Assembly: GCA_024137785.1 (NCBI GenBank)
Contig: JAHRHZ010000085.1
Coordinates: 13,723,272 to 13,787,271, forward strand
Source: Ginglymostoma cirratum
Taxonomy: Eukaryota
Length of the DNA: 64,000 bases
Direction: 5' to 3'
The translations under genes were made by a program, and so were the position numbers. This document shows positions 1 through 64,000 of this stretch, one piece after another. Every line of letters starts with the position of its first letter. Within the stretch, counting starts at the first letter, position 1. The notes beneath the pieces are model-generated. The model had not been told where the DNA came from and did not search any database. It worked only from the letters and a program-made list of their open reading frames with translations.

Positions 1-3000
1 ATCTCTACTGAATCTGCACTCACCACCCTTTCAGGCTCTGAATTCCAGTTCACAATTTCTCATCAAGGAAGAGAGAAAATCTCATCTCCCTTCTGGATGC
101 ATTGCATCATGTATTATGGAGTGGAAATTGCAGTTTTTTATATAATGGGCACACATTATGCGTCTGCATCTGTAGAGGTTTTACTGGCCAACCTGTATAC
201 ATGAACATATAAGAAAAAACAGACAAGGTAAAAGCAGCTGGGCATCAAACCGTACTATACCTGCTCCATCATCCTTCATCCTTCCCTACATCCCCTGGAT
301 ACATAAACTAGGGGCAATATGGGAGTGTTTGAAACCAATTTTAAAAGACTTGTCTTTCACCCCCACCCCCACCCCCAGCTGCCTTGGAAATAACTGGCCT
401 GTGCTGTGGAGTGGAGCTGAAGAGGGTGTAGTGGCAAAAGGAAGGCAGGTTGGTCACACGGCTCTGCAACATTGGTCTCCGGCAGCTTTGTTCGAAGATT
501 TGAGAGAGTTCTGCTCATTATTTGGCTCTATTTATGCCGCACCTCCTGGATTCAAGTGAGTTCTGAGCATCTAGTGAACTTAGACCTGATGTATTTCCCT
601 GATGGAAGATCATTGCATTCAGCAAATAAAGCTATGTGCCCCAAGCCTATTTGAACAACACAAATTGTACTATCAAGACAACCCAGCAGGTTGAACAGGG
701 ATGAGACCCAATTATTCGCACCCTGATGCACAGGTCACCAAAGGGCAGTCTGGTTGATACAGCTGCTCGACAACTTTAGCCTGTACTAGGATTGACGCAC
801 TGAATTCTCTTTGGTCTCGAACCTTTTTCCCTTTAATGTCTACCAGGCAGCAGCTTCTAGCCTGGGTCTGCAGGCATTGGCTGATGTGAAACAGGGTGCA
901 CTAGGTGAGCAGCAGCTGAGGGTACAACCCAGTACCATATTTTTGATAATAAACATGCATCTTGCAGGGTCACAGAAAGAGCTTGTTAAAATACTATCTG
1001 CTTCAGAGCATGCAGGAGTTTCACATGGAGTTCACTGGACACCACGCTCACAGGGTAATGCTGGCCCCTGCTCCAGAAATGTCTACGGAAGCAAATCCTA
1101 TTTACAAGCCTTCATTGCCAAGACAGTGTGAGCACTCCTTGCAATATAAAACACACAGTTACACTCTACCCAGACAGCTCCTAGGGACCGAAAGCATATT
1201 CCGTCTTTCCTCAAGTTTCACAATTGTATGCAACATTTAGCAGGAGAAATCCGAGGGCAATTTTCCAGTGATCGTTTGGGTAATGGAAGGGAAGAGTGTT
1301 TGAGAGTTTGGTCAGTAGAAACATTTGAACCGCTTGGCTGATGAATGGGACTGATCATTGGGGAGCAGTTTGCCTGGTGTTAAAATAGCCCCAGTGCCAG
1401 TTCAGCCAAACAGACATGCTCAATGATTTTAATTGTGGGTGTACTTTCAGAGGTTAGGTGTGAAATGCAGGATAGCTTTGTCAGGGCCGAAATTTCTGGT
1501 CCAGGGGTAGTCCAAAATTCAGGAGAGTTCACACTTTTAAAAAAATATTCTAAAAGGTTGTGCATTCCTGAAGAAGGTAGAATCGTAGAAAATGACTGCA
1601 AAAAAACCCAAAGATCTTACGAATGGAAGATGAAGGTTCACAGAGCTCAGAGCTTGTAGTCTAAATTGTTTTGTTGGTTGATGTATCTCTGGGACAGTGT
1701 CCACACGAATCCAAAGCTAAACCTGTTAAATCCAAAGAGATGAGCCTCCATCAGTATTTACTTTGTTCAGTTGTTTGACTTGTAGGCTGCTCAGTGACCT
1801 CAATCTCCACCTATCCCTAATCTGTTGGTGTTTACAATGTCGCCAGGCTGCACCTGGTGCCCGCTTGTTTGAGCATAAAGAGAAGCAGCTGTTTTTCGGC
1901 TTCAGCTTACTGATAAAACCTGTAATTTTCCTCTGTTGTTTACTGGAGAGGGGAAAGGCACATCCCTATGTACTCACTACACATTATCCAGGTGTCACAC
2001 AGAGCCTTGCTCAGGGAAATGAAGAAATGCCAGGATTTCAAGAAGCTGGGTGACTGGAAGCATGAAAGTATCAGGCAGGCGGTGGACTTGTGTTTTGGGG
2101 CGGCGGGGGGGATGGTGGTGGGGGAGAGGGGGAGGGGGTGGTGGTCCCAAACAATTAGTTCACTGCGGGAAAGACCTGGCTCCCTGTATATCTTGTTACC
2201 GTGTCACTGATTCAAATTGTACAGTACCTGAACAGGACCTTGTTGCCTGTACAATCATGAGGTGAGTGACCACCTCCACTCTTTCATCAAAGTGCTGGAG
2301 GCACTTATTTACCTTTCTGCAAAATAGTAACCAAGCTATCAATCTCCACAGGCACTAAGTGGTTGGGCTGAGTGATTTTCAGCTTCACATTGCCTGTAGA
2401 ATTGCCTGTAGAACCTGTTCTGAGGCACCAAGTGTTCAACACTCAGTCATTGGATCCAAGCCTCAGTCTATACAGGTGGAGACTCACTGTAATCATTGTG
2501 CGTGCATATACATACCGGGTTATGTACTAATACTTTCTGATTAATGCCTGTTTAAAATTTTAAAATAAAAGGGGAAATCATCTTTATTTCAAATGTGCAA
2601 CCCTTTTGTAGCAATGGCCCTACTTTGGTTTGCTGGAATAGGACAGTGTGAGGCTCCACTGGGCGCATAGCTGAAAGAAACCCTTTCACAAAGAGACACA
2701 GGGGACGTCGCTGTGGTCAGGCAGTGGCAAATGGCAGATCCGTGACCTTGTCACAAAAATGGTCAAGAGAACAGAGGGAAGGGAGAAGATTCCCGAGGAT
2801 TCCCTTCAACATTTTGTACTCACCCAAGACAGGAACAGAAGTAGATGCTTAACATCTGGAAATCAGCAGGTGTGCAAACTAAAATGGGCAGGATCTTTGC
2901 ATTTAAGCATCTTCCATAGGGATGTGAGCTGGCATCATTAACTTGCAATTTTCACGATACAGGGCTCATGGCTGAAGTGGCACAAACGGATTAAGGAACC

Positions 3001-3654
3001 ATGTTTCAACAGACACGATTGCCATATTGCAGGCTTTTGAGCCTTTTGTGGTAGGTTTTCACTGAAGCAGAGGAAGTTGATACGTTAATTTAGATTTTTC
3101 ATGTTAATGTTTAGCATGTAAATTATAATCAGGTGTGTTTGCAGGCAAGGAAGGGTTGTATCAATAAGGTGTTATAGCTATGTATGAATATCAAGAGCAA
3201 CACAAGCCAGGGCTTTATTTTTGACTTGGTAACATTTTGCTTACACTTTTCTTATTTGTTCTTAAGACGTGGTCAGTGCTGATAAGGCCTCATTTTACAG
3301 CCCAGCCTCAAGGTGGTAATGGACTCCCCTAAAGTTCTCGGTCCTGTGGTCCAGTGATGACTGAGCTCATTCACATCACAGTTTTCAAAAGGAGTGGTGC
3401 AGTTTTAAAGGTGCCTTTCGAAATTTTAAACAGTCAACACACCCCAGCCACAAATAGTCACCTGCAACCCTAGCAATGTGTGGACACAGCACTGATTGCC
3501 ATGTTATTTCAAGAGTTCTGGATGATCTTTTCACGCAACACAATTATTTTCCACCTCTCACTTGTGCCTATATTAGCTTGGGACTGGCTTTGCAATCTCC
3601 CTGGAATCTGAAAGGTCTGTTCAGGTCCAATACTGGTACAGTAGTAAAGACAGC

Positions 3655-3850
3655 TAAACTGTCAGAGGTGCCACTTTTCAGATGCTAAACCCAAGCTCCA
3701 TCGATCTGTTTAGATGGAACGACATTATCTTCAGATACTGTTTTGAAGAGCAGGGGAGCACTGGAAATATCCTGGCCAAGATTCACCCTACCACCAATAC
3801 CAGAAAAAAAATGCAGGTGAACTGTTCATGTATTTCCTTGCTGTTTTAGA
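3655..3850 (+). mobile_element. Deu-domain SINE (SacSINE1/AmnSINE-like)
   Basis: gaggtgccacttttcagatg...ttgaagagcaggggag...tcctggccaagattcaccct matches the Deu-domain consensus as I recall it. Confidence 0.65.
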
Positions 3851-6800
3851 CAAATATAGGAAGTCTGTTGAGCCTGCTCCCTGATTCAACAGGATCATGA
3901 CTGATCTTGAGCTTCAACTCCACTTTCCTGTCCACTCCTCACATCCTTGATAAAAAGACAGACCCCTGGTGTGTTCAAAGTGATCTCGGGTTTGTGTGCA
4001 TATGGAATGATTATTCTTTAATATATTTTCTGTGAACTGCATTGGATCATCCTGAGGATAGGAAAGGTCTGAAGGTGGGCAGCAGCGCAGGCAATAGTGA
4101 CATCTGTGTAAAGATCGAAAACAAATGACCAGCATTTTAAGACACGTCATAGTGATGGCCCGAAGTATTAATACAGCATCATGTGGATAACTTGGTACCA
4201 AGGGCTCTCTCTTGTGATGTGCTTTATTGCTGTTTTGCTAGATATGTTGGCACAGGGACAACATTCTGTCTTAGGTAAATATATAGAGAGAAAAACAAGC
4301 AGGGTTGTGTTTGCTCCCCACGATCATACCCAACACAGTGCCTTATAAAGAGCTGCCCATTTTCAACTGGAGCCAGAGGGAGTCATTATGACACAACAGT
4401 GATTTCACCAAGTGCAACACTTCCAACACAGCTGAGGCTCAGGGCCTCTGTGATACCATTTCCTGTATTTCTAACTCAGTATTTCATGGTAATAGATTTA
4501 TAATGGCAGCTTGAATCACTTACCTTCATTTTCATAAAGTATCTCAGAGTTTCATTATCACAGTGATACCAAACACTTCCATAGGTCACAGGAGGGAATC
4601 TTGCGATTACATGATAATAGTGAAAATTAATGAGACCGCTACTCTACACTTTTATTAGAAATTTCTTTTAAACGATGTACATCTCTCCTTAGCTGGCAAA
4701 ACACGTGCATTTTAACTGCTCTCAATTTAATTAATGCATTATGTCCTCAAAAATTTTAACTTAATTGGGATACTAACAATATTTGCCAAGTTTTACCGAA
4801 TTTTAAGGAGTTAGATTCATCATTCTCACCATGGACTTTAATAACAATGCCGGCTGAATACTGGGTTAAAGGCGAATGAGATAGATTTTCGATGTTGAAG
4901 TGAATTGGTAGCCCGACAGACCATGACAGCAATCTCATCCTGGTATCACTTCTGGGGTTTAAATAATTGTACCTGACTGCCTTAGGTTTCACTTGAATGT
5001 CTCATGGACTTACAAGAGGTATCTGTTTGCACAAAAGAAGTGGAAAGTGCGAGACTATTGTGCCCGCTCAATATCTTGGTAAAAAGACCTGCCACAACAG
5101 CGGTTTCTGCGCAGTGATAGAGTGCTGGTACAGACAGCAGACTGAATTTTGAGGTGTAACATTTCAAAGCCTGATAACTTTATTCAATTTTTAACTTGCA
5201 TCTGCATCAGATCGACTAAGGATGGGCTGCTTGCCAGTGGCTTGTAGCCTGAGAACTATAAAAAAGATAATAGAGTTTTTAAATCCAAACTGGTAACCAT
5301 GACAGCCTAATACTACTGCCTCCATCATAAAAATTAGATCATAAAAATTAATCGTCACACAGTTAACAACCTAAGCCATTACCATATATCCGGGTAGTTA
5401 GCAATTGAGTGTCCTGTTTGGGCAAAAGCATTAAATATTAGCAAGTTAATTTCCCAACAGCCTCCTATTCTGTTTCCGATGGCCCTATGTTGCCCATGAA
5501 CATTACACAGTGTTTTGTCTTGGCATTTTCATCTATAAACTTTTCACTTTATAAAATTATAATGGTGTGAATTAACCCACTGCGATGATCGACATACTAT
5601 GCTCATTTACTGTGAAAGTTAACATCGAGAGTTAATGCATAACATCTACTATCTAAGACACAGAGAAAGGTATTTGGAGAACAGTGAAATATAATGTGTT
5701 GAAATTTGAGTTCAGTCCAAAATGGATCCTGAGAGAAGACTCACCCAGTGAGGAAAGATTGAAAAGTTAGATCAGCCACAAAAAGCAGACCAATGCTCCT
5801 AACTTCAAGTGGCAAAGCTTATAGGTCTGAAAATGGTGCAAACACCCAAAAGGAATGAAAATCAACAAACTAGGGCAAAGAAAAACTGTATGAAGGAAAG
5901 GTGATTGTAACCGGGGCTAGAGAGAGTATGCGTCTAAGTGAGCAATGCTCTGAAAGGATGCAGGTGGAGAACAGCAGCCTCAGAAGCCAATGTCACGTAT
6001 CAACAGACAGAGCTGAGAAACAAACCTCACTGCACCCATAAACTAAACTGATCGATGCACTGAAAACGGTGCAGTCAATGGTTAGAGAATTCCAAGGCTA
6101 AACTGAGTGACAGCACGTAGGGAAAAAAAATCTTGTAGTAATCAAGGCTTTTCACAACCTTGGTTTTTCATAAAATATTACATAGCTACTGCTGTAATGC
6201 AAAGGAACACTGGAGCCAAATTTTCTCACATTGAAGTATGCACGGGTCCTCAGTAGATTTAGCTTTTTGCACCATTTTCCAATTTCGGACTTTTTTTTTG
6301 GAAGGTAGCACATTTTTAGGTTCTCCTTTATCCTTTACTGGCTTTATGAATGACTATCATAATTTATGACCACTAGTTTGAAACCTGAGACAAGACCAAA
6401 CATCTCTACATCTACCCTGTCAAAACACTTTATAATTTTAAAGAACACTCTCTTATCGAGCCAAGAGTCTCAGCCTCATCAGTTTTTCCTGATAGATACA
6501 CCTTGGCTCCTCTAATAACAGAGGGAATATGAGTTCCTTTGAATCCCTTTCCCTACTTCCATTTTCATGTCTTTGTAGAAATAGTGCAGTTCTGTTCAGG
6601 ATATTAGCTGATATCAAAGCGTTTATATGAAATTTAAATGATCCCCAAGTATTCTCTAAGCTATCAGTCTGTGTTTCGAAGACTCTCACTGCATCAGGAC
6701 TGAATCATTCCACTGCACCACACAACAGACAAAACTCCAAAAAACAATAAGTGCTTCCACCTCTCTGGGTACAACAGCATTTTAAGTTCACAGCCTAAGC

Positions 6801-7229
6801 ATCTAATCTACTTTTGTGCTGGAGACAAATCATGGAGGCTGTGAATTCAACGCAGGGCCACCAGAAATGGATCTGTCGTTATCAACTTCAATTGATTTTC
6901 AACAGCTAGGAGACTGCTTTGGCTGGTATCACTCATCATCATGGGATGTTATCAACACGCCAAATTATGTATTAACGGTGAAGGGATCAGACACGATGAC
7001 TGTGGCCAGGTATGTTAGTCAATCCAGATACAATGCAGTTGGGCAAAATAACCCACACACAAACATGAGGTTTTCAAAGAACCCATCATCCATTTTGCTA
7101 GAGGAATCATGACATTTTATTTTAAATTGACCAAGATTACAAAGCACATGGGTTCCTAAAGGCACCTAGTACAAAAATCCACCAGGCTTATTTCTCATTG
7201 TTTAGGTGAGACACTATGTGGGTTTCATA

Positions 7230-8490
7230 AGGAAAGACTTGAATTTAAATGGTCCTTTTATCACCTCAGACAGATCCAAAGTATTTTACAGCCAATAAAG
7301 TTCTTTTGAGGCATTGTAATTGTTGAAGGAGAAGATGCATGGCAGCCAATTTATACACAGTAATACAACAATGACTAGATGGCTTCTTTTTAAGAGTATT
7401 GTTGATTGCTAGATAAATATTGGCAGGGGATTAGGGATGGTTCTAGAAACATAGAAAATAGTAGCAGTAGTGGACCATTTGGTCCTTAGAGTATGCTCTG
7501 CCATTCATTGTGACCATGGCTGATCATCCAAGTTGTTCCTGCTTTTCCCCTATATCCTTTGTTCCCTTAACTCCAAAATGCTATATCCAAGTCCTTCTTG
7601 AAATCATTCAAAGGATTACCACTGTCTGGTGAAAAAAAATTCTCATCTCAGTCCTAAATGGTTTACTCCTTGTCCTTAAACTGTGACCCCTGGTTCGGGA
7701 TACCCCCTCTATTGGAAACTTCCTTCCTGCATTTGTCTGTCTAGTCCTGTTAGAATTTTATAGGTTTCTATGAGATTTCCCCCAACCCTTATTCTTCTGA
7801 ACTCCAGTGAATACAATCCTTACCAATTCAACCCTTCCTCAGATTCCAGTACAGCCAAGTCAGGAATCAGTCTGGTAAACCTTTATTGCACTCCCTTTAC
7901 AGCCAGAACATCACCCCCTCAGATAAGGAGACCAAAACTGCACATAATATTCCAGATGTGGTCTCATCAAGGCCGTGCATAATTGCAGCAAGACATCCCT
8001 GTTCCTATATCAAATCCCCTCAATCTAAGGCCAATGTACAATTTTCCTTCTCTCCACCTGCTGCACTTGCATGATTACCTTCAGCAACTGGTGTACGAGG
8101 ACACCCAGGTCATGATGCACACTGTCCTTTCTCAATTTAAAGCCATTCAGATAATAATCTGCCTTCCTGTTTTGCTCCCTAAGTGAATAACCTCATATCT
8201 ATCCACATTATACTGTGTCTGCCATGCAGTTGCCCACTCATTCAGCTTTTGCAAATCGCATAGAAGCAACTCTGCACCCTCCTCACAGCTCACCCTTCCA
8301 CCCAGCTTTTCTTCACACTAATGATATAGAACCATTTCTGTCCACCTGAGGAGACAGGAGGATTCTTGGTTTAACATCTCACCTGAACAGAACACCTCCA
8401 TCAGTGCAGCATTCCTTCAGTACTGCTGGTCAGCCTAGTGCTGAGGTCTCTGGAATGGAACCTGTACCCACAACCTTCTGTTACCAAGTG
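7230..8490 (-). mobile_element. Deu-domain SINE split by the CR1 at 7444-8309
   Basis: 3' half at 7230-7443 (gaaagacttgaattta...tttacagccaat...ataaatattggc) and 5' half at 8310-8490 (gtccacctgag...gtttaacatctcac...cccacaaccttctg). Confidence 0.7.
7444..8309 (-). mobile_element. CR1-clade LINE, 5'-truncated 3' fragment
   Basis: Short-repeat tail (tagaaacatagaaa) and decayed ORF2 C-terminal sequence homologous to 23618-24540. Confidence 0.85.
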
Positions 8491-10736
8491 AGTCATGGCT
8501 GTGAAGTGAGAGAAGGTGGAGTTTCTGACGCAGAGACAAACATTTGGGTCTCTTAACAATCCTGACTCTTGATTAGCAAATGTTTCCTTTAAATAAAGTA
8601 GATTTTTCAATGAGTATATGTGCTCAAACCTGTGAAACGCTTGAGTATTAGTGACTGTCCCCATATCTAGAAACCCCGGGACCCACATTCACCAAGCTTT
8701 TACAGATACTGAGATCTGATGTAACTGGTGCACAAAAAATACAAATGAGCCTTTTTCATTTTGAAAGAGATCAGTGACCTTCATGGATTACAAATCCACT
8801 CATTATTAGAATTAAAATGATTTACGTTAGTAACTGCTTGTTCTTTAGCACAAAATTTAAGCTGATTATCCCAAAATAGCAAACAATTTTAAGTAATTAT
8901 TGGGTTGATCATACTCCCAAAATGAGTGTGTCACATCACACAATACTTCATACATATCTTATTTGAGTGCAATAAAGATTAGAAGCATCACTCCCTTCAA
9001 AGTCAGCAAATCATGCAGTTACTCTTTCCGATTTTACCTTTTGAAAGTGTTGGAAAGGATTGGAATTACTTCCATTGACTGTCTCCATCTCTACATTTTG
9101 CAGTGCTACAGATTTCACTTCATGACTTTGGAGAATTAAAACAATGTAGTAATACATCGCCCTGGTCCATAGTAGCACAGGCCTACAACTTGAAACTATT
9201 TACAAATGTACACCAGGTGGGTCCAAATTGGCAGGTAAGGCGCTAAATTTGGTTGCGGTAGAAATAAGGCCGGCAACACACTTTGAAGGGCTCAATGCTC
9301 CTGAGGAGAGTTATTCAATTCCATTGAAAAGAAGAAAAGTTGACACTAAGGGAGCGCTGGTTTCACTAAGAACACTTGATCTGATTTGACAGGCATTAGA
9401 CACGTGTGACTAAGAATTCCGTAAAGTGCCGCTGTGTGTCCTGGAGGTCAAAATGATCGATGGCTAAAGTAGACATTTCACAGAGACAGGGCCAATCTCA
9501 CTATGTCTGAATTACAGCTAAAGGAGAACCTCACTGACACTGCAATTTAATTCTTTAAAGTTACTTGAAATTTTTAAGTTAATGCTTTTTATTGTACAGA
9601 AACAAATGCACTTCAGTGAATCATTTCCTTTCTTTGACCCATTGATGATCACAAGAGTAAAGCCATCATGGGCCAACTGTATGGGATGTTCTAATGATTA
9701 TTTCTCTGCTCCCTCACAATTGCAACATTCGATTATTCAAACAATTCCTACCTCCTTCTTCTGCATTTAGAATGTCACTCTCACTGCCATTTGCCCATGT
9801 CTAAAGGATTTCCTGACATAGTCCTAAAATTATCTTCACCCATGCCCCTGGTTTCCTCCTGCAATTCATTTCCTGGATTTACTTTCTCGATTCCATTCTC
9901 TATCATGTATACTTGTAAAAAGACCACCTCTCAAATATCATCTTTAGAATTTGAAAACTCCAGATTTTTCCAGTAGATTTTTTAAAAAATTGCACTAGTT
10001 CAATAAAGTTGGACAATCCACACCACTGGATTCTCACGAGGGACATTAAAGGTGAAAAATCTCTTTCACCTTCCCCTTTGGTTGGTTCGACACAATTCAT
10101 GAAATGGGAGAAGTGTTGTTCATTTCTCTTTGCCCTGTGCAGTTATGTTGTGTGAATCTGAATTGAAATTCACTCGTCATTGCTCGGCCCTCTTCTGTAT
10201 CTTGTTTAACTCAATTTGGACATGGAGTTGGTTCCTCAGATTTCACTGCACCTGATAGTTTGGCAACTGCTGCAAAAGTGACTCTTTCATCCTGAATTTC
10301 TTGAACAAAACCAGTAGCTAATTAGAAATAAACTCATCACAATTTTTATATGATAATAATCAACCCTTCTTCTTGGCACACCTAGCCTTGGGCTAGATAC
10401 AATACTTAGCAATAGCTATACTTTTAATTCAGTCTGCAGAATCATGTTGCAATCACCTTAAATCTAATATGACTTCTGGCTCAGTTACACCAGCTGACAA
10501 AAGCTATGAAGTTATCTATAACTAGAAATTTAATAAAATTCCATCTGATACAAAGTTCTCTGTAAACGACGTCGAGATGAGAGTATTCACAAGGGAGCAC
10601 CCGGGGAGGCAGGTCCTGAAAGCAGCCCAGCTGGAACAGGGATCAAACCCCTGCTGTTGATGCCAATCTCATTTACATTCCAGCAACACTCCATCCCCCA
10701 AAGAATGGGTTACTGTTGCAACATGCAATTGTACAT

Positions 10737-11291
10737 GAGATAACAAAGTGTAGAGCTGGATGAACACAGCAGGCCANNNNNNNNNNNNNNNNNNNNNNNN
10801 NNNNNNNNNNNNNNNNNNNNNNNNNNNNNNNNNNNNNNNNNNNNNNNNNNNNNNNNNNNNNNNNNNNNNNNNNNNNNNNNNNNNNNNNNNNNNNNNNNNN
10901 NNNNNNNNNNNNNNNNNNNNNNNNNNNNNNNNNNNNNNNNNNNNNNNNNNNNNNNNNNNNNNNNNNNNNNNNNNNNNNNNNNNNNNNNNNNNNNNNNNNN
11001 NNNNNNNNNNNNNNNNNNNNNNNNNNNNNNNNNNNNNNNNNNNNNNNNNNNNNNNNNNNNNNNNNNNNNNNNNNNNNNNNNNNNNNNNNNNNNNNNNNNN
11101 NNNNNNNNNNNNNNNNNNNNNNNNNNNNNNNNNNNNNNNNNNNNNNNNNNNNNNNNNNNNNNNNNNNNNNNNNNNNTCTCCCGAAACATCAGCTTTCCTG
11201 CTCCTCTGATGCTGCTTGGCCTGCTGTGTTCAACTAGCTCTACACCTTGTTATCTCAGATCCTCCAGCATCAGCAGTTCCTATTATCTCTG
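10737..11291 (+). mobile_element. Penelope-like fold-back element, family A (centre lost in gap)
   Basis: Left arm gagataacaaagtgtagagctggatgaacacagcaggcca is the inverse of right-arm ...ggcctgctgtgttcaactagctctacaccttgttatctc. Direct repeat atgcaattgtacat at 10723-10736 and 11292-11305. Same family as 63015-63226. Confidence 0.8.
10777..11176. other. Assembly gap (400 N)
   Basis: Run of N located between the two arms of a fold-back element. Confidence 0.99.
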
Positions 11292-11401
11292 ATGCAATTG
11301 TACATGGATTTTGTTGTCTTCAGCTATGAATAGTAATGGCAGAAGCTCCAATTTCTTTCCATCACAGGTACTCTCTCTAGCTTCTACCATTTTGATACTC
11401 A

Positions 11402-11542
11402 GTAAAACCCAAAAGAATTGTGAATGCTGGAAATCAGATTCAAACACAGAAATTGCTGAAAAAGCTCAGTGGATCCAGCAGCATCTGTATAGAGAAATCA
11501 GAGTTAACATTTCGGGTCCAGTGACCCTTCTTCGGAATACTC
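11402..11542 (-). mobile_element. Penelope-like terminal-repeat arm, family B, with degenerate hammerhead motif
   Basis: Minus strand reads CCGAAGA-A-GGGTCACTGGACCC-GAAA-TGTT-AACTC, followed by an arm homologous to 23503-23617. Confidence 0.7.
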
Positions 11543-13740
11543 GACCTATTTGGCCCCAATATGCATGCCCTTTCCTGAGCCATCAAATCCTGAAGCAGAG
11601 CTCCTGGCTCACAGACAGGGACACTACCCACTGCATCACAAAGACTCCTTTCCCTAAGAATATTACAAGCAAAATGGAGCATCACATTTTTTTGATCCTT
11701 TAATTTGACACTTCATAAACAATGAGATGCATTTCAGTTGAGTGACAGGGATCCTGAGCTGTGCACTGGCTGGAAGAGCCACCCATAAGTAATCTGATAA
11801 ATGAGCACTACAGTCAAGATTAATACAAACTCCACTCCTGAGATTATGTCCTATCACATGCAGAAACAAATGGATGTGGTCTACAACTGAATCATAATAT
11901 TTTCAATTTGATTCGTCAGTTCTTTGCTGATCTATAAACAGATCTAAGGGTTGACCACTCGACTGGAGTATGTGGGAGAGATTGGTGCTGCCCTGTGCTC
12001 CTGCAGTAAACAGATGAACTCATCATGGCACATGCTTCTGAACAATGTGCCCTCAGTACATCCAGTGGTTCCATTAACTGTTTCAATTACTGATACAGCA
12101 TGCTTGTTATTTAAAAAAGAACTGTAGCACTCTATTTGATTTCTTAGAATCAAAAAGTATGCTTTACATTGTTTTAACAATGATCGGTAAACCTATAAAA
12201 GTGGTTTTACTGATGCTGAGTTGTCATTAGTTCATCTGTGGCATCTTCTGAACCAGCAAATGAGAATGGTTCAGATAACTTGGAGATGCAAGGCAAGGAT
12301 GCAAATTCATGAACGCAAATAGGGTCACTGGGAGCAAATTCCTACCAAAGAACTGGCTTCAAGGTTAGCAAATTACTTCAGCATTAGCAACAGGATCACA
12401 AATGATGTCAGAATGAATGTGCATGTGTTTGTACGTGCCAAGGGATTTCTTGCGTATTTCTGGTATATGGCATATTGTTATTGTCTCAGTCTTTAAAAAA
12501 AATACACTCATCTCCTACATCCACTAGGGACTGGGAATGTCAGAATATGAAAATGCCTGCCTGTGTGTGACACAGTTTGCTGGATTTATGTCACTAATTT
12601 TCTGTCACTGATGAGATTCTAAATTAACCTAGCTCCTTGTAGACAGTGACTGATCAACACTGCAGCATTCCAGGGAGGCAATGAGTGAGGAACAGCAGCT
12701 TCCCTGGAATGTTATCGAGCAAATCACCTCAAACCGCTCTGGTAGCCTGCCTGAAGGATAATTACTCAACAGCATTGGCCGGTGCTTGCCATCAGGTTGT
12801 TTGCCAATTTTTTGGTCAGTTACGTGGTATTAATTAATACAAGGCATGTGTAGGAAGTATAGAGAGTGTCACCAAAGCTTGTATTAATCATTGCTGCCTT
12901 AAGCCATTGAATTTTACAATATGGAAACAGGCCCTTTGTCTCAACCTGTTTTTGCTGATCATCAGGCACCTATCTACCCTTGTCCCACAGTCTAGCACTT
13001 GGCTCATAGCTTTGCATGCTACAGTATTCCAAGTGTTTATCTAATTCTTCAATCTAATGATGGTTCTCGACTCTACCACCTTTTAAGGCAGTGAGTTCCA
13101 GCAGTGGAAAAATTCTTCCTGAAATCGCCTCTAAACTTCTTTCACCTTACCTAAATCTATGCACCTTTATTAAGTCTATTCCTATCTACCCTACCTATGC
13201 CTTTCATAATTTTGTAATCAGGTCCCCGTCAACCTTCTCCGTTCCAAGGAAAACTCCCCCAGCCCATCTAGTCTCTTTTTCAGAGTTGAATTGTTCAAGC
13301 TCAGGCATCATCCAGGTGAATTACCGCTGCACCCTCTCATGCAGTCACATCCTTCCTATAGTGTGGCCACCAGAACTGCACACAGTATGCCGGCTGAGGC
13401 CTATCTAATGTTACATTTAGCTCCATCATAACTTCCCTGCTCTTGTTTTCAGTGCCTTGACTAATAAAGTATCCAGTATGCCTTCTTAACCACCTTAATC
13501 ACCTATCCCTTTACCTTCAAGCATCTATGGACAGGCACACCAAGTTCCATCTATTCCTCTGTACATCCACAGGCCTTAACATCCATCGTGTACTCCCTTG
13601 CCTAGTTTGTCTTTCCAAAATGCAACACCTCGCCCTTTGCAGGATTAAATTCCAGTTGCCTCTATTCTACCCATCTGACCGTCTTGTCCAAATCGTCCTG
13701 TAGTCTAGGCATCTCCTTCCTTGCTTTTTGGTTTGATCTT

Positions 13741-14090
13741 GAGGTGGTAGTAGCATAGTGGTAATGTCACTGGACTAGTAACCCTGAACCCCAGACCCTT
13801 CCAAAGAAGGGTCTAGGCCTGAAATGTCAGCTTTCCTGCTGCTTGGCCTGCTGTGTTCATCCAGCTCTACACTTTGTTATCTCTAGTGATGACAATTGCT
13901 GATTATCATAAACCCAGTTTCAGGGAAGGAAATCTGCTGTCTTTACCTGCTCTAGTCTATATGTGGTATTGGATGCACAAAATGCAGTGGATTCTTAACT
14001 GTCCTCTGAAATTGTTCAGCGAGGCAATTAGGGATGGGCAATAAACTGTGGCCTTACTAGCAATGCCTAAACCCCACGAGTGAAGAAAAG
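13741..14090 (+). mobile_element. tRNA-derived SINE (family S)
   Basis: A-box-like tagcatagtggtaatgtcactggactagta, body tttcagggaaggaaatctgc, tail ggcaattagggatgggcaataaa. Confidence 0.78.
13793..13883 (+). mobile_element. Family A fold-back fragment nested in a SINE
   Basis: aagaagggtctaggcctgaaatgtcagctttcctgct...catccagctctacactttgttatctc matches 63106-63196. Confidence 0.75.
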
Positions 14091-15464
14091 TAAAATTTAT
14101 CACATCATCAATTCTTGTGTCATCTGTGAACTTACTGGTAAAACCTCCTACTAAATGGCTTCTTGCCACTATGCTAATTTATGGATCCAATTTGTCATAT
14201 TGCCCTGAATCCCATGGGCTCATAGCTTCTCAACCAGTCTATCATGTGAAATCTTGTCAAAAATCTTACTGAAGTCCATGTAGACTACTGCACTACCCTC
14301 ACCTATTTCTGGTAACCTCATCAAAAGATTTAATCATACCTATCAGACATGGTCTCGCCCAAAGAAAGCTATGACGACTTGTTTAATCCTTGCCTCTCCA
14401 AGCACAGATTAATTCTGTCCCTCAGAACTTTTTCCAATAATTTCTCTATCACTGATCGTAGACTCACAGACTTGTACTCTCCCGGTTTATCTCTATCATC
14501 CTTCCTGAATAATGGTACCATATTAGTTGTCCTCCAGTTCTCTGGCACTCCCACTGTGGACAGAGATGATTTGAAAGTTAATGCCCCACAGCAGCCTGGG
14601 AGTGATCTCATCTGGGCCTGGGGTCATATCTGGTAAAACCATTAATACCTCTTCCATTTCAATTGTAATTTGTTTAGGTGTATCGTGGTCCTCCATCCTG
14701 ATATCTATATCTGACATCATCTTTCTGTTAAGCTGAATATAGATGCAAAATATTCATTTAAAACTTCACTTACACTTTCCAGCATCAGATACAGTTTGCC
14801 ACTTTGGACCCTAATGGGCTCTACCTTTCCCAAGTTATCCTCTTGCCCTAATATACTTATAAAATGCCTTCTATTTACCTGCCCGTATTTTTTTATGCTC
14901 ACTCTTCACTTTTCTATTTTACACAACCCTGTATACTTTCTATATGCTTCTTGAGCTTTCAATGTTTCAAGTCCTTGCTCCTCACCCTTTTTATCGATGT
15001 CCAATCCTGTACATTCATCAGCATCCAGGGATCTCTGGACCTGTCGGTCCCATCCTACACCTTTGTAGAGCATGTTGGCCCTGTACTCTCAGTATTTCTA
15101 TTTTCAGAGACTCTCGTTGCTCTGATGCAGACTTTCCTACAAGTAGATTCACCCTGTCTACTTTAGCCAGATCCTATCTTGTCATGTTAAAAATCGGCCT
15201 TCCTCCAATTCAGAAACCTTATTTTCAATCCATCTTTGCCCTTTCACATGATAAGGTTATTTCTTAATAAGTTATGGTCACTACTACTGAAATACTCCTC
15301 CACTGACATTTCTATCACTTGCCCAACTGCATTCCCATCAAGTAACTAAATGAACTGGGAGATCCTTATTAAAGTATGATTTTCTACATTACAAGACATC
15401 CATTTTCTGCTGATAAACCATTATTACAGATATCACAGCAAATGGTTTCACTCACACCTGTGGG

Positions 15465-15712
15465 ACAGAGGGTCATAATTTCTGATCATGCTCCACAAAC
15501 TTGAGCACAAGGTCTATGTGAACACTCCACTGTCAGAGATGCCATCTTCTGGATGAAGCATTAAACAGAGTCCATCTACCCTCTCTAGTGGTGCATGCAG
15601 ATTGATATCATGTTTCCGACTTTACAACTGAGATATCAATTCAACGGTCCTTCTTTGGTTTTGGCATGTTTCGAACATTGGAAGGTGCTTTATAAATTCA
15701 AAATTTTCTTTT
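15465..15712 (+). mobile_element. Deu-domain SINE, decayed
   Basis: acttgagcacaa...gatgccatcttctggatgaagcattaaacagag...aaggtgctttataaatt. Confidence 0.55.
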
Positions 15713-16094
15713 TTATGATCATATTACAAGAAACAAACCTTTATAATTTTTACAGATATTTATGTCAAAATTGTTGATTTATTGTAATACCCCTTAATAT
15801 TTATCATTTGAATAAGGTCAGTGGATAAATTAGCTCTCACTTAAAAGCACTTTACCCTGGTCAATGAGACTATTTACATGTCAAGACTACAAATAGATCA
15901 ACAATTCAGGTATGATCCTTCTAAATCAATTTGTTATTCAGAAAGTAATATCTTACTTGAAACACCTGCAGTTATTTTTTTTTAAAAAAAAAGCTTATTC
16001 TCGCAAAGTAGCAGAGCTACGTAAATACATTCCTAACTGTGAACAATAACTTGAGTTTGCCTAACATTAGTAACTGCTAGGGTAAAACGGCATT

Positions 16095-16115
16095 TTCAGC
16101 ACCCTGGACAGAGCA
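16095..16115 (+). promoter_or_regulatory. REST/NRSF binding site (RE1/NRSE), intronic
   Basis: TTCAGCACCCTGGACAGAGCA versus consensus TTCAGCACCNNGGACAGNGCC. Both half-sites are exact with the canonical 2-bp spacer, and the site lies in unique-looking sequence inside a neuronal gene. Confidence 0.8.
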
Positions 16116-16212
16116 CAGTTCACTGACGCTCGCCATAGGGTTTTAATTGGTTTCTGGTTAACGACTCCCCTCCCTGCTGTTTTCTTGATTGAAGATCCTT
16201 GTAACAAGGGAG

Positions 16213-16226
16213 GTTGCTAGGGCAAG
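16213..16226 (+). promoter_or_regulatory. RFX X-box-like motif
   Basis: GTTGCTAGGGCAAG resembles GTTGCYATGGCAAC and lies ~100 bp from the RE1. Confidence 0.35.
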
Positions 16227-17219
16227 GCTAGAGCCACCCAGGGCATATTGTGACACAGCCAGGAGCAAGGATGTGAAACACTAGGATCTGCGACAGTTGC
16301 AAAGAGGAACTCGTTATTTGGAGTAACTGAATGAGGGACAGAAGTGAGATTCTGTTATGTTAGTTGAATATACAGAGTGATTATCTGTTCATTGGACTTT
16401 AACTGACCTGCAGACTTGAATCAAATTATGAACCTTAGCTCGTTCAGCGCATGAATGCACTCTTTCAAAAGACTGGTTTGGCCTGGGACTGGCAAATTAA
16501 TATTTTTCAAGGTTAAATTTGTTCCACCACAAACTCAAACCAGTAGGATCCTCCTGATGAGTCAACAGTCAAACACTGATGTTCAACAGCTTCTCTAGTA
16601 GATCTAACCAGGTGCTGCATATGATTGCTTGGTTCACTTTCAGTTAAATACAGAGTGGAAATCTCAACAGAGTTCTTTTTCCCTTTGTGTTATTGCATCT
16701 AGCAACTGATTCTCCTTTCCAATAACTCAAGTCTCTGAAAACATCATCAGAATTAAGCACAGCTTCATGGCAGGAAGATGAAGGCATGATTAGGTCAGTC
16801 GTGCTCTAATTGAAAGGTGCAAAAGGTACAAAAGGTTCAATGGCCTATCCCTGGTCCTATTTTTCATTTCAGCATTCTATCTCTGCTACCATCCACTGTA
16901 CTGTTCAAAGCTTTCTTCCCATTTCCACAAAACCTTTCTGATTTAAAGACAAATGACCGACCAGAGTCTGCATGCGCACACAGACACATGCATACACAAA
17001 CACACACACAGTAAAAGATTATGGTGATGATCATTCTGCATTCTGATAGCATCCAATTTAACTACAGATTTTGAGGTGTTAAGTGAAGTCACGTAAGAAG
17101 AGTGGTGCGATAGGCTAGAAAACATGAACATGAGTACTTTTATAGTCATCGAACGACACAGAAATCCTGCCAGTGCAGTGTACTATCCCAAAAGCTTGTG
17201 TGATATTTATCAATTGAGT

Positions 17220-17470
17220 CAGAGAGGTAAGGTCACTAGATTAGTAATCTAATGATCTGCATGGGTGCAAATCTCACCATGGCAGCTAGTGGAATTCATA
17301 TTCCACCATTTAAAATAAAATTGGATTTGAAAGTGAATCTCAGGAATGGTGATCTTGACAAACTATGATATTTCACTACTGCAAAACCCATCCTTTTCAC
17401 TAATATCCTTTAGGGAAGGAAATCTACCACCCTACCCAGTCTGGCCAACACGTGACTCCAGTCTCATGGC
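17220..17470 (+). mobile_element. tRNA-derived SINE (family S)
   Basis: ggtaaggtcactagattagtaatc...caccatggcagctagtggaatt...tcctttagggaaggaaatctacc. Confidence 0.72.
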
Positions 17471-17967
17471 TTTGACAATTCTGGCTACATTAATATAAGC
17501 AAGGCAACAATAATCTTTAGGATGCAATGTTCTATCACTTGCTCAATAATATCATCCTTGGATGCATTGCAATGAAGATCTCATTCCACCTTACCCCGAG
17601 GAGGGCAATGAAATTCAAGCTTAAGCAAATATTTGCAGGCAGCTGCATTAAAAAAGGCAAATACCCACTCAAAATTGGATGGCCAAAGGGGGCGTGGGAA
17701 GAGAATGTGATCCCAAATATATGATTCACTAGCAATATTCCACAACAAGTTGAAGGTGAATCCATGTCGAATCCAAGGTTAAAGGGAGTTTGTTTTATGT
17801 CCATCAGAGATAATTACAACCCACAAATATGTGAAAAATATTGTTCCAAAACCCAAGATAAGAGGAAAGAATCTAAGAAACTGCACCAAGCCGCCTCCTA
17901 CAGCAACAGGAAATGTTTAGAACTTTGCTGTTGGACTCGACTCAAACCCATGCTGCAGAGATGGATG

Positions 17968-19329
17968 TTCCAACAAGTGAAGGAAGGGGCTCTATCATAA
18001 CGGATTCTATTACATCACAAAGTTGATCAGACAGTTGTTGGATAGCAATATGAGCACAAGCCTGTTTTTATCCCTCATCTTTTGCTCAGTGAAACAAAAC
18101 CAGTCACACATCAGCCACCAGGACTGGCCTGGCTGAGTTCAACAAACTCAACCCAGAATCAGCTTCTAACCTGGAACATTTCCAATAGGTTTCATCAGGT
18201 GAGGTCACTTATCCTGACATATGAGTCAAATGAATATGATCAAATTGAGGTTCTTTTGTTGCGTCAACTCAGCTAGTCTGAAAAGTGAACATTAAACGCT
18301 CCTCCTGCATTCCTATTTTCCTTTCCTCAGTTGGTAAATCCAGCTCCTTTTGCTCAATTTTGTTTAAGGTAGTGGATTTAGAAGAATTGCTGATACAGGG
18401 TGTGACAATCTAATTTACCTTGATTGTTCACATTCAACTGCAGCATCTGGCATTCCAGGAGTTAATCTGCATGGCCTGGGTTTACCCATGGGATTATATT
18501 TCAGCAGTTAAGATTCACCTCAAAGCTTTAACAATCCTCTGATGCCTTACATTTGTTTGCAGTCCTGCATAAATACTATGTCCCCTCTCCAACCCCCACA
18601 TGGCTCTTCCAATACCTTGCTCAAGAGGCCTTTTTTGTCTGTTTGACTCAAGACATGAATGTTGAAGGCTACTTGTCAGTTAGACATTGCTATCCTCATT
18701 CCTACACATAGGGGAGGCAGTGATATGGTGGTAACATCACAGGGCTAGCAATCCAGACTAATGGCTCTGAGGTTTGAATGCCACCATGACAGATGGTGAA
18801 ATTAGAGTTCAATTAAAAATATCTAGAATTAAAAGCTAGCCTAATAGCTACCATGTTGATTATTACAAGAACCCATCTGGTTCACTACTGTCTTTCAGGG
18901 AAGGGAATCTGCTGACCTTACCTGGTCCGCCCTCATGTGTTTCAAGACCTACCTCAATGTGGTAGATGCACAACTTCCCTCTGGGCAACTAAAATGTACA
19001 GTAAATGCCAGCATAGCCATCTAAACCCATGTCCTGTGAGTTACTTCTTAAAAAAAAGTACAAGAGTTCAACTTTCAACAAGTGAAGGACGAGACTCAAT
19101 CATAATGGATTTTACTACATGAGGAAATTGGTTCGATTCCATGCAAGATAGTTACTGGAATTCAAACCTGTTTTTATCCATCATTCTTTTCTCACTGATA
19201 CGAAAGCCAATCACACATCAGCCACCAGAACTGGCCAGGCTGCAATCAGCAAATTCAATCCAGAATCAGATGGCAACCTGGGACCTGTAGGTGGATTCAT
19301 CAGGAGAGGTCACCTATCCTGACATATGA
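17968..19329 (+). repeat. Diverged direct repeat, ~257 bp (17968-18224 and 19073-19329)
   Basis: Collinear shared blocks caacaagtgaagga, cctgtttttatcc, tcacacatcagccacca, ccagaatcag and tatcctgacatatga. Confidence 0.88.
18711..19057 (+). mobile_element. tRNA-derived SINE (family S), near full length
   Basis: ggggaggcagtgatatggtggtaa...ggtttgaatgccaccatg...aacccatctggttcact...A-rich end. Confidence 0.8.
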
Positions 19330-20654
19330 TTTTGAGAAACAAGGTGGTAATTACTTAAAAAAGCACTGATGGGAAAGAGAAACTCAAAGCATTCTTTTTT
19401 TCCTACTCTCTATTGACAAATGACTATCTCTGTAAACACCTTAAAGACTGGATATCAAGTTCAGCAATTTACTTTGCATGAATTTTGAATTACCCTGATC
19501 TGTAACATATCTAGTCTCCCCAATCTTAGTGCGTCTCTAATGATCTTTCTGTTAAATACTCTGATAGTCCAATAGCTGTTCAATTTGGATTACATAGCTG
19601 GTATGCAGTGATAGTGAACCATATTGTTGTCCTCTTGTTTTCGCTGAAAGATATTTTGACTGGCTGTTATACATGTGAAAGATGCACAATACAACATTAA
19701 CAATTCCACTCTCAACAATACCTGTCCTTCAGGTTATGTGACTGGCTTAGCTGGCAGCGTCTCACTTCAGGTGCCTCACATACCTGCTTTTTGTAAGTAT
19801 GAAATACTTGACATTTTTTATTGGACATTTTTAAAAGCTCTTTTTAATTAAACAATATATGCTAAAAAACTAAAGTATTCATTAACAATTTGCTATTTTT
19901 GATAAAGATCAAAACTGCAAACACTTAACTGTAATAGAAAGAACTCAGAACTGAACAAACCAGCTAACAACACAGAAACATGCAATTCAGGCACACAGAA
20001 ATGGAGGGGAAATCAATACCAGGAACTGAATACAATGCCTATAATTTAAGAAATTCCTGTACAACTTCTATGTAAGTTGTTTCCCGTATGACCGCGATCA
20101 AGACTCCAAATTTAAAATAAAAATCAACCTGAGTCACTAACACAGCTCTCTTTAGATGGGAGGTGGGGGGGGGATGGAAAGATAGAGAGTTATTAATAAA
20201 CCAAAGTGAGAATTAAATTCTCCACACTCCTTCCTCAGCTAAGTGTGCTGCCAGGACACACTGTGAATAGGGACTTATCAGAAGTGTTATCACGTAGTGC
20301 TACAGCGGGATACAAATACAGAAATTTTCAAACATAACCCAGTACAGGATTATTTGTTGGAGGATGCTTGGCATTTGGGCAACAACATATCATGCATGAT
20401 TAAGTTGATATTTATTCAACAGAATTTTTAAATGTAGGGATCTACAGCTGTTTTCAAGAAGCATATATTTTTATGAAATTTACCCCCAAGTCTTTTGCTC
20501 ATACAATATGCAACATATTCCTAGGACACAGCAATGCCACTAGTGTGCAGGTATCACTCTGGCAGCCTGAAGACTGTAACTGAATCCCAACAATTCAACT
20601 CTCCCAATAATTCCACTTCATGTCAATATCTTCTCAACACACCTTCAAATACAT

Positions 20655-21065
20655 CAGTCAGAGAGTCATAGAGATGTGCATAGAGATATACGAAATAAAT
20701 CTAGTCCCATCTGCCAGCATTTGGCCCATATCCCTCTAAACCCTTCCTAATCATATACCCATCCAGATGTCTTTTAAATGCTGTAATTGTATCAGCCTCC
20801 ATCACTTTCTCTGGCAGCTCATTCCATACACAGATCACCCTCTCTGTGAAAAAGTTGCCCTTAGGTCCCTTTTAATTCTTTCCCCTCTCACCTTAAACCT
20901 ATGCCCTCTCCCCAAACCCAGGGAAAAGACCTTGACTGTTCACCCTATCCATGCCCCTCATGGCTTTATAAACTTCTATAAGGTCACCCCTCAGCCCCCA
21001 ACACTCCAGGGAAAATAGCCCTAGCATATTCAGCCTCTCCTTGTAGCTCAAGCTCTCCAACATTA
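20655..21065 (-). mobile_element. CR1/HER1-type LINE 3' end
   Basis: Tail agagtcatagag, then ...ctctctgtgaaaaagttgcccc..., the reverse of a CR1 ORF2 C-terminus and 3' UTR. Confidence 0.8.
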
Positions 21066-21189
21066 GCTATACTTAAGAGATAGGATGTTGCCAATCATAC
21101 CGTATCATACCAGTCTTCAGGAAATATTTTCTACATAACAGCACATGACATTTTTCAGATATCTCTGAACTACATTCTTTCACCCTTGG

Positions 21190-22560
21190 TAGGAGCAGAG
21201 GGAGGAGAAAACCTGATTACATAGGTACATTTTGATGAGGCTTTAAAGAAGGAAATGAAATAGCAAGTGATACGGGAAGAGCTCAGGGTGGTTATTGAAT
21301 TGGAATATGCAAGGGCTTGGTTATTGGCTATTGAAGACTATACACAGAATGATTATTTTTGTGCTTTTTACCAGAGTTGGAACGGTGAAATATATTTACT
21401 GAAAACTAGGGTTGCAAAAGGTTGTAGAAAATTAATGGAGCCTCAAACTAAGATGAAGACGAGGATGTTTGAAATTAATACTATGGGAATCAGTAGAGGT
21501 TGGCAAGGGAAGGAATAATAAGGGCAAAAGTCTCTAATGCATGGCAACATCACCACTATGGCTTTAAAAGGAAGTTGCAGCGGATGCTCAAGATCATTAA
21601 AGTCTCAGCCATCGTGAGGATGTGGTCAAGGTGTTACACTGAACACCTTCAGAAGTGAAATGAAAATATTTAGCTCTGAACTAAGCATAAGACTAGGGTT
21701 GCTCACTGTTGGGCTCAATTAAGGATAAAGAATGCACAAAGCAAAATTATAACCCAGGACACAATTTCTGATGGAAGCCAAACAGGATGACTTGAATTCT
21801 GGTGTTGACATAAGCTGAGTAAAGTTTAGGAGCATTCAGGACTTAGTGCCTAAAAGGCATCAGACTGAACAATTATTAGATTTAATCGTGGTACAGTTCT
21901 GAGCATCAGACAAACATATGTTTATGGTACGACCAGGCAGCAATATAAAATGATGAATAGGAGGGAACCAGAAATCAAACTTCTGGGCATAATAAAAACT
22001 AACATGTGTGTGACAGAAAAGTTGGAAAATCTGTTATTTTTTTCATTTGGTTAACTTAGGATGAAACCAGAAGAGTAAACAAATAGAAAAGAATGGTGAT
22101 TGATCATTTTATTCAGCGTTATTGTATTTCAAGCCGTGAAGAGACTAAGATGGAATGGAATACTCTAATCGTTAACATAGGTTGTCAATGAGAACTCTAA
22201 TTAAGAATATTTTGGTTAGACATTGAATGCACCAAACTGGATGACCAGAACCAGCAAATATTGGATGAGTTGGATGAAATGAATAGATACAAAGTAGTTA
22301 TTGGGAGGGAAGCTTGAAGGTGTGGTAAGATGACCTAAATGTTGGTCGGCATTTCAATGTTAAAAAGTATGAGCATTTTTCGGAGGAAGACAAAGCTGAA
22401 CAGAGTTGGGTGAGAGGACAATGAACAAGTGTTGCGCAGTAGATAGACAGCATTTAGAATCAATTCTGAAGAAGTCATCTACCATTAGCTCTTTCCTTCA
22501 GGTGTCAGAGGTGACAACGGAGCAAATAGGGAGGGAAGACTGAAGAAGGCTGTTTACTGT
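21190..22560 (-). mobile_element. Highly decayed L2-like LINE
   Basis: Purine-rich plus strand with motifs resembling reverse L2 ORF2 (gaggatgtttgaaatt, cagagttgggtgagagg). Confidence 0.4.
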
Positions 22561-23397
22561 AAACATTTTCTTTTACTATTGCCAACGGCCTCTCGCATGA
22601 ACTGGGATAGCAGGCTGTTTGGCCACATAGTATCCTCTGCATAACACTTCTAATTATATCCACAGAAACATCTTTTACAAAACACCTCTAATCACATTAC
22701 AGAGTCTTAAGGGAATATCCTCTACATAACAACAGTAATCATATCACCTCAGACTCAAGGGAGTTACCAGTTATAGAATACACGTAGTTGTGACCCATCA
22801 GATCTGGATGAACACTTTCTAATATTAACCCTTAGTTCAAATTCTTTTTCCATGCCCAGTGTTATAAGTTAAATTACACTGCATATGCTGTATTCTTAAA
22901 CACTGAGGCATCTCTCATGCCTGATTTAGTTAAGGCTATTTGTAAAATTAACTGTACAGATGCAAGTCATAAATTTATTCTCTATCCTGTGGTGAGGAAT
23001 CTGTGAAGAGCTTCAGTACTTTTGGATATGGAAGTTGATGACTGGCAGCATTCCTGCTCTTCTTAGTAATCAGTAACCCCTGTTGAAACTCTATGGGTGT
23101 GACCAGATAAGTTTGTGCTGTGCTCAGTTGGAAATGCACCCACCAGGCGACCAATTCTATCTGTGAAAACCCAGCCATGACCACTCAGGTGTGGTAGCAA
23201 GGGAATTTTGGCAATGGATCTGCAATCCAAAACAGAGTCAACATCACTACAGCCAAGGGGAGTAGGGGCGGAAAGAACACCAGAATAGGAGTAAATCTCC
23301 AGTTTGCTAAAATAAAGTAGGAATTATTATACTCTATAAATGTTTCAAGTTTTAAAAGGGAATGTTCCAGCAAGTTTTTAGCAAGTTACATTAAAGT

Positions 23398-23617
23398 AAA
23401 CAAAAAGCAGAAATTGCTGGAGAAACTCAACAGGTCTGGCAACATCTGTGGAGAGAAAGCAGAGCTAGCATTTTAGGTTCAACGATCCTTCTTCAGAGTT
23501 GTTCTAAAGAAGGGTCACTGGACCTGAAACATTAACTCTGCATTCTCCCCACAGGTGCTGCCAGACCTGCTGAGTTTCTCCAGCAATTTCTGCTTTTGTT
23601 TCAAATTTCCAGCATCC
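23398..23617 (+). mobile_element. Penelope-like fold-back element, family B
   Basis: ~100-bp imperfect inverted arms (23398-23497 and 23503-23601) with degenerate hammerhead cores at the axis, then tail caaatttccagcatcc. Confidence 0.8.
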
Positions 23618-24872
23618 ATACTTCTTTAGAAACAGGAGGTGGTCATTTGGCCCTTCGAACCTGCTCCGCCATTTATCATGATCATGGCCGATCATCCAAT
23701 TCAATAGCCTAATCCTGCTTTCTCCCCATAACCTTTGATCCCATTTGCGCCAAGTGTTATATCTAGCCGCCTCTTGAATACATTCAATGTTTTGGCATCA
23801 ACTATTTCCTGTGGTAATGAATTCCACAGGCTCACCACCCTTCTGGTGAAGAAATGTCTCCTCATCTCCGTCCTAAATAAGTCTATCCCGAAATCTCAGA
23901 TGGTGACCCTTGATTCTGGACTCACCCACCATCAGGAACATCCTCCACGCATCTATCCTGTCTAGACCTGTTAGAATTTTATACGTCTCTATGAGATCCC
24001 TTCTTAGTCATGTGAACTCCAATGAAAACAATTCCAACCTAGTCAATCTCTCCTCATACGTCAGCCCTGCCATCCCTGGAATCAGCCTGGTAAACCTTCA
24101 CTGTACTCCCTCGAGAGCAAGAGCATCCTTCCTCAGAAAAGGAGACCAAAACTGCACACAATATTCTAGGTGTGGCCTCACGAAGGGCCTGTATAACTGC
24201 AACAACATTTCTCTGCTCCTGTACTCAAAACCCCTCGTAATGAAGGCCAACATGCCATTTGCTTTCTTTACCGCCTGCTGCACCTGCATGCTTACCTTCA
24301 GCGACTGGTGCACAAGGACACCCAGGTCCCACTGCACACTCCCCTCTCCCAATTTACAGCCATTTTGGTAGCAATCTGCCTTCTTGTTTTTGGTTCCAAA
24401 GTGAATAATCTCATATTTATCCAAATTGCACTGCCATCTGCCACTGATCTGCCCACTCACCCAACCTGTCCAGATCATGCTCAAGGATCTCTGCATCCTC
24501 GTCACAATTTAACCTCCTATCCAACTTAGCATCATCTGAAAACTTTGAGATGTTACATTTTGCTCCTTCATCCAAATCACAAATATATATTGTAAATAGC
24601 TGGGGTCCCAGCACCGATCGCTGTGGCACCCCTCTAGTTACTGCCTGCCAATTTGAAAAGGACCCATTAATTCCTACCTTTTGTTTCCGCTCCGCCAACC
24701 AGTTTCCTATCCATCTAAATACACTTCCCCCATCCCATGTGCTTTATTCTTGCACAATAATCTCTTGTGGGACTTTGTCAAATGCTTTCTGAAAGTCCAA
24801 ATATACCACACCGACTGGCTCCCCCTTGTCTACTCGACTAGTAACATCTTCATAGAATTCCAACAGATTTGT
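23618..24872 (-). mobile_element. CR1-clade LINE, relatively young, frameshifted reverse-transcriptase region
   Basis: ORFs 24417-24698 (GVPQRSVLGPQLFTIYICDLD...SKFSDDAKL, the RT catalytic DD region) and 24098-24505 (VKKANGMLAFITRG...RPHLEYCVQFWSP). Confidence 0.93.
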
Positions 24873-25298
24873 TTTATTTTATACTCAAGTAAAATTGTGT
24901 TGGACAGGAACTGCACTCAAACATAAAAGCCAAGACTTGTATGCAAAACTAAATAATTCCAACCACTCTACAAATATACTTCCTTGAAGGATAAGGTTCA
25001 ATCATGCTATAAGAAATGACAATGCATCTTGGACAGTCCACTATACGTTTTACCCTAAAATTTCTGCGCAGATTGAATTCTTCTGTTATGGATTGTTAGA
25101 TTTTAGAACTTTAAACATTTCCAGACATAGCTCATATGTGGACACCAGGCAATTCAAAACTAAAATCTCATCATGATTCATTCGCTGAGATTGAACACTC
25201 CCTCTACTTCCAAATTAGAATTCTACCTCAAAACTAGTTACATTGCTATGTAGGCTTTGAAATTCTCAACCTTGCTGGAACTGTCCCTACACCAGGAT

Positions 25299-25806
25299 TA
25301 AGACCATAAGACATAGGAGTGGAAGTAAGGCCATTCGGCCCATCGAGTCCACTCCGCCATTTAATAATGGCTGTTGGGCATTTCAACTCCACTTACCCGC
25401 ACTCTCCCCGTAGCCCTTGATTCCTTGAGAGATCAAGAATTTATCAATCTTTGCCTTGAAGACATTTAACGTCCCGGCCTCCACTGCGCTCCGTGGCAAT
25501 GAATTCCACAGGCCCACCACTCTCTGGCTGAAGAAATGTCTCCTCATTTCCATTCTAAATTGACCCCCTCTAATTCTAAGGCTGTGCCCACTGGTCCTAG
25601 TCTCCCCGCCTAACGGAAACAACTTCCCAGCGTCCACCCTTTCTGAGCCATGCATTATCTTGTAAGTTTCTATTAGATCTCCCCTCAACCTTCTAAACTC
25701 TAATGAATACAATCCCTGGATCCTCAGCCGTTCGTCGTATGTTAGGCCTACCATTCCAGGGATCATCTGTGTGAATCTCTGCTGGACACGCTCCAGTGCC
25801 AGTATG
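25299..25806 (-). mobile_element. CR1-clade LINE 3' end, young
   Basis: Open ORF2 C-terminus (ALERVQQRFTQMIPG...SLEFRRLRGDLIETYKIM...FFSQRVVGLWNSLP) and tail taagaccataagacatagg. Possible TSD gattaa at 25296-25301 and 25806-25811. Confidence 0.93.
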
Positions 25807-26557
25807 ATTAATATTACTGATGGTTGGCACACAGTCAACTAACTATTAGCAATTTCTCGTAAGTAAATGCAGCATGTTGACCAGATGGACTGGTTCACAA
25901 AATGATTAGGAACAGAATCTGGGCTAAATTCCTGTCCAGCAGAGACAGAAACTTAGCTTGTGCATTAACCGTGCAACTTAGTAAACCCAAATTTGTTAAA
26001 GTGAATGGATCACCAATATCTTAGTTCTCCATGAAACAAACATAACTTTGTTGAAATGTAACACATGCAAAACGTTTAGGTCAGCGTAAGCACTTCCACA
26101 GTTGATTCGTCAATTCGCTTTATTGATAGTCATTGTAAGAAGATGTGAGTTAGGGCAGGTAGAAAGTTGCATCATGTCCATTTCATTTTAAATTCTAAAC
26201 CTAACCAACCACAATGGGGTGGTTCAGCAGAAACAGTAAACATTCAAAAGAAACATGCCCAATCAATCTACACTCAAAATTTGTTTTGTTTTTGAGATTC
26301 CCCTAACACCACAGACTCTTTTATTGCAGGCTGTTTCTTTGAAAAGTAGATTCCAATACCCAAATGCTGTCTTGAACAAGAACTTCATAAATTTCAATAA
26401 TTCCCATTTACATGTGCCAACATCTACCATACACAACCCCAGTTTTACAGCTTAATGCTAATGTTGCCCTGGTTTGATCTGGTTCATTTATACAGATTTT
26501 CCTGCCACGGCAGGTTGCTTCATCCATACGTTGTTTTACGTATTTTTGACACCTTAC

Positions 26558-26699
26558 CTTCCGCTCCTTGTCACCGTACTCAATGCCCAAGGTATCCATA
26601 GCACGGACAATGGCCGCCAGGGACTGAATGGTGTTGCTGTACACCACAGGCTTGTACTGCTTCACATCGTCACCAGAAAATCCATCCTCATGAATAATC
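26558..26699 (-). CDS. GNAO1: G protein G(o) subunit alpha, internal coding exon equivalent to human exon 3 (142 bp)
   Basis: Minus-strand translation (K)[47 protein letters not shown] matches the Galpha-o sequence I recall at all but one residue (D for E). Acceptor is tactttcccAG|G (plus 'ct' at 26700-26701) and donor is AAG|GTAAGG (plus 'ac' at 26556-26557). The 142-bp length and split first codon fit the conserved Gi/o exon structure. A candidate branch point CTTAAC lies at plus 26720-26725. Confidence 0.96.
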
Positions 26700-28239
26700 C
26701 TGGGAAAGTACAATAGAGTGTTAAGAGGAAGTGACTAACATAGTCCAAAATCCAGGTTGCTAGTCCTGTACTACAGCTACTCTAATGTTGCCAACATGAA
26801 CACACTCATAATTCCAACAATTACTTAAAGCATGTACAAGTAATCTTTCTTTATTCTCTGAAAATGCCTTTCAATTTAGTTTTCTCAATGCACCATATAG
26901 ATCCTGGATCATTTTCAAGCAGCTTCTATCTGACCTTCTGAAGCCTTTTTGAGAGATCTGTGCTTTTGCCTGCTCTTGTCTATTTTTCTTCTCACTAATT
27001 TACTATGTAGTTCCAGACTTCCAATAATAAGGTTCCTCTAGATTAGTGCTGTTCACTAACCACATGTGGCTAAATGGGAATTCAGATGTGGAAAACTGTA
27101 TTTGATTACCAAATTAGAAAATGGGTAATAGACACCACCTTTGGGCACATGACAACAATATTCATTTTCACAAAGTGCACATGTAAATGTTAACCTTTGG
27201 TAAAGTGGCAAGACAAAAAGAGTAGCATCCAAGTGCTTTTTCATTGTTAGAAGAGTGCTTCATTTCCTTAGTTACTGACTGGAGGTGGATGTTCGTTAAT
27301 TAAACATACACACACGAAGTATATTTGCCTGCATTGTGTGTATGTAAAAGGTTTCTCCTAACATTGGTATCCTTGTCTAAAACAGTCTCACTGCGTCCAC
27401 ATTGGCAATTAGTCAGCAATTTCTATTGGACTGTACAACTCTGAACAGCAATTATTTCCTTTCCTGCTTTATTCCTTGGATCCCCTCTCTGTCTGTAATC
27501 TTCAAATTTTCCATCATCTCAGACTTGATAGTAAATATTGGGAGATTGTTTCTCTGGTGCCCTGTTTGATACAGAAGATTTTGAGGCAGCCTGGTTTCAT
27601 CTGTTCCTTTTGAAAGATTTTCACTTTCCTTCTATTTGAACTCAGGGCTGATAAAATCTTTCTGATTCCTTGCTCTCCTTTCTCCATGTTTGTTCCAATA
27701 AATCAATATCAATTCCTTCTGACTGCCCTCATGTCAACCAAGTTTTCCTAATTTGCTGCTCTTATCAGCATAGGTTTACAGCTGTAATGACTCAAAACTT
27801 CCCTCAAAGGATGAACTTATTCTTCAAGTAAACATTCAATCCTTCTTTATCAACAATGCTGTACATACGCCTTTACTGTCCATTCTAAACATTTTGCATT
27901 GGCTTTTTTAATTCCCTTTCACATACATTGCTGGGTATAATTACACTGTATGTCACACATTATCCACAGAGTTATACATATTAGAGCACTGACTTTCAAG
28001 GCAGTGTCTGATTCTAACCTGGTCCCCATGAGCTGCAGAAACTGATAATGTTGAATCTCCAATGCTCTTTTATATTGGAACAAAAACATTTGGTTCTGTC
28101 AACATTGCAATGATGCTACAATAACTCATTCATTGAATTTTATCTGCTGTTTTCTTAATATCACAGCTCTGTCAGAAATGTGCCACTTTTAACTCTTCCC
28201 ACAGGCACAACAGCTCAATCAATCACATTCTCCCGTCCA

Positions 28240-28387
28240 GGTTTGAATGTGATAAATTCAAACCCCCCTCCAGAGACCTGAGCCTATTATTTAGACTGGC
28301 ATGTTGGTGCAGAATGGAAGGAGGGCAGCAGTATTGCAAGTGCTGCTCTTTACATAAGATGTCAAACCTGGGCTCACTATACTTGTT
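28240..28387 (+). mobile_element. Deu-domain SINE 5' part
   Basis: ttcaaacccccctccagagacctgagc...gtgctgctctttacataagatgtcaaacc. Confidence 0.55.
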
Positions 28388-28905
28388 ATAAGACCATAAG
28401 ACAGTGAAGCAGAAGGAGGCCATTCAGCCCATCAGGTCTGCTCTGCCATTCAATGTGATCATGGCTGACCTGATAATCCTCAACTCCACATTCCTGCCTT
28501 TTCCCCATAACCTTCGATTCCCTTGTTAATTAAAAAGCTATCTAACCCTATCTCGGTCTTGAATATACCTAATGATCCAGTTGCTACAGCCTCCTGCAAT
28601 ACAGAATTTCAGATCCTCACGAGAAATTCCTCCTCTTCACTGTATTAAATGCGTGACTCCTTACTCTGAGATCATGCCCTCCGGTCCTAGACTCTCCCTC
28701 AAGGGGAAACAATCGCTCCATATCCAGCCAGTAAGTGTCCTAAGAATGTTATATCTTACAATAAAATCACCTAAACCCCAACCTACTCAATCTCTCCTCA
28801 AAGGCAGTCCCTCGATACCTTGGATCAACCAACTGAACCATCTCTGGACTCCCTCCAATGCCAGTATGTCTCTCCAGAATTGTTCACAGTATTATAGATG
28901 TATAA
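28388..28905 (-). mobile_element. CR1-clade LINE 3' fragment
   Basis: Tail ataagaccataagaca and sequence homologous to 25299-25806. Confidence 0.82.
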
Positions 28906-29886
28906 TGAATGATGTGGACGTTCAAGCTCCCACGGTTGTTTTTCAACGAGGAACAGGAGGTCCTCGTGATCTCTTTGCTAAATTCTTCCCTCAGTCAATG
29001 CCCAAAAAAGTTTCGCTGTTTATTCACATTGTTGTTGGGCACAAAATATTCAAGATGTCCACTTCCATAAGTACAAGGCAATTGAAATGGGCTTTTTCTG
29101 AGAAATATTCTAAGATAAACATACATTCTTCCTTTCCTGTAAATATTGTTTCCTCTCTGTTTCTAATTAAATATTTTTCAGTATTGGTTTTATACAAATT
29201 CAGTTTCAGTTTCCCAGTCCTCTCTTTATTTGGACCTCACCTTCCTTATCTAACAGTTAATGCCTTTGTCAATATTAATAGTTCAAACTTACTCTTTCTT
29301 TACAACAACTAAAATCTAACCAAATATCTTACCAAACTGCAAATTTGTCAACACTGCAAGTGGACCAAGTAGTAGTTGGTTTACATGGTTTTAGATTGAG
29401 CAAGGGTTTCACATCATTTCTGTGTTTTTATAATTTATCCTAACACCTGCTTCTTTCAATTTCCCTTCAACATATTTACCTGGGATCTTACATTAGCCAG
29501 ATCAAAATATACAAAGTCACACAATTTAACTCAAACTCCTCTATTCTAATTAGATATCAACACAGAACCTCCACAACAAATTACCAACCTTGATTAGCCT
29601 CTGAGGAAGCTTTTTGCACGATCAATGCACTGTATATCACAGTTCACTTCATTCCATCACATTGTATGTCCTCATTTCTCATAATAATCACCATATTGCT
29701 TCCTTCAAATACTTCCAAAATCTGGTCTTTTGTCTTCATTAGACATTTCAAATTAGAACTCTTGCTCTCCCTCAGTACTGCTTAACTAGAGCCATGACCC
29801 TCCTCAACAAGGCTACAGTCACCACCCTCCATGCATGAATTACCCCTGGAATACAGCTATCATTCTCCTCACATAAACAACAGAAT

Positions 29887-31098
29887 AATCTCAAGGCAAC
29901 TGAAAGCAGACAAATCTGCAGGAGCCGATGGCCCACGATCAAAGATTCGAACAGAGAAAGCTGCAGAGATAGTGGATGCATTGGCTTAGATTTTCCAAAA
30001 TTCCCTAGATTCTTGAATAGCCCCAGCAGATTGAAAGTTAGCAGTTGTAACACCACTATTCAAAGAAAGGAGGGACGGAGAAGAGAGGGGACTACAGGCT
30101 AGTTAACCTGGCACCAGGCATCCACAGAGAGCTAGGATCTACCACTAAAGAAGTCTTAATAATGCACTTGGAAAAACAATTATAACAAATCAACATGGTT
30201 TTACAAAAGGGACAAATGTATTCAAGGTTTTGAGGATGTACACATACAATTAGGAAAGCTATTAAGATAATATTGCAAGGGGATTGGGTAGGGCTTTGGT
30301 GAAACCAGACCTGGAGTACTCTGTGCAGTACCGATCTCCACATTTGAGGAAGGATATACTTGTATTGGAGACACCATAGTAAAGAGTCACTAGACAGGTC
30401 TCTGGGATAAGGTGGTTGTTCTACCAGGAGAGGCTGAGGACAATGGGCCCATCCTCCTTGATTTTAGGAGGAGGAGAGAAGATCACACTGAAACAGACAT
30501 GCTTCTGAATGGTTGGGGGTTAACAGGGTAGACACTGAGATATTGTTTTAGATTCCCCAGACAAGTGAAACAAGGGGGCACAATTTCAGGATAAGTAACT
30601 GATCATTTAAGACTGAGATGAAGAGAAATTTCTTCACTCAAAGGGTTGTGATCGAAATAACTCCACCGAGGCCGGTATCCCATCACCAGGTCACCCTTTA
30701 CTTGCACATGGAGAGTCCTTGACACTGAGTGACCCAGCTCCCTCAGAGTTAGCACTGACCCTCCTGTTCTTATCTGTCAGCCAGGGCTCCCTGATGGGAT
30801 CAGGTTAACAGCTCAAATCAGGGACCTCATATTCTATGAGGTCCACCAGGCTGACCTCGCTACAATCACCGCAGTGACTCTTTGTAATTTTCAGCTGCAA
30901 AGTAATGTGGATGCTCTAACATTGAGCATATTTAAGACCGAGTTTGCAGATTTTTGGTCTCTTCACAAATCAAGAGACATGGGGAGCAGGCAGGAAAATG
31001 GAAATGAAATCCAAAATTAGCCGTGATCATATTGAACAACAGCGCAATTTTGACCGATTGTATGGTTGCCTCCTGCTCTTATTTCTGATGTATCTTCA
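29887..31098 (+). mobile_element. CR1-clade LINE, internally deleted, interrupted by a solo LTR
   Basis: Sense-strand CR1 ORF2 motifs (ctattcaaagaaaggaggga, gacctggagtactctgtgcagt, aaatttcttcactcaaagggttgtg) and a 3' UTR hairpin region. Confidence 0.8.
30653..30873 (-). mobile_element. Solo LTR (probably Gypsy-type), ~221 bp
   Basis: Minus strand begins TG and ends CG (a decayed CA). Flanked by 5-bp gtgat/gtgac (30648-30652, 30874-30878). It splits an otherwise contiguous CR1 motif (agggttgtga|ctctttgtaattt). Confidence 0.7.
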
Positions 31099-31724
31099 TA
31101 CTCCGGCTCACTATAACTGTACACCAGTCATCTGGTGTTATCCCTTTTATTTTGTACACAGGTTTCATTTAATAACCAGTGATATTTCATGAAAACGGTT
31201 ACAAATAATCTGCATAATGACACTCTGATTTGTATAAAGGTATGGGTAATACTGATCCAGCAAAGACAGCACGTGATTCAAAGAGTCTGAGTACTCCTGC
31301 TTCATGTTTATGCACAAATGTTCTATCATCCTTAACTTTGGCTTTCAATGAGTTAGTGTACACAGTGCATGTTGAGGCCAGGACCTTCTCTCATTTATTT
31401 TAGCAGCTGGGAAAACCAAAGCAGAACATTCCCATCCTGGTGTTCAACAACATGAGATTATCATTCATCTCTGTCTTTGTCACATTGTGATTCATCCCAA
31501 TGATGAAAGCAACTTTTCTCAAAAATTTCTTTTGAAATGTACTTTTTCTTCTTCCACTTTATTTTAATCAATACTTGCTGCTCTATAGCCGACGGTTAAT
31601 TCTTCCTTCAAGCCTCTAACTACGGATCACATAATCACACCTGTTTCCTTTTACAGGTTTTAAAGCTACAAGCTTGCATTCAACTACCCTCTACATCATC
31701 ATTTGTTATTCATTTCTTTTAGCT

Positions 31725-31952
31725 GCATTTTCACACAGAGGGTGGTTTGTATGTGGAATGAAGTGCCAGATGAGGTGGTAGATCCAGATTCAGTTACAAC
31801 ACTTAAAAGGCATTTGGACAGGTACACGAATAGAAAAGGTTTAGAGGGATTGGGGCCAAATGCAGGCAAATGCGACTAGTTCAGTTTGGGAAACCTGGTT
31901 GGTATGGAAGAGTTGGGCTGAAGGGTCTGTTTCTGTGTTGTATGACTCTATA
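31725..31952 (+). mobile_element. CR1/HER1-type LINE 3' end
   Basis: ttttcacacagagggtggt...gggctgaagggtctgtttctgtgttgtatgactctat, a typical CR1 terminus. Confidence 0.82.
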
Positions 31953-32953
31953 AGTTATTATTCAATACAGATCTTGGCCACTCAAGTAGCTTTATAAATG
32001 TTTTAAAAATCCTCTTCTGGAGGATGAAGCTGATATTGGACTTTTATTTCTGGTGAGCTAATGAATAGAATTCTCCATGGGCTTCCCATAACCTGGTGTT
32101 CCTTATGTAGCAAGGATGCAGCGTACTTTTCATTAGACCAAAGTTTTGAGCTGATGCCAATTGGCTCCTGCAATGGGAAGTGGTATTCTGCAGTTCAAAA
32201 TGTGACCTGCTAAGTTTGAGCTCAGATGGGAGATTGGGTCTTTTGATTATTGGATGGGATGCCAGTTGGAGGCAACAGCTTCATGCTTGAGACTGTTCCA
32301 ACTGGTCACCCAGCCAAAGTTTGTGCTTGGTATTCCTTTCAAGATATAACTAAAAGGCCACTTGAATGAAGACCAAGTAGCACTCAAACATACCAAATGA
32401 TGCTTTGTTGAGTGCTTAGTGCTGCATCATTCCCCTTTCCTGCTTTGCTATCACTCCTTTCACCCAGTCTTTCTGCCCAATTAAAGAAATATTGCTGCCT
32501 AAAAGGGTCATTGTTTCAGGAAGAAACTGGTCTGATCAGATGCTATAAAAGGACATTCAAAACGTGAAGAATTAAAACAAAATGCAGTCATAAGCTTGGC
32601 AGAGGTTTTCAGTTCTCAAAACTTGGAACAGGATTTCAAATCCTGAATATCAAACTTTAATTTGTGGCTCATGTTTGTCTCGGAAGGTCATAGTTCATGC
32701 TGTCTATTCCAATAAAGACCCAGTAATATAAAAGTTAATCTATCAAATAACGCAAAGCCCACCTTTTAAACTCTAATTACATAAACACTGGATATGATAA
32801 AGGATCTAAGTGAAAGTTCATAAAGTACATTGCGTCGGACACATTCCAAAGTGGTTCTGAGGCATTTTTCTAAAGAACAATCCCAGCCTCAAGCTCAATA
32901 ATAAATGCTGGTTATTCAAATCAGTCAGGGTCTGGTCCACCCCTGAGAAAAGT

Positions 32954-33138
32954 GTCAGAAGTCACGTGACACCAGGTTATGGTCCAGCTGGTTTATTTGA
33001 AATCACAAGCTTTCATCTGAGGAAGGATCAGGGCTCCGAAAGCTTTAAGATTTCAAATAAACGTGCTGGACTATAACCTGGTGTCATGTGACTTCTGACT
33101 TTGTCCACCCCAACCCAACACTGGCACCTCCACATCAT
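32954..33138 (+). mobile_element. Penelope-like fold-back element, family C, with hammerhead core
   Basis: Inverted arms 32954-33014 and 33038-33099. Core CTGAGGA-A-GGATCAGGGCTCC-GAAA-GCTT at 33017-33045. Confidence 0.75.
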
Positions 33139-34124
33139 GAAGAAAGTGTGACTTAATACTGAGAAAATCACCAATGGCTCATAATCATCAGGCACTTAAT
33201 CACGAACTCTTGCAGGCAGCATCAAACATTTTTAAACAATATCAGTTACAGGGGTATTAAGCCATTGTAGAAAACGATACATCAGGTACAAGTTCCAATG
33301 ATTCTCAATCATTCATTTGGTTCATGTCTTGCTCGGGTTCACTGGTTCAGGTAAGTGGAGTAACTTACTCCGAGCTGAGGAGCGTGGTGCTCCTGCTGGC
33401 TGCATGGTCCACATGGCTTAGATAGTAACAATGTCATCTCAGTGTAGCAGGATTGTGAGGTCAAGCCCATTCCCAGACCTCAGCACAAAAATGACGCCAA
33501 CACTCGATGAGTGACTGACCAGTTCCTGCTTCATTGTGTTACCAATGAATGAAATACTAAACGGAGGATCTCTCAGTCTATTTGGGGGTATGCCAACATT
33601 CTCAATCAAAGGACAGCAGCAAGTTCATGCCAGTTCACTGTCCCCTTACACAACACCATTAAAGAGAGATTGGCTACATATCTTCATACCATTTCCATGA
33701 TCTGCTGTGTTTGCTGATAAAACAACACTCTGGACTCAATTTGTCCAGCAAGCACTTTGTGAATTATTTTGGAAATGCGGTAATATGCCAATTTTGTTTG
33801 AAAAGGCATTGCACTTTGCTCCAACATAGGCTGTCACCTTGAAAGATTTACGCCTTAATCAGTTAAGTACAGAGATACCTCAGAAGTTAACGCTGCCTTG
33901 ATCAGAAGCCCGGGAGGTAACTTTGCCTTCCCAGAATTTCGTGGAGCAAGTGGAGGAGGAAGATAGTTCAGCAGGAGGTAGGTGTGGGGTGAACAATGGC
34001 ACTAGAAGAGCCATGGGGGCAGGGAAAAAAGATAAGCTGGTGTTTTGTTTTTATGACAGTGTGGCTCTCAGGTTGAAAATTGAGTTGTCACTGTCTGAAA
34101 CACCGACACCATCAACCAAAAAAA

Positions 34125-34265
34125 AGGTAGACTTTCATTTACATAGTATCTTTCACAACTTCAGGCCTTTCAAAGTGCTTCAGAGATTATTAAGGATCAT
34201 TGAAGTGTGATGTAGAAAGAACAGCAGACAGGTTACACAGCATACTCCCACAAACAGTAATGTAC
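34125..34265 (-). mobile_element. Deu-domain SINE 3' part
   Basis: agactttcatttacatagtatctttcacaacttcagg...caaagtgctt...ctcccacaaacagtaatg. Confidence 0.6.
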
Positions 34266-34800
34266 TTCCAAGGTCATAGTTAACATCTTGTTCCCAAAAA
34301 AAATGACAACAGGTCTCAGGTAAATGATACAGTTATTACTTATCTTTATGTACATTCTCATCATCCAAGTAAGGCCAAACAAAATGTCTTTTGTTGAGCT
34401 GGTACAATAAGAATATGTGCTTCTTATGGAAGTAATCCCACAATTATCAATCCAACTAGTCTAAGAACTGACTTCACAAAACACATGACGAACAAGGTCA
34501 CAAGCTCTGCTTCAATAAGCTGTCTGGTAACAGATGTAGATCTGGTCCATCAAGTGGATCACATAAAGGGCTTCATACAATTACTTTTCATGTGTACAGT
34601 CAAACTCCAAGTCAGTCAGAAGATTGCTATCCTTACCCTCCCATTCAGACAGCAGGCCAGACACGGCTGGATTATATCATCGCTTATCACTCAACACCAA
34701 CAAACCAAAACAAATCCTTGCCCTATGGCTCCAAAGCGGTTTGGTACAGGAGAACATCTGAAATAAAAAAGCTTTCCAAATTATTGCCTTTGGGAGAGCA

Positions 34801-35157
34801 ATTTTTTTTTATTCATTAACAGGATGAGGGTGTCGCTGGTTAGGCAGAAGTTAATGCCCATCCCTAATTGCCCAGAGGGCAGTTCAGAGTCAACCACATT
34901 GCTGCAGGTCTGGAGTCACATGTAGGCCAGACCAGGTAAGGACAGCAGTTTCCATCCCTAAAGAACATTTGTGAACCAGATGGGTTTTTCCTCTGACCAT
35001 CAACAACGGATTCATGGTCAACATTAGACTCTTAATTCCAGATATTTTACTGAATTCAAATTTCACCATTTACCATAGTAGGATTCAAACCTGGGTCCCT
35101 GGAATGTTACCTGGATGTAACAGTACAGCAATAATACCACTAGGCCATCGCCTCCCC
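34801..35157 (-). mobile_element. tRNA-derived SINE (family S), full length
   Basis: Reverse complement of the 18711 family, from the T-rich tail to ...ccactaggccatcgcctcccc, including the B-box-like ggattcaaacc. Confidence 0.85.
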
Positions 35158-35504
35158 AGTTCGAAGCCCACTTGTGATGGTTCCCACTCGAGTGTAGCTT
35201 CCAGCCTGGGTGATGCACACAGCTGGTGAAGGTCATGTCTTGTTGGCAATAAGTTACACCTACTCTTTCCAGCCAAGATCCGCCCTTGAATTTCACCCAG
35301 CGAGGGGGAGAAATCGAGCAACCGCAGAATCAACCATATGGTAAGGAGCCTGGTTTTCCCCTCTGACCTCCAGAATTCCAATAGATTCAGGAATTCCAGA
35401 GTGGCTTTATTCAGTGACACAGCCCTCCAAGAGCAAACTTTCGCCTGTGGCAACCCTCAGTTCTGCTCGTGTTATGGACAGAAGATACCATGCATTTGTA
35501 ATTC

Positions 35505-35717
35505 TGGCCTGTGGATATCTTTTTGCCACAGAAAGTAGTTGAGGTCAAATCATTTAATGTTTCCAAGGAGGAGTCAGATATTGTTCTCAGGGCTGACAAG
35601 TTCAAAGGTTATAGGGGCAATGCAGGAACAGGGAACTGAGCTGGATGATCATATTGAACGGTGGAGCAGGCTCAAAAAGGGCCGAATGGCTTCCTCCTGC
35701 ACTCTTTGATTCTATGT
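35505..35717 (+). mobile_element. CR1-clade LINE 3' end
   Basis: ...gatcatattgaacggtggagcaggctc...gggccgaatggcttcctcctgc...ctatg. Confidence 0.78.
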
Positions 35718-36899
35718 AAGTTAAGCTCCATGCAGTGATATTCGCGAGAAATGTATTTTCTCCCTTTTACAGGCATAGAAAGTAATTAACTAGACAAACA
35801 TGAATGTTATGATTCAGAACACTTCTGCAGTCAGTCAAACAATAAATATTCAGAAATGCTCCAAAGTGCAGGAACATAGTGTCAGAAAATGCTTCCATCC
35901 TTCACAGTATCACCACAAAAAGATTTAATATCACCTTAGCATTGTTGCTCCTGTTACTTTGATGCCCTCAATGACAAGAAGGCATTCAACTGACTGCTAA
36001 ACCTTTGTGCAGTTTGTCAATTTTCTATTACTCACCCAGTCCACAATGCGCATTCTTGTGAATTTTAACACAGTACATGCGGGAATGAACAGACAGATCT
36101 GAATCAGACAGTGCGGTTACTGTAAAACTGGAGGAAATTAAATGCACAGATAATCTTACACAAGGAAGATTCTACTGTTTACAGTAGAGTACACGCACCA
36201 GTTGGGTTGAATAACCTTTAACCATATTGTAATTTCTGTGCTAACAGTAACTTCTACATCCTCTATTTACAATGAAAAGCTGGAACGTATTGCTAGCGAT
36301 GCTGTGGTACAAATGTCCACCATATTTGCCCCTCGACTGCTTAGTCACAAGCATTCTCTTCCCTTGGAGTGAAAATGTCATGGGTACAGAAAAGCATTGT
36401 TTCAAGAACCTGAGCAGTAGCACGGTAGTGAGTGACTGAGTGAGCACTGTCCATTCTCATATGAAGCCTCTCTCAATATCATTAAAAGAACAAGGAAGTT
36501 TGCCCTTGGTGTTATTAGAATAGGTCATTGATCATATGGTTACTGGTACCTGCGCCAAAACTGGTTACTGTGTTTTCTACATTAGAGCAGAGGCAGAACC
36601 TCAAAAATACTTCAATAATATCCAGCATATTGAGATTTCCTGAATGTCGCTATCTAAATCAGAGCTTTTTATTTGCACTTTTCCCCCTTTTATTGCAGAT
36701 ATGAGTTACTTACAAGGAAGAATCACTCAAATTTGAAGCTCACATCTTCAGCGCACCATGCATTGAGACAGAATTGGTTGAGAACCCACCAACCCACCCA
36801 ACCTGCACCGTATAGACCTTCAACCAGTCTTATGCATCATCTGACTAACTAAACATTCATGTCACACTAGGGGCAGACGTCCCACCAAAAATCCTCAGA

Positions 36900-37210
36900 C
36901 AGTAGCTTCCAAACCCACAACCACTTCCATCCAGACGGACACAGGCAGCAGATACATGTGAACACCACCAACTGCAAGTTCCCCTCCAAGCCACTCACCA
37001 TCGTGACTTAGAAATATATCACTATTCCTTCATTGTTGCTGGGTCAACATCTTTGAATTTCCTCCCTAATGGCATTGTGGGTCAACCAACAGCACATGGA
37101 GTGCAGTGGTTCAAGAAGGCAGCTCAATATCACCTTCTTGAGGGCAACTAGGGATGTGTAGTAAAGGCTGACCACCCAGCAACACCCATATCCCACGATC
37201 AAATTTTTAA
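36900..37210 (+). mobile_element. LINE (CR1/L2 group) 3' end, copy 1
   Basis: caagttcccctccaagccactcaccatc...gcagtggttcaagaaggcagctc...agggcaactagggatg, homologous to 37600-37890. Confidence 0.7.
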
Positions 37211-37214
37211 AAAC

Positions 37215-37890
37215 CTCCAACAAGCAAGAATCTAACCATCTCCCCTGACAGTCAATGGAAATTACCATCACAGAATTCCCCACTAACACCAAGATAGGGT
37301 TACTGTCAAGCCAGAAACCGAACTGGACTAGCCAGATAAATACTGTTGCTACAAGAGTTGATCACATAAAGTGAGTAACTCACCTCCTGACTCCCCAAAG
37401 GCTGCCCAGCATCTACAGAGTGCATGTCAAGAGTGTATGAAATCCTCCCCATTTGCCTGGATGAGTGTAAAAACACTCAAGGAGGTCAACGCCATCCAGG
37501 ATAAAGCATCCCACTTGATAATATCCTATCCACTGCTGCTGCACAGTGTGATGGTGTACACCATACACAGGATGCATTACAGCAACTTGTAAAGCTTTCT
37601 CTAATTCCCAGAAGGACACATGCAGCACCCACACTGTTAGCCCAAAACAGCATATAAACCCCACCCCTGCAAACCACACACCATCCGGACTCAGAATTAT
37701 ATCGCAGTTCCTTTGAGTCGCTTGGTCAAAATCCTGAAACTCTCCAACATTGCTGTGTGTATGTCCATGCATCAAGGACTGCAGCTATCGAAGAAGGCAG
37801 CTCATCACTACCTTCTCAAGGGCAGTAATGTATATGCAACAAATGCTGGATGAGCCAGAAATTTGCACATCCTCGGAAAAATTATTTTAA
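37215..37890 (+). mobile_element. LINE (CR1/L2 group) 3' end, copy 2
   Basis: Decayed ORF piece 'SSPFAWMSVKTLKEVNAIQDKASHLI' and the same 3' tail as 36900-37210. Confidence 0.7.
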
Positions 37891-39037
37891 AAAACTAAAA
37901 CTTCCACACACTCCTCCCTGAACAAGCATCTGTTGTTGGCGTCTGCCAGAATAAAGTTAGATCATAATCAAACATTGACCAGCTTACGAGTATACAAGTC
38001 AGACTGAGGTGACAAACAATGACTACCTTTTACTTCTTATAGCTCATTTGCAAGATAGTTTCTAACCTTCACCCACCTTTGGAAAGTATGCCACTTTACA
38101 CAAATTCTACCATGCAATTTGTTTCTTGTTCAGCACAATCTGATTCAAACATCCAAATCTCAACAGATGGTTTGAAAAAAAGATGGTAAAACTATTAACA
38201 ACATGGAAATAAGATAGACGAATAACAAGGCTCATAGACAGAACAAGGAAAAGGAGCAGCAGTACGAACAGTGGAAAGGTAAGTTGACTGAAGAGATGGA
38301 AATGCTCCGACCTGCAGTCCTAGACGGATGGTCTGAGATCAGAGTGGAGTCCAAGAGACAAAAATATTTTCATAATCTTGTAATTCACAAGAAGATAAAG
38401 GCAGCTGTAAAGCATGGACAATCAAGAAGAACTGGGTTTGGTAGCAATCAGCCTGACAAGAACTGGGACAGTGCACCAGATGGTCACATCCACTGTAGTC
38501 CTAGTTAACATCATCAACTTGCTACATCTGTAACGAAGACAGCTTTTGTAACTGTACTAAAGAACAATTATCATTGTGTTTAATTTCCCACACTTTTCAC
38601 ATAATGTACCTAATTCGTTTTACCTTAACAGAACTGTTTAAAGCAATCCCTAGGCTAACTCAGCAGATTATATATTGGTTTACTTGCCATTAAGTTAATG
38701 CTTCACGACAAATGTGTAGACAGATCATTTTGCAGTTTAACTTAAGCTTTCATTTATTATCAGGTGTTTACGGAAGACAGCCCTTGCAGGTTCAGTGGAA
38801 CAAAATGGTAAATCCTTTACATAAAGCAAGGTTTACAGTTGTTCCTCAGACTGCGGCTATCCAATGCTCAGTTTACGATCAGTAAACTTGGATTATGGCT
38901 ATTTACTGTTTTACTCATTGTACTGCTGATCATCATTCCATGAAGGTACAGCAGTTATGTGCTCCATAGAACAATTCTATTTTATTCTGGACAAGGAACT
39001 GCAGTCGCAAAGGAACAAAAAAAGCCATTCAAATGGA

Positions 39038-39126
39038 ATTCTGAAGAAGGGTCACTGCTTTCTGCTTTCTCTCCACAGATGCTGTCAGACCTGCTGAGTT
39101 TTTCCAGCAATTTCTGTTTATGTTCC
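39038..39126 (+). mobile_element. Family B arm, internally deleted
   Basis: ctgaagaagggtcactg, then a deletion, then ctttctctccacagatgctgtcagacctgctgagtttttccagcaatttctg, homologous to 23503-23601. Confidence 0.7.
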
Positions 39127-40919
39127 ACAGCTCCACCAACCTGTGACAAAGCTCTGTTAAATCTGATAGCTCCCTGTATGGTGGTAACTATGTAGCTTGG
39201 TCTTGTGGATTGATTGTGGCAAAGGATTGGAGTGTTCGACACTCCGGTAACAACCAACAGAAAATAAAAATCCCTGCCAGAAACAAAGTGAATGTGAAAT
39301 CAGGGTAATGGGCAGCCTGCAAATCAGATTAAGCTCTTCTCACTTGTACTGCAATCTATTCTGGCTCTTTAGATTTGGAAACTATCTAAATCTCAGCTGA
39401 TTTCAATGTGCATTCTGGATGTAAGTATTAAATTCAGACTGGAATTTTATTCCCAATGCAATTTGGAACAACTTGTTGACACAGCACCAGATTTTCTGCA
39501 GAATGGCTTTGTCTGTATATCAGTGCAGGATTTGGCAACTACATATGGCTCCAGACTTGTGACCATCGATATGATAGTTATTTTTCTGCATTCACATCAA
39601 GTGTACATTTCCTTGGGTGGACTTTCAGTGAATAACTGGTGGTGGGGATTGAGCTGGAAGAAGGGGTCTGCTTAATTCAAACTGATTCTTGCCTACTGGC
39701 AATTAGATTCTTAACGCTTAATCCCAGAAGAAGCTGTTGAGAACCTGAACCACGAGACCTTGGCAACAGGTCACAGCCAACTGCTGCAGACAGACATTCA
39801 GGAGGCCCTTGACTCCTGAACTCAGCTTGAATGTGGAGAAGGCAATTCTGTGGGAGCTTCACAGTATGGAATCAGGAAGCATGCCTCATCCTCAGCATCT
39901 CACAAAAGCAAAGTAGCAAACTTTTAACAAACAGCCTGAGGGTTTTAGTGGATAATGTCCTGACTTCTGGGCCGAAGGGCCTCCATTCAAGTCCATCTCA
40001 AGATGTGATGGCCACAGAGGTATCCATGCAACATGTCCAAGAAGGTTGATAGAAACATTTTTACAATGAACAGCCTTTTCCTGATCCTCATTCTACTTCA
40101 TTTGGCGTAAGGCTGTCAATCAACCCTAATGTGCCAATTTCAAAAAGGGCTTTGCTGTTTTCAGACAGGTGCCTTCACTTTTACAGTCAAAGCAACAGGT
40201 TCAAAGTGAAGACAGCGGGATCCAGTGAGTACATCCCTCAGTGTAACACTAACTCCCACGGGACTGGTAGGATTTAAATGCGCCTCAGATCGCAGTTGAA
40301 GGCGCGGCCAAGTTTATGTCTGATCTCACAGCTGCCATGTGTGGGCACCAGCTGACAAGAAGAATTTTGTGATCTTGCGGTCAGATAGAAAGCCAGCCAT
40401 TGCCAGCTGCGGATGTTTCCGAGTCAAGCAGCAAAAAGAACCACATAAATCACCAAGCATGATGCTCCTCAGGACCTAACAGGTAAAATCCACCCATCTC
40501 GGCCAACGGGCATCCAACATTATCTTTGTGATCAAATGTGATGTGCATGTTTGCAGCATTTCAAAGAAACTGTGTTCTGGATCTGGGTTCTGCTGGACAA
40601 CACCATCCTTACATTCAGAACGGTTCATGATGGCAGCAGAATTGCTTAGGCTGCCTGCAGTGGGAGCATGCAGTGCTGCAGTCTGTGCTCACACTGGAGC
40701 TGATTAATGGCACTGTTGTCATCTGCTCAAACACTAATCCATTTGAGCCCCACAACGTTTAAACAGACTCTCAGTAACTGCAACATTTGCACAGGCCTTG
40801 CTGGATATTGTCACCTTACACTTCACAAGGTACTTTCCTGATAATGACAACTCCACTCGAAGTTGTGGGCAATCATTTGGTTCACTGGGAATGCACTGCA
40901 ACCACTTTCTTCTAAAACG

Positions 40920-41150
40920 CATTCCAAAATGAGTGACTTGAGCAAGAACTTCAGGCTGATACTGAAGTAATGCTGCCTGTCGGATAAGAAAGAAAGGCTT
41001 TCCTTGTCTTTGCAAGACCCCCACAAAACTATTGTGAAGAGGAGCAGAGAGTTCTTCCCAATGCCCCAGCCAACATTCATCCCTCAGCTAATAAAACCAA
41101 ACCAGATGATCTGATCATTACTCTTGTGGTTTGTGGAACCTTGCTACGTC
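40920..41150 (+). mobile_element. Deu-domain SINE
   Basis: gaagaggagcagagagttcttcccaatgccccagccaacattcatccctca...cagatgatctgatcatta...tttgtggaaccttgct. Confidence 0.65.
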
Positions 41151-43978
41151 CACAAAGTCTTTCAATTTGTGCAAAGACTGCCTCAGTGATCCTGGCCAAA
41201 TCTGGCAACAATTGCAGCAGCAAACATTTGGGTGGTGAGACCTGACCTGCTGCACCTCGACTGTAACATTCCTCTAATATTCAGAGTCTAATTGGCTCCT
41301 GGTGACTCACTGTGTGCTCCAAGGATATTCCCCCTCATCAGGATTAAATCCTGTTGCTTCTTCAAGCTGCTTTGTGGATAGAGGCAGCTACGAGGGTGCC
41401 AACCCTCCTGCATTGTCCTAGAGTCTCCTGGAATTGCCAGTTATTCCCCTAGCTGCTGTCAAAATAATCATGTTGTCAGCTTTGCATCACTTTTATACAT
41501 CTCTGAAGACCTTACAGTCTGACCAATGACTGAAAAATCAATGTTACACGCATACTTGCTTCTCTTGACCATTGTAACAGCACATGGATGTTGCAAATAA
41601 AGGAGCTGAATACTTCAATCCTTCATTCTGTTGCATCCTGGTTTTGATTTTATCTAAATCTGTTCAGTTTTGACAATGCTGGTGACAACAGACACCCCTG
41701 AAGCTGCAGTAAAGGCAGACTGCTCATCCAACACTTGGAACATGTCACATACTGATCATCTTTTATTCCTGGCAGCACCAAACACTTCACTGAAGCCTTC
41801 AGTGAGTGACCTCATTTTGATCTTTCGACACTTCTGCTCTCTTAAGAATTGCTGCTCTCTCCTCTCGAGCCATTGCTGCAGTGTTACTGCTCCCCCGCCT
41901 ACTTTAGTATATCTCCCCTTGATGCTACAAGACCTGTCTATATTGAATTAACAAGATCCAAGTCGATTGGTGCAGAGGTTGGAAAGAGGAAGACAGCTGG
42001 TTGCTAGGGGCAGGCAACACTCATATTCTAAAGCAGACAACCTCCTAGCATCTTTTCCAGCAAAGTCTTATCTGTAAAGTTTCAGTTGCATGGGTGCAGC
42101 CCACTACTGCATGACTGCAGTATGTCGAGCAGGGCAGCTTGTTACAATCACTGCCGAAAGGATTGTAATGCAAACAGGCATTTCCTCAGGTCTGATTATC
42201 AGCTACTTATAGATTACCACTCGCAAAACTGTTTGGAAAACAGTCCGTAATTTTGGAGCTGAACATGTAAGTTTAAAAATAAAGTTTGCAAACCTTGACA
42301 TAAATTACTAATGTAATGATTTTAGCTACTGAGAAATAATGACCAAGCACACAGTGATATGCAGGCAGAGGCTCCTAATCAAAATATGCAGTTTCTTATT
42401 ATCATTTGTTATTATTTTTATGTTATTTAACATATTTATAAACTAATCACTTCACTGGAGAGGTATTTTCGAAAAGCCCAAGTAGGTTCTGACTTCAGTA
42501 CACTCAATGACTTCCTACACGCAAATGACTGAATCCAATCTTCACATGGGCTTCTTCTGGTTACCATTATTGAACTCATTTCTCGATATCATGAGACAAG
42601 TTGGATTTATTATCAAATGGTTCTGAAGGAGGAGGAGGTGACTTCTCAGGAAATCTACAATCAGTTTGAGAGGTTAAAATCTCAGTTCACTCCTTTGGTT
42701 TACAGCCAAAATGTGAGCCTGGATAAACCTCATTTCCATCTCACAAAAAGTGACAACAGTAAGACAGCAACTCAAGTAAATACATAATGGGTTGAATGGT
42801 CTCCTTCTGTAGTAACAGTCTGAGAAATGAGCTCTTACCCAAAATTACCTGGGGTCTAGAATTGTGTGATCAACGAGTTTTTAGCAGAGGTTTGTTCAAC
42901 TCGAACCTGAGGTTGGATTTGTTCTTCCTGTTGGAGTGCATGGTTTCATTTTACGAACTGCCTAGATTATATGAAATCTATAAACAAGGTAGATCGCAAT
43001 TTAAACAAAGTTCATCTTCAGGCTGTTGTTCCTTCAATCTGGCGTTCACGCCTGGTACATCCTGGAGATTAGGTCACATCTTGGGAGATGGCCTTCCCTC
43101 CTGGATATTAAGTTCAGACTGCTTCTCTTTCCATTTCAAAGTCTTTGAGTTAAGCCACAAGGCTGCTGGTCAGTTTGGGTCTCGTACCACTGCTAGGAAG
43201 TGTGAATCCCATGCTTGGCTGCATCGTGCCTGTTTTTAACATCTGTTTCATTCGTTGTACTTGGGATAGAGTTGTCTCATCGCTGGCTTTCATCCAGATA
43301 TCTCTATTGCCAGTGCCAGGTGGTGTGGAGCAAGGACAATTGAGAGAATAATCCTTTCCAATAGGTTTCCACTACTTACCTTAAACTGAACATTGATGTG
43401 AATACAAGTCTCGTTTAGAATTGCTAGCTATAACTTGCCTACTGTGGGGGGTCTAACATACCATACTGGAGATTATCAAGCCACCCATTCCTCCTCTCCC
43501 CATCATAATCAGGCTCATCTGTTTTTGATCAGATTTGTAGGGTTGCTGCATCCTTCCAAATGCTGCTTCTATTGTTCCCACTGCACCCATGACTCCTGGT
43601 ACTAACGGAGGCTCCAGTGCTCCACTCTGTTATTATTAAAGACATCGTATGATCTCATTCTAATTGCAGTCTTTGTCCCAGGGAAAGTACTCCACAGCAT
43701 CAATCCCACAGCTGTGCTGAGTGGATCTGAACTACGGCAGGAACACTGTGGGACATGTGCGCTAACACGTGGCTCACTCACAATAAAGCAGTGACTTTAT
43801 CCACTGGCTCATTTGATCAGCTCCTCTACTGACACACAAGATTAATTCATAAGCCTCTTGTAAGCTGCAACAGGAACAAGAGAAAGCTGTGTTTCATTTT
43901 GTTACCCCTCTCTGCTTTCTGCAGCTTGAAAGAGATATTGTTTGTTTTTGTAACGTAATCCATAAGCTGGCCAGTTCG

Positions 43979-44258
43979 TAGAATCATAGAATCCCTATAG
44001 TGCAGATAGAGGCCACTTAGCCCATAGAGACTGCACCGGCCCTTCAAAGAGCATCCCACCTGAACCCACCTTGTCCCCATAAACCTGCATTTCCCATGGT
44101 TAACCCATCTAGCCTGCACAATCCTGGACATTACAGTGCAATTTAGCATAGGCAATCCATCTAACCTGCACACATTCGGACTGTGGGAGGAAACCGGAGC
44201 ACCCGGTGGAAAACCACAGAAACGGGGAGGGGAATGTGCAAACTCCACACAGGCAGTC
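43979..44258 (-). mobile_element. HE1-like V-SINE (tRNA-derived, elasmobranch)
   Basis: Reverse V-domain ggactgtgggaggaaaccggagcacccgg...gtgcaaactccacacag and CR1-like tail tagaatcatagaatc. Confidence 0.88.
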
Positions 44259-45349
44259 ATACAGACTTGCAAGTGCTTACCTTTATCTGATGCCTGTCCA
44301 CAGGAGTGTAGCTAAGATCTGGTGTTCAGCAATGTGCTGGAATCAAACTTGCATGTCAGTACTGGAGTTTTCAATGACTCCAGCGTCTCAAACTTTCCCT
44401 TCAACAGAAAGTTGGGAGTGAAAGGCTGCCATCTTCAGCACTCAATACTAACTTTTTGTATTTGTTAGCTAATTTCCTGTGGCATTGCTCACAGAGTGCC
44501 AGGAGGACGTACCAGGTCAGGGACTCCATGCTGTGTAATGCATGAAGTATTGTATTTGTGAAGCTTAAACAGAATATAGTTTAAGGATACAAACTCTTAA
44601 CCATTGTTAACATTGGGCACATTAGGACAGGTGTCAGCTAAAAAGCTGCTGTTAAGTAAACACAGTGAAATCATGCAATAGTTCAACTGAAAGATAAGGC
44701 ATTTTAAATTGTGGTTTAAAAACCTCTGTGGAGTTTCAAGCAATTTTGGTTCATGTGCAGAAATCACAAGAAAATCAAATTTGACAGATCTGCAAAATTG
44801 AAAGTTTGAGCTCTTCATTCTCTGTATCAATATCCTAAACCTTTGATGATTCAACATTGTAACTGGAGAAGGGAGTCCAATCTCCCAAAGAAATTCAATA
44901 ATAAACCATATATGGTCAAATTCACCAATGTTAGTTATTGTTATATTATTGAATAACTACTATAACAAGGAACAGGAATTCATATGATAAACATGCCTTC
45001 CGAATAGAACAAAATAGAAAGGCCGAAGAGACCATGAAAACAAGGAAGAGTACTTAACAGTTGGTCACATCTACATTGTACAAAGTTACACTGAATGATA
45101 TATTAGCCCAGATTGTCTCAGTTCCGAATTGCCAGAGACCGGATGCACAACCCAAGATGTGTGGGCTCCTGCAAAGTTCCCAATGTGCTGAATTTCACAG
45201 AAATTTTCCAGGAAGTCTGAACTTCCAATGGGCATTTTCCCTCCTCTCCAGGATCCTCCAACAAAAATTTCCAGCTCTGAGTTTGAGTTAAGTCTGATAT
45301 ACTTACCTAGATTTTTGCCCAGAAAATGTGTAACTCCTGGCTAACTTCA

Positions 45350-45890
45350 GAACTGAACCCCAATCAAGCATAATGCCACCGCTACTCAACAACCTATCCA
45401 AACCCTGGCCTGAGCTGACTTATACCCACCATCACACAACCCCTCTGATCAATCTGATTAACCCTTAGCCCTAATCACCCAACGGGCCTCTGAGCCAACC
45501 ATCCTCACTAGCCACCCCATGATCTGACTTGGCTAAGCCTGATCTCCCGACCCGACTAACCAATGCTGACTGGGCTACTTCCGGCAACCTGAATACACTC
45601 TCGCCCCAAACCCTTCCCCTCCACTCTGATCTTGCCTAATCAGCACCAATGACCCAGGTACCAGCCTGGCCTCCCCACCCCAGTCCTCTCTGGCGACTCC
45701 TAGACACCACACTGCCCCCCACCCCCGACCCCAATCCAGCGTGGACTAGCCCCACCAACCAACTAACACTTGAATTCCTTCACCCACTTGTCATCCGACT
45801 CACCTTGTCCCCTTACCTCATTCTGGTGCCAGTCTTACCACTCTACCCTCCTTGCCACTCAACCAAATACATTCCCACTAGCCACTGAAG
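45350..45890. repeat. C-rich low-complexity tract
   Basis: Strong C/A skew with recurring ccgac/ctgac/cacc words and no clean period. Confidence 0.55.
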
Positions 45891-46016
45891 CTTACCATAT
45901 GACAGCTAGGGCTGTGAAAGAGGCATGCCTTCTGTGTTAATCATCTTGGGTGATTCCTGCACTGAGTACATTCTTCTGACTCTGTAGCAGAAGATAGAAC
46001 CGGCTGCATGATAGAA

Positions 46017-46942
46017 GTTCAGTTTTCTGACTGATTAGAGTTAGGCGCAACCATTCCAGCACTGATCAGAAAATTTGGACTATATCACATATAAATTCTT
46101 CCATTACTTTTTTTACACAGGTCTCCTTTATTCTAATTGTTACATACTATTTTATATTTATTTACGTATTTATATTAAAGAACTGAAGGGCTATGAAGTA
46201 CCTACAACAGACAAGTCTTGTCTCGTCCCTCTCACGAATACAATGTGTAAACTTCAGTACAATGTGTAAACTTCAGTACAATGTGCAAGATGCTAATGAT
46301 GAATTTTGTGTCCTTGCAAATGAGACCGATGTCACTTCAGCAACCACAGGGATGATAAAAAGATTTACTTCTCACTATCAACTTTTATAAAGGGGCCTTA
46401 ACACCACTCGAGGAATCTTTGATGTGGTCACCGTTGCTGACCTGTAATGATCTCTTAATCTCTGAGAGATAGTTGATTTTAACCCTGCCTTCCTTATGGA
46501 ATGCAGGCAGTTAAAATTACACTAGAAATATTTCAGTGCTCCATGTCAGTTCTTTTGCTTTTGTTTATACTGTTTTTCTAACCAACCTGTCAGAGCTGCT
46601 ATTACACACTTTTGCAGGAGGTGGGACTTGAAACCCACATCTCTTGGCCACTCTGTCAGTTTTGATTCAAGGCAGAAACCAAGACACCTTTCCTCTCGTT
46701 AATAAGTTTATTAACTATGCAGTCTTACTATTCCTTCTACACACCAGTCCCATCAATTCCTTCTTTATACCTAAGCAGTCAATTAATTAATCAATTAACC
46801 ATAATCACCTCCTTAACTACTTGCTATTTTAACATTCCAAGGCTTAGGGCTCTTGTGGTGCAATTTATATGTGATATAGTCCAAATTTTCCAATCAGTGC
46901 TGTTATAGTTGTGCCTAACTCTAATCAGTCAGAAAACTGAAC
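46017..46942. repeat. Inverted repeat, 81-bp arms (46017-46097 and 46862-46942)
   Basis: Manual alignment gives 6 mismatches in 81 bp. The match extends across an indel to 46002 and 46964. Confidence 0.92.
46239..46285. repeat. 19-bp tandem repeat, ~2.5 units
   Basis: tacaatgtgtaaacttcag x2 plus tacaatgtg. Confidence 0.9.
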
Positions 46943-47065
46943 GTATATCAGGTCACATGCAGCCAGGTAATGTCCCTACCCCTGGTCTGAGGGGCCTGGG
47001 TTCAAGCCCCATCTGCTCTAGATGTGTATAATAACATCTCTGAACAGGTTGATTAGAAAGATAGA
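46846..47065 (+). mobile_element. Short tRNA-derived SINE, interrupted at 46862-46964
   Basis: gggctcttgtggtgc[insert]ggtaatgtccctacc...gggttcaagcccc (B box)...gaacaggttgattagaaa. A diverged inverse copy lies at ~46570-46650. Confidence 0.65.
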
Positions 47066-47415
47066 TTAAAAGAAGAAAAACAAATTCCAAGGCCTCACAA
47101 GGAAATTTCGTCCCTTTCCTACCGCAAGCTTCCCCCATGACTTCTGATGAACTCTAATGCCCTATTTCCAGGGTAGTTACATTCAGCTAACACGAATGAA
47201 ATCTCCCCAGTCTTGTGCTATGGATTTGAACTCCACTGGCACACACCAGATTGCTTACGAAGGAGTGAGAGATCAGGCTTTTGCCAGAGGACCCCTGTTT
47301 TTGGGAAGTCTATTTCTCTCTTCCCAACCTTTGTGGTGGGGCAATAGGGACTGTGACTGCACAAAGTATAATCAGTTTAAAGTTAGGGTAAGCAGTGATG
47401 GGATTGATCTCTCTT

Positions 47416-47422
<7 letters not shown>

Positions 47423-47452
<30 letters not shown>
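47423..47452. repeat. (CA)15 microsatellite
   Basis: Perfect CA run preceded by a short CT tract. Confidence 0.97.
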
Positions 47453-47454
<2 letters not shown>

Positions 47455-47564
47455 GTTAGGTCAAGGGAATAAACTAGGAACACTGCCTTCAGCTCCCACT
47501 GGCACCTCACATTCAACATGAACTTTACAGGACCTACTTTTTTGGGATTGAACAATGGTCCATT

Positions 47565-48370
47565 TTTAGAAACACAGAACGGTTACAGAATAAGAGGTAG
47601 ACATTTGGCCCAGGGGCTCAATGCCAGCTCTCCGCAAGAACAATTTAGCGAGTTCCACATATCCGCCCTTTCCCCACATTCTGACTAATGCTTTCCCTTC
47701 AAAATGCTTAGCTAATAGTCTTTTGAAAGTTGCAGTCAAATCCGGCTCCATTCATAAACACTCACTACGAAGAAAGAAATTTCTCACCTGTCACCCCCGG
47801 TTCTTTTGACAATCTCCTTAAAACTATGTTCTCTGGTTCTAAGCCGTTCTGCCAAAGGGAATATTTCTGTCTGGTCTCTTCATGATTTTGAACACTGCCA
47901 AAGCTTCATCAACCCTCTCATTTCTAATGAGAGCAATCAGAGTGTCTCCAACCTTTTAACAAGTTGATGTAGTTGCCCATCGCTTGAATTGTTCCGGTAA
48001 ATCATCTTCGGCACACTTTAGGAGGGATGTGGAGGCCTTACAAATTGTGGCCAAAACGAGACATAATACCCCTTTAAGGCCAGGCCAGCGATCTGTCCAA
48101 GATTATCATGATTTCCCAGTTTTTTGTACCAGAAACGACTATTTATGAAGCCCATGGTATCAAATGCATTTTTCACCACTTTCTGAATCTGTATTGTCAC
48201 TTTGATAATTTATGCACAGAAACTGCCAGATCTCTCTTTCCCAGGTATTTTGATTAAAAAAAAGGCCCTAAATTTATATTGTCTCTCCTGTTCTTCCCAC
48301 AATAATCTCTCTCCTTGTAATTCTCTTGTTAAATTTCATCTGCCATATGTCCACCCATTCCACCAGTCTG
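47565..48370 (-). mobile_element. Old CR1-clade LINE fragment
   Basis: Tail ttagaaacacagaacggttacag and decayed ORF2 ('QIQKVVKNAFDTMGFINS', 'YVSFWPQ'). Confidence 0.7.
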
Positions 48371-50039
48371 TTCACGGCCAGTTGAAATCTGTCAACTGGT
48401 AATAATCAAGAGCACAGGTTACAGACCATCCACTGATTCCTGACAGAGAACTGTTTGGATTCTTGACTGAGAACTGTCAGCAGGATGATGTAGCTGTTGC
48501 CTAATGGTGTTAAATTGCAGTTTATCCTTTATAATAAAGGATTATCGCCACTGTATGGAATTCCAATTAATTTGACAGGAAGTAGGTTAACAAACTGGAA
48601 CACGATGACTTCCAAAACTGTACTGTTAAAGATCATTCTGTTCTCTTACGCTCTCCTCTCCCCCTGTGTACTCAATACATACGGCTGCCACAATACAAAT
48701 GATTGTCCACATCTTGCTCTGTTCGCCACATACTACTGCCACAGCAAGCATCACTGCTTGGTATTCCCTGGACTATCACTAGGAGATGGTATGCTCGAGT
48801 ACATTCAGATCATAGTCCCTGGCCTGGTCACCCAGAAGGTAAACACTTAGTCCTGAAAGCAGACATGTATTTGATTAATTCCAGGAAATAACTAATTCTG
48901 GCTCATTTTTAAGGAAAACTCTGAGGGGGGAGGTTTAGATGGAATAGGTACTGCCTTGATTTCTTGATATTTTTAAAAATATCAACCTAGATTGTGCTCA
49001 AGTCTCTGAGAGTCACAAACTCACATCAGGTTTCATTCTGAAGCTTGAGGCGTAGAACATGTGGAAGATTCACTCAACCTGTTCTGTTCAGGTAATGGAT
49101 GGTAGAGAGATGTAGTCAAGAGGTTCCTGGGCTACTGCTCCTGGTAACCCAATCAGGCCAGATGACATTTGAATATGCCGGTGCTTAATAACTGAACTTA
49201 GTCAATGATAAACTCCTCCTGCATTATTCATTCAACCCTCCAATTCATTATCAGGAATGCTTGACAATCATGCATTATTCTGAATGGGTCACGATGCCCT
49301 CACTTACCAAGTATCTTCTGTGTTGCTATGACATTCTCTCTTCATGACAGAATAATCTACTTCAGATGGCCCAAATATTTCCACGCTCAGTACAGAGAGA
49401 AGGAACGGTCAATAATCATTAAACAATGTGTGGGAGACGCGGACAAGAGATGAGTAGAGTGATTTTATCCATGTTATTTAAAATACGGAGTCAAAAATTT
49501 TAAATTCACCCGACACACTTTATTGAATCATATTGCCATTTTGTGGAATCAGAACAATGGTGGCACACTCGACAAACTGGAAAAATGAAATCAAATATAA
49601 CTAAGCTAAGTCAATTCAGATAAACAAATGGGCCTATTGCCAGAGGACCTTGAATGTTGCTACATGTCTTCTTTTCCATATCAAGAGGTAAGTGAGACAA
49701 CCCATTTCTTCCAATAACATCCATCCAGCAAATCATTCTCTATTTTTGTTTCCATAACAACCTTTTTCACATGGGCAGGACATTTTTGAAAAGGTTCAGT
49801 GTCAAACTGTATTTGGTTAGGTTCCTGTGAGGTGAAATGAGATATGTTGCTACTTGAAAGGTGCCAAAAACTTAGTTCCCTGGTCACCACTTCTATCTCC
49901 AGCTGCCTGAAGCTGAACCAGAGCCTCTTGCAACCCTCCTCCTCTGATATTCCTTAAAATCTTACTCTTTGTGTAAGGTTCTGAACATCTGTCCTGATAC
50001 CTCCCCTTGTAGACTGGTGCCAAAAGGTTTAAGTCCATC

Positions 50040-50175
50040 AGATCATAAGAAATAGGAACAGAAGTAGGCCATTTGGCCCCTTGAGCCTGCTCTGCTATTC
50101 AACAGGACCGTGGCTGATGAGATACTGCTTACATCCTATTTCTTGCCCTTTCCCCTTTATTTCCCCTACTGATCA
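50040..50175 (-). mobile_element. CR1 extreme 3' end
   Basis: cataagaaataggaacagaagtaggccatttggccccttgagcctgctc. Confidence 0.72.
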
Positions 50176-53100
50176 ATTCATAAAACCCGTGTTAAGTGTT
50201 TTGGGATGTTTTGCTATGTCTAAATGCAGTTAGCCTGGGTAACCAGGGTAGTTAGTTGAAATCCTTTTATCTTGTTTCCTTCAGACTGGCTTGCTGGCTT
50301 CTAGCACTGACAGCAAGGGACTCTTTTACCTGAAACACAGGGATGAATAGTGGTTAGATCTTGGACTGTGACCTTCCCAGAAATAACAGTACTCAAATCC
50401 AAGCTTACATATGAATAACTCAGCACAGTGGCACCTGCCAACTCCTCAGTTCACCTTCTTTCATTAGTACACCTGGACTAGGGTTGAACTGGCTTTTAAA
50501 CTCTGTTCTTGTGTAGTCTTGAAAGGGGAAGACATAAAACATGTCTCTCATCCAGGCTGCTGTTTGTTTTTCTCCCATTATGTTCACAGTTTGCAATAAC
50601 ACCCAGGAGATTACAGTTCAGTTTTGTAGTGCATTTTCTCCATGCTAAGTCCATCCCTTTGAAGCATTCTTGACACTTCATCACTTATGATATTCCAGAG
50701 TCTGTCCCTCTCCAGACAGCCCCTGAATCTGCATCTTAAGTCATTCTGGCTATATCAGTCCGCTTTAAAAAAAAACACATGCCAGAATTAAAGTTTTTGT
50801 GTTCATAGGTGATCTGGTGTTAAGGCCAAAGGTCATGACAGCGGATATGACGCAGAGCAATGAAAGCGTCTCATCCAACTCAAAGCCTGCATTTCAGTCA
50901 CAATACCATCATCTTTGTACTTCCTCAGAGGGAGATTGCAGGAGAAGATATAAAACAATAAATTCAATTCCATGTAGCAGCAGCAGTCAGAGAGGACCAT
51001 GTGTCAGAACATGGCTACCTTATGTTGCGAAGTGTTCTTTTAAAATGTTGATTTTAAATGTTGCACTTGGCAAGGTGTTGGGTAATGACTGTTGCTGTCC
51101 AGAACTGATTATGGCGTACCGTCTGATGTTTGGAATTTTAGGGCAGGCGTGTGTCTTCTGTTATTCCTGCACTCACCATGATCTACTTGAGTGGCAAGGT
51201 CCTGCTGTTTGTTTACTTGCAAGAACAGAAACCACTGAAATATACTGCCCTAGTGACGATGTCTCCTTGCCATATCTCCCTCAAATGCAGTGTGCTTCCT
51301 GCTGTAAACACAGGTTGCTTCTAATCACATTTTCACATCGTTCATTCAGTTGGTCAGAGCATTTTCACTAGATCTCAAATTGTAAAAATAGCTAGCACAG
51401 CGTGCAGCAAACTAGACTGCCACTTATATTTTATGAACAGAAAGAAAGGACTCAGATACTAGGCCCCAAAGCGGGCCCGAATAACAGAGAAAACATCAGA
51501 AGTAGGATTTTCAATTTCAGTTTATACCTCCTATCCTCAAGATGTATAGTATTTACAGCACAGGAGCAGGTCACTGAAACTAAACGGGGATTTGTACTCC
51601 ATGCAAGCCTCCTCTCACTTATTTTATACCATCTGAGCAATGCCACTTCCTAGTCCTTTTGTTTTTCTGGACATTATCCTTCTCGTCTCTTCACCAAATA
51701 CACTGTCGATATATTTGAGGTTTAGAATATTGACAGAGGACAAAGGGCTGTTCCCAAGTTCAACTTTCTTTCATTTTTGAGACAGTTAATATCTCCTGGA
51801 CTTATCACTGGCAGGCACTCGACACTCTACGACAGCCTCCTCTCATTTTTGGTTGATCAGCATCTCTCACCTTGTGGAGCTAGCCTGCTGTTTACCCTGT
51901 GGTCTCGCATTTACACAGAGCCTTTTATGACTTCAGGATGTTCCAAAGTGCTTTTACACCCATTAAAGTACTGTCGAGGTGTAGACCATGTTGTAACGTA
52001 GAAGTCAGGGCCTCTCTCTTTCCAGGCCTGTATTCAAATGGTCTCGAATTTCTACTCCTCCTCCTCCTCACCTCAAAAGCACAAAGCCTAAGTGATCAAG
52101 ACCAAGTTCACAGAACTGACAGAATACCAGACCTCAAAACGCAGGAAACACTGGGGCCTGGGTTATTAGAGAAAACAAGTGCATCCAGCATAGATTGTTT
52201 CTGTCCTCTCATACATTCTGTGTCATCATGTCTCAGACACTTAGAGGGGTGTGCGTGCAAATTACTGGCAACAAGTTAGATCAAAGTTCATATTCAATGG
52301 AGAGTAACAAGTTACACAAAAAGAAGCTCTTTAAAAAATATGTTTTGGGCTTTCATTGTAGCTTTCTCACGCTTATTGAGGGAACTAAAGAATAAGGTTG
52401 AAAATACCCTGTGCACTGTCTTTGAAATGAATGTAAGTATGTTTTCCAGAGTGTGAGAGATAGAGAAAAACCCTAGCCTGCAGTTCACTGGGTTACTCAT
52501 CATTCCCATCTAAACACACAAATTATCAGGCAAGAGTTTGTTTTGTGTGCTGTCCCTACTCATTTTCATATTTTAAACACAAAGTTAGCTGCAGGATCAG
52601 CATGAGTGACTCAACAAGTTGCCTTTTTTTCATGTCGGAATGTCAGCTAGACAACGTAACTCAATGGTTTTGTTCAGTTGCGATTAAGATTCACAAAATA
52701 AATTAAAACTTGCGAAAATAAAATGTGAAGTGCAGAATCTGAGCTATTGATTAGATATTTATGAGCAGGCAAAGCATGACTGCAGAAACAGAGAGAGACA
52801 TGCAGATGAGAGAGGCAGCTCTTCACATTAGAGTTAGAATTCAGTATTTGTCAGGAACACCACTGTTAAAGATTTAGTTGAATTTACTTGCAAATAAAAT
52901 GTCTTCTGGTGATATCTCGTGATTTTAGACAGTGGACATTTCAGCACAGTATCAAGTTTACTCCATTCATACAGGAGAAACATATAAATAACGCGTGACT
53001 TGACAGATTCTAGTCATGAGGTTTATTCAGACTTAAAATTAAAGACAGTATTGTATTGCTCTCCACTACACAGACTTCCCAATTTTGCAACGCACACAGG

Positions 53101-56100
53101 ATCATTGCTGGCACTCATGAAAGCTAAAGTAGCATGAAGCTGATTATCCAACCAGAGCTATGCTATTCTTCACTGGTAATTCTTGCCCAGAAGTCCATCA
53201 AAACGTCAAATGGAAGCAGGTAATCTCCACAGGCTCCACAAATGGCTGCTCCAGATTTTTCTGATGTTGAACTGAATATTACTCCCTTGGGCTCACTAAA
53301 AGTTTTTGACATCCAGACAAATGACAATAACAAGGTTTCACCTCAGCACAGTCTGGTCTTCCTCTAGGAAACAGTCAAGATGAATCACTCTGCAATAAAG
53401 ATGAGAACTCCACGCCAGCAGCTCTTCATAACGCCTATCCCTGATGTTTTTAAAGAATGTCATTAAGCTGAGGATTGTGAGGTGGCTTCAATCACGTGAG
53501 CTAGACTGAACGGCACGAATTTTTAAGAAACTGGATAAGCTTTTGTAATTAAGGGCCAAAAGAGTGTGTCTTGGGGTTTTATAGCTAGTCTACATTGGTG
53601 GAATTGCCTCCCTTTCTTAGCATTCCAAACTAGGAACATGAACAATGGATTTAATAATTGACCTTCCCAGCAATGCACTCTGCTGAGTTGTGAGCTTTCA
53701 CCAACGCCTGGTAATACTTGATTACAAGTATCTGGACACTTGTGAAACACAAGACTCCAAATCTCTCTCCCATTCAACAGACTCTATTCAGAGTCCAATA
53801 TGGTTTATAGATGTATGATATTAGACCATGCTAAGTACATAAAGCTAGATTTACCTACATCAAATGTGATCTACCAAAGCTAAACTCATTCCTCATAATG
53901 GAGCTAGATCAGACTGCAATCTTTTGACCTCTTCTTCAGATCGAATACCAGTACAAATCTCGACACCATCCATAAGTTTGTTGATAGTTCCTCTGAGCCC
54001 TTTATACAGATCATTTATATGGATAGAGAGGAGCTGACTGTGTACATAACCAATCCTCTGATGTGTGATAGCTGACTGCTAGATTAACATGTTACAACAC
54101 CTACCCAAGCTCTATTGTACCATGACATTCGAGTCAACATTGTTAAAATGATAAATTAATGAAATAAAAAAAGACTTTGTTAATACAGCTTACCCTACCA
54201 TTGCATGTGGTTGAACGGTATTTTGAATGCAGACCTCCTCCTTTCCCCTCCTATGTATGATCAGTCAACAATATTCTGTTTATACAGTTTGCTTTTCAAT
54301 TTCCAAGTTTGTACAGTTAAGTTTGGATGATTTTCATCCTTACATCAATGCAACTTCCACCATCTCCAGAAAGAAAATGGCTTTATGGGAGGGGGTGGCA
54401 GGGAGGCAGTGTTTTGAATCTACCCACCAAGTAGGAGACTGACAGGGTTAAATCCACTACTTGTTTTACACCCTGCCCTGGCGTTTCCTTACCATCACCT
54501 TCAAATTGATCCCATTGCCTCATTAGGGAGTTCAGGTTCACATGATCACTCCCATGATAATTAAACCAAACAAGGTTCCTTCAAAAAGTACCTTGTATTC
54601 ATGAGCTTATCATTAGAAATGGAATTTGCACAATTCTGAGTAAATTTTGACACAGCTGCAGTTCTGAATCCAGTTAAGTTAGTTAAGAAAGAATATAAAG
54701 AGAAGGTATGATGATTTGGCAGCAGGATTTCAAGACCTTTGATGGCTAGTCCTTTCAAGGCCAATGACCAAGGTTACTGTCATCACTACCCATCCTGGCT
54801 ACTTTCAGGACATTCCAAACAGACAGAATATAGGCAGGGATGGGGAGTATGCTTGTAAGATTGCATGCACACAAGTTAATAACTTCTTGTCCATCTTTGC
54901 ATCAGCCGATGTGCTAGGTTTGAAATGCAACAATCTGCTAAAACCATTACACAGTCTTTCTGTCACTTTTCAGTAGGATTCAAAATCCTGACCAGCAAAT
55001 GCTTTCATGAAGTTTACAATAAGGTACTAGAGCTGTTTTGCTGTTAATACTAAATACTTGAGAAACATGGACTATCCTTCAGGTGTCTATGAGCCAGATT
55101 GTTATAAATAGTTTGAATGCTTGATCCCAATTGACTCTTCCATGTCATAAAGACGTAATGCTGAATTGTAACTTCACTACAACCCTAACTGTCTTTCAGA
55201 GATGGGGCAAGAAACATTGTATCTGAATTGAAATACTTGATGTCAAATTTTCAGTGGGATGCAATTCTAGATATTGGGTTTTTCATTAAAGAAACAGTCT
55301 GGAAAAATCTCGTACACTTTGTTTTTGACCAGCACAGACTTGATGGGCTAAAGGGCCTTTTGCTGCGCTGAGGACCTCTTTGACTATGTGTCAGAAACAC
55401 TACTCCGTACAGCAAAATGCTGTGAAGGTGGAGGCTCTGTACCATCGAGGGCTCTCTAGTTAAATATAGCTGCATAACATTCTAAAACTGAACTTCCAAG
55501 CTCGAGGTTCAGATTTCTCAGCCAAAAGCAGTGAACTGCTTTGGTACTATGGCTGGTTTGGAGGGGGGTTAAATCTCTTATGGTTTTCTCAAGTGGTGCT
55601 TTAAAATTCATTGGAACATTTCCCTTGGGAGCGTTTTCAGAACAGGATGATGGAATAGAGAGAGTGGATCAGAAGTGGGTCAGAATGACAGGAAGACAAA
55701 TCAAATGCGAAATTCTGAAACTATTGCATACTTCAAACAAAAACATCTTAAAACATCCGTGGTCAATAAGTGAGGGTCAATCTACTCCACTCATCTGCAG
55801 TTTTCCTGAAGATATTGGACACTGCAGTCAGGTCTACATTACATCAAGGAGACCTAATGGAAATAAACTGTACAAAGTATCTAGCACTGGCTCACCTAAT
55901 AGCTGTGAATAAAACATTCAAAGCACTTTCATCCAACAAGGGGACAAGACTGATTGTGAATGCTGTGAAAATCAATAGGGCAGATAAAATCAATAAACAC
56001 AGGAAGATTGAACAGTACACTTTCTCATGAGAGAAAATGTAACTTACAGGAGCGCTAGAAATCTCACCCGATGGATTACTGTTAAGATGCCATTTGCCAC

Positions 56101-56914
56101 TGCAGTCAGAAGCTCAGGACTGCACTGACTGTGTTAGGTGCTGATGGTGACGAGGGGGCAGTTACTCAAGCAATGTATTTGCTGGAACGATCATGGAAAT
56201 CCAAAGTCTTGAAATCTACGTGTCCATAAGTAGCAAGCTTTTTGAATGAACTCCAAGTGCCTCAGTATTCACTAACGCTTGTACTGAACCAGGAAAATAG
56301 ATTACTATGAAAGATTGTTCTTCTTTTTGTAGAATTACAAATGCTCCAAAGTAAAAATTGTGCCATTTGGTACAATGGCCCAGTCTGCTCATAAATCTGA
56401 ATGAACGGAAATTCTAAATGCTTCTGCTGACTTCTGATGAGCCTATGCCAATGTTGGGCAAGTCTGTTTCCCATTGTCAGTCATTTGTAAACCCGGGATA
56501 ACCTGAAACCGTGGAATCCTAATATACCAAGTTCTGTTTGCCTCTAGTCCTTGTGCTTGCTGAGCTGCAGTGGTATCCAGAACTTCAATATCTCAGACTT
56601 ATCTCACTTCAACCTTTAACAGGGCCACTATTTGTCAAAGATTCTCGATGGCTTCAGAAACAGTTAGCAACACAAATTCTTTCAAAGTCAAACCATCTGG
56701 AATAACTCATTAGTAAGTTGCATCAACTATTAACTTAATGCTAGGATCTGTATTCTATCAAGTAGCCTCTAAACATCATTAACTTGAACTGATTCAGACC
56801 CACAACAGTTCAGTTCCTTTATGAAAATAAATATTTTTCCAAAAATGGTGGATCATTAAAGTGAAGAAGTTGGCTCAATGAACAAAAGCCTATGTGACAG
56901 CCTTGTACTTATTT

Positions 56915-58620
56915 TGCATCCTTAATGTGACGAAAACTCTCTCGGTGCTTCATCAAAACAAAAATTTGAAATTGAGCCACAAAAAAAATGATATCAGGAC
57001 TGGGGACCAAGCGGCTTAAAGGAGGGTGAAGAGAGAGTTGGAGTCAATGGAACGGCTTTGTGAGGGAATTGCAGGGCGACAGGCAAAGCACAGCAGTATA
57101 GTTTGCTCCCTGTCAGGCATTCACACCCAAACCAAAGTGGCACAGTGAGTGGTGCCCACTGCCTGCATCTTCAATGCCTTTAATATAAGAAAGAAGGTGA
57201 ATCACTGAAGAGTAGTTCGACAATTTGGCATTGAGCCAATGACAATAACCTGTCTAATGTTTTCACTTGGTTCAGTGTCAATTTTTGTCTAATCACAACT
57301 CTGTTCTGTCAACTCTTCCCAAATTAAGCTTAACAAAACAAAGTAGAATTTCTCCACGATCTTAAAGGGAGACCGTGTGCCTTAGAGCAAAGAGGTTCAG
57401 AGAAAGAGCACTCCAGAATTTAGGGCATGGAAGGCCTGTATTGAGAGCAGCCAATGTTGGAACATAGAGAATTTGGGATTAGGTGTGATCAATGGCTAGG
57501 GTTGGGGAATTGTAGAGATCAAAGTGTTGTTGAGTTGGGGAATTTTAGACTGGTGAGGAGTAATGATTTGAATGAGGATGAGCATTTTAAATCTGAGATA
57601 TAGATGTCTTGGTTACCACTGTAGCTTAGCAAGGAGTAGAGGCAAGCAGAACTTGATGTGTTAAAATTCCACAGTTTCAGATTATCCCAGATTTACAAAT
57701 GATTAAAGATGGGAAACAGACTTGCCCAACATTGGAATAGGCTCATCAGAAGTTAACAGAAGCAAGGATAAGGGTCTCAGCAATAGCTGTGTTTAAGCTC
57801 AAGTCATACTTTGTGTTTATGACTGAAAATCACATTACTCACAAGGTTTGAATCACACCCTGCTAAACAGACAGAGTTCACAGATCTGATTCAGGGTCCA
57901 AGCACTAAAAGTGCAGAAAGATAGGTAATAGATACATGCCTTAGGGGCAATAAGTTGAAGGGCTTGGAGAAAATGGGAGACTGAAATGGGGACACCTGTT
58001 TGCAAGGACAGTAGCAAATGCTGTAATTTCAAGGGAAGATGACAATGGCTGTTTTAAAAGTCTTTCAGGAAAGAGAACAATTGATGAAAAGTGAACATTT
58101 CACAATCTCCTTCAGATGTTCCAGAGTCCTTTACAGCCAACGAAGTACTTTTGAACATTAGTTACTTTTATCATGCACTTTTAATAGAATCCAAGAAGAG
58201 AATTTGGGATTAAGGTCAAGGGAGCAGGAGTTGTGTCTCATTGATGAGCTTGAACTCAGACACAGATGGGAGGCAGAACAACAGAAGAAAATGGGTTCAG
58301 AACTAGATGCAGGAAAGAATACGTGAGGCAGCTGAATAGATGGTCCCAACCTAGTGTCAAGATAGATAACTAGGAGGAGGGCAACACAGAAAGGTTCATA
58401 ACAACATGCTATTGGTAGAGAAAAGACTATGGGTATTCAACTAAATCTATTTCGCAGAAAGCTTTAAATATGTTCATACCTTTGGTGATGGAAGAATACT
58501 GTATTCCCAATGATCACACCCAAGTTACAATGATGGCTGTGCTGGAGACATACAGCATTGACAGCTGCACTTACAGTTTTGCTTGACAAATATAACTGTT
58601 GATAGGTGATAGATATTAAT
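56915..58620 (-). mobile_element. Decayed L2-like LINE fragments
   Basis: aaaacaaaaatttgaaattgagccac...ttaaaggagg...gagggaattgcaggg and gaggatgagcattttaaatctgag resemble the reverse of an L2 3' region. Confidence 0.5.
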
Positions 58621-60689
58621 GGAACTAATTCTTTAATTCTATATTGTTACCACACCAACCATAATATCTCACATTTCCTTGAGCAGGATCTGCTCCTTTA
58701 AACAGATGTTTACTCAAAGCACTCATTAACAAGTTTTCACTGCAAGCTAATCCACCCAGCCTTCGAAAACTGGTGTTAACTTTAAATCCTTCTTTCAACA
58801 AAATTGAAGCTAACTTTTGCATCCAAAACTTCTTGGCTAATGACTAGTTTTGAAGAAACAGCAGCATGGGCATTGCATAGTGCAATGACAAATTAAACTC
58901 AACTTAACAACAAGTAATTTAAACCAAAAGGATTTAGTATTGAAACAGACATAATGTGAAATTTCAGACAAAGAAGGAGGGAGCCATTGCATACTGGAAC
59001 ATTCAACATTATCCTTCCAGAACTGAAAAGGAACGTGTTTTCATTCTTCGAAATAGCAGAGATCTGGAAGCACTTTCTGAACAGTTCCATTATCAACAAG
59101 AGGCTTCATTCTTCCCAATTTCATATGTCAGTTGGAATTACTGCTCATGCTTTTTTCTACTGACACAAGGCCCTTATTAGTTTGTTGGTGGCAGAATCAC
59201 ATTGTGATGGCCTGTCCCAACGAGATTGCCAAAGGAATGCCCAGGCTCCTTTGAACTGCAGCCAGTTTGGTAATTGTGGTCCAACAGATGCATCTAAACA
59301 CAAATGCCACTGCATTGCACTGCACTCTGTGCACTCTAGAAGGCAGGCAAACATCATACTTTCCATCACCATCATTACCTGCGCATCATGCTAAATGAAG
59401 CAAAATTGAAGAGTGTCTCAGCGGATTGGTTTCTCGTGATGCTGTGTCCCAGGGAGACCTTGGATTTGCAAAATAAGGTTGTTTTGACAAGGCAGATGCC
59501 AGCTGTGGCTGTCTGCCCACACCATGCTCACACCACCAACACACCAGCCCTGATAGGTGCCTGAGTGTCACCAACACTTCTGATTCCAACATGTACACAC
59601 ACCCCGGCCTAACCTGCGTCCCCATGTCCAATTGTGCCACAACACCACTGTCTCAATCATTTTGAAAGAAAAAACAAGGTGAAAGTAGCAAGGGGTATGG
59701 GCCAAAGCTGGTAAATGAAGTTGATTTACATGTCCAGGTGCACCAACCAAAACAGGCGCAAGGAACTGAGTAACCTAGTCCCATTCCTTGCACAACTAGA
59801 CCTGCTGTGTATTTTCACAGCACACCTCGCCCTGAACTGTGCAATTATGTTGTCACCCTAACGTACTGCACAAGGCAATCAGTGTTTTGTAGGTATGTGA
59901 AATACCTTTGGGAGATGGCCATCAACTTTGCTTCCATTTCAGGTTCAATCAAAACTCGCTTTTATCCACCGAGTAATGTATCCCAACATGATGTATCCTA
60001 AGAAAAGAGTAAAGGAATTTGCTTTCAACCTTAAATGCTGAATAAGCTACAAATAGAGGATTTATTTTTGCAGTACCAAACTTGCTCCCTCCAATGTTGA
60101 ATCATTTTGTTGCAAGACATTACGGCTGCTGCTGTTAGAAGCAGCTGGGCTGATGACTGTAGTCAGCCATTACAGCAGCATTGGCAATCCTGGATATAAG
60201 GTCAAAAGTGATTACTTTCGTGTGCTGATCGGAAAGGTAATTGCCAATTTGAGGGATTTTTATGTTTAGAACAAATACATTGTCAAGCCGTTAGGAGAAT
60301 GATTGATCCAAGACAGAAGTCAAATGATACTCTCAAAGATTGTTGCTGATTAATATTCAATATCTTGATGACTAATCACACAACACGGGTCCTCTATTTA
60401 TTCACAACAGCCTGTACAAATACTTAAGCACTTGTGCAATAAAATAACTGGCTGCAGTTTGCAGCCTGCTATTTTAAACTTGTTTATCAGCTAACAAGGG
60501 GTAACCATTTCGTAATAAAGCAACACTATTCTTGTGACAGATTTATTGTAATAGTTTTCTTCTTTAAACATGATATTTCACAACTATCTGCCTGAAAATC
60601 GGCCACCATTGCAAAAGTGCTGCAACCACAATTGGTGCCAAACCGAAGCACAGTAAATTGGGTTGGTTCGTGGTCTGTAATTGTGGCAT

Positions 60690-60875
60690 GTCTTTTCAGG
60701 AAAGAAGCTGCCCATCAGGACCCGAACAGATCCACGTGTGTGATTCCAATCCCATAATGCAACGGTGACTCTTAACTGACCTCAGAATTGGCCCAACATT
60801 ACAGTGCATCAGGGCAACCGGAGATGCTCAATAAATACTGGCCTTGCCAGCAACACCCACATCTTGAGAACTAAT
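60690..60875 (+). mobile_element. SINE family S 3' part
   Basis: gactcttaactgacctc...caataaatactggccttgccagcaacacccacatc. Confidence 0.6.
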
Positions 60876-61829
60876 TTAGATAATATCTGGCACAGGCTAC
60901 TGACAGCATCATCCAATGAAGAAAGAGAAATATCGGAGGAAAGGGGTGACTTGCAGCTACATGATAGTACATGCCTACGGCTTAAGCATATGACTGCTGC
61001 AATAATCTCTAAAGCAAATTGCCAGTAAGTATTTCAGTAACAAACATAGTTAAAATGTACAAAGATGGTATAAAGTTGTATGTGTACGTGTGAAAACAAG
61101 ACACTGCCACCTCCTCTTTTCAGAGCTCAGCAAGATGAGGAATGTAACAGATAAGGGATCCAATTTTGGCACTGTCAACATCATGTACTTCCAGGTCAGG
61201 CACAGCACAGGTCAAACACAGGAGAGCATTCACTCACTGCCAGCTATTGGGTCAATGGGCAGTGCACCTCTAGGTCAGCTGGCCGTGGGCTTAAGGCGAC
61301 TCAGGATGATGACTGAGGCTGGTACATCAGCTCAGCCTTGGTGGCACACTTGTTGCCTTTCAAGTGAGACCTTTAACTCCTGGTTAGGTTGGAGATACCA
61401 TGGCACTATGTTGAAGAGCAGGACAATTTTTATGCCCAGGCTGAGATTTACCTTTTACCATCTTCGCGAAATACCTAAAGCAGTAACTTAGTTTTTGCTC
61501 GAGCACAATTTAGGTGCTAAAAATAGTGACTCCATCCCAAAAGAAATTCTGAGTATGAAGTTCCATAGGTCATCCCAAGGCCATGGAGGCTGCTATATAA
61601 ATGCACATTTCCACTTGTTCCCTCGATGGGACAAGCATTTCCGATTTGCTCCATCTCTCAAATGAACCAATCAGTTCAAATTCTAAGAATTTGGTCTCAA
61701 ATTGAGACTGCTGTCAATACATGCCAAGTAAAAGCTGGAGTTTGGGAGGCAGGTCGCCTGGAAAGTTGAGTTCCAGGAGACATTTGTTCAGTCAGCTGGA
61801 ATTAAACACCAGTACCTAGAGGTGAAATT

Positions 61830-61983
61830 GATTTTTCATTCATGTAGTGAGGACGTCACTGGCCAGCCCAGCATTTATTGCCCATCCCTAACTCCCCAGA
61901 ATGCAGATAAGAGTCAACCGCACTGCTGTGGGTATGGAGGCCAGGCTGATAAGGATGGCAGTTTCTTTCCCTAAAGGACATCA
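61830..61983 (-). mobile_element. SINE family S 3' part
   Basis: cagcatttattgcccatccctaa...agagtcaacc...ttccctaaaggacat. Confidence 0.7.
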
Positions 61984-63014
61984 GTACCCCTCAAGGAGCA
62001 CGTTCAAGTTTAACTGAAGACTCAACAACAATATGTCTTCTGAAAGTCCATGGAGAACTTTGTTTTCACACAGTAGCTTGAAAGTAATTTCCAGCTTCCA
62101 CCAACTTCACCTTTCCTGGGAAACTGTGCTTGAAACAGAGTCTAGAAAGACATACCAGGGTGTTCCAATTACAAGGGTATGGACCTTAGTTAATCAAATC
62201 TTTTAAGACTGAAAGTTGGAAGGTTTGGCCAAGTAAGATCCTCAAGTGGAACGGAGTGAAGGTAAAAGCAAACACCTTTGAGGTGTAGACCAGTCAAATG
62301 GTCACTGAATGACAGAACAGGTTGAAGTGGTTAAATGGTTTTCTCCTATTCTTGTGGAATAAGGGGTGACTCTTTAACTTACAAGGTGCACTCTTCGCAC
62401 ATTATCATCCAGCATCCACACCGACCTGGATTCTGCCTCACCTCATCCCAGGAGGAAACCTCCAACAGCCATGCTTGTAAGTTAAAAAGATTTCAGAATA
62501 TCCTCACAACAACCACTATTCATCCACGCCCTCCACAAATTATAGCGATATCAGCAGTAAGTCTTCTTCCCTTAATCTTCACCTCCCTTTCTGAATCAAA
62601 TACCCTTCCATCTCCTTATTTGGAGATGTGAAACCACACAGAATGAAGAGCATTCACGAAGAAGCCATTCTGAGGGAGAACATAGCTCTTCTCATCACAA
62701 TTCTCGCTTGCGATTCATAAATTCTGAAGTTGTCTTCTCTAGCTCAATATCCACTGACAAGGTGTAAAGGCTTCGGGACAACTAGATCACAGCCCCAATT
62801 TTAAGGCCTCATGGGGCCACATGACAAGCAGTAACTGTAGAAGTCTCCCACTCAAGCCTGCTGAGCTGTGGTACATGGCTAGCAATAAAAGAGGTTGGGA
62901 GGGAAGATGCCATCAACAATAGCTCTGGACATTCATGTGATTAGAGGAGACTCTAAGGGCTCCCTGCCTCCACAATGACAATTTAAAAAGTTCAATAAAC
63001 CTCTTTGGACCTTT

Positions 63015-63226
63015 GAGATAACAAGGTGTAGAGCTGGATGAACATAGCAGGCCAATCAGCATCAGAGGAGCAGGAAAGCTGACGTTTCCGGTCGAGACCC
63101 ATCTGAAGAAGGGTCTAGGCCCGAAACGTCAGCTTTCCTGCTCCTCTGACGCTGCTTGGCCTGCTGTGTTCATCCAGCTCTACACCTTATTATTTCAGAT
63201 TCTCCAACATCTGCAGTTCCTACTAT
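63015..63226 (+). mobile_element. Complete Penelope-like fold-back element, family A, with intact hammerhead core and 14-bp TSD
   Basis: 86-bp arms (63015-63100 and 63111-63196) around a 10-nt loop. Core CTGAAGA-A-GGGTCTAGGCCC-GAAA-CGTC at 63103-63130. Direct repeat ctctttggaccttt at 63001-63014 and 63227-63240. Confidence 0.85.
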
Positions 63227-63297
63227 CTCTTTGGACCTTTACTGGCTCCAGGTTCTCTTGCTGCTAGGTTGGCCTGATGGGAATAGTAAGACTTATC

Positions 63298-63932
63298 TAC
63301 ATAAGAACTAGGAGCAGGCATAGGCAATTCAGCCCCTCGAGCCTCAACACTCTTCTTGGCCTCAACTCCATTTTCTTGCCTGCTCCCCCCAACCCTTCAA
63401 CCCATCACTAATTAAAAATCTATTTCCTCCTTAAAATTACTCAAAATGTCCTCCTTAAATGTCCCAGCATTCATTGCACTTTGCAGTAGGGAGTTCCCAC
63501 AGATTCATGACCCTTTGAGAGCAGTAATTGCTCCTCAGCTCTGTTTTAAATCTGCTACCTCTTATCCTAAAACTATATCCTCTCAGTCTAGCTCACCCAC
63601 AAGGGGGAACATTCTCTCTGCATCTACCTTGTCAATTGCCTTTAGCATCCTATGTACCGGAATTAGATCTCCTTTCATTCTTCTAAACTCCAGACAGTAC
63701 AACCTCAAACTGCTCAGTTTCTCACCACAGGACGAACCCCCTGTCTTTGGAATCAATCTAGGGAACCTCTTGTGAACTCCCTCAAATCTACAACCCTCCT
63801 CAAGGAGACCAAAATTGTATGCAATACTCCAGGTGTGGTCTCACTAAACCGTGTCTAGGTGCAGCAACACTTCCCTACTTTTAAATTCTATTCCTTGAGC
63901 AATAACTAACAAAATTTCATTTGCCTTCCCTT
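63298..63932 (-). mobile_element. CR1-clade LINE 3' fragment
   Basis: Tail acataagaactaggagcagg and sequence homologous to the 23618 and 25299 copies (caaaattgtatgcaatactccaggtgtggtctcac). Confidence 0.85.
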
Positions 63933-64000
63933 GTTCTTTGCACAGAACTCCACTCAAACCTGCAGTGAGGCCCCACTGAGGCCTGATCTACATTTTTAAT

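What the first reader, a model, noticed from the sequence alone, without database searches (positions are those of the whole stretch)
63001..63240. Complete ~210-bp fold-back retroelement with a minimal hammerhead-ribozyme core and 14-bp TSD
Seen in the sequence: 86-bp inverted arms, a 30-bp unique tail and a perfect 14-bp flanking direct repeat. At the fold axis is CUGAAGA-A-[stem II GGGUC/GGCCC]-GAAA-CG-UC, which has the hammerhead core and a self-complementary ACGU stem III, with predicted cleavage after 63130. Established knowledge: Penelope-like elements carry minimal type I hammerheads in their pseudo-LTRs, which are thought to act as dimers, and they often show inverted termini. Inference: this is a non-coding, non-autonomous, retrozyme-like unit inserted by target-primed reverse transcription. 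Stem I is reduced to ~1 bp here, so this copy may not self-cleave.
Basis: partly seen in the sequence, partly recalled or inferred. Interest (0 to 1): 0.72.

Follow-up and report, generated by a model that had tools for sequence, protein, structure and literature searches.

The report
Folded-back stub of a Penelope retrotransposon
This 212-base hairpin is one of tens of thousands of short, head-to-head stubs of a longer Penelope-type jumping gene, likely made afresh at each insertion when both cut DNA strands prime a copy of the same RNA, so it is an ordinary kind of repeat whose many copies give clues to how these elements move.

Summary
The anatomy is confirmed: 86-bp arms, a tail, a 14-bp duplication and a minimal hammerhead core. 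It is not a separate retrozyme. Both arms are the terminal repeat (pLTR) of a 3.6-kb Penelope-like element with RT and GIY-YIG domains, five copies of which I found in this genome. Three tail motifs have 20,464 exact matches.
Across 345 arms, 3' ends fall at two sites about 35 nt apart, which defines the tail. 5' ends pile up at an initiator-like sequence just before the ribozyme. 70 of 76 typical fold-backs, long or short, have duplications, mostly 13-15 bp, against 15 of 65 solo copies. Fold axes differ copy by copy (54 distinct in 58).
Best reading: a staggered cut of about 14 nt lets each strand prime reverse transcription at one of the two sites. Priming near the mRNA's 5' end runs off after 95-135 nt and the two cDNAs join head to head. 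In this copy the ribozyme is predicted to be locked in the hairpin. A rough excess of solo 5' ends at the predicted cleavage site hints at cleavage in vivo, but is not established. Known kind; the mechanistic readout is the interesting part.

The parts
63001..63014 (+). Left target-site duplication (14 bp)
   Evidence: family mode 13-15 bp
63015..63100 (-). Inverted pLTR arm without tail: pLTR positions +95 back to +9 (C3 of the hammerhead = +1, numbered on copy L062). Its outer end is the inner of the two family 3' ends
63101..63102 (+). Fold axis / junction of the two arms, at the 5' boundary where most arms of the family stop
   Evidence: sequence; 5'-end histogram
63103..63130 (+). Minimal type I hammerhead core: CUGAAGA, extra A, 4-bp stem II (63111-63122) with CUAG loop, GAAA, palindromic ACGU; predicted cleavage after 63130; stem I 1 bp here
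   Evidence: features compared with PMC4209133
63131..63196 (+). Rest of the sense pLTR arm, paired with the inverted arm
   Evidence: 86-96% identical to pLTRs of full-length copies
63197..63230 (+). PLE 'tail' between the two family 3' ends; its last 4 nt are shared with the right duplication (microhomology)
63227..63240 (+). Right target-site duplication (14 bp)

Best explanation
It is a 5'-truncated, head-to-head inverted insertion of the terminal repeat (hammerhead plus tail) of an autonomous 3.6-kb Penelope-like retrotransposon, likely built anew at this site by two target-primed reverse transcription events on the element's own RNA. Shown: identity with the parent pLTR; two discrete 3' ends; a sharp 5' boundary at about -3; duplications of mostly 13-15 bp tied to the fold-back form; junctions that differ between copies; 2-5 nt microhomology at the tail end. 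Inferred: the RT-GIY-YIG protein, probably a dimer, cuts both strands about 14 nt apart. One strand primes at +129-139 by short annealing and the other at about +95. The mRNA starts at an initiator-like CCATTTC just 5' of the ribozyme, so priming in the 5' pLTR runs off after 95-135 nt. The two cDNA ends are trimmed and joined, giving a hairpin of about 200 bp. Priming in the 3' pLTR gives the long versions. The ribozyme belongs to the parent and is predicted to be inactive in this copy.
For: Parent: 5 of 7 extended loci are 3.7-3.9-kb elements, 85-91% alike, with pLTRs at both ends. Their ORF has DKG, YIDD, a CX4CXXC linker and VVY-CxxC-YIG; Pfam RVT_1 E 8.9e-6, GIY-YIG E 9.7e-4. 3' ends: of 345 arms, 110 end at +86-103, 214 at +126-145, 13 between and 8 outside. 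The same two ends appear as loose ends in contigs of public runs and in full-length copies. 5' ends: 223 of 284 lie at or after -6, with 12.25 per nt at -4..-1 against 0.2 per nt at -50..-7. Duplications: 70 of 76 +95/+130 fold-backs against 15 of 65 solos, p 6.5e-18; false-call rate 1%. Axes: 54 distinct in 58. In 15 of 32 pairs the tail-less arm reaches further 5' than the tail arm, so it was not copied back from it. The two arms of one insert agree in subfamily: N7 9 of 9, indel 21 of 23; rare variants are shared 9 of 93 within an insert against 48 of 2646 between inserts. Tail-end overlap with the target is >=3 nt in 25 of 54, against 5% in the null. PMC11167929 shows in vitro that a PLE protein nicks and extends both strands and starts RT at two internal sites that bound the tail.
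Against: The transcription start is inferred from DNA ends and a recalled Inr consensus; only contigs were available, and they cannot show RNA starts. One subfamily is over-represented among short arms (90 of 118 against 27 of 60 long arms), so short copies may partly come from their own sources or from another period. Both Pfam hits are below their gathering scores. None of the five long copies has an intact ORF. Axis variety could partly reflect deletions in palindromes after insertion. 15 of 65 solos also have duplications. PMC11167929 reports priming without homology in vitro, unlike the microhomology seen here, and my duplication finder allowed one mismatch, which can inflate overlaps. 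Most sampled copies were chosen by an exact tail motif, which biases towards young, tail-bearing copies.
Confidence: 0.75

Rival explanations
1. A dedicated non-coding, non-autonomous master (retrozyme- or SINE-like hairpin of about 210 nt) is copied whole by the PLE protein in trans.
For: Short fold-backs are the commonest single class, 58 of 164 insertions. One subfamily is enriched among short arms. pLTRs act in trans in rotifers (PMC3846280). A 2026 preprint derives retrozymes from pLTRs.
Against: 54 distinct axes in 58 copies; long fold-backs have the same ends and duplications; no arm-specific variants; +95 is also the end of solo and full-length copies; tandem forms are 4 of 164.
Confidence: 0.1
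2. One TPRT event followed by fold-back self-priming or use of an antisense template, as proposed in PMC3846280, makes the inverted arm.
For: The two arms share variants. Some junctions sit at palindrome centres, for example 9 ends at +15. PMC3846280 argues for this route.
Against: In 15 of 32 pairs the inverted arm reaches further 5' than the arm it would have copied. Its outer end is a fixed site that solo copies also use. Axes show gaps as often as overlaps.
Confidence: 0.12
3. A DNA-transposon MITE with long terminal inverted repeats, or a miRNA hairpin.
For: Long inverted arms; weak Rfam miRNA hits.
Against: Duplications are 9-18 bp and variable, the ends are asymmetric, and the sequence is the pLTR of an RT-GIY-YIG element. 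The miRNA hits are below gathering scores.
Confidence: 0.02

Closest known systems
Canonical EN+ Penelope-like elements, Neptune/Nematis type (Craig et al. 2021, PMC8557442; passages read)
   Same: RT plus C-terminal GIY-YIG, linker Zn-finger, pLTRs with hammerhead, adjacent inverted 5'-truncated copy, 30-40-bp tail at one end
   Different: Here the insert is reduced to the two pLTR arms alone. Clade not placed on a tree.
Poseidon element PAc of Anolis (Frangieh et al. 2024, PMC11167929; abstract, main text and part of the methods read)
   Same: Two RT start sites bounding the tail, activity on both strands, hammerhead shortly upstream
   Different: The PAc ORF starts in the ribozyme; here the long ORF starts at about +168. 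PAc primes without homology in vitro; here genomic junctions show 2-5 nt microhomology.
Minimal hammerheads of metazoan PLEs (Cervera and De la Pena 2014, PMC4209133; first two of four parts read)
   Same: No helix III loop, palindromic 15.2-16.2, extra base between A9 and G10.1, G10.1-C11.1 pair; copies on opposite strands close together already noted there
   Different: Helix II is 4 bp and helix I 1-3 bp, shorter than the 7-8 and 4-5 bp given for S. mansoni (a 2-bp helix I is reported for D. virilis).
Non-LTR retrozymes (PMC7229834, passages; bioRxiv 10.64898/2026.07.22.740005, first two of five parts and passages)
   Same: Short, non-coding, type I hammerhead, related to pLTRs
   Different: Retrozymes are head-to-tail tandem arrays with a ribozyme in each unit; this is head-to-head with one complete sense ribozyme.
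Adineta vaga Pen2a/Pen2 inserts (PMC3846280; passages)
   Same: Inverted pLTR, 31-bp tail, 9-10-bp TSD, Inr-like sequence in the pLTR
   Different: Few copies there, and explained by self-priming on an antisense template.

Membership tests
EN+ Penelope-like element (parent) | Single ORF with RT and C-terminal GIY-YIG | tested here: met
   Both domains lie in one 669-aa open stretch of L062; Pfam hits significant but below gathering scores; motifs
EN+ Penelope-like element (parent) | pLTRs from partial tandem structure, carrying a hammerhead | tested here: met
   pLTR at both ends of 5 copies, unit 3,633 bp
EN+ Penelope-like element (parent) | Inverted 5'-truncated copy and 30-40-bp tail | tested here: met
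   94 of 164 insertions are fold-backs; two 3' ends about 35 nt apart
EN+ Penelope-like element (parent) | DKG motif and CCHH cysteines between GIY and YIG | tested here: met
   DKG at 58, CxxC at 558 between VVY and YIG; choice of the two histidines is recalled
Neptune clade | CX2-5CxxC linker Zn-finger | tested here: met
   CX4CXXC at 518; this feature is shared with Nematis
Neptune clade | RT phylogeny places it with Neptune | not tested
   No reference PLE proteins were fetched
Minimal type I hammerhead | Core CUGANGA / GAAA / UH | tested here: met
   Core positions 95-100% conserved apart from CpG sites, and N7 is the free position: A 67, T 52, G 1 of 120
Minimal type I hammerhead | Stem II covariation | tested here: inconclusive
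   Only a one-sided change: U-G 96, U-A 21, other 3 of 120; loop more variable; no two-sided change
Minimal type I hammerhead | Self-cleavage (as dimer or protein-assisted) | not testable with these tools
   Stem II pair probability about 0 in this copy and <=0.004 in parent RNAs; indirect footprint only
Non-LTR retrozyme | Head-to-tail tandem units each with a hammerhead | tested here: not met
   Window copy is head-to-head; 4 tandem of 164 insertions
Non-LTR retrozyme | Circular RNA | not testable with these tools
   Only contigs were served
MITE (DNA transposon) | Symmetric TIRs at both ends and a fixed short TSD | tested here: not met
   Tail at one end only; TSD 9-18 bp in short fold-backs

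The most novel reading that the evidence does not exclude
The copies of this family form a genomic record of the Penelope transposition cycle: a 14-nt staggered cut with each strand priming at its own RT start site explains the inverted pLTR, the tail and the duplication together; priming at the mRNA's own 5' end mass-produces 200-bp hairpins with no non-autonomous master; and a second set of 5' ends at +29 to +33 records hammerhead cleavage of germline template RNA, which has not been seen in vivo in the papers I read.
Probability: 0.3. Interest if true: 0.65.

Novelty: new member of a known kind. Interest (0 to 1): 0.38.

Why it matters
The insert itself is one of very many. PMC8557442 calls the origin of PLE inverted repeats and tails undefined, and PMC11167929 found no reads at the hammerhead cleavage site. 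This family has enough copies to test both questions by counting junctions. It also warns annotators that abundant 200-bp hairpins with duplications can be PLE stubs rather than MITEs, SINEs, retrozymes or miRNA genes. In a small sample the family made up about 6% of readable bases.

Tried and rejected
Rfam gave no hammerhead hit. A Pfam accession recalled for a PLE domain was not in the library. No solved structure matched the ORF at E<=1. No earlier scan findings matched. Public runs were all contigs, RNA only guessed for X1-X3: they cover the element, but show no starts, strand or level. The strong loose end at +30 comes from the subfamily's one-base indel, not from cleavage, so I rejected it as evidence. 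The spike of 7 of 284 ends at +29/+30 is not counted as cleavage evidence: 5 are fold-back junctions at the AGCT palindrome, two of them from one insert, and 0 of 66 solos end there. Target-site self-homing was rejected as a family trait: 0 of 68 sites match the element over 12 nt or more. The long-versus-short difference at position 30 was a gap-placement artefact and was redone; the position-80 test parsed nothing. Folding two ribozyme units favoured a plain duplex (-31.6 kcal/mol) over the hammerhead dimer helices (-13.3); nearest-neighbour energies do not model the core, so this is no verdict. Paper searches found no description of this family or of two-strand priming for PLEs (listings only, plus passages of PMC6155905 and bioRxiv 10.1101/443036). 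Repbase, Dfam and subscription papers were not searchable, so it may already be catalogued. No supplements were read; those of PMC4209133 and the 2026 preprint may list this motif.

Full report
Observation. The arms (86 nt each, 8 mismatches), the perfect 14-bp flanking repeat, the very stable fold (z -19.4) and the hammerhead core at 63103-63130 are all present. Stem II is 4 bp with a CUAG loop. The first four bases of the right duplication are also the element's own next bases. Rfam has no matching hammerhead model.

Family. The 212-mer drew 2,683 candidates in the 4.36-Gb genome; 40 were scored, and the 39 others matched nearly full length at 88-93%. Three exact tail motifs occur 13,012, 1,734 and 5,718 times, with reversed controls at 0; these are lower bounds. 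In 39 fixed-coordinate 10-kb stretches, 20 of them readable, 24 clusters covered 6.5% of 199 kb. That suggests on the order of 10^5 copies, from a small sample.

Parent. One copy (L002) ran on past the tail. Searching with that extension and extending 7 loci gave five elements of 3.7-3.9 kb, 85-91% alike, with the same hammerhead-and-tail repeat at both ends and a unit of 3,633 bp. The ORF has RT and GIY-YIG hits below Pfam's cut-offs and the PLE motifs DKG, YIDD, a CX4CXXC linker and CxxC between VVY and YIG. By PMC8557442 (passages) this is a canonical EN+ PLE of Neptune/Nematis type. None of the five ORFs is intact. The window's sense arm matches these pLTRs at 86-96%. Nothing in the finding is other than pLTR, apart from the target duplication.

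How the stub forms. I mapped arms in 228 loci chosen by tail motif or by fixed coordinate, of which 19 were unreadable; positions count from C3 = +1. The 3' ends are bimodal: 110 of 345 at +86-103 and 214 at +126-145. This matches the two internal RT start sites that bound the tail in PAc (PMC11167929). The 5' ends show a cliff: 49 of 284 at -4..-1 against 9 over -50..-7, and 223 of 284 at or after -6. The sequence there, CCATTTC, fits the Inr consensus (recalled), and pLTR start sites are reported for other PLEs. Of 164 complete insertions, 94 are fold-backs, 65 solos, 4 tandems and 1 other. Duplications flank 53 of 58 short and 17 of 18 long +95/+130 fold-backs (13-15 bp in 37 of the 53), but only 15 of 65 solos (1% false calls). 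Axes are nearly all different (54 in 58). Either arm can be the one reaching further 5' (15 against 16, one tie, of 32). The two arms of one insert match in subfamily and share rare variants, and neither arm type has its own alleles. At the tail end the target overlaps the element by 3 nt or more in 25 of 54 cases, against 5% in the null (10 of 64 with a gap were set aside); at the other end overlaps are smaller and had no null. I infer a staggered cut of about 14 nt, priming on both strands at the two sites, run-off at the mRNA 5' end when the 5' pLTR is used, and end joining. These steps are inferred, not shown.

Against this reading. Short arms are enriched for one subfamily (90 of 118 against 27 of 60). 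Deletions inside palindromes could add axis variety. No RNA start could be observed. The sample favours tail-bearing young copies.

The ribozyme. Family variation falls where a hammerhead tolerates it: N7, a U-G to U-A change, and loop II (120 of 157 arms parsed). No two-sided covariation was seen. Its features fit the minimal dimer-type PLE hammerheads of PMC4209133, which cleave weakly in vitro; the PAc ribozyme needs protein and is dispensable for insertion in vitro. In the fold-back, stem II has a pair probability near 0 and stem I is 1 bp, so this copy is predicted to be inactive.

Cleavage footprint. I used genome-wide truncation patterns, classified 15-35 loci for each, and corrected roughly for chance and survival. 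Estimated solo 5' ends are about 110 at +22 (65-161), 85 at +26 (24-196), 800 at +29/30, 840 at +33 (382-1319) and 200 at +37 (84-356). This fits templates cut at the predicted site. It also fits RT stalling at a folded ribozyme, the corrections are approximate, and the local sample had 0 of 66 solos at +29/30 and 2 at +31-36. It is a hint only.

Novelty. Inverted pLTR, tail, duplication and pLTR hammerhead are all described for PLEs, and Penelope-like elements are reported as expanded in a shark genome. The host here was not determined. My searches found no account of this family or of two-strand priming for PLEs, but repeat databases were out of reach. Verdict: a new member of a known kind, not a retrozyme; interest 0.38, mostly for the testable mechanism.

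Noticed in passing
window 63235-63250: A 16-nt exact match to the parent's sequence about 130 bp upstream of the hammerhead spans the end of the right duplication (E 6e-4). No match of 12 nt or more was seen at 68 other target sites. Chance or an older relic; unexplained.
   Followed up: partly
window 13790-13883 and 11180-11302: Further family arms in the window, 78-91% identical to the finding.
   Followed up: partly
L098 761-1177 (G000:C85, about 490 bp past the window end): A longer fold-back of the same family in the opposite orientation, with a 13-bp duplication.
   Followed up: yes
family-wide, pLTR +5, +29/30, +45: Two subfamilies: CUGAUGA with AAG after the cleavage site (3-bp stem I; the AUG opens a 14-codon upstream ORF in L062) and CUGAAGA with AG (no AUG, 2-bp stem I). 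Both occur in long and short copies.
   Followed up: partly
window 25383-25838 (-), 23907-24371 (+): Open frames that look like C-terminal fragments of CR1-type LINE ORF2 (recalled likeness).
   Followed up: no
L062 (element orientation) about 2000-2500: The parent ORF carries a variable Ala/Thr/Asp/Pro-rich repeat between its N-terminal region and the RT.
   Followed up: no
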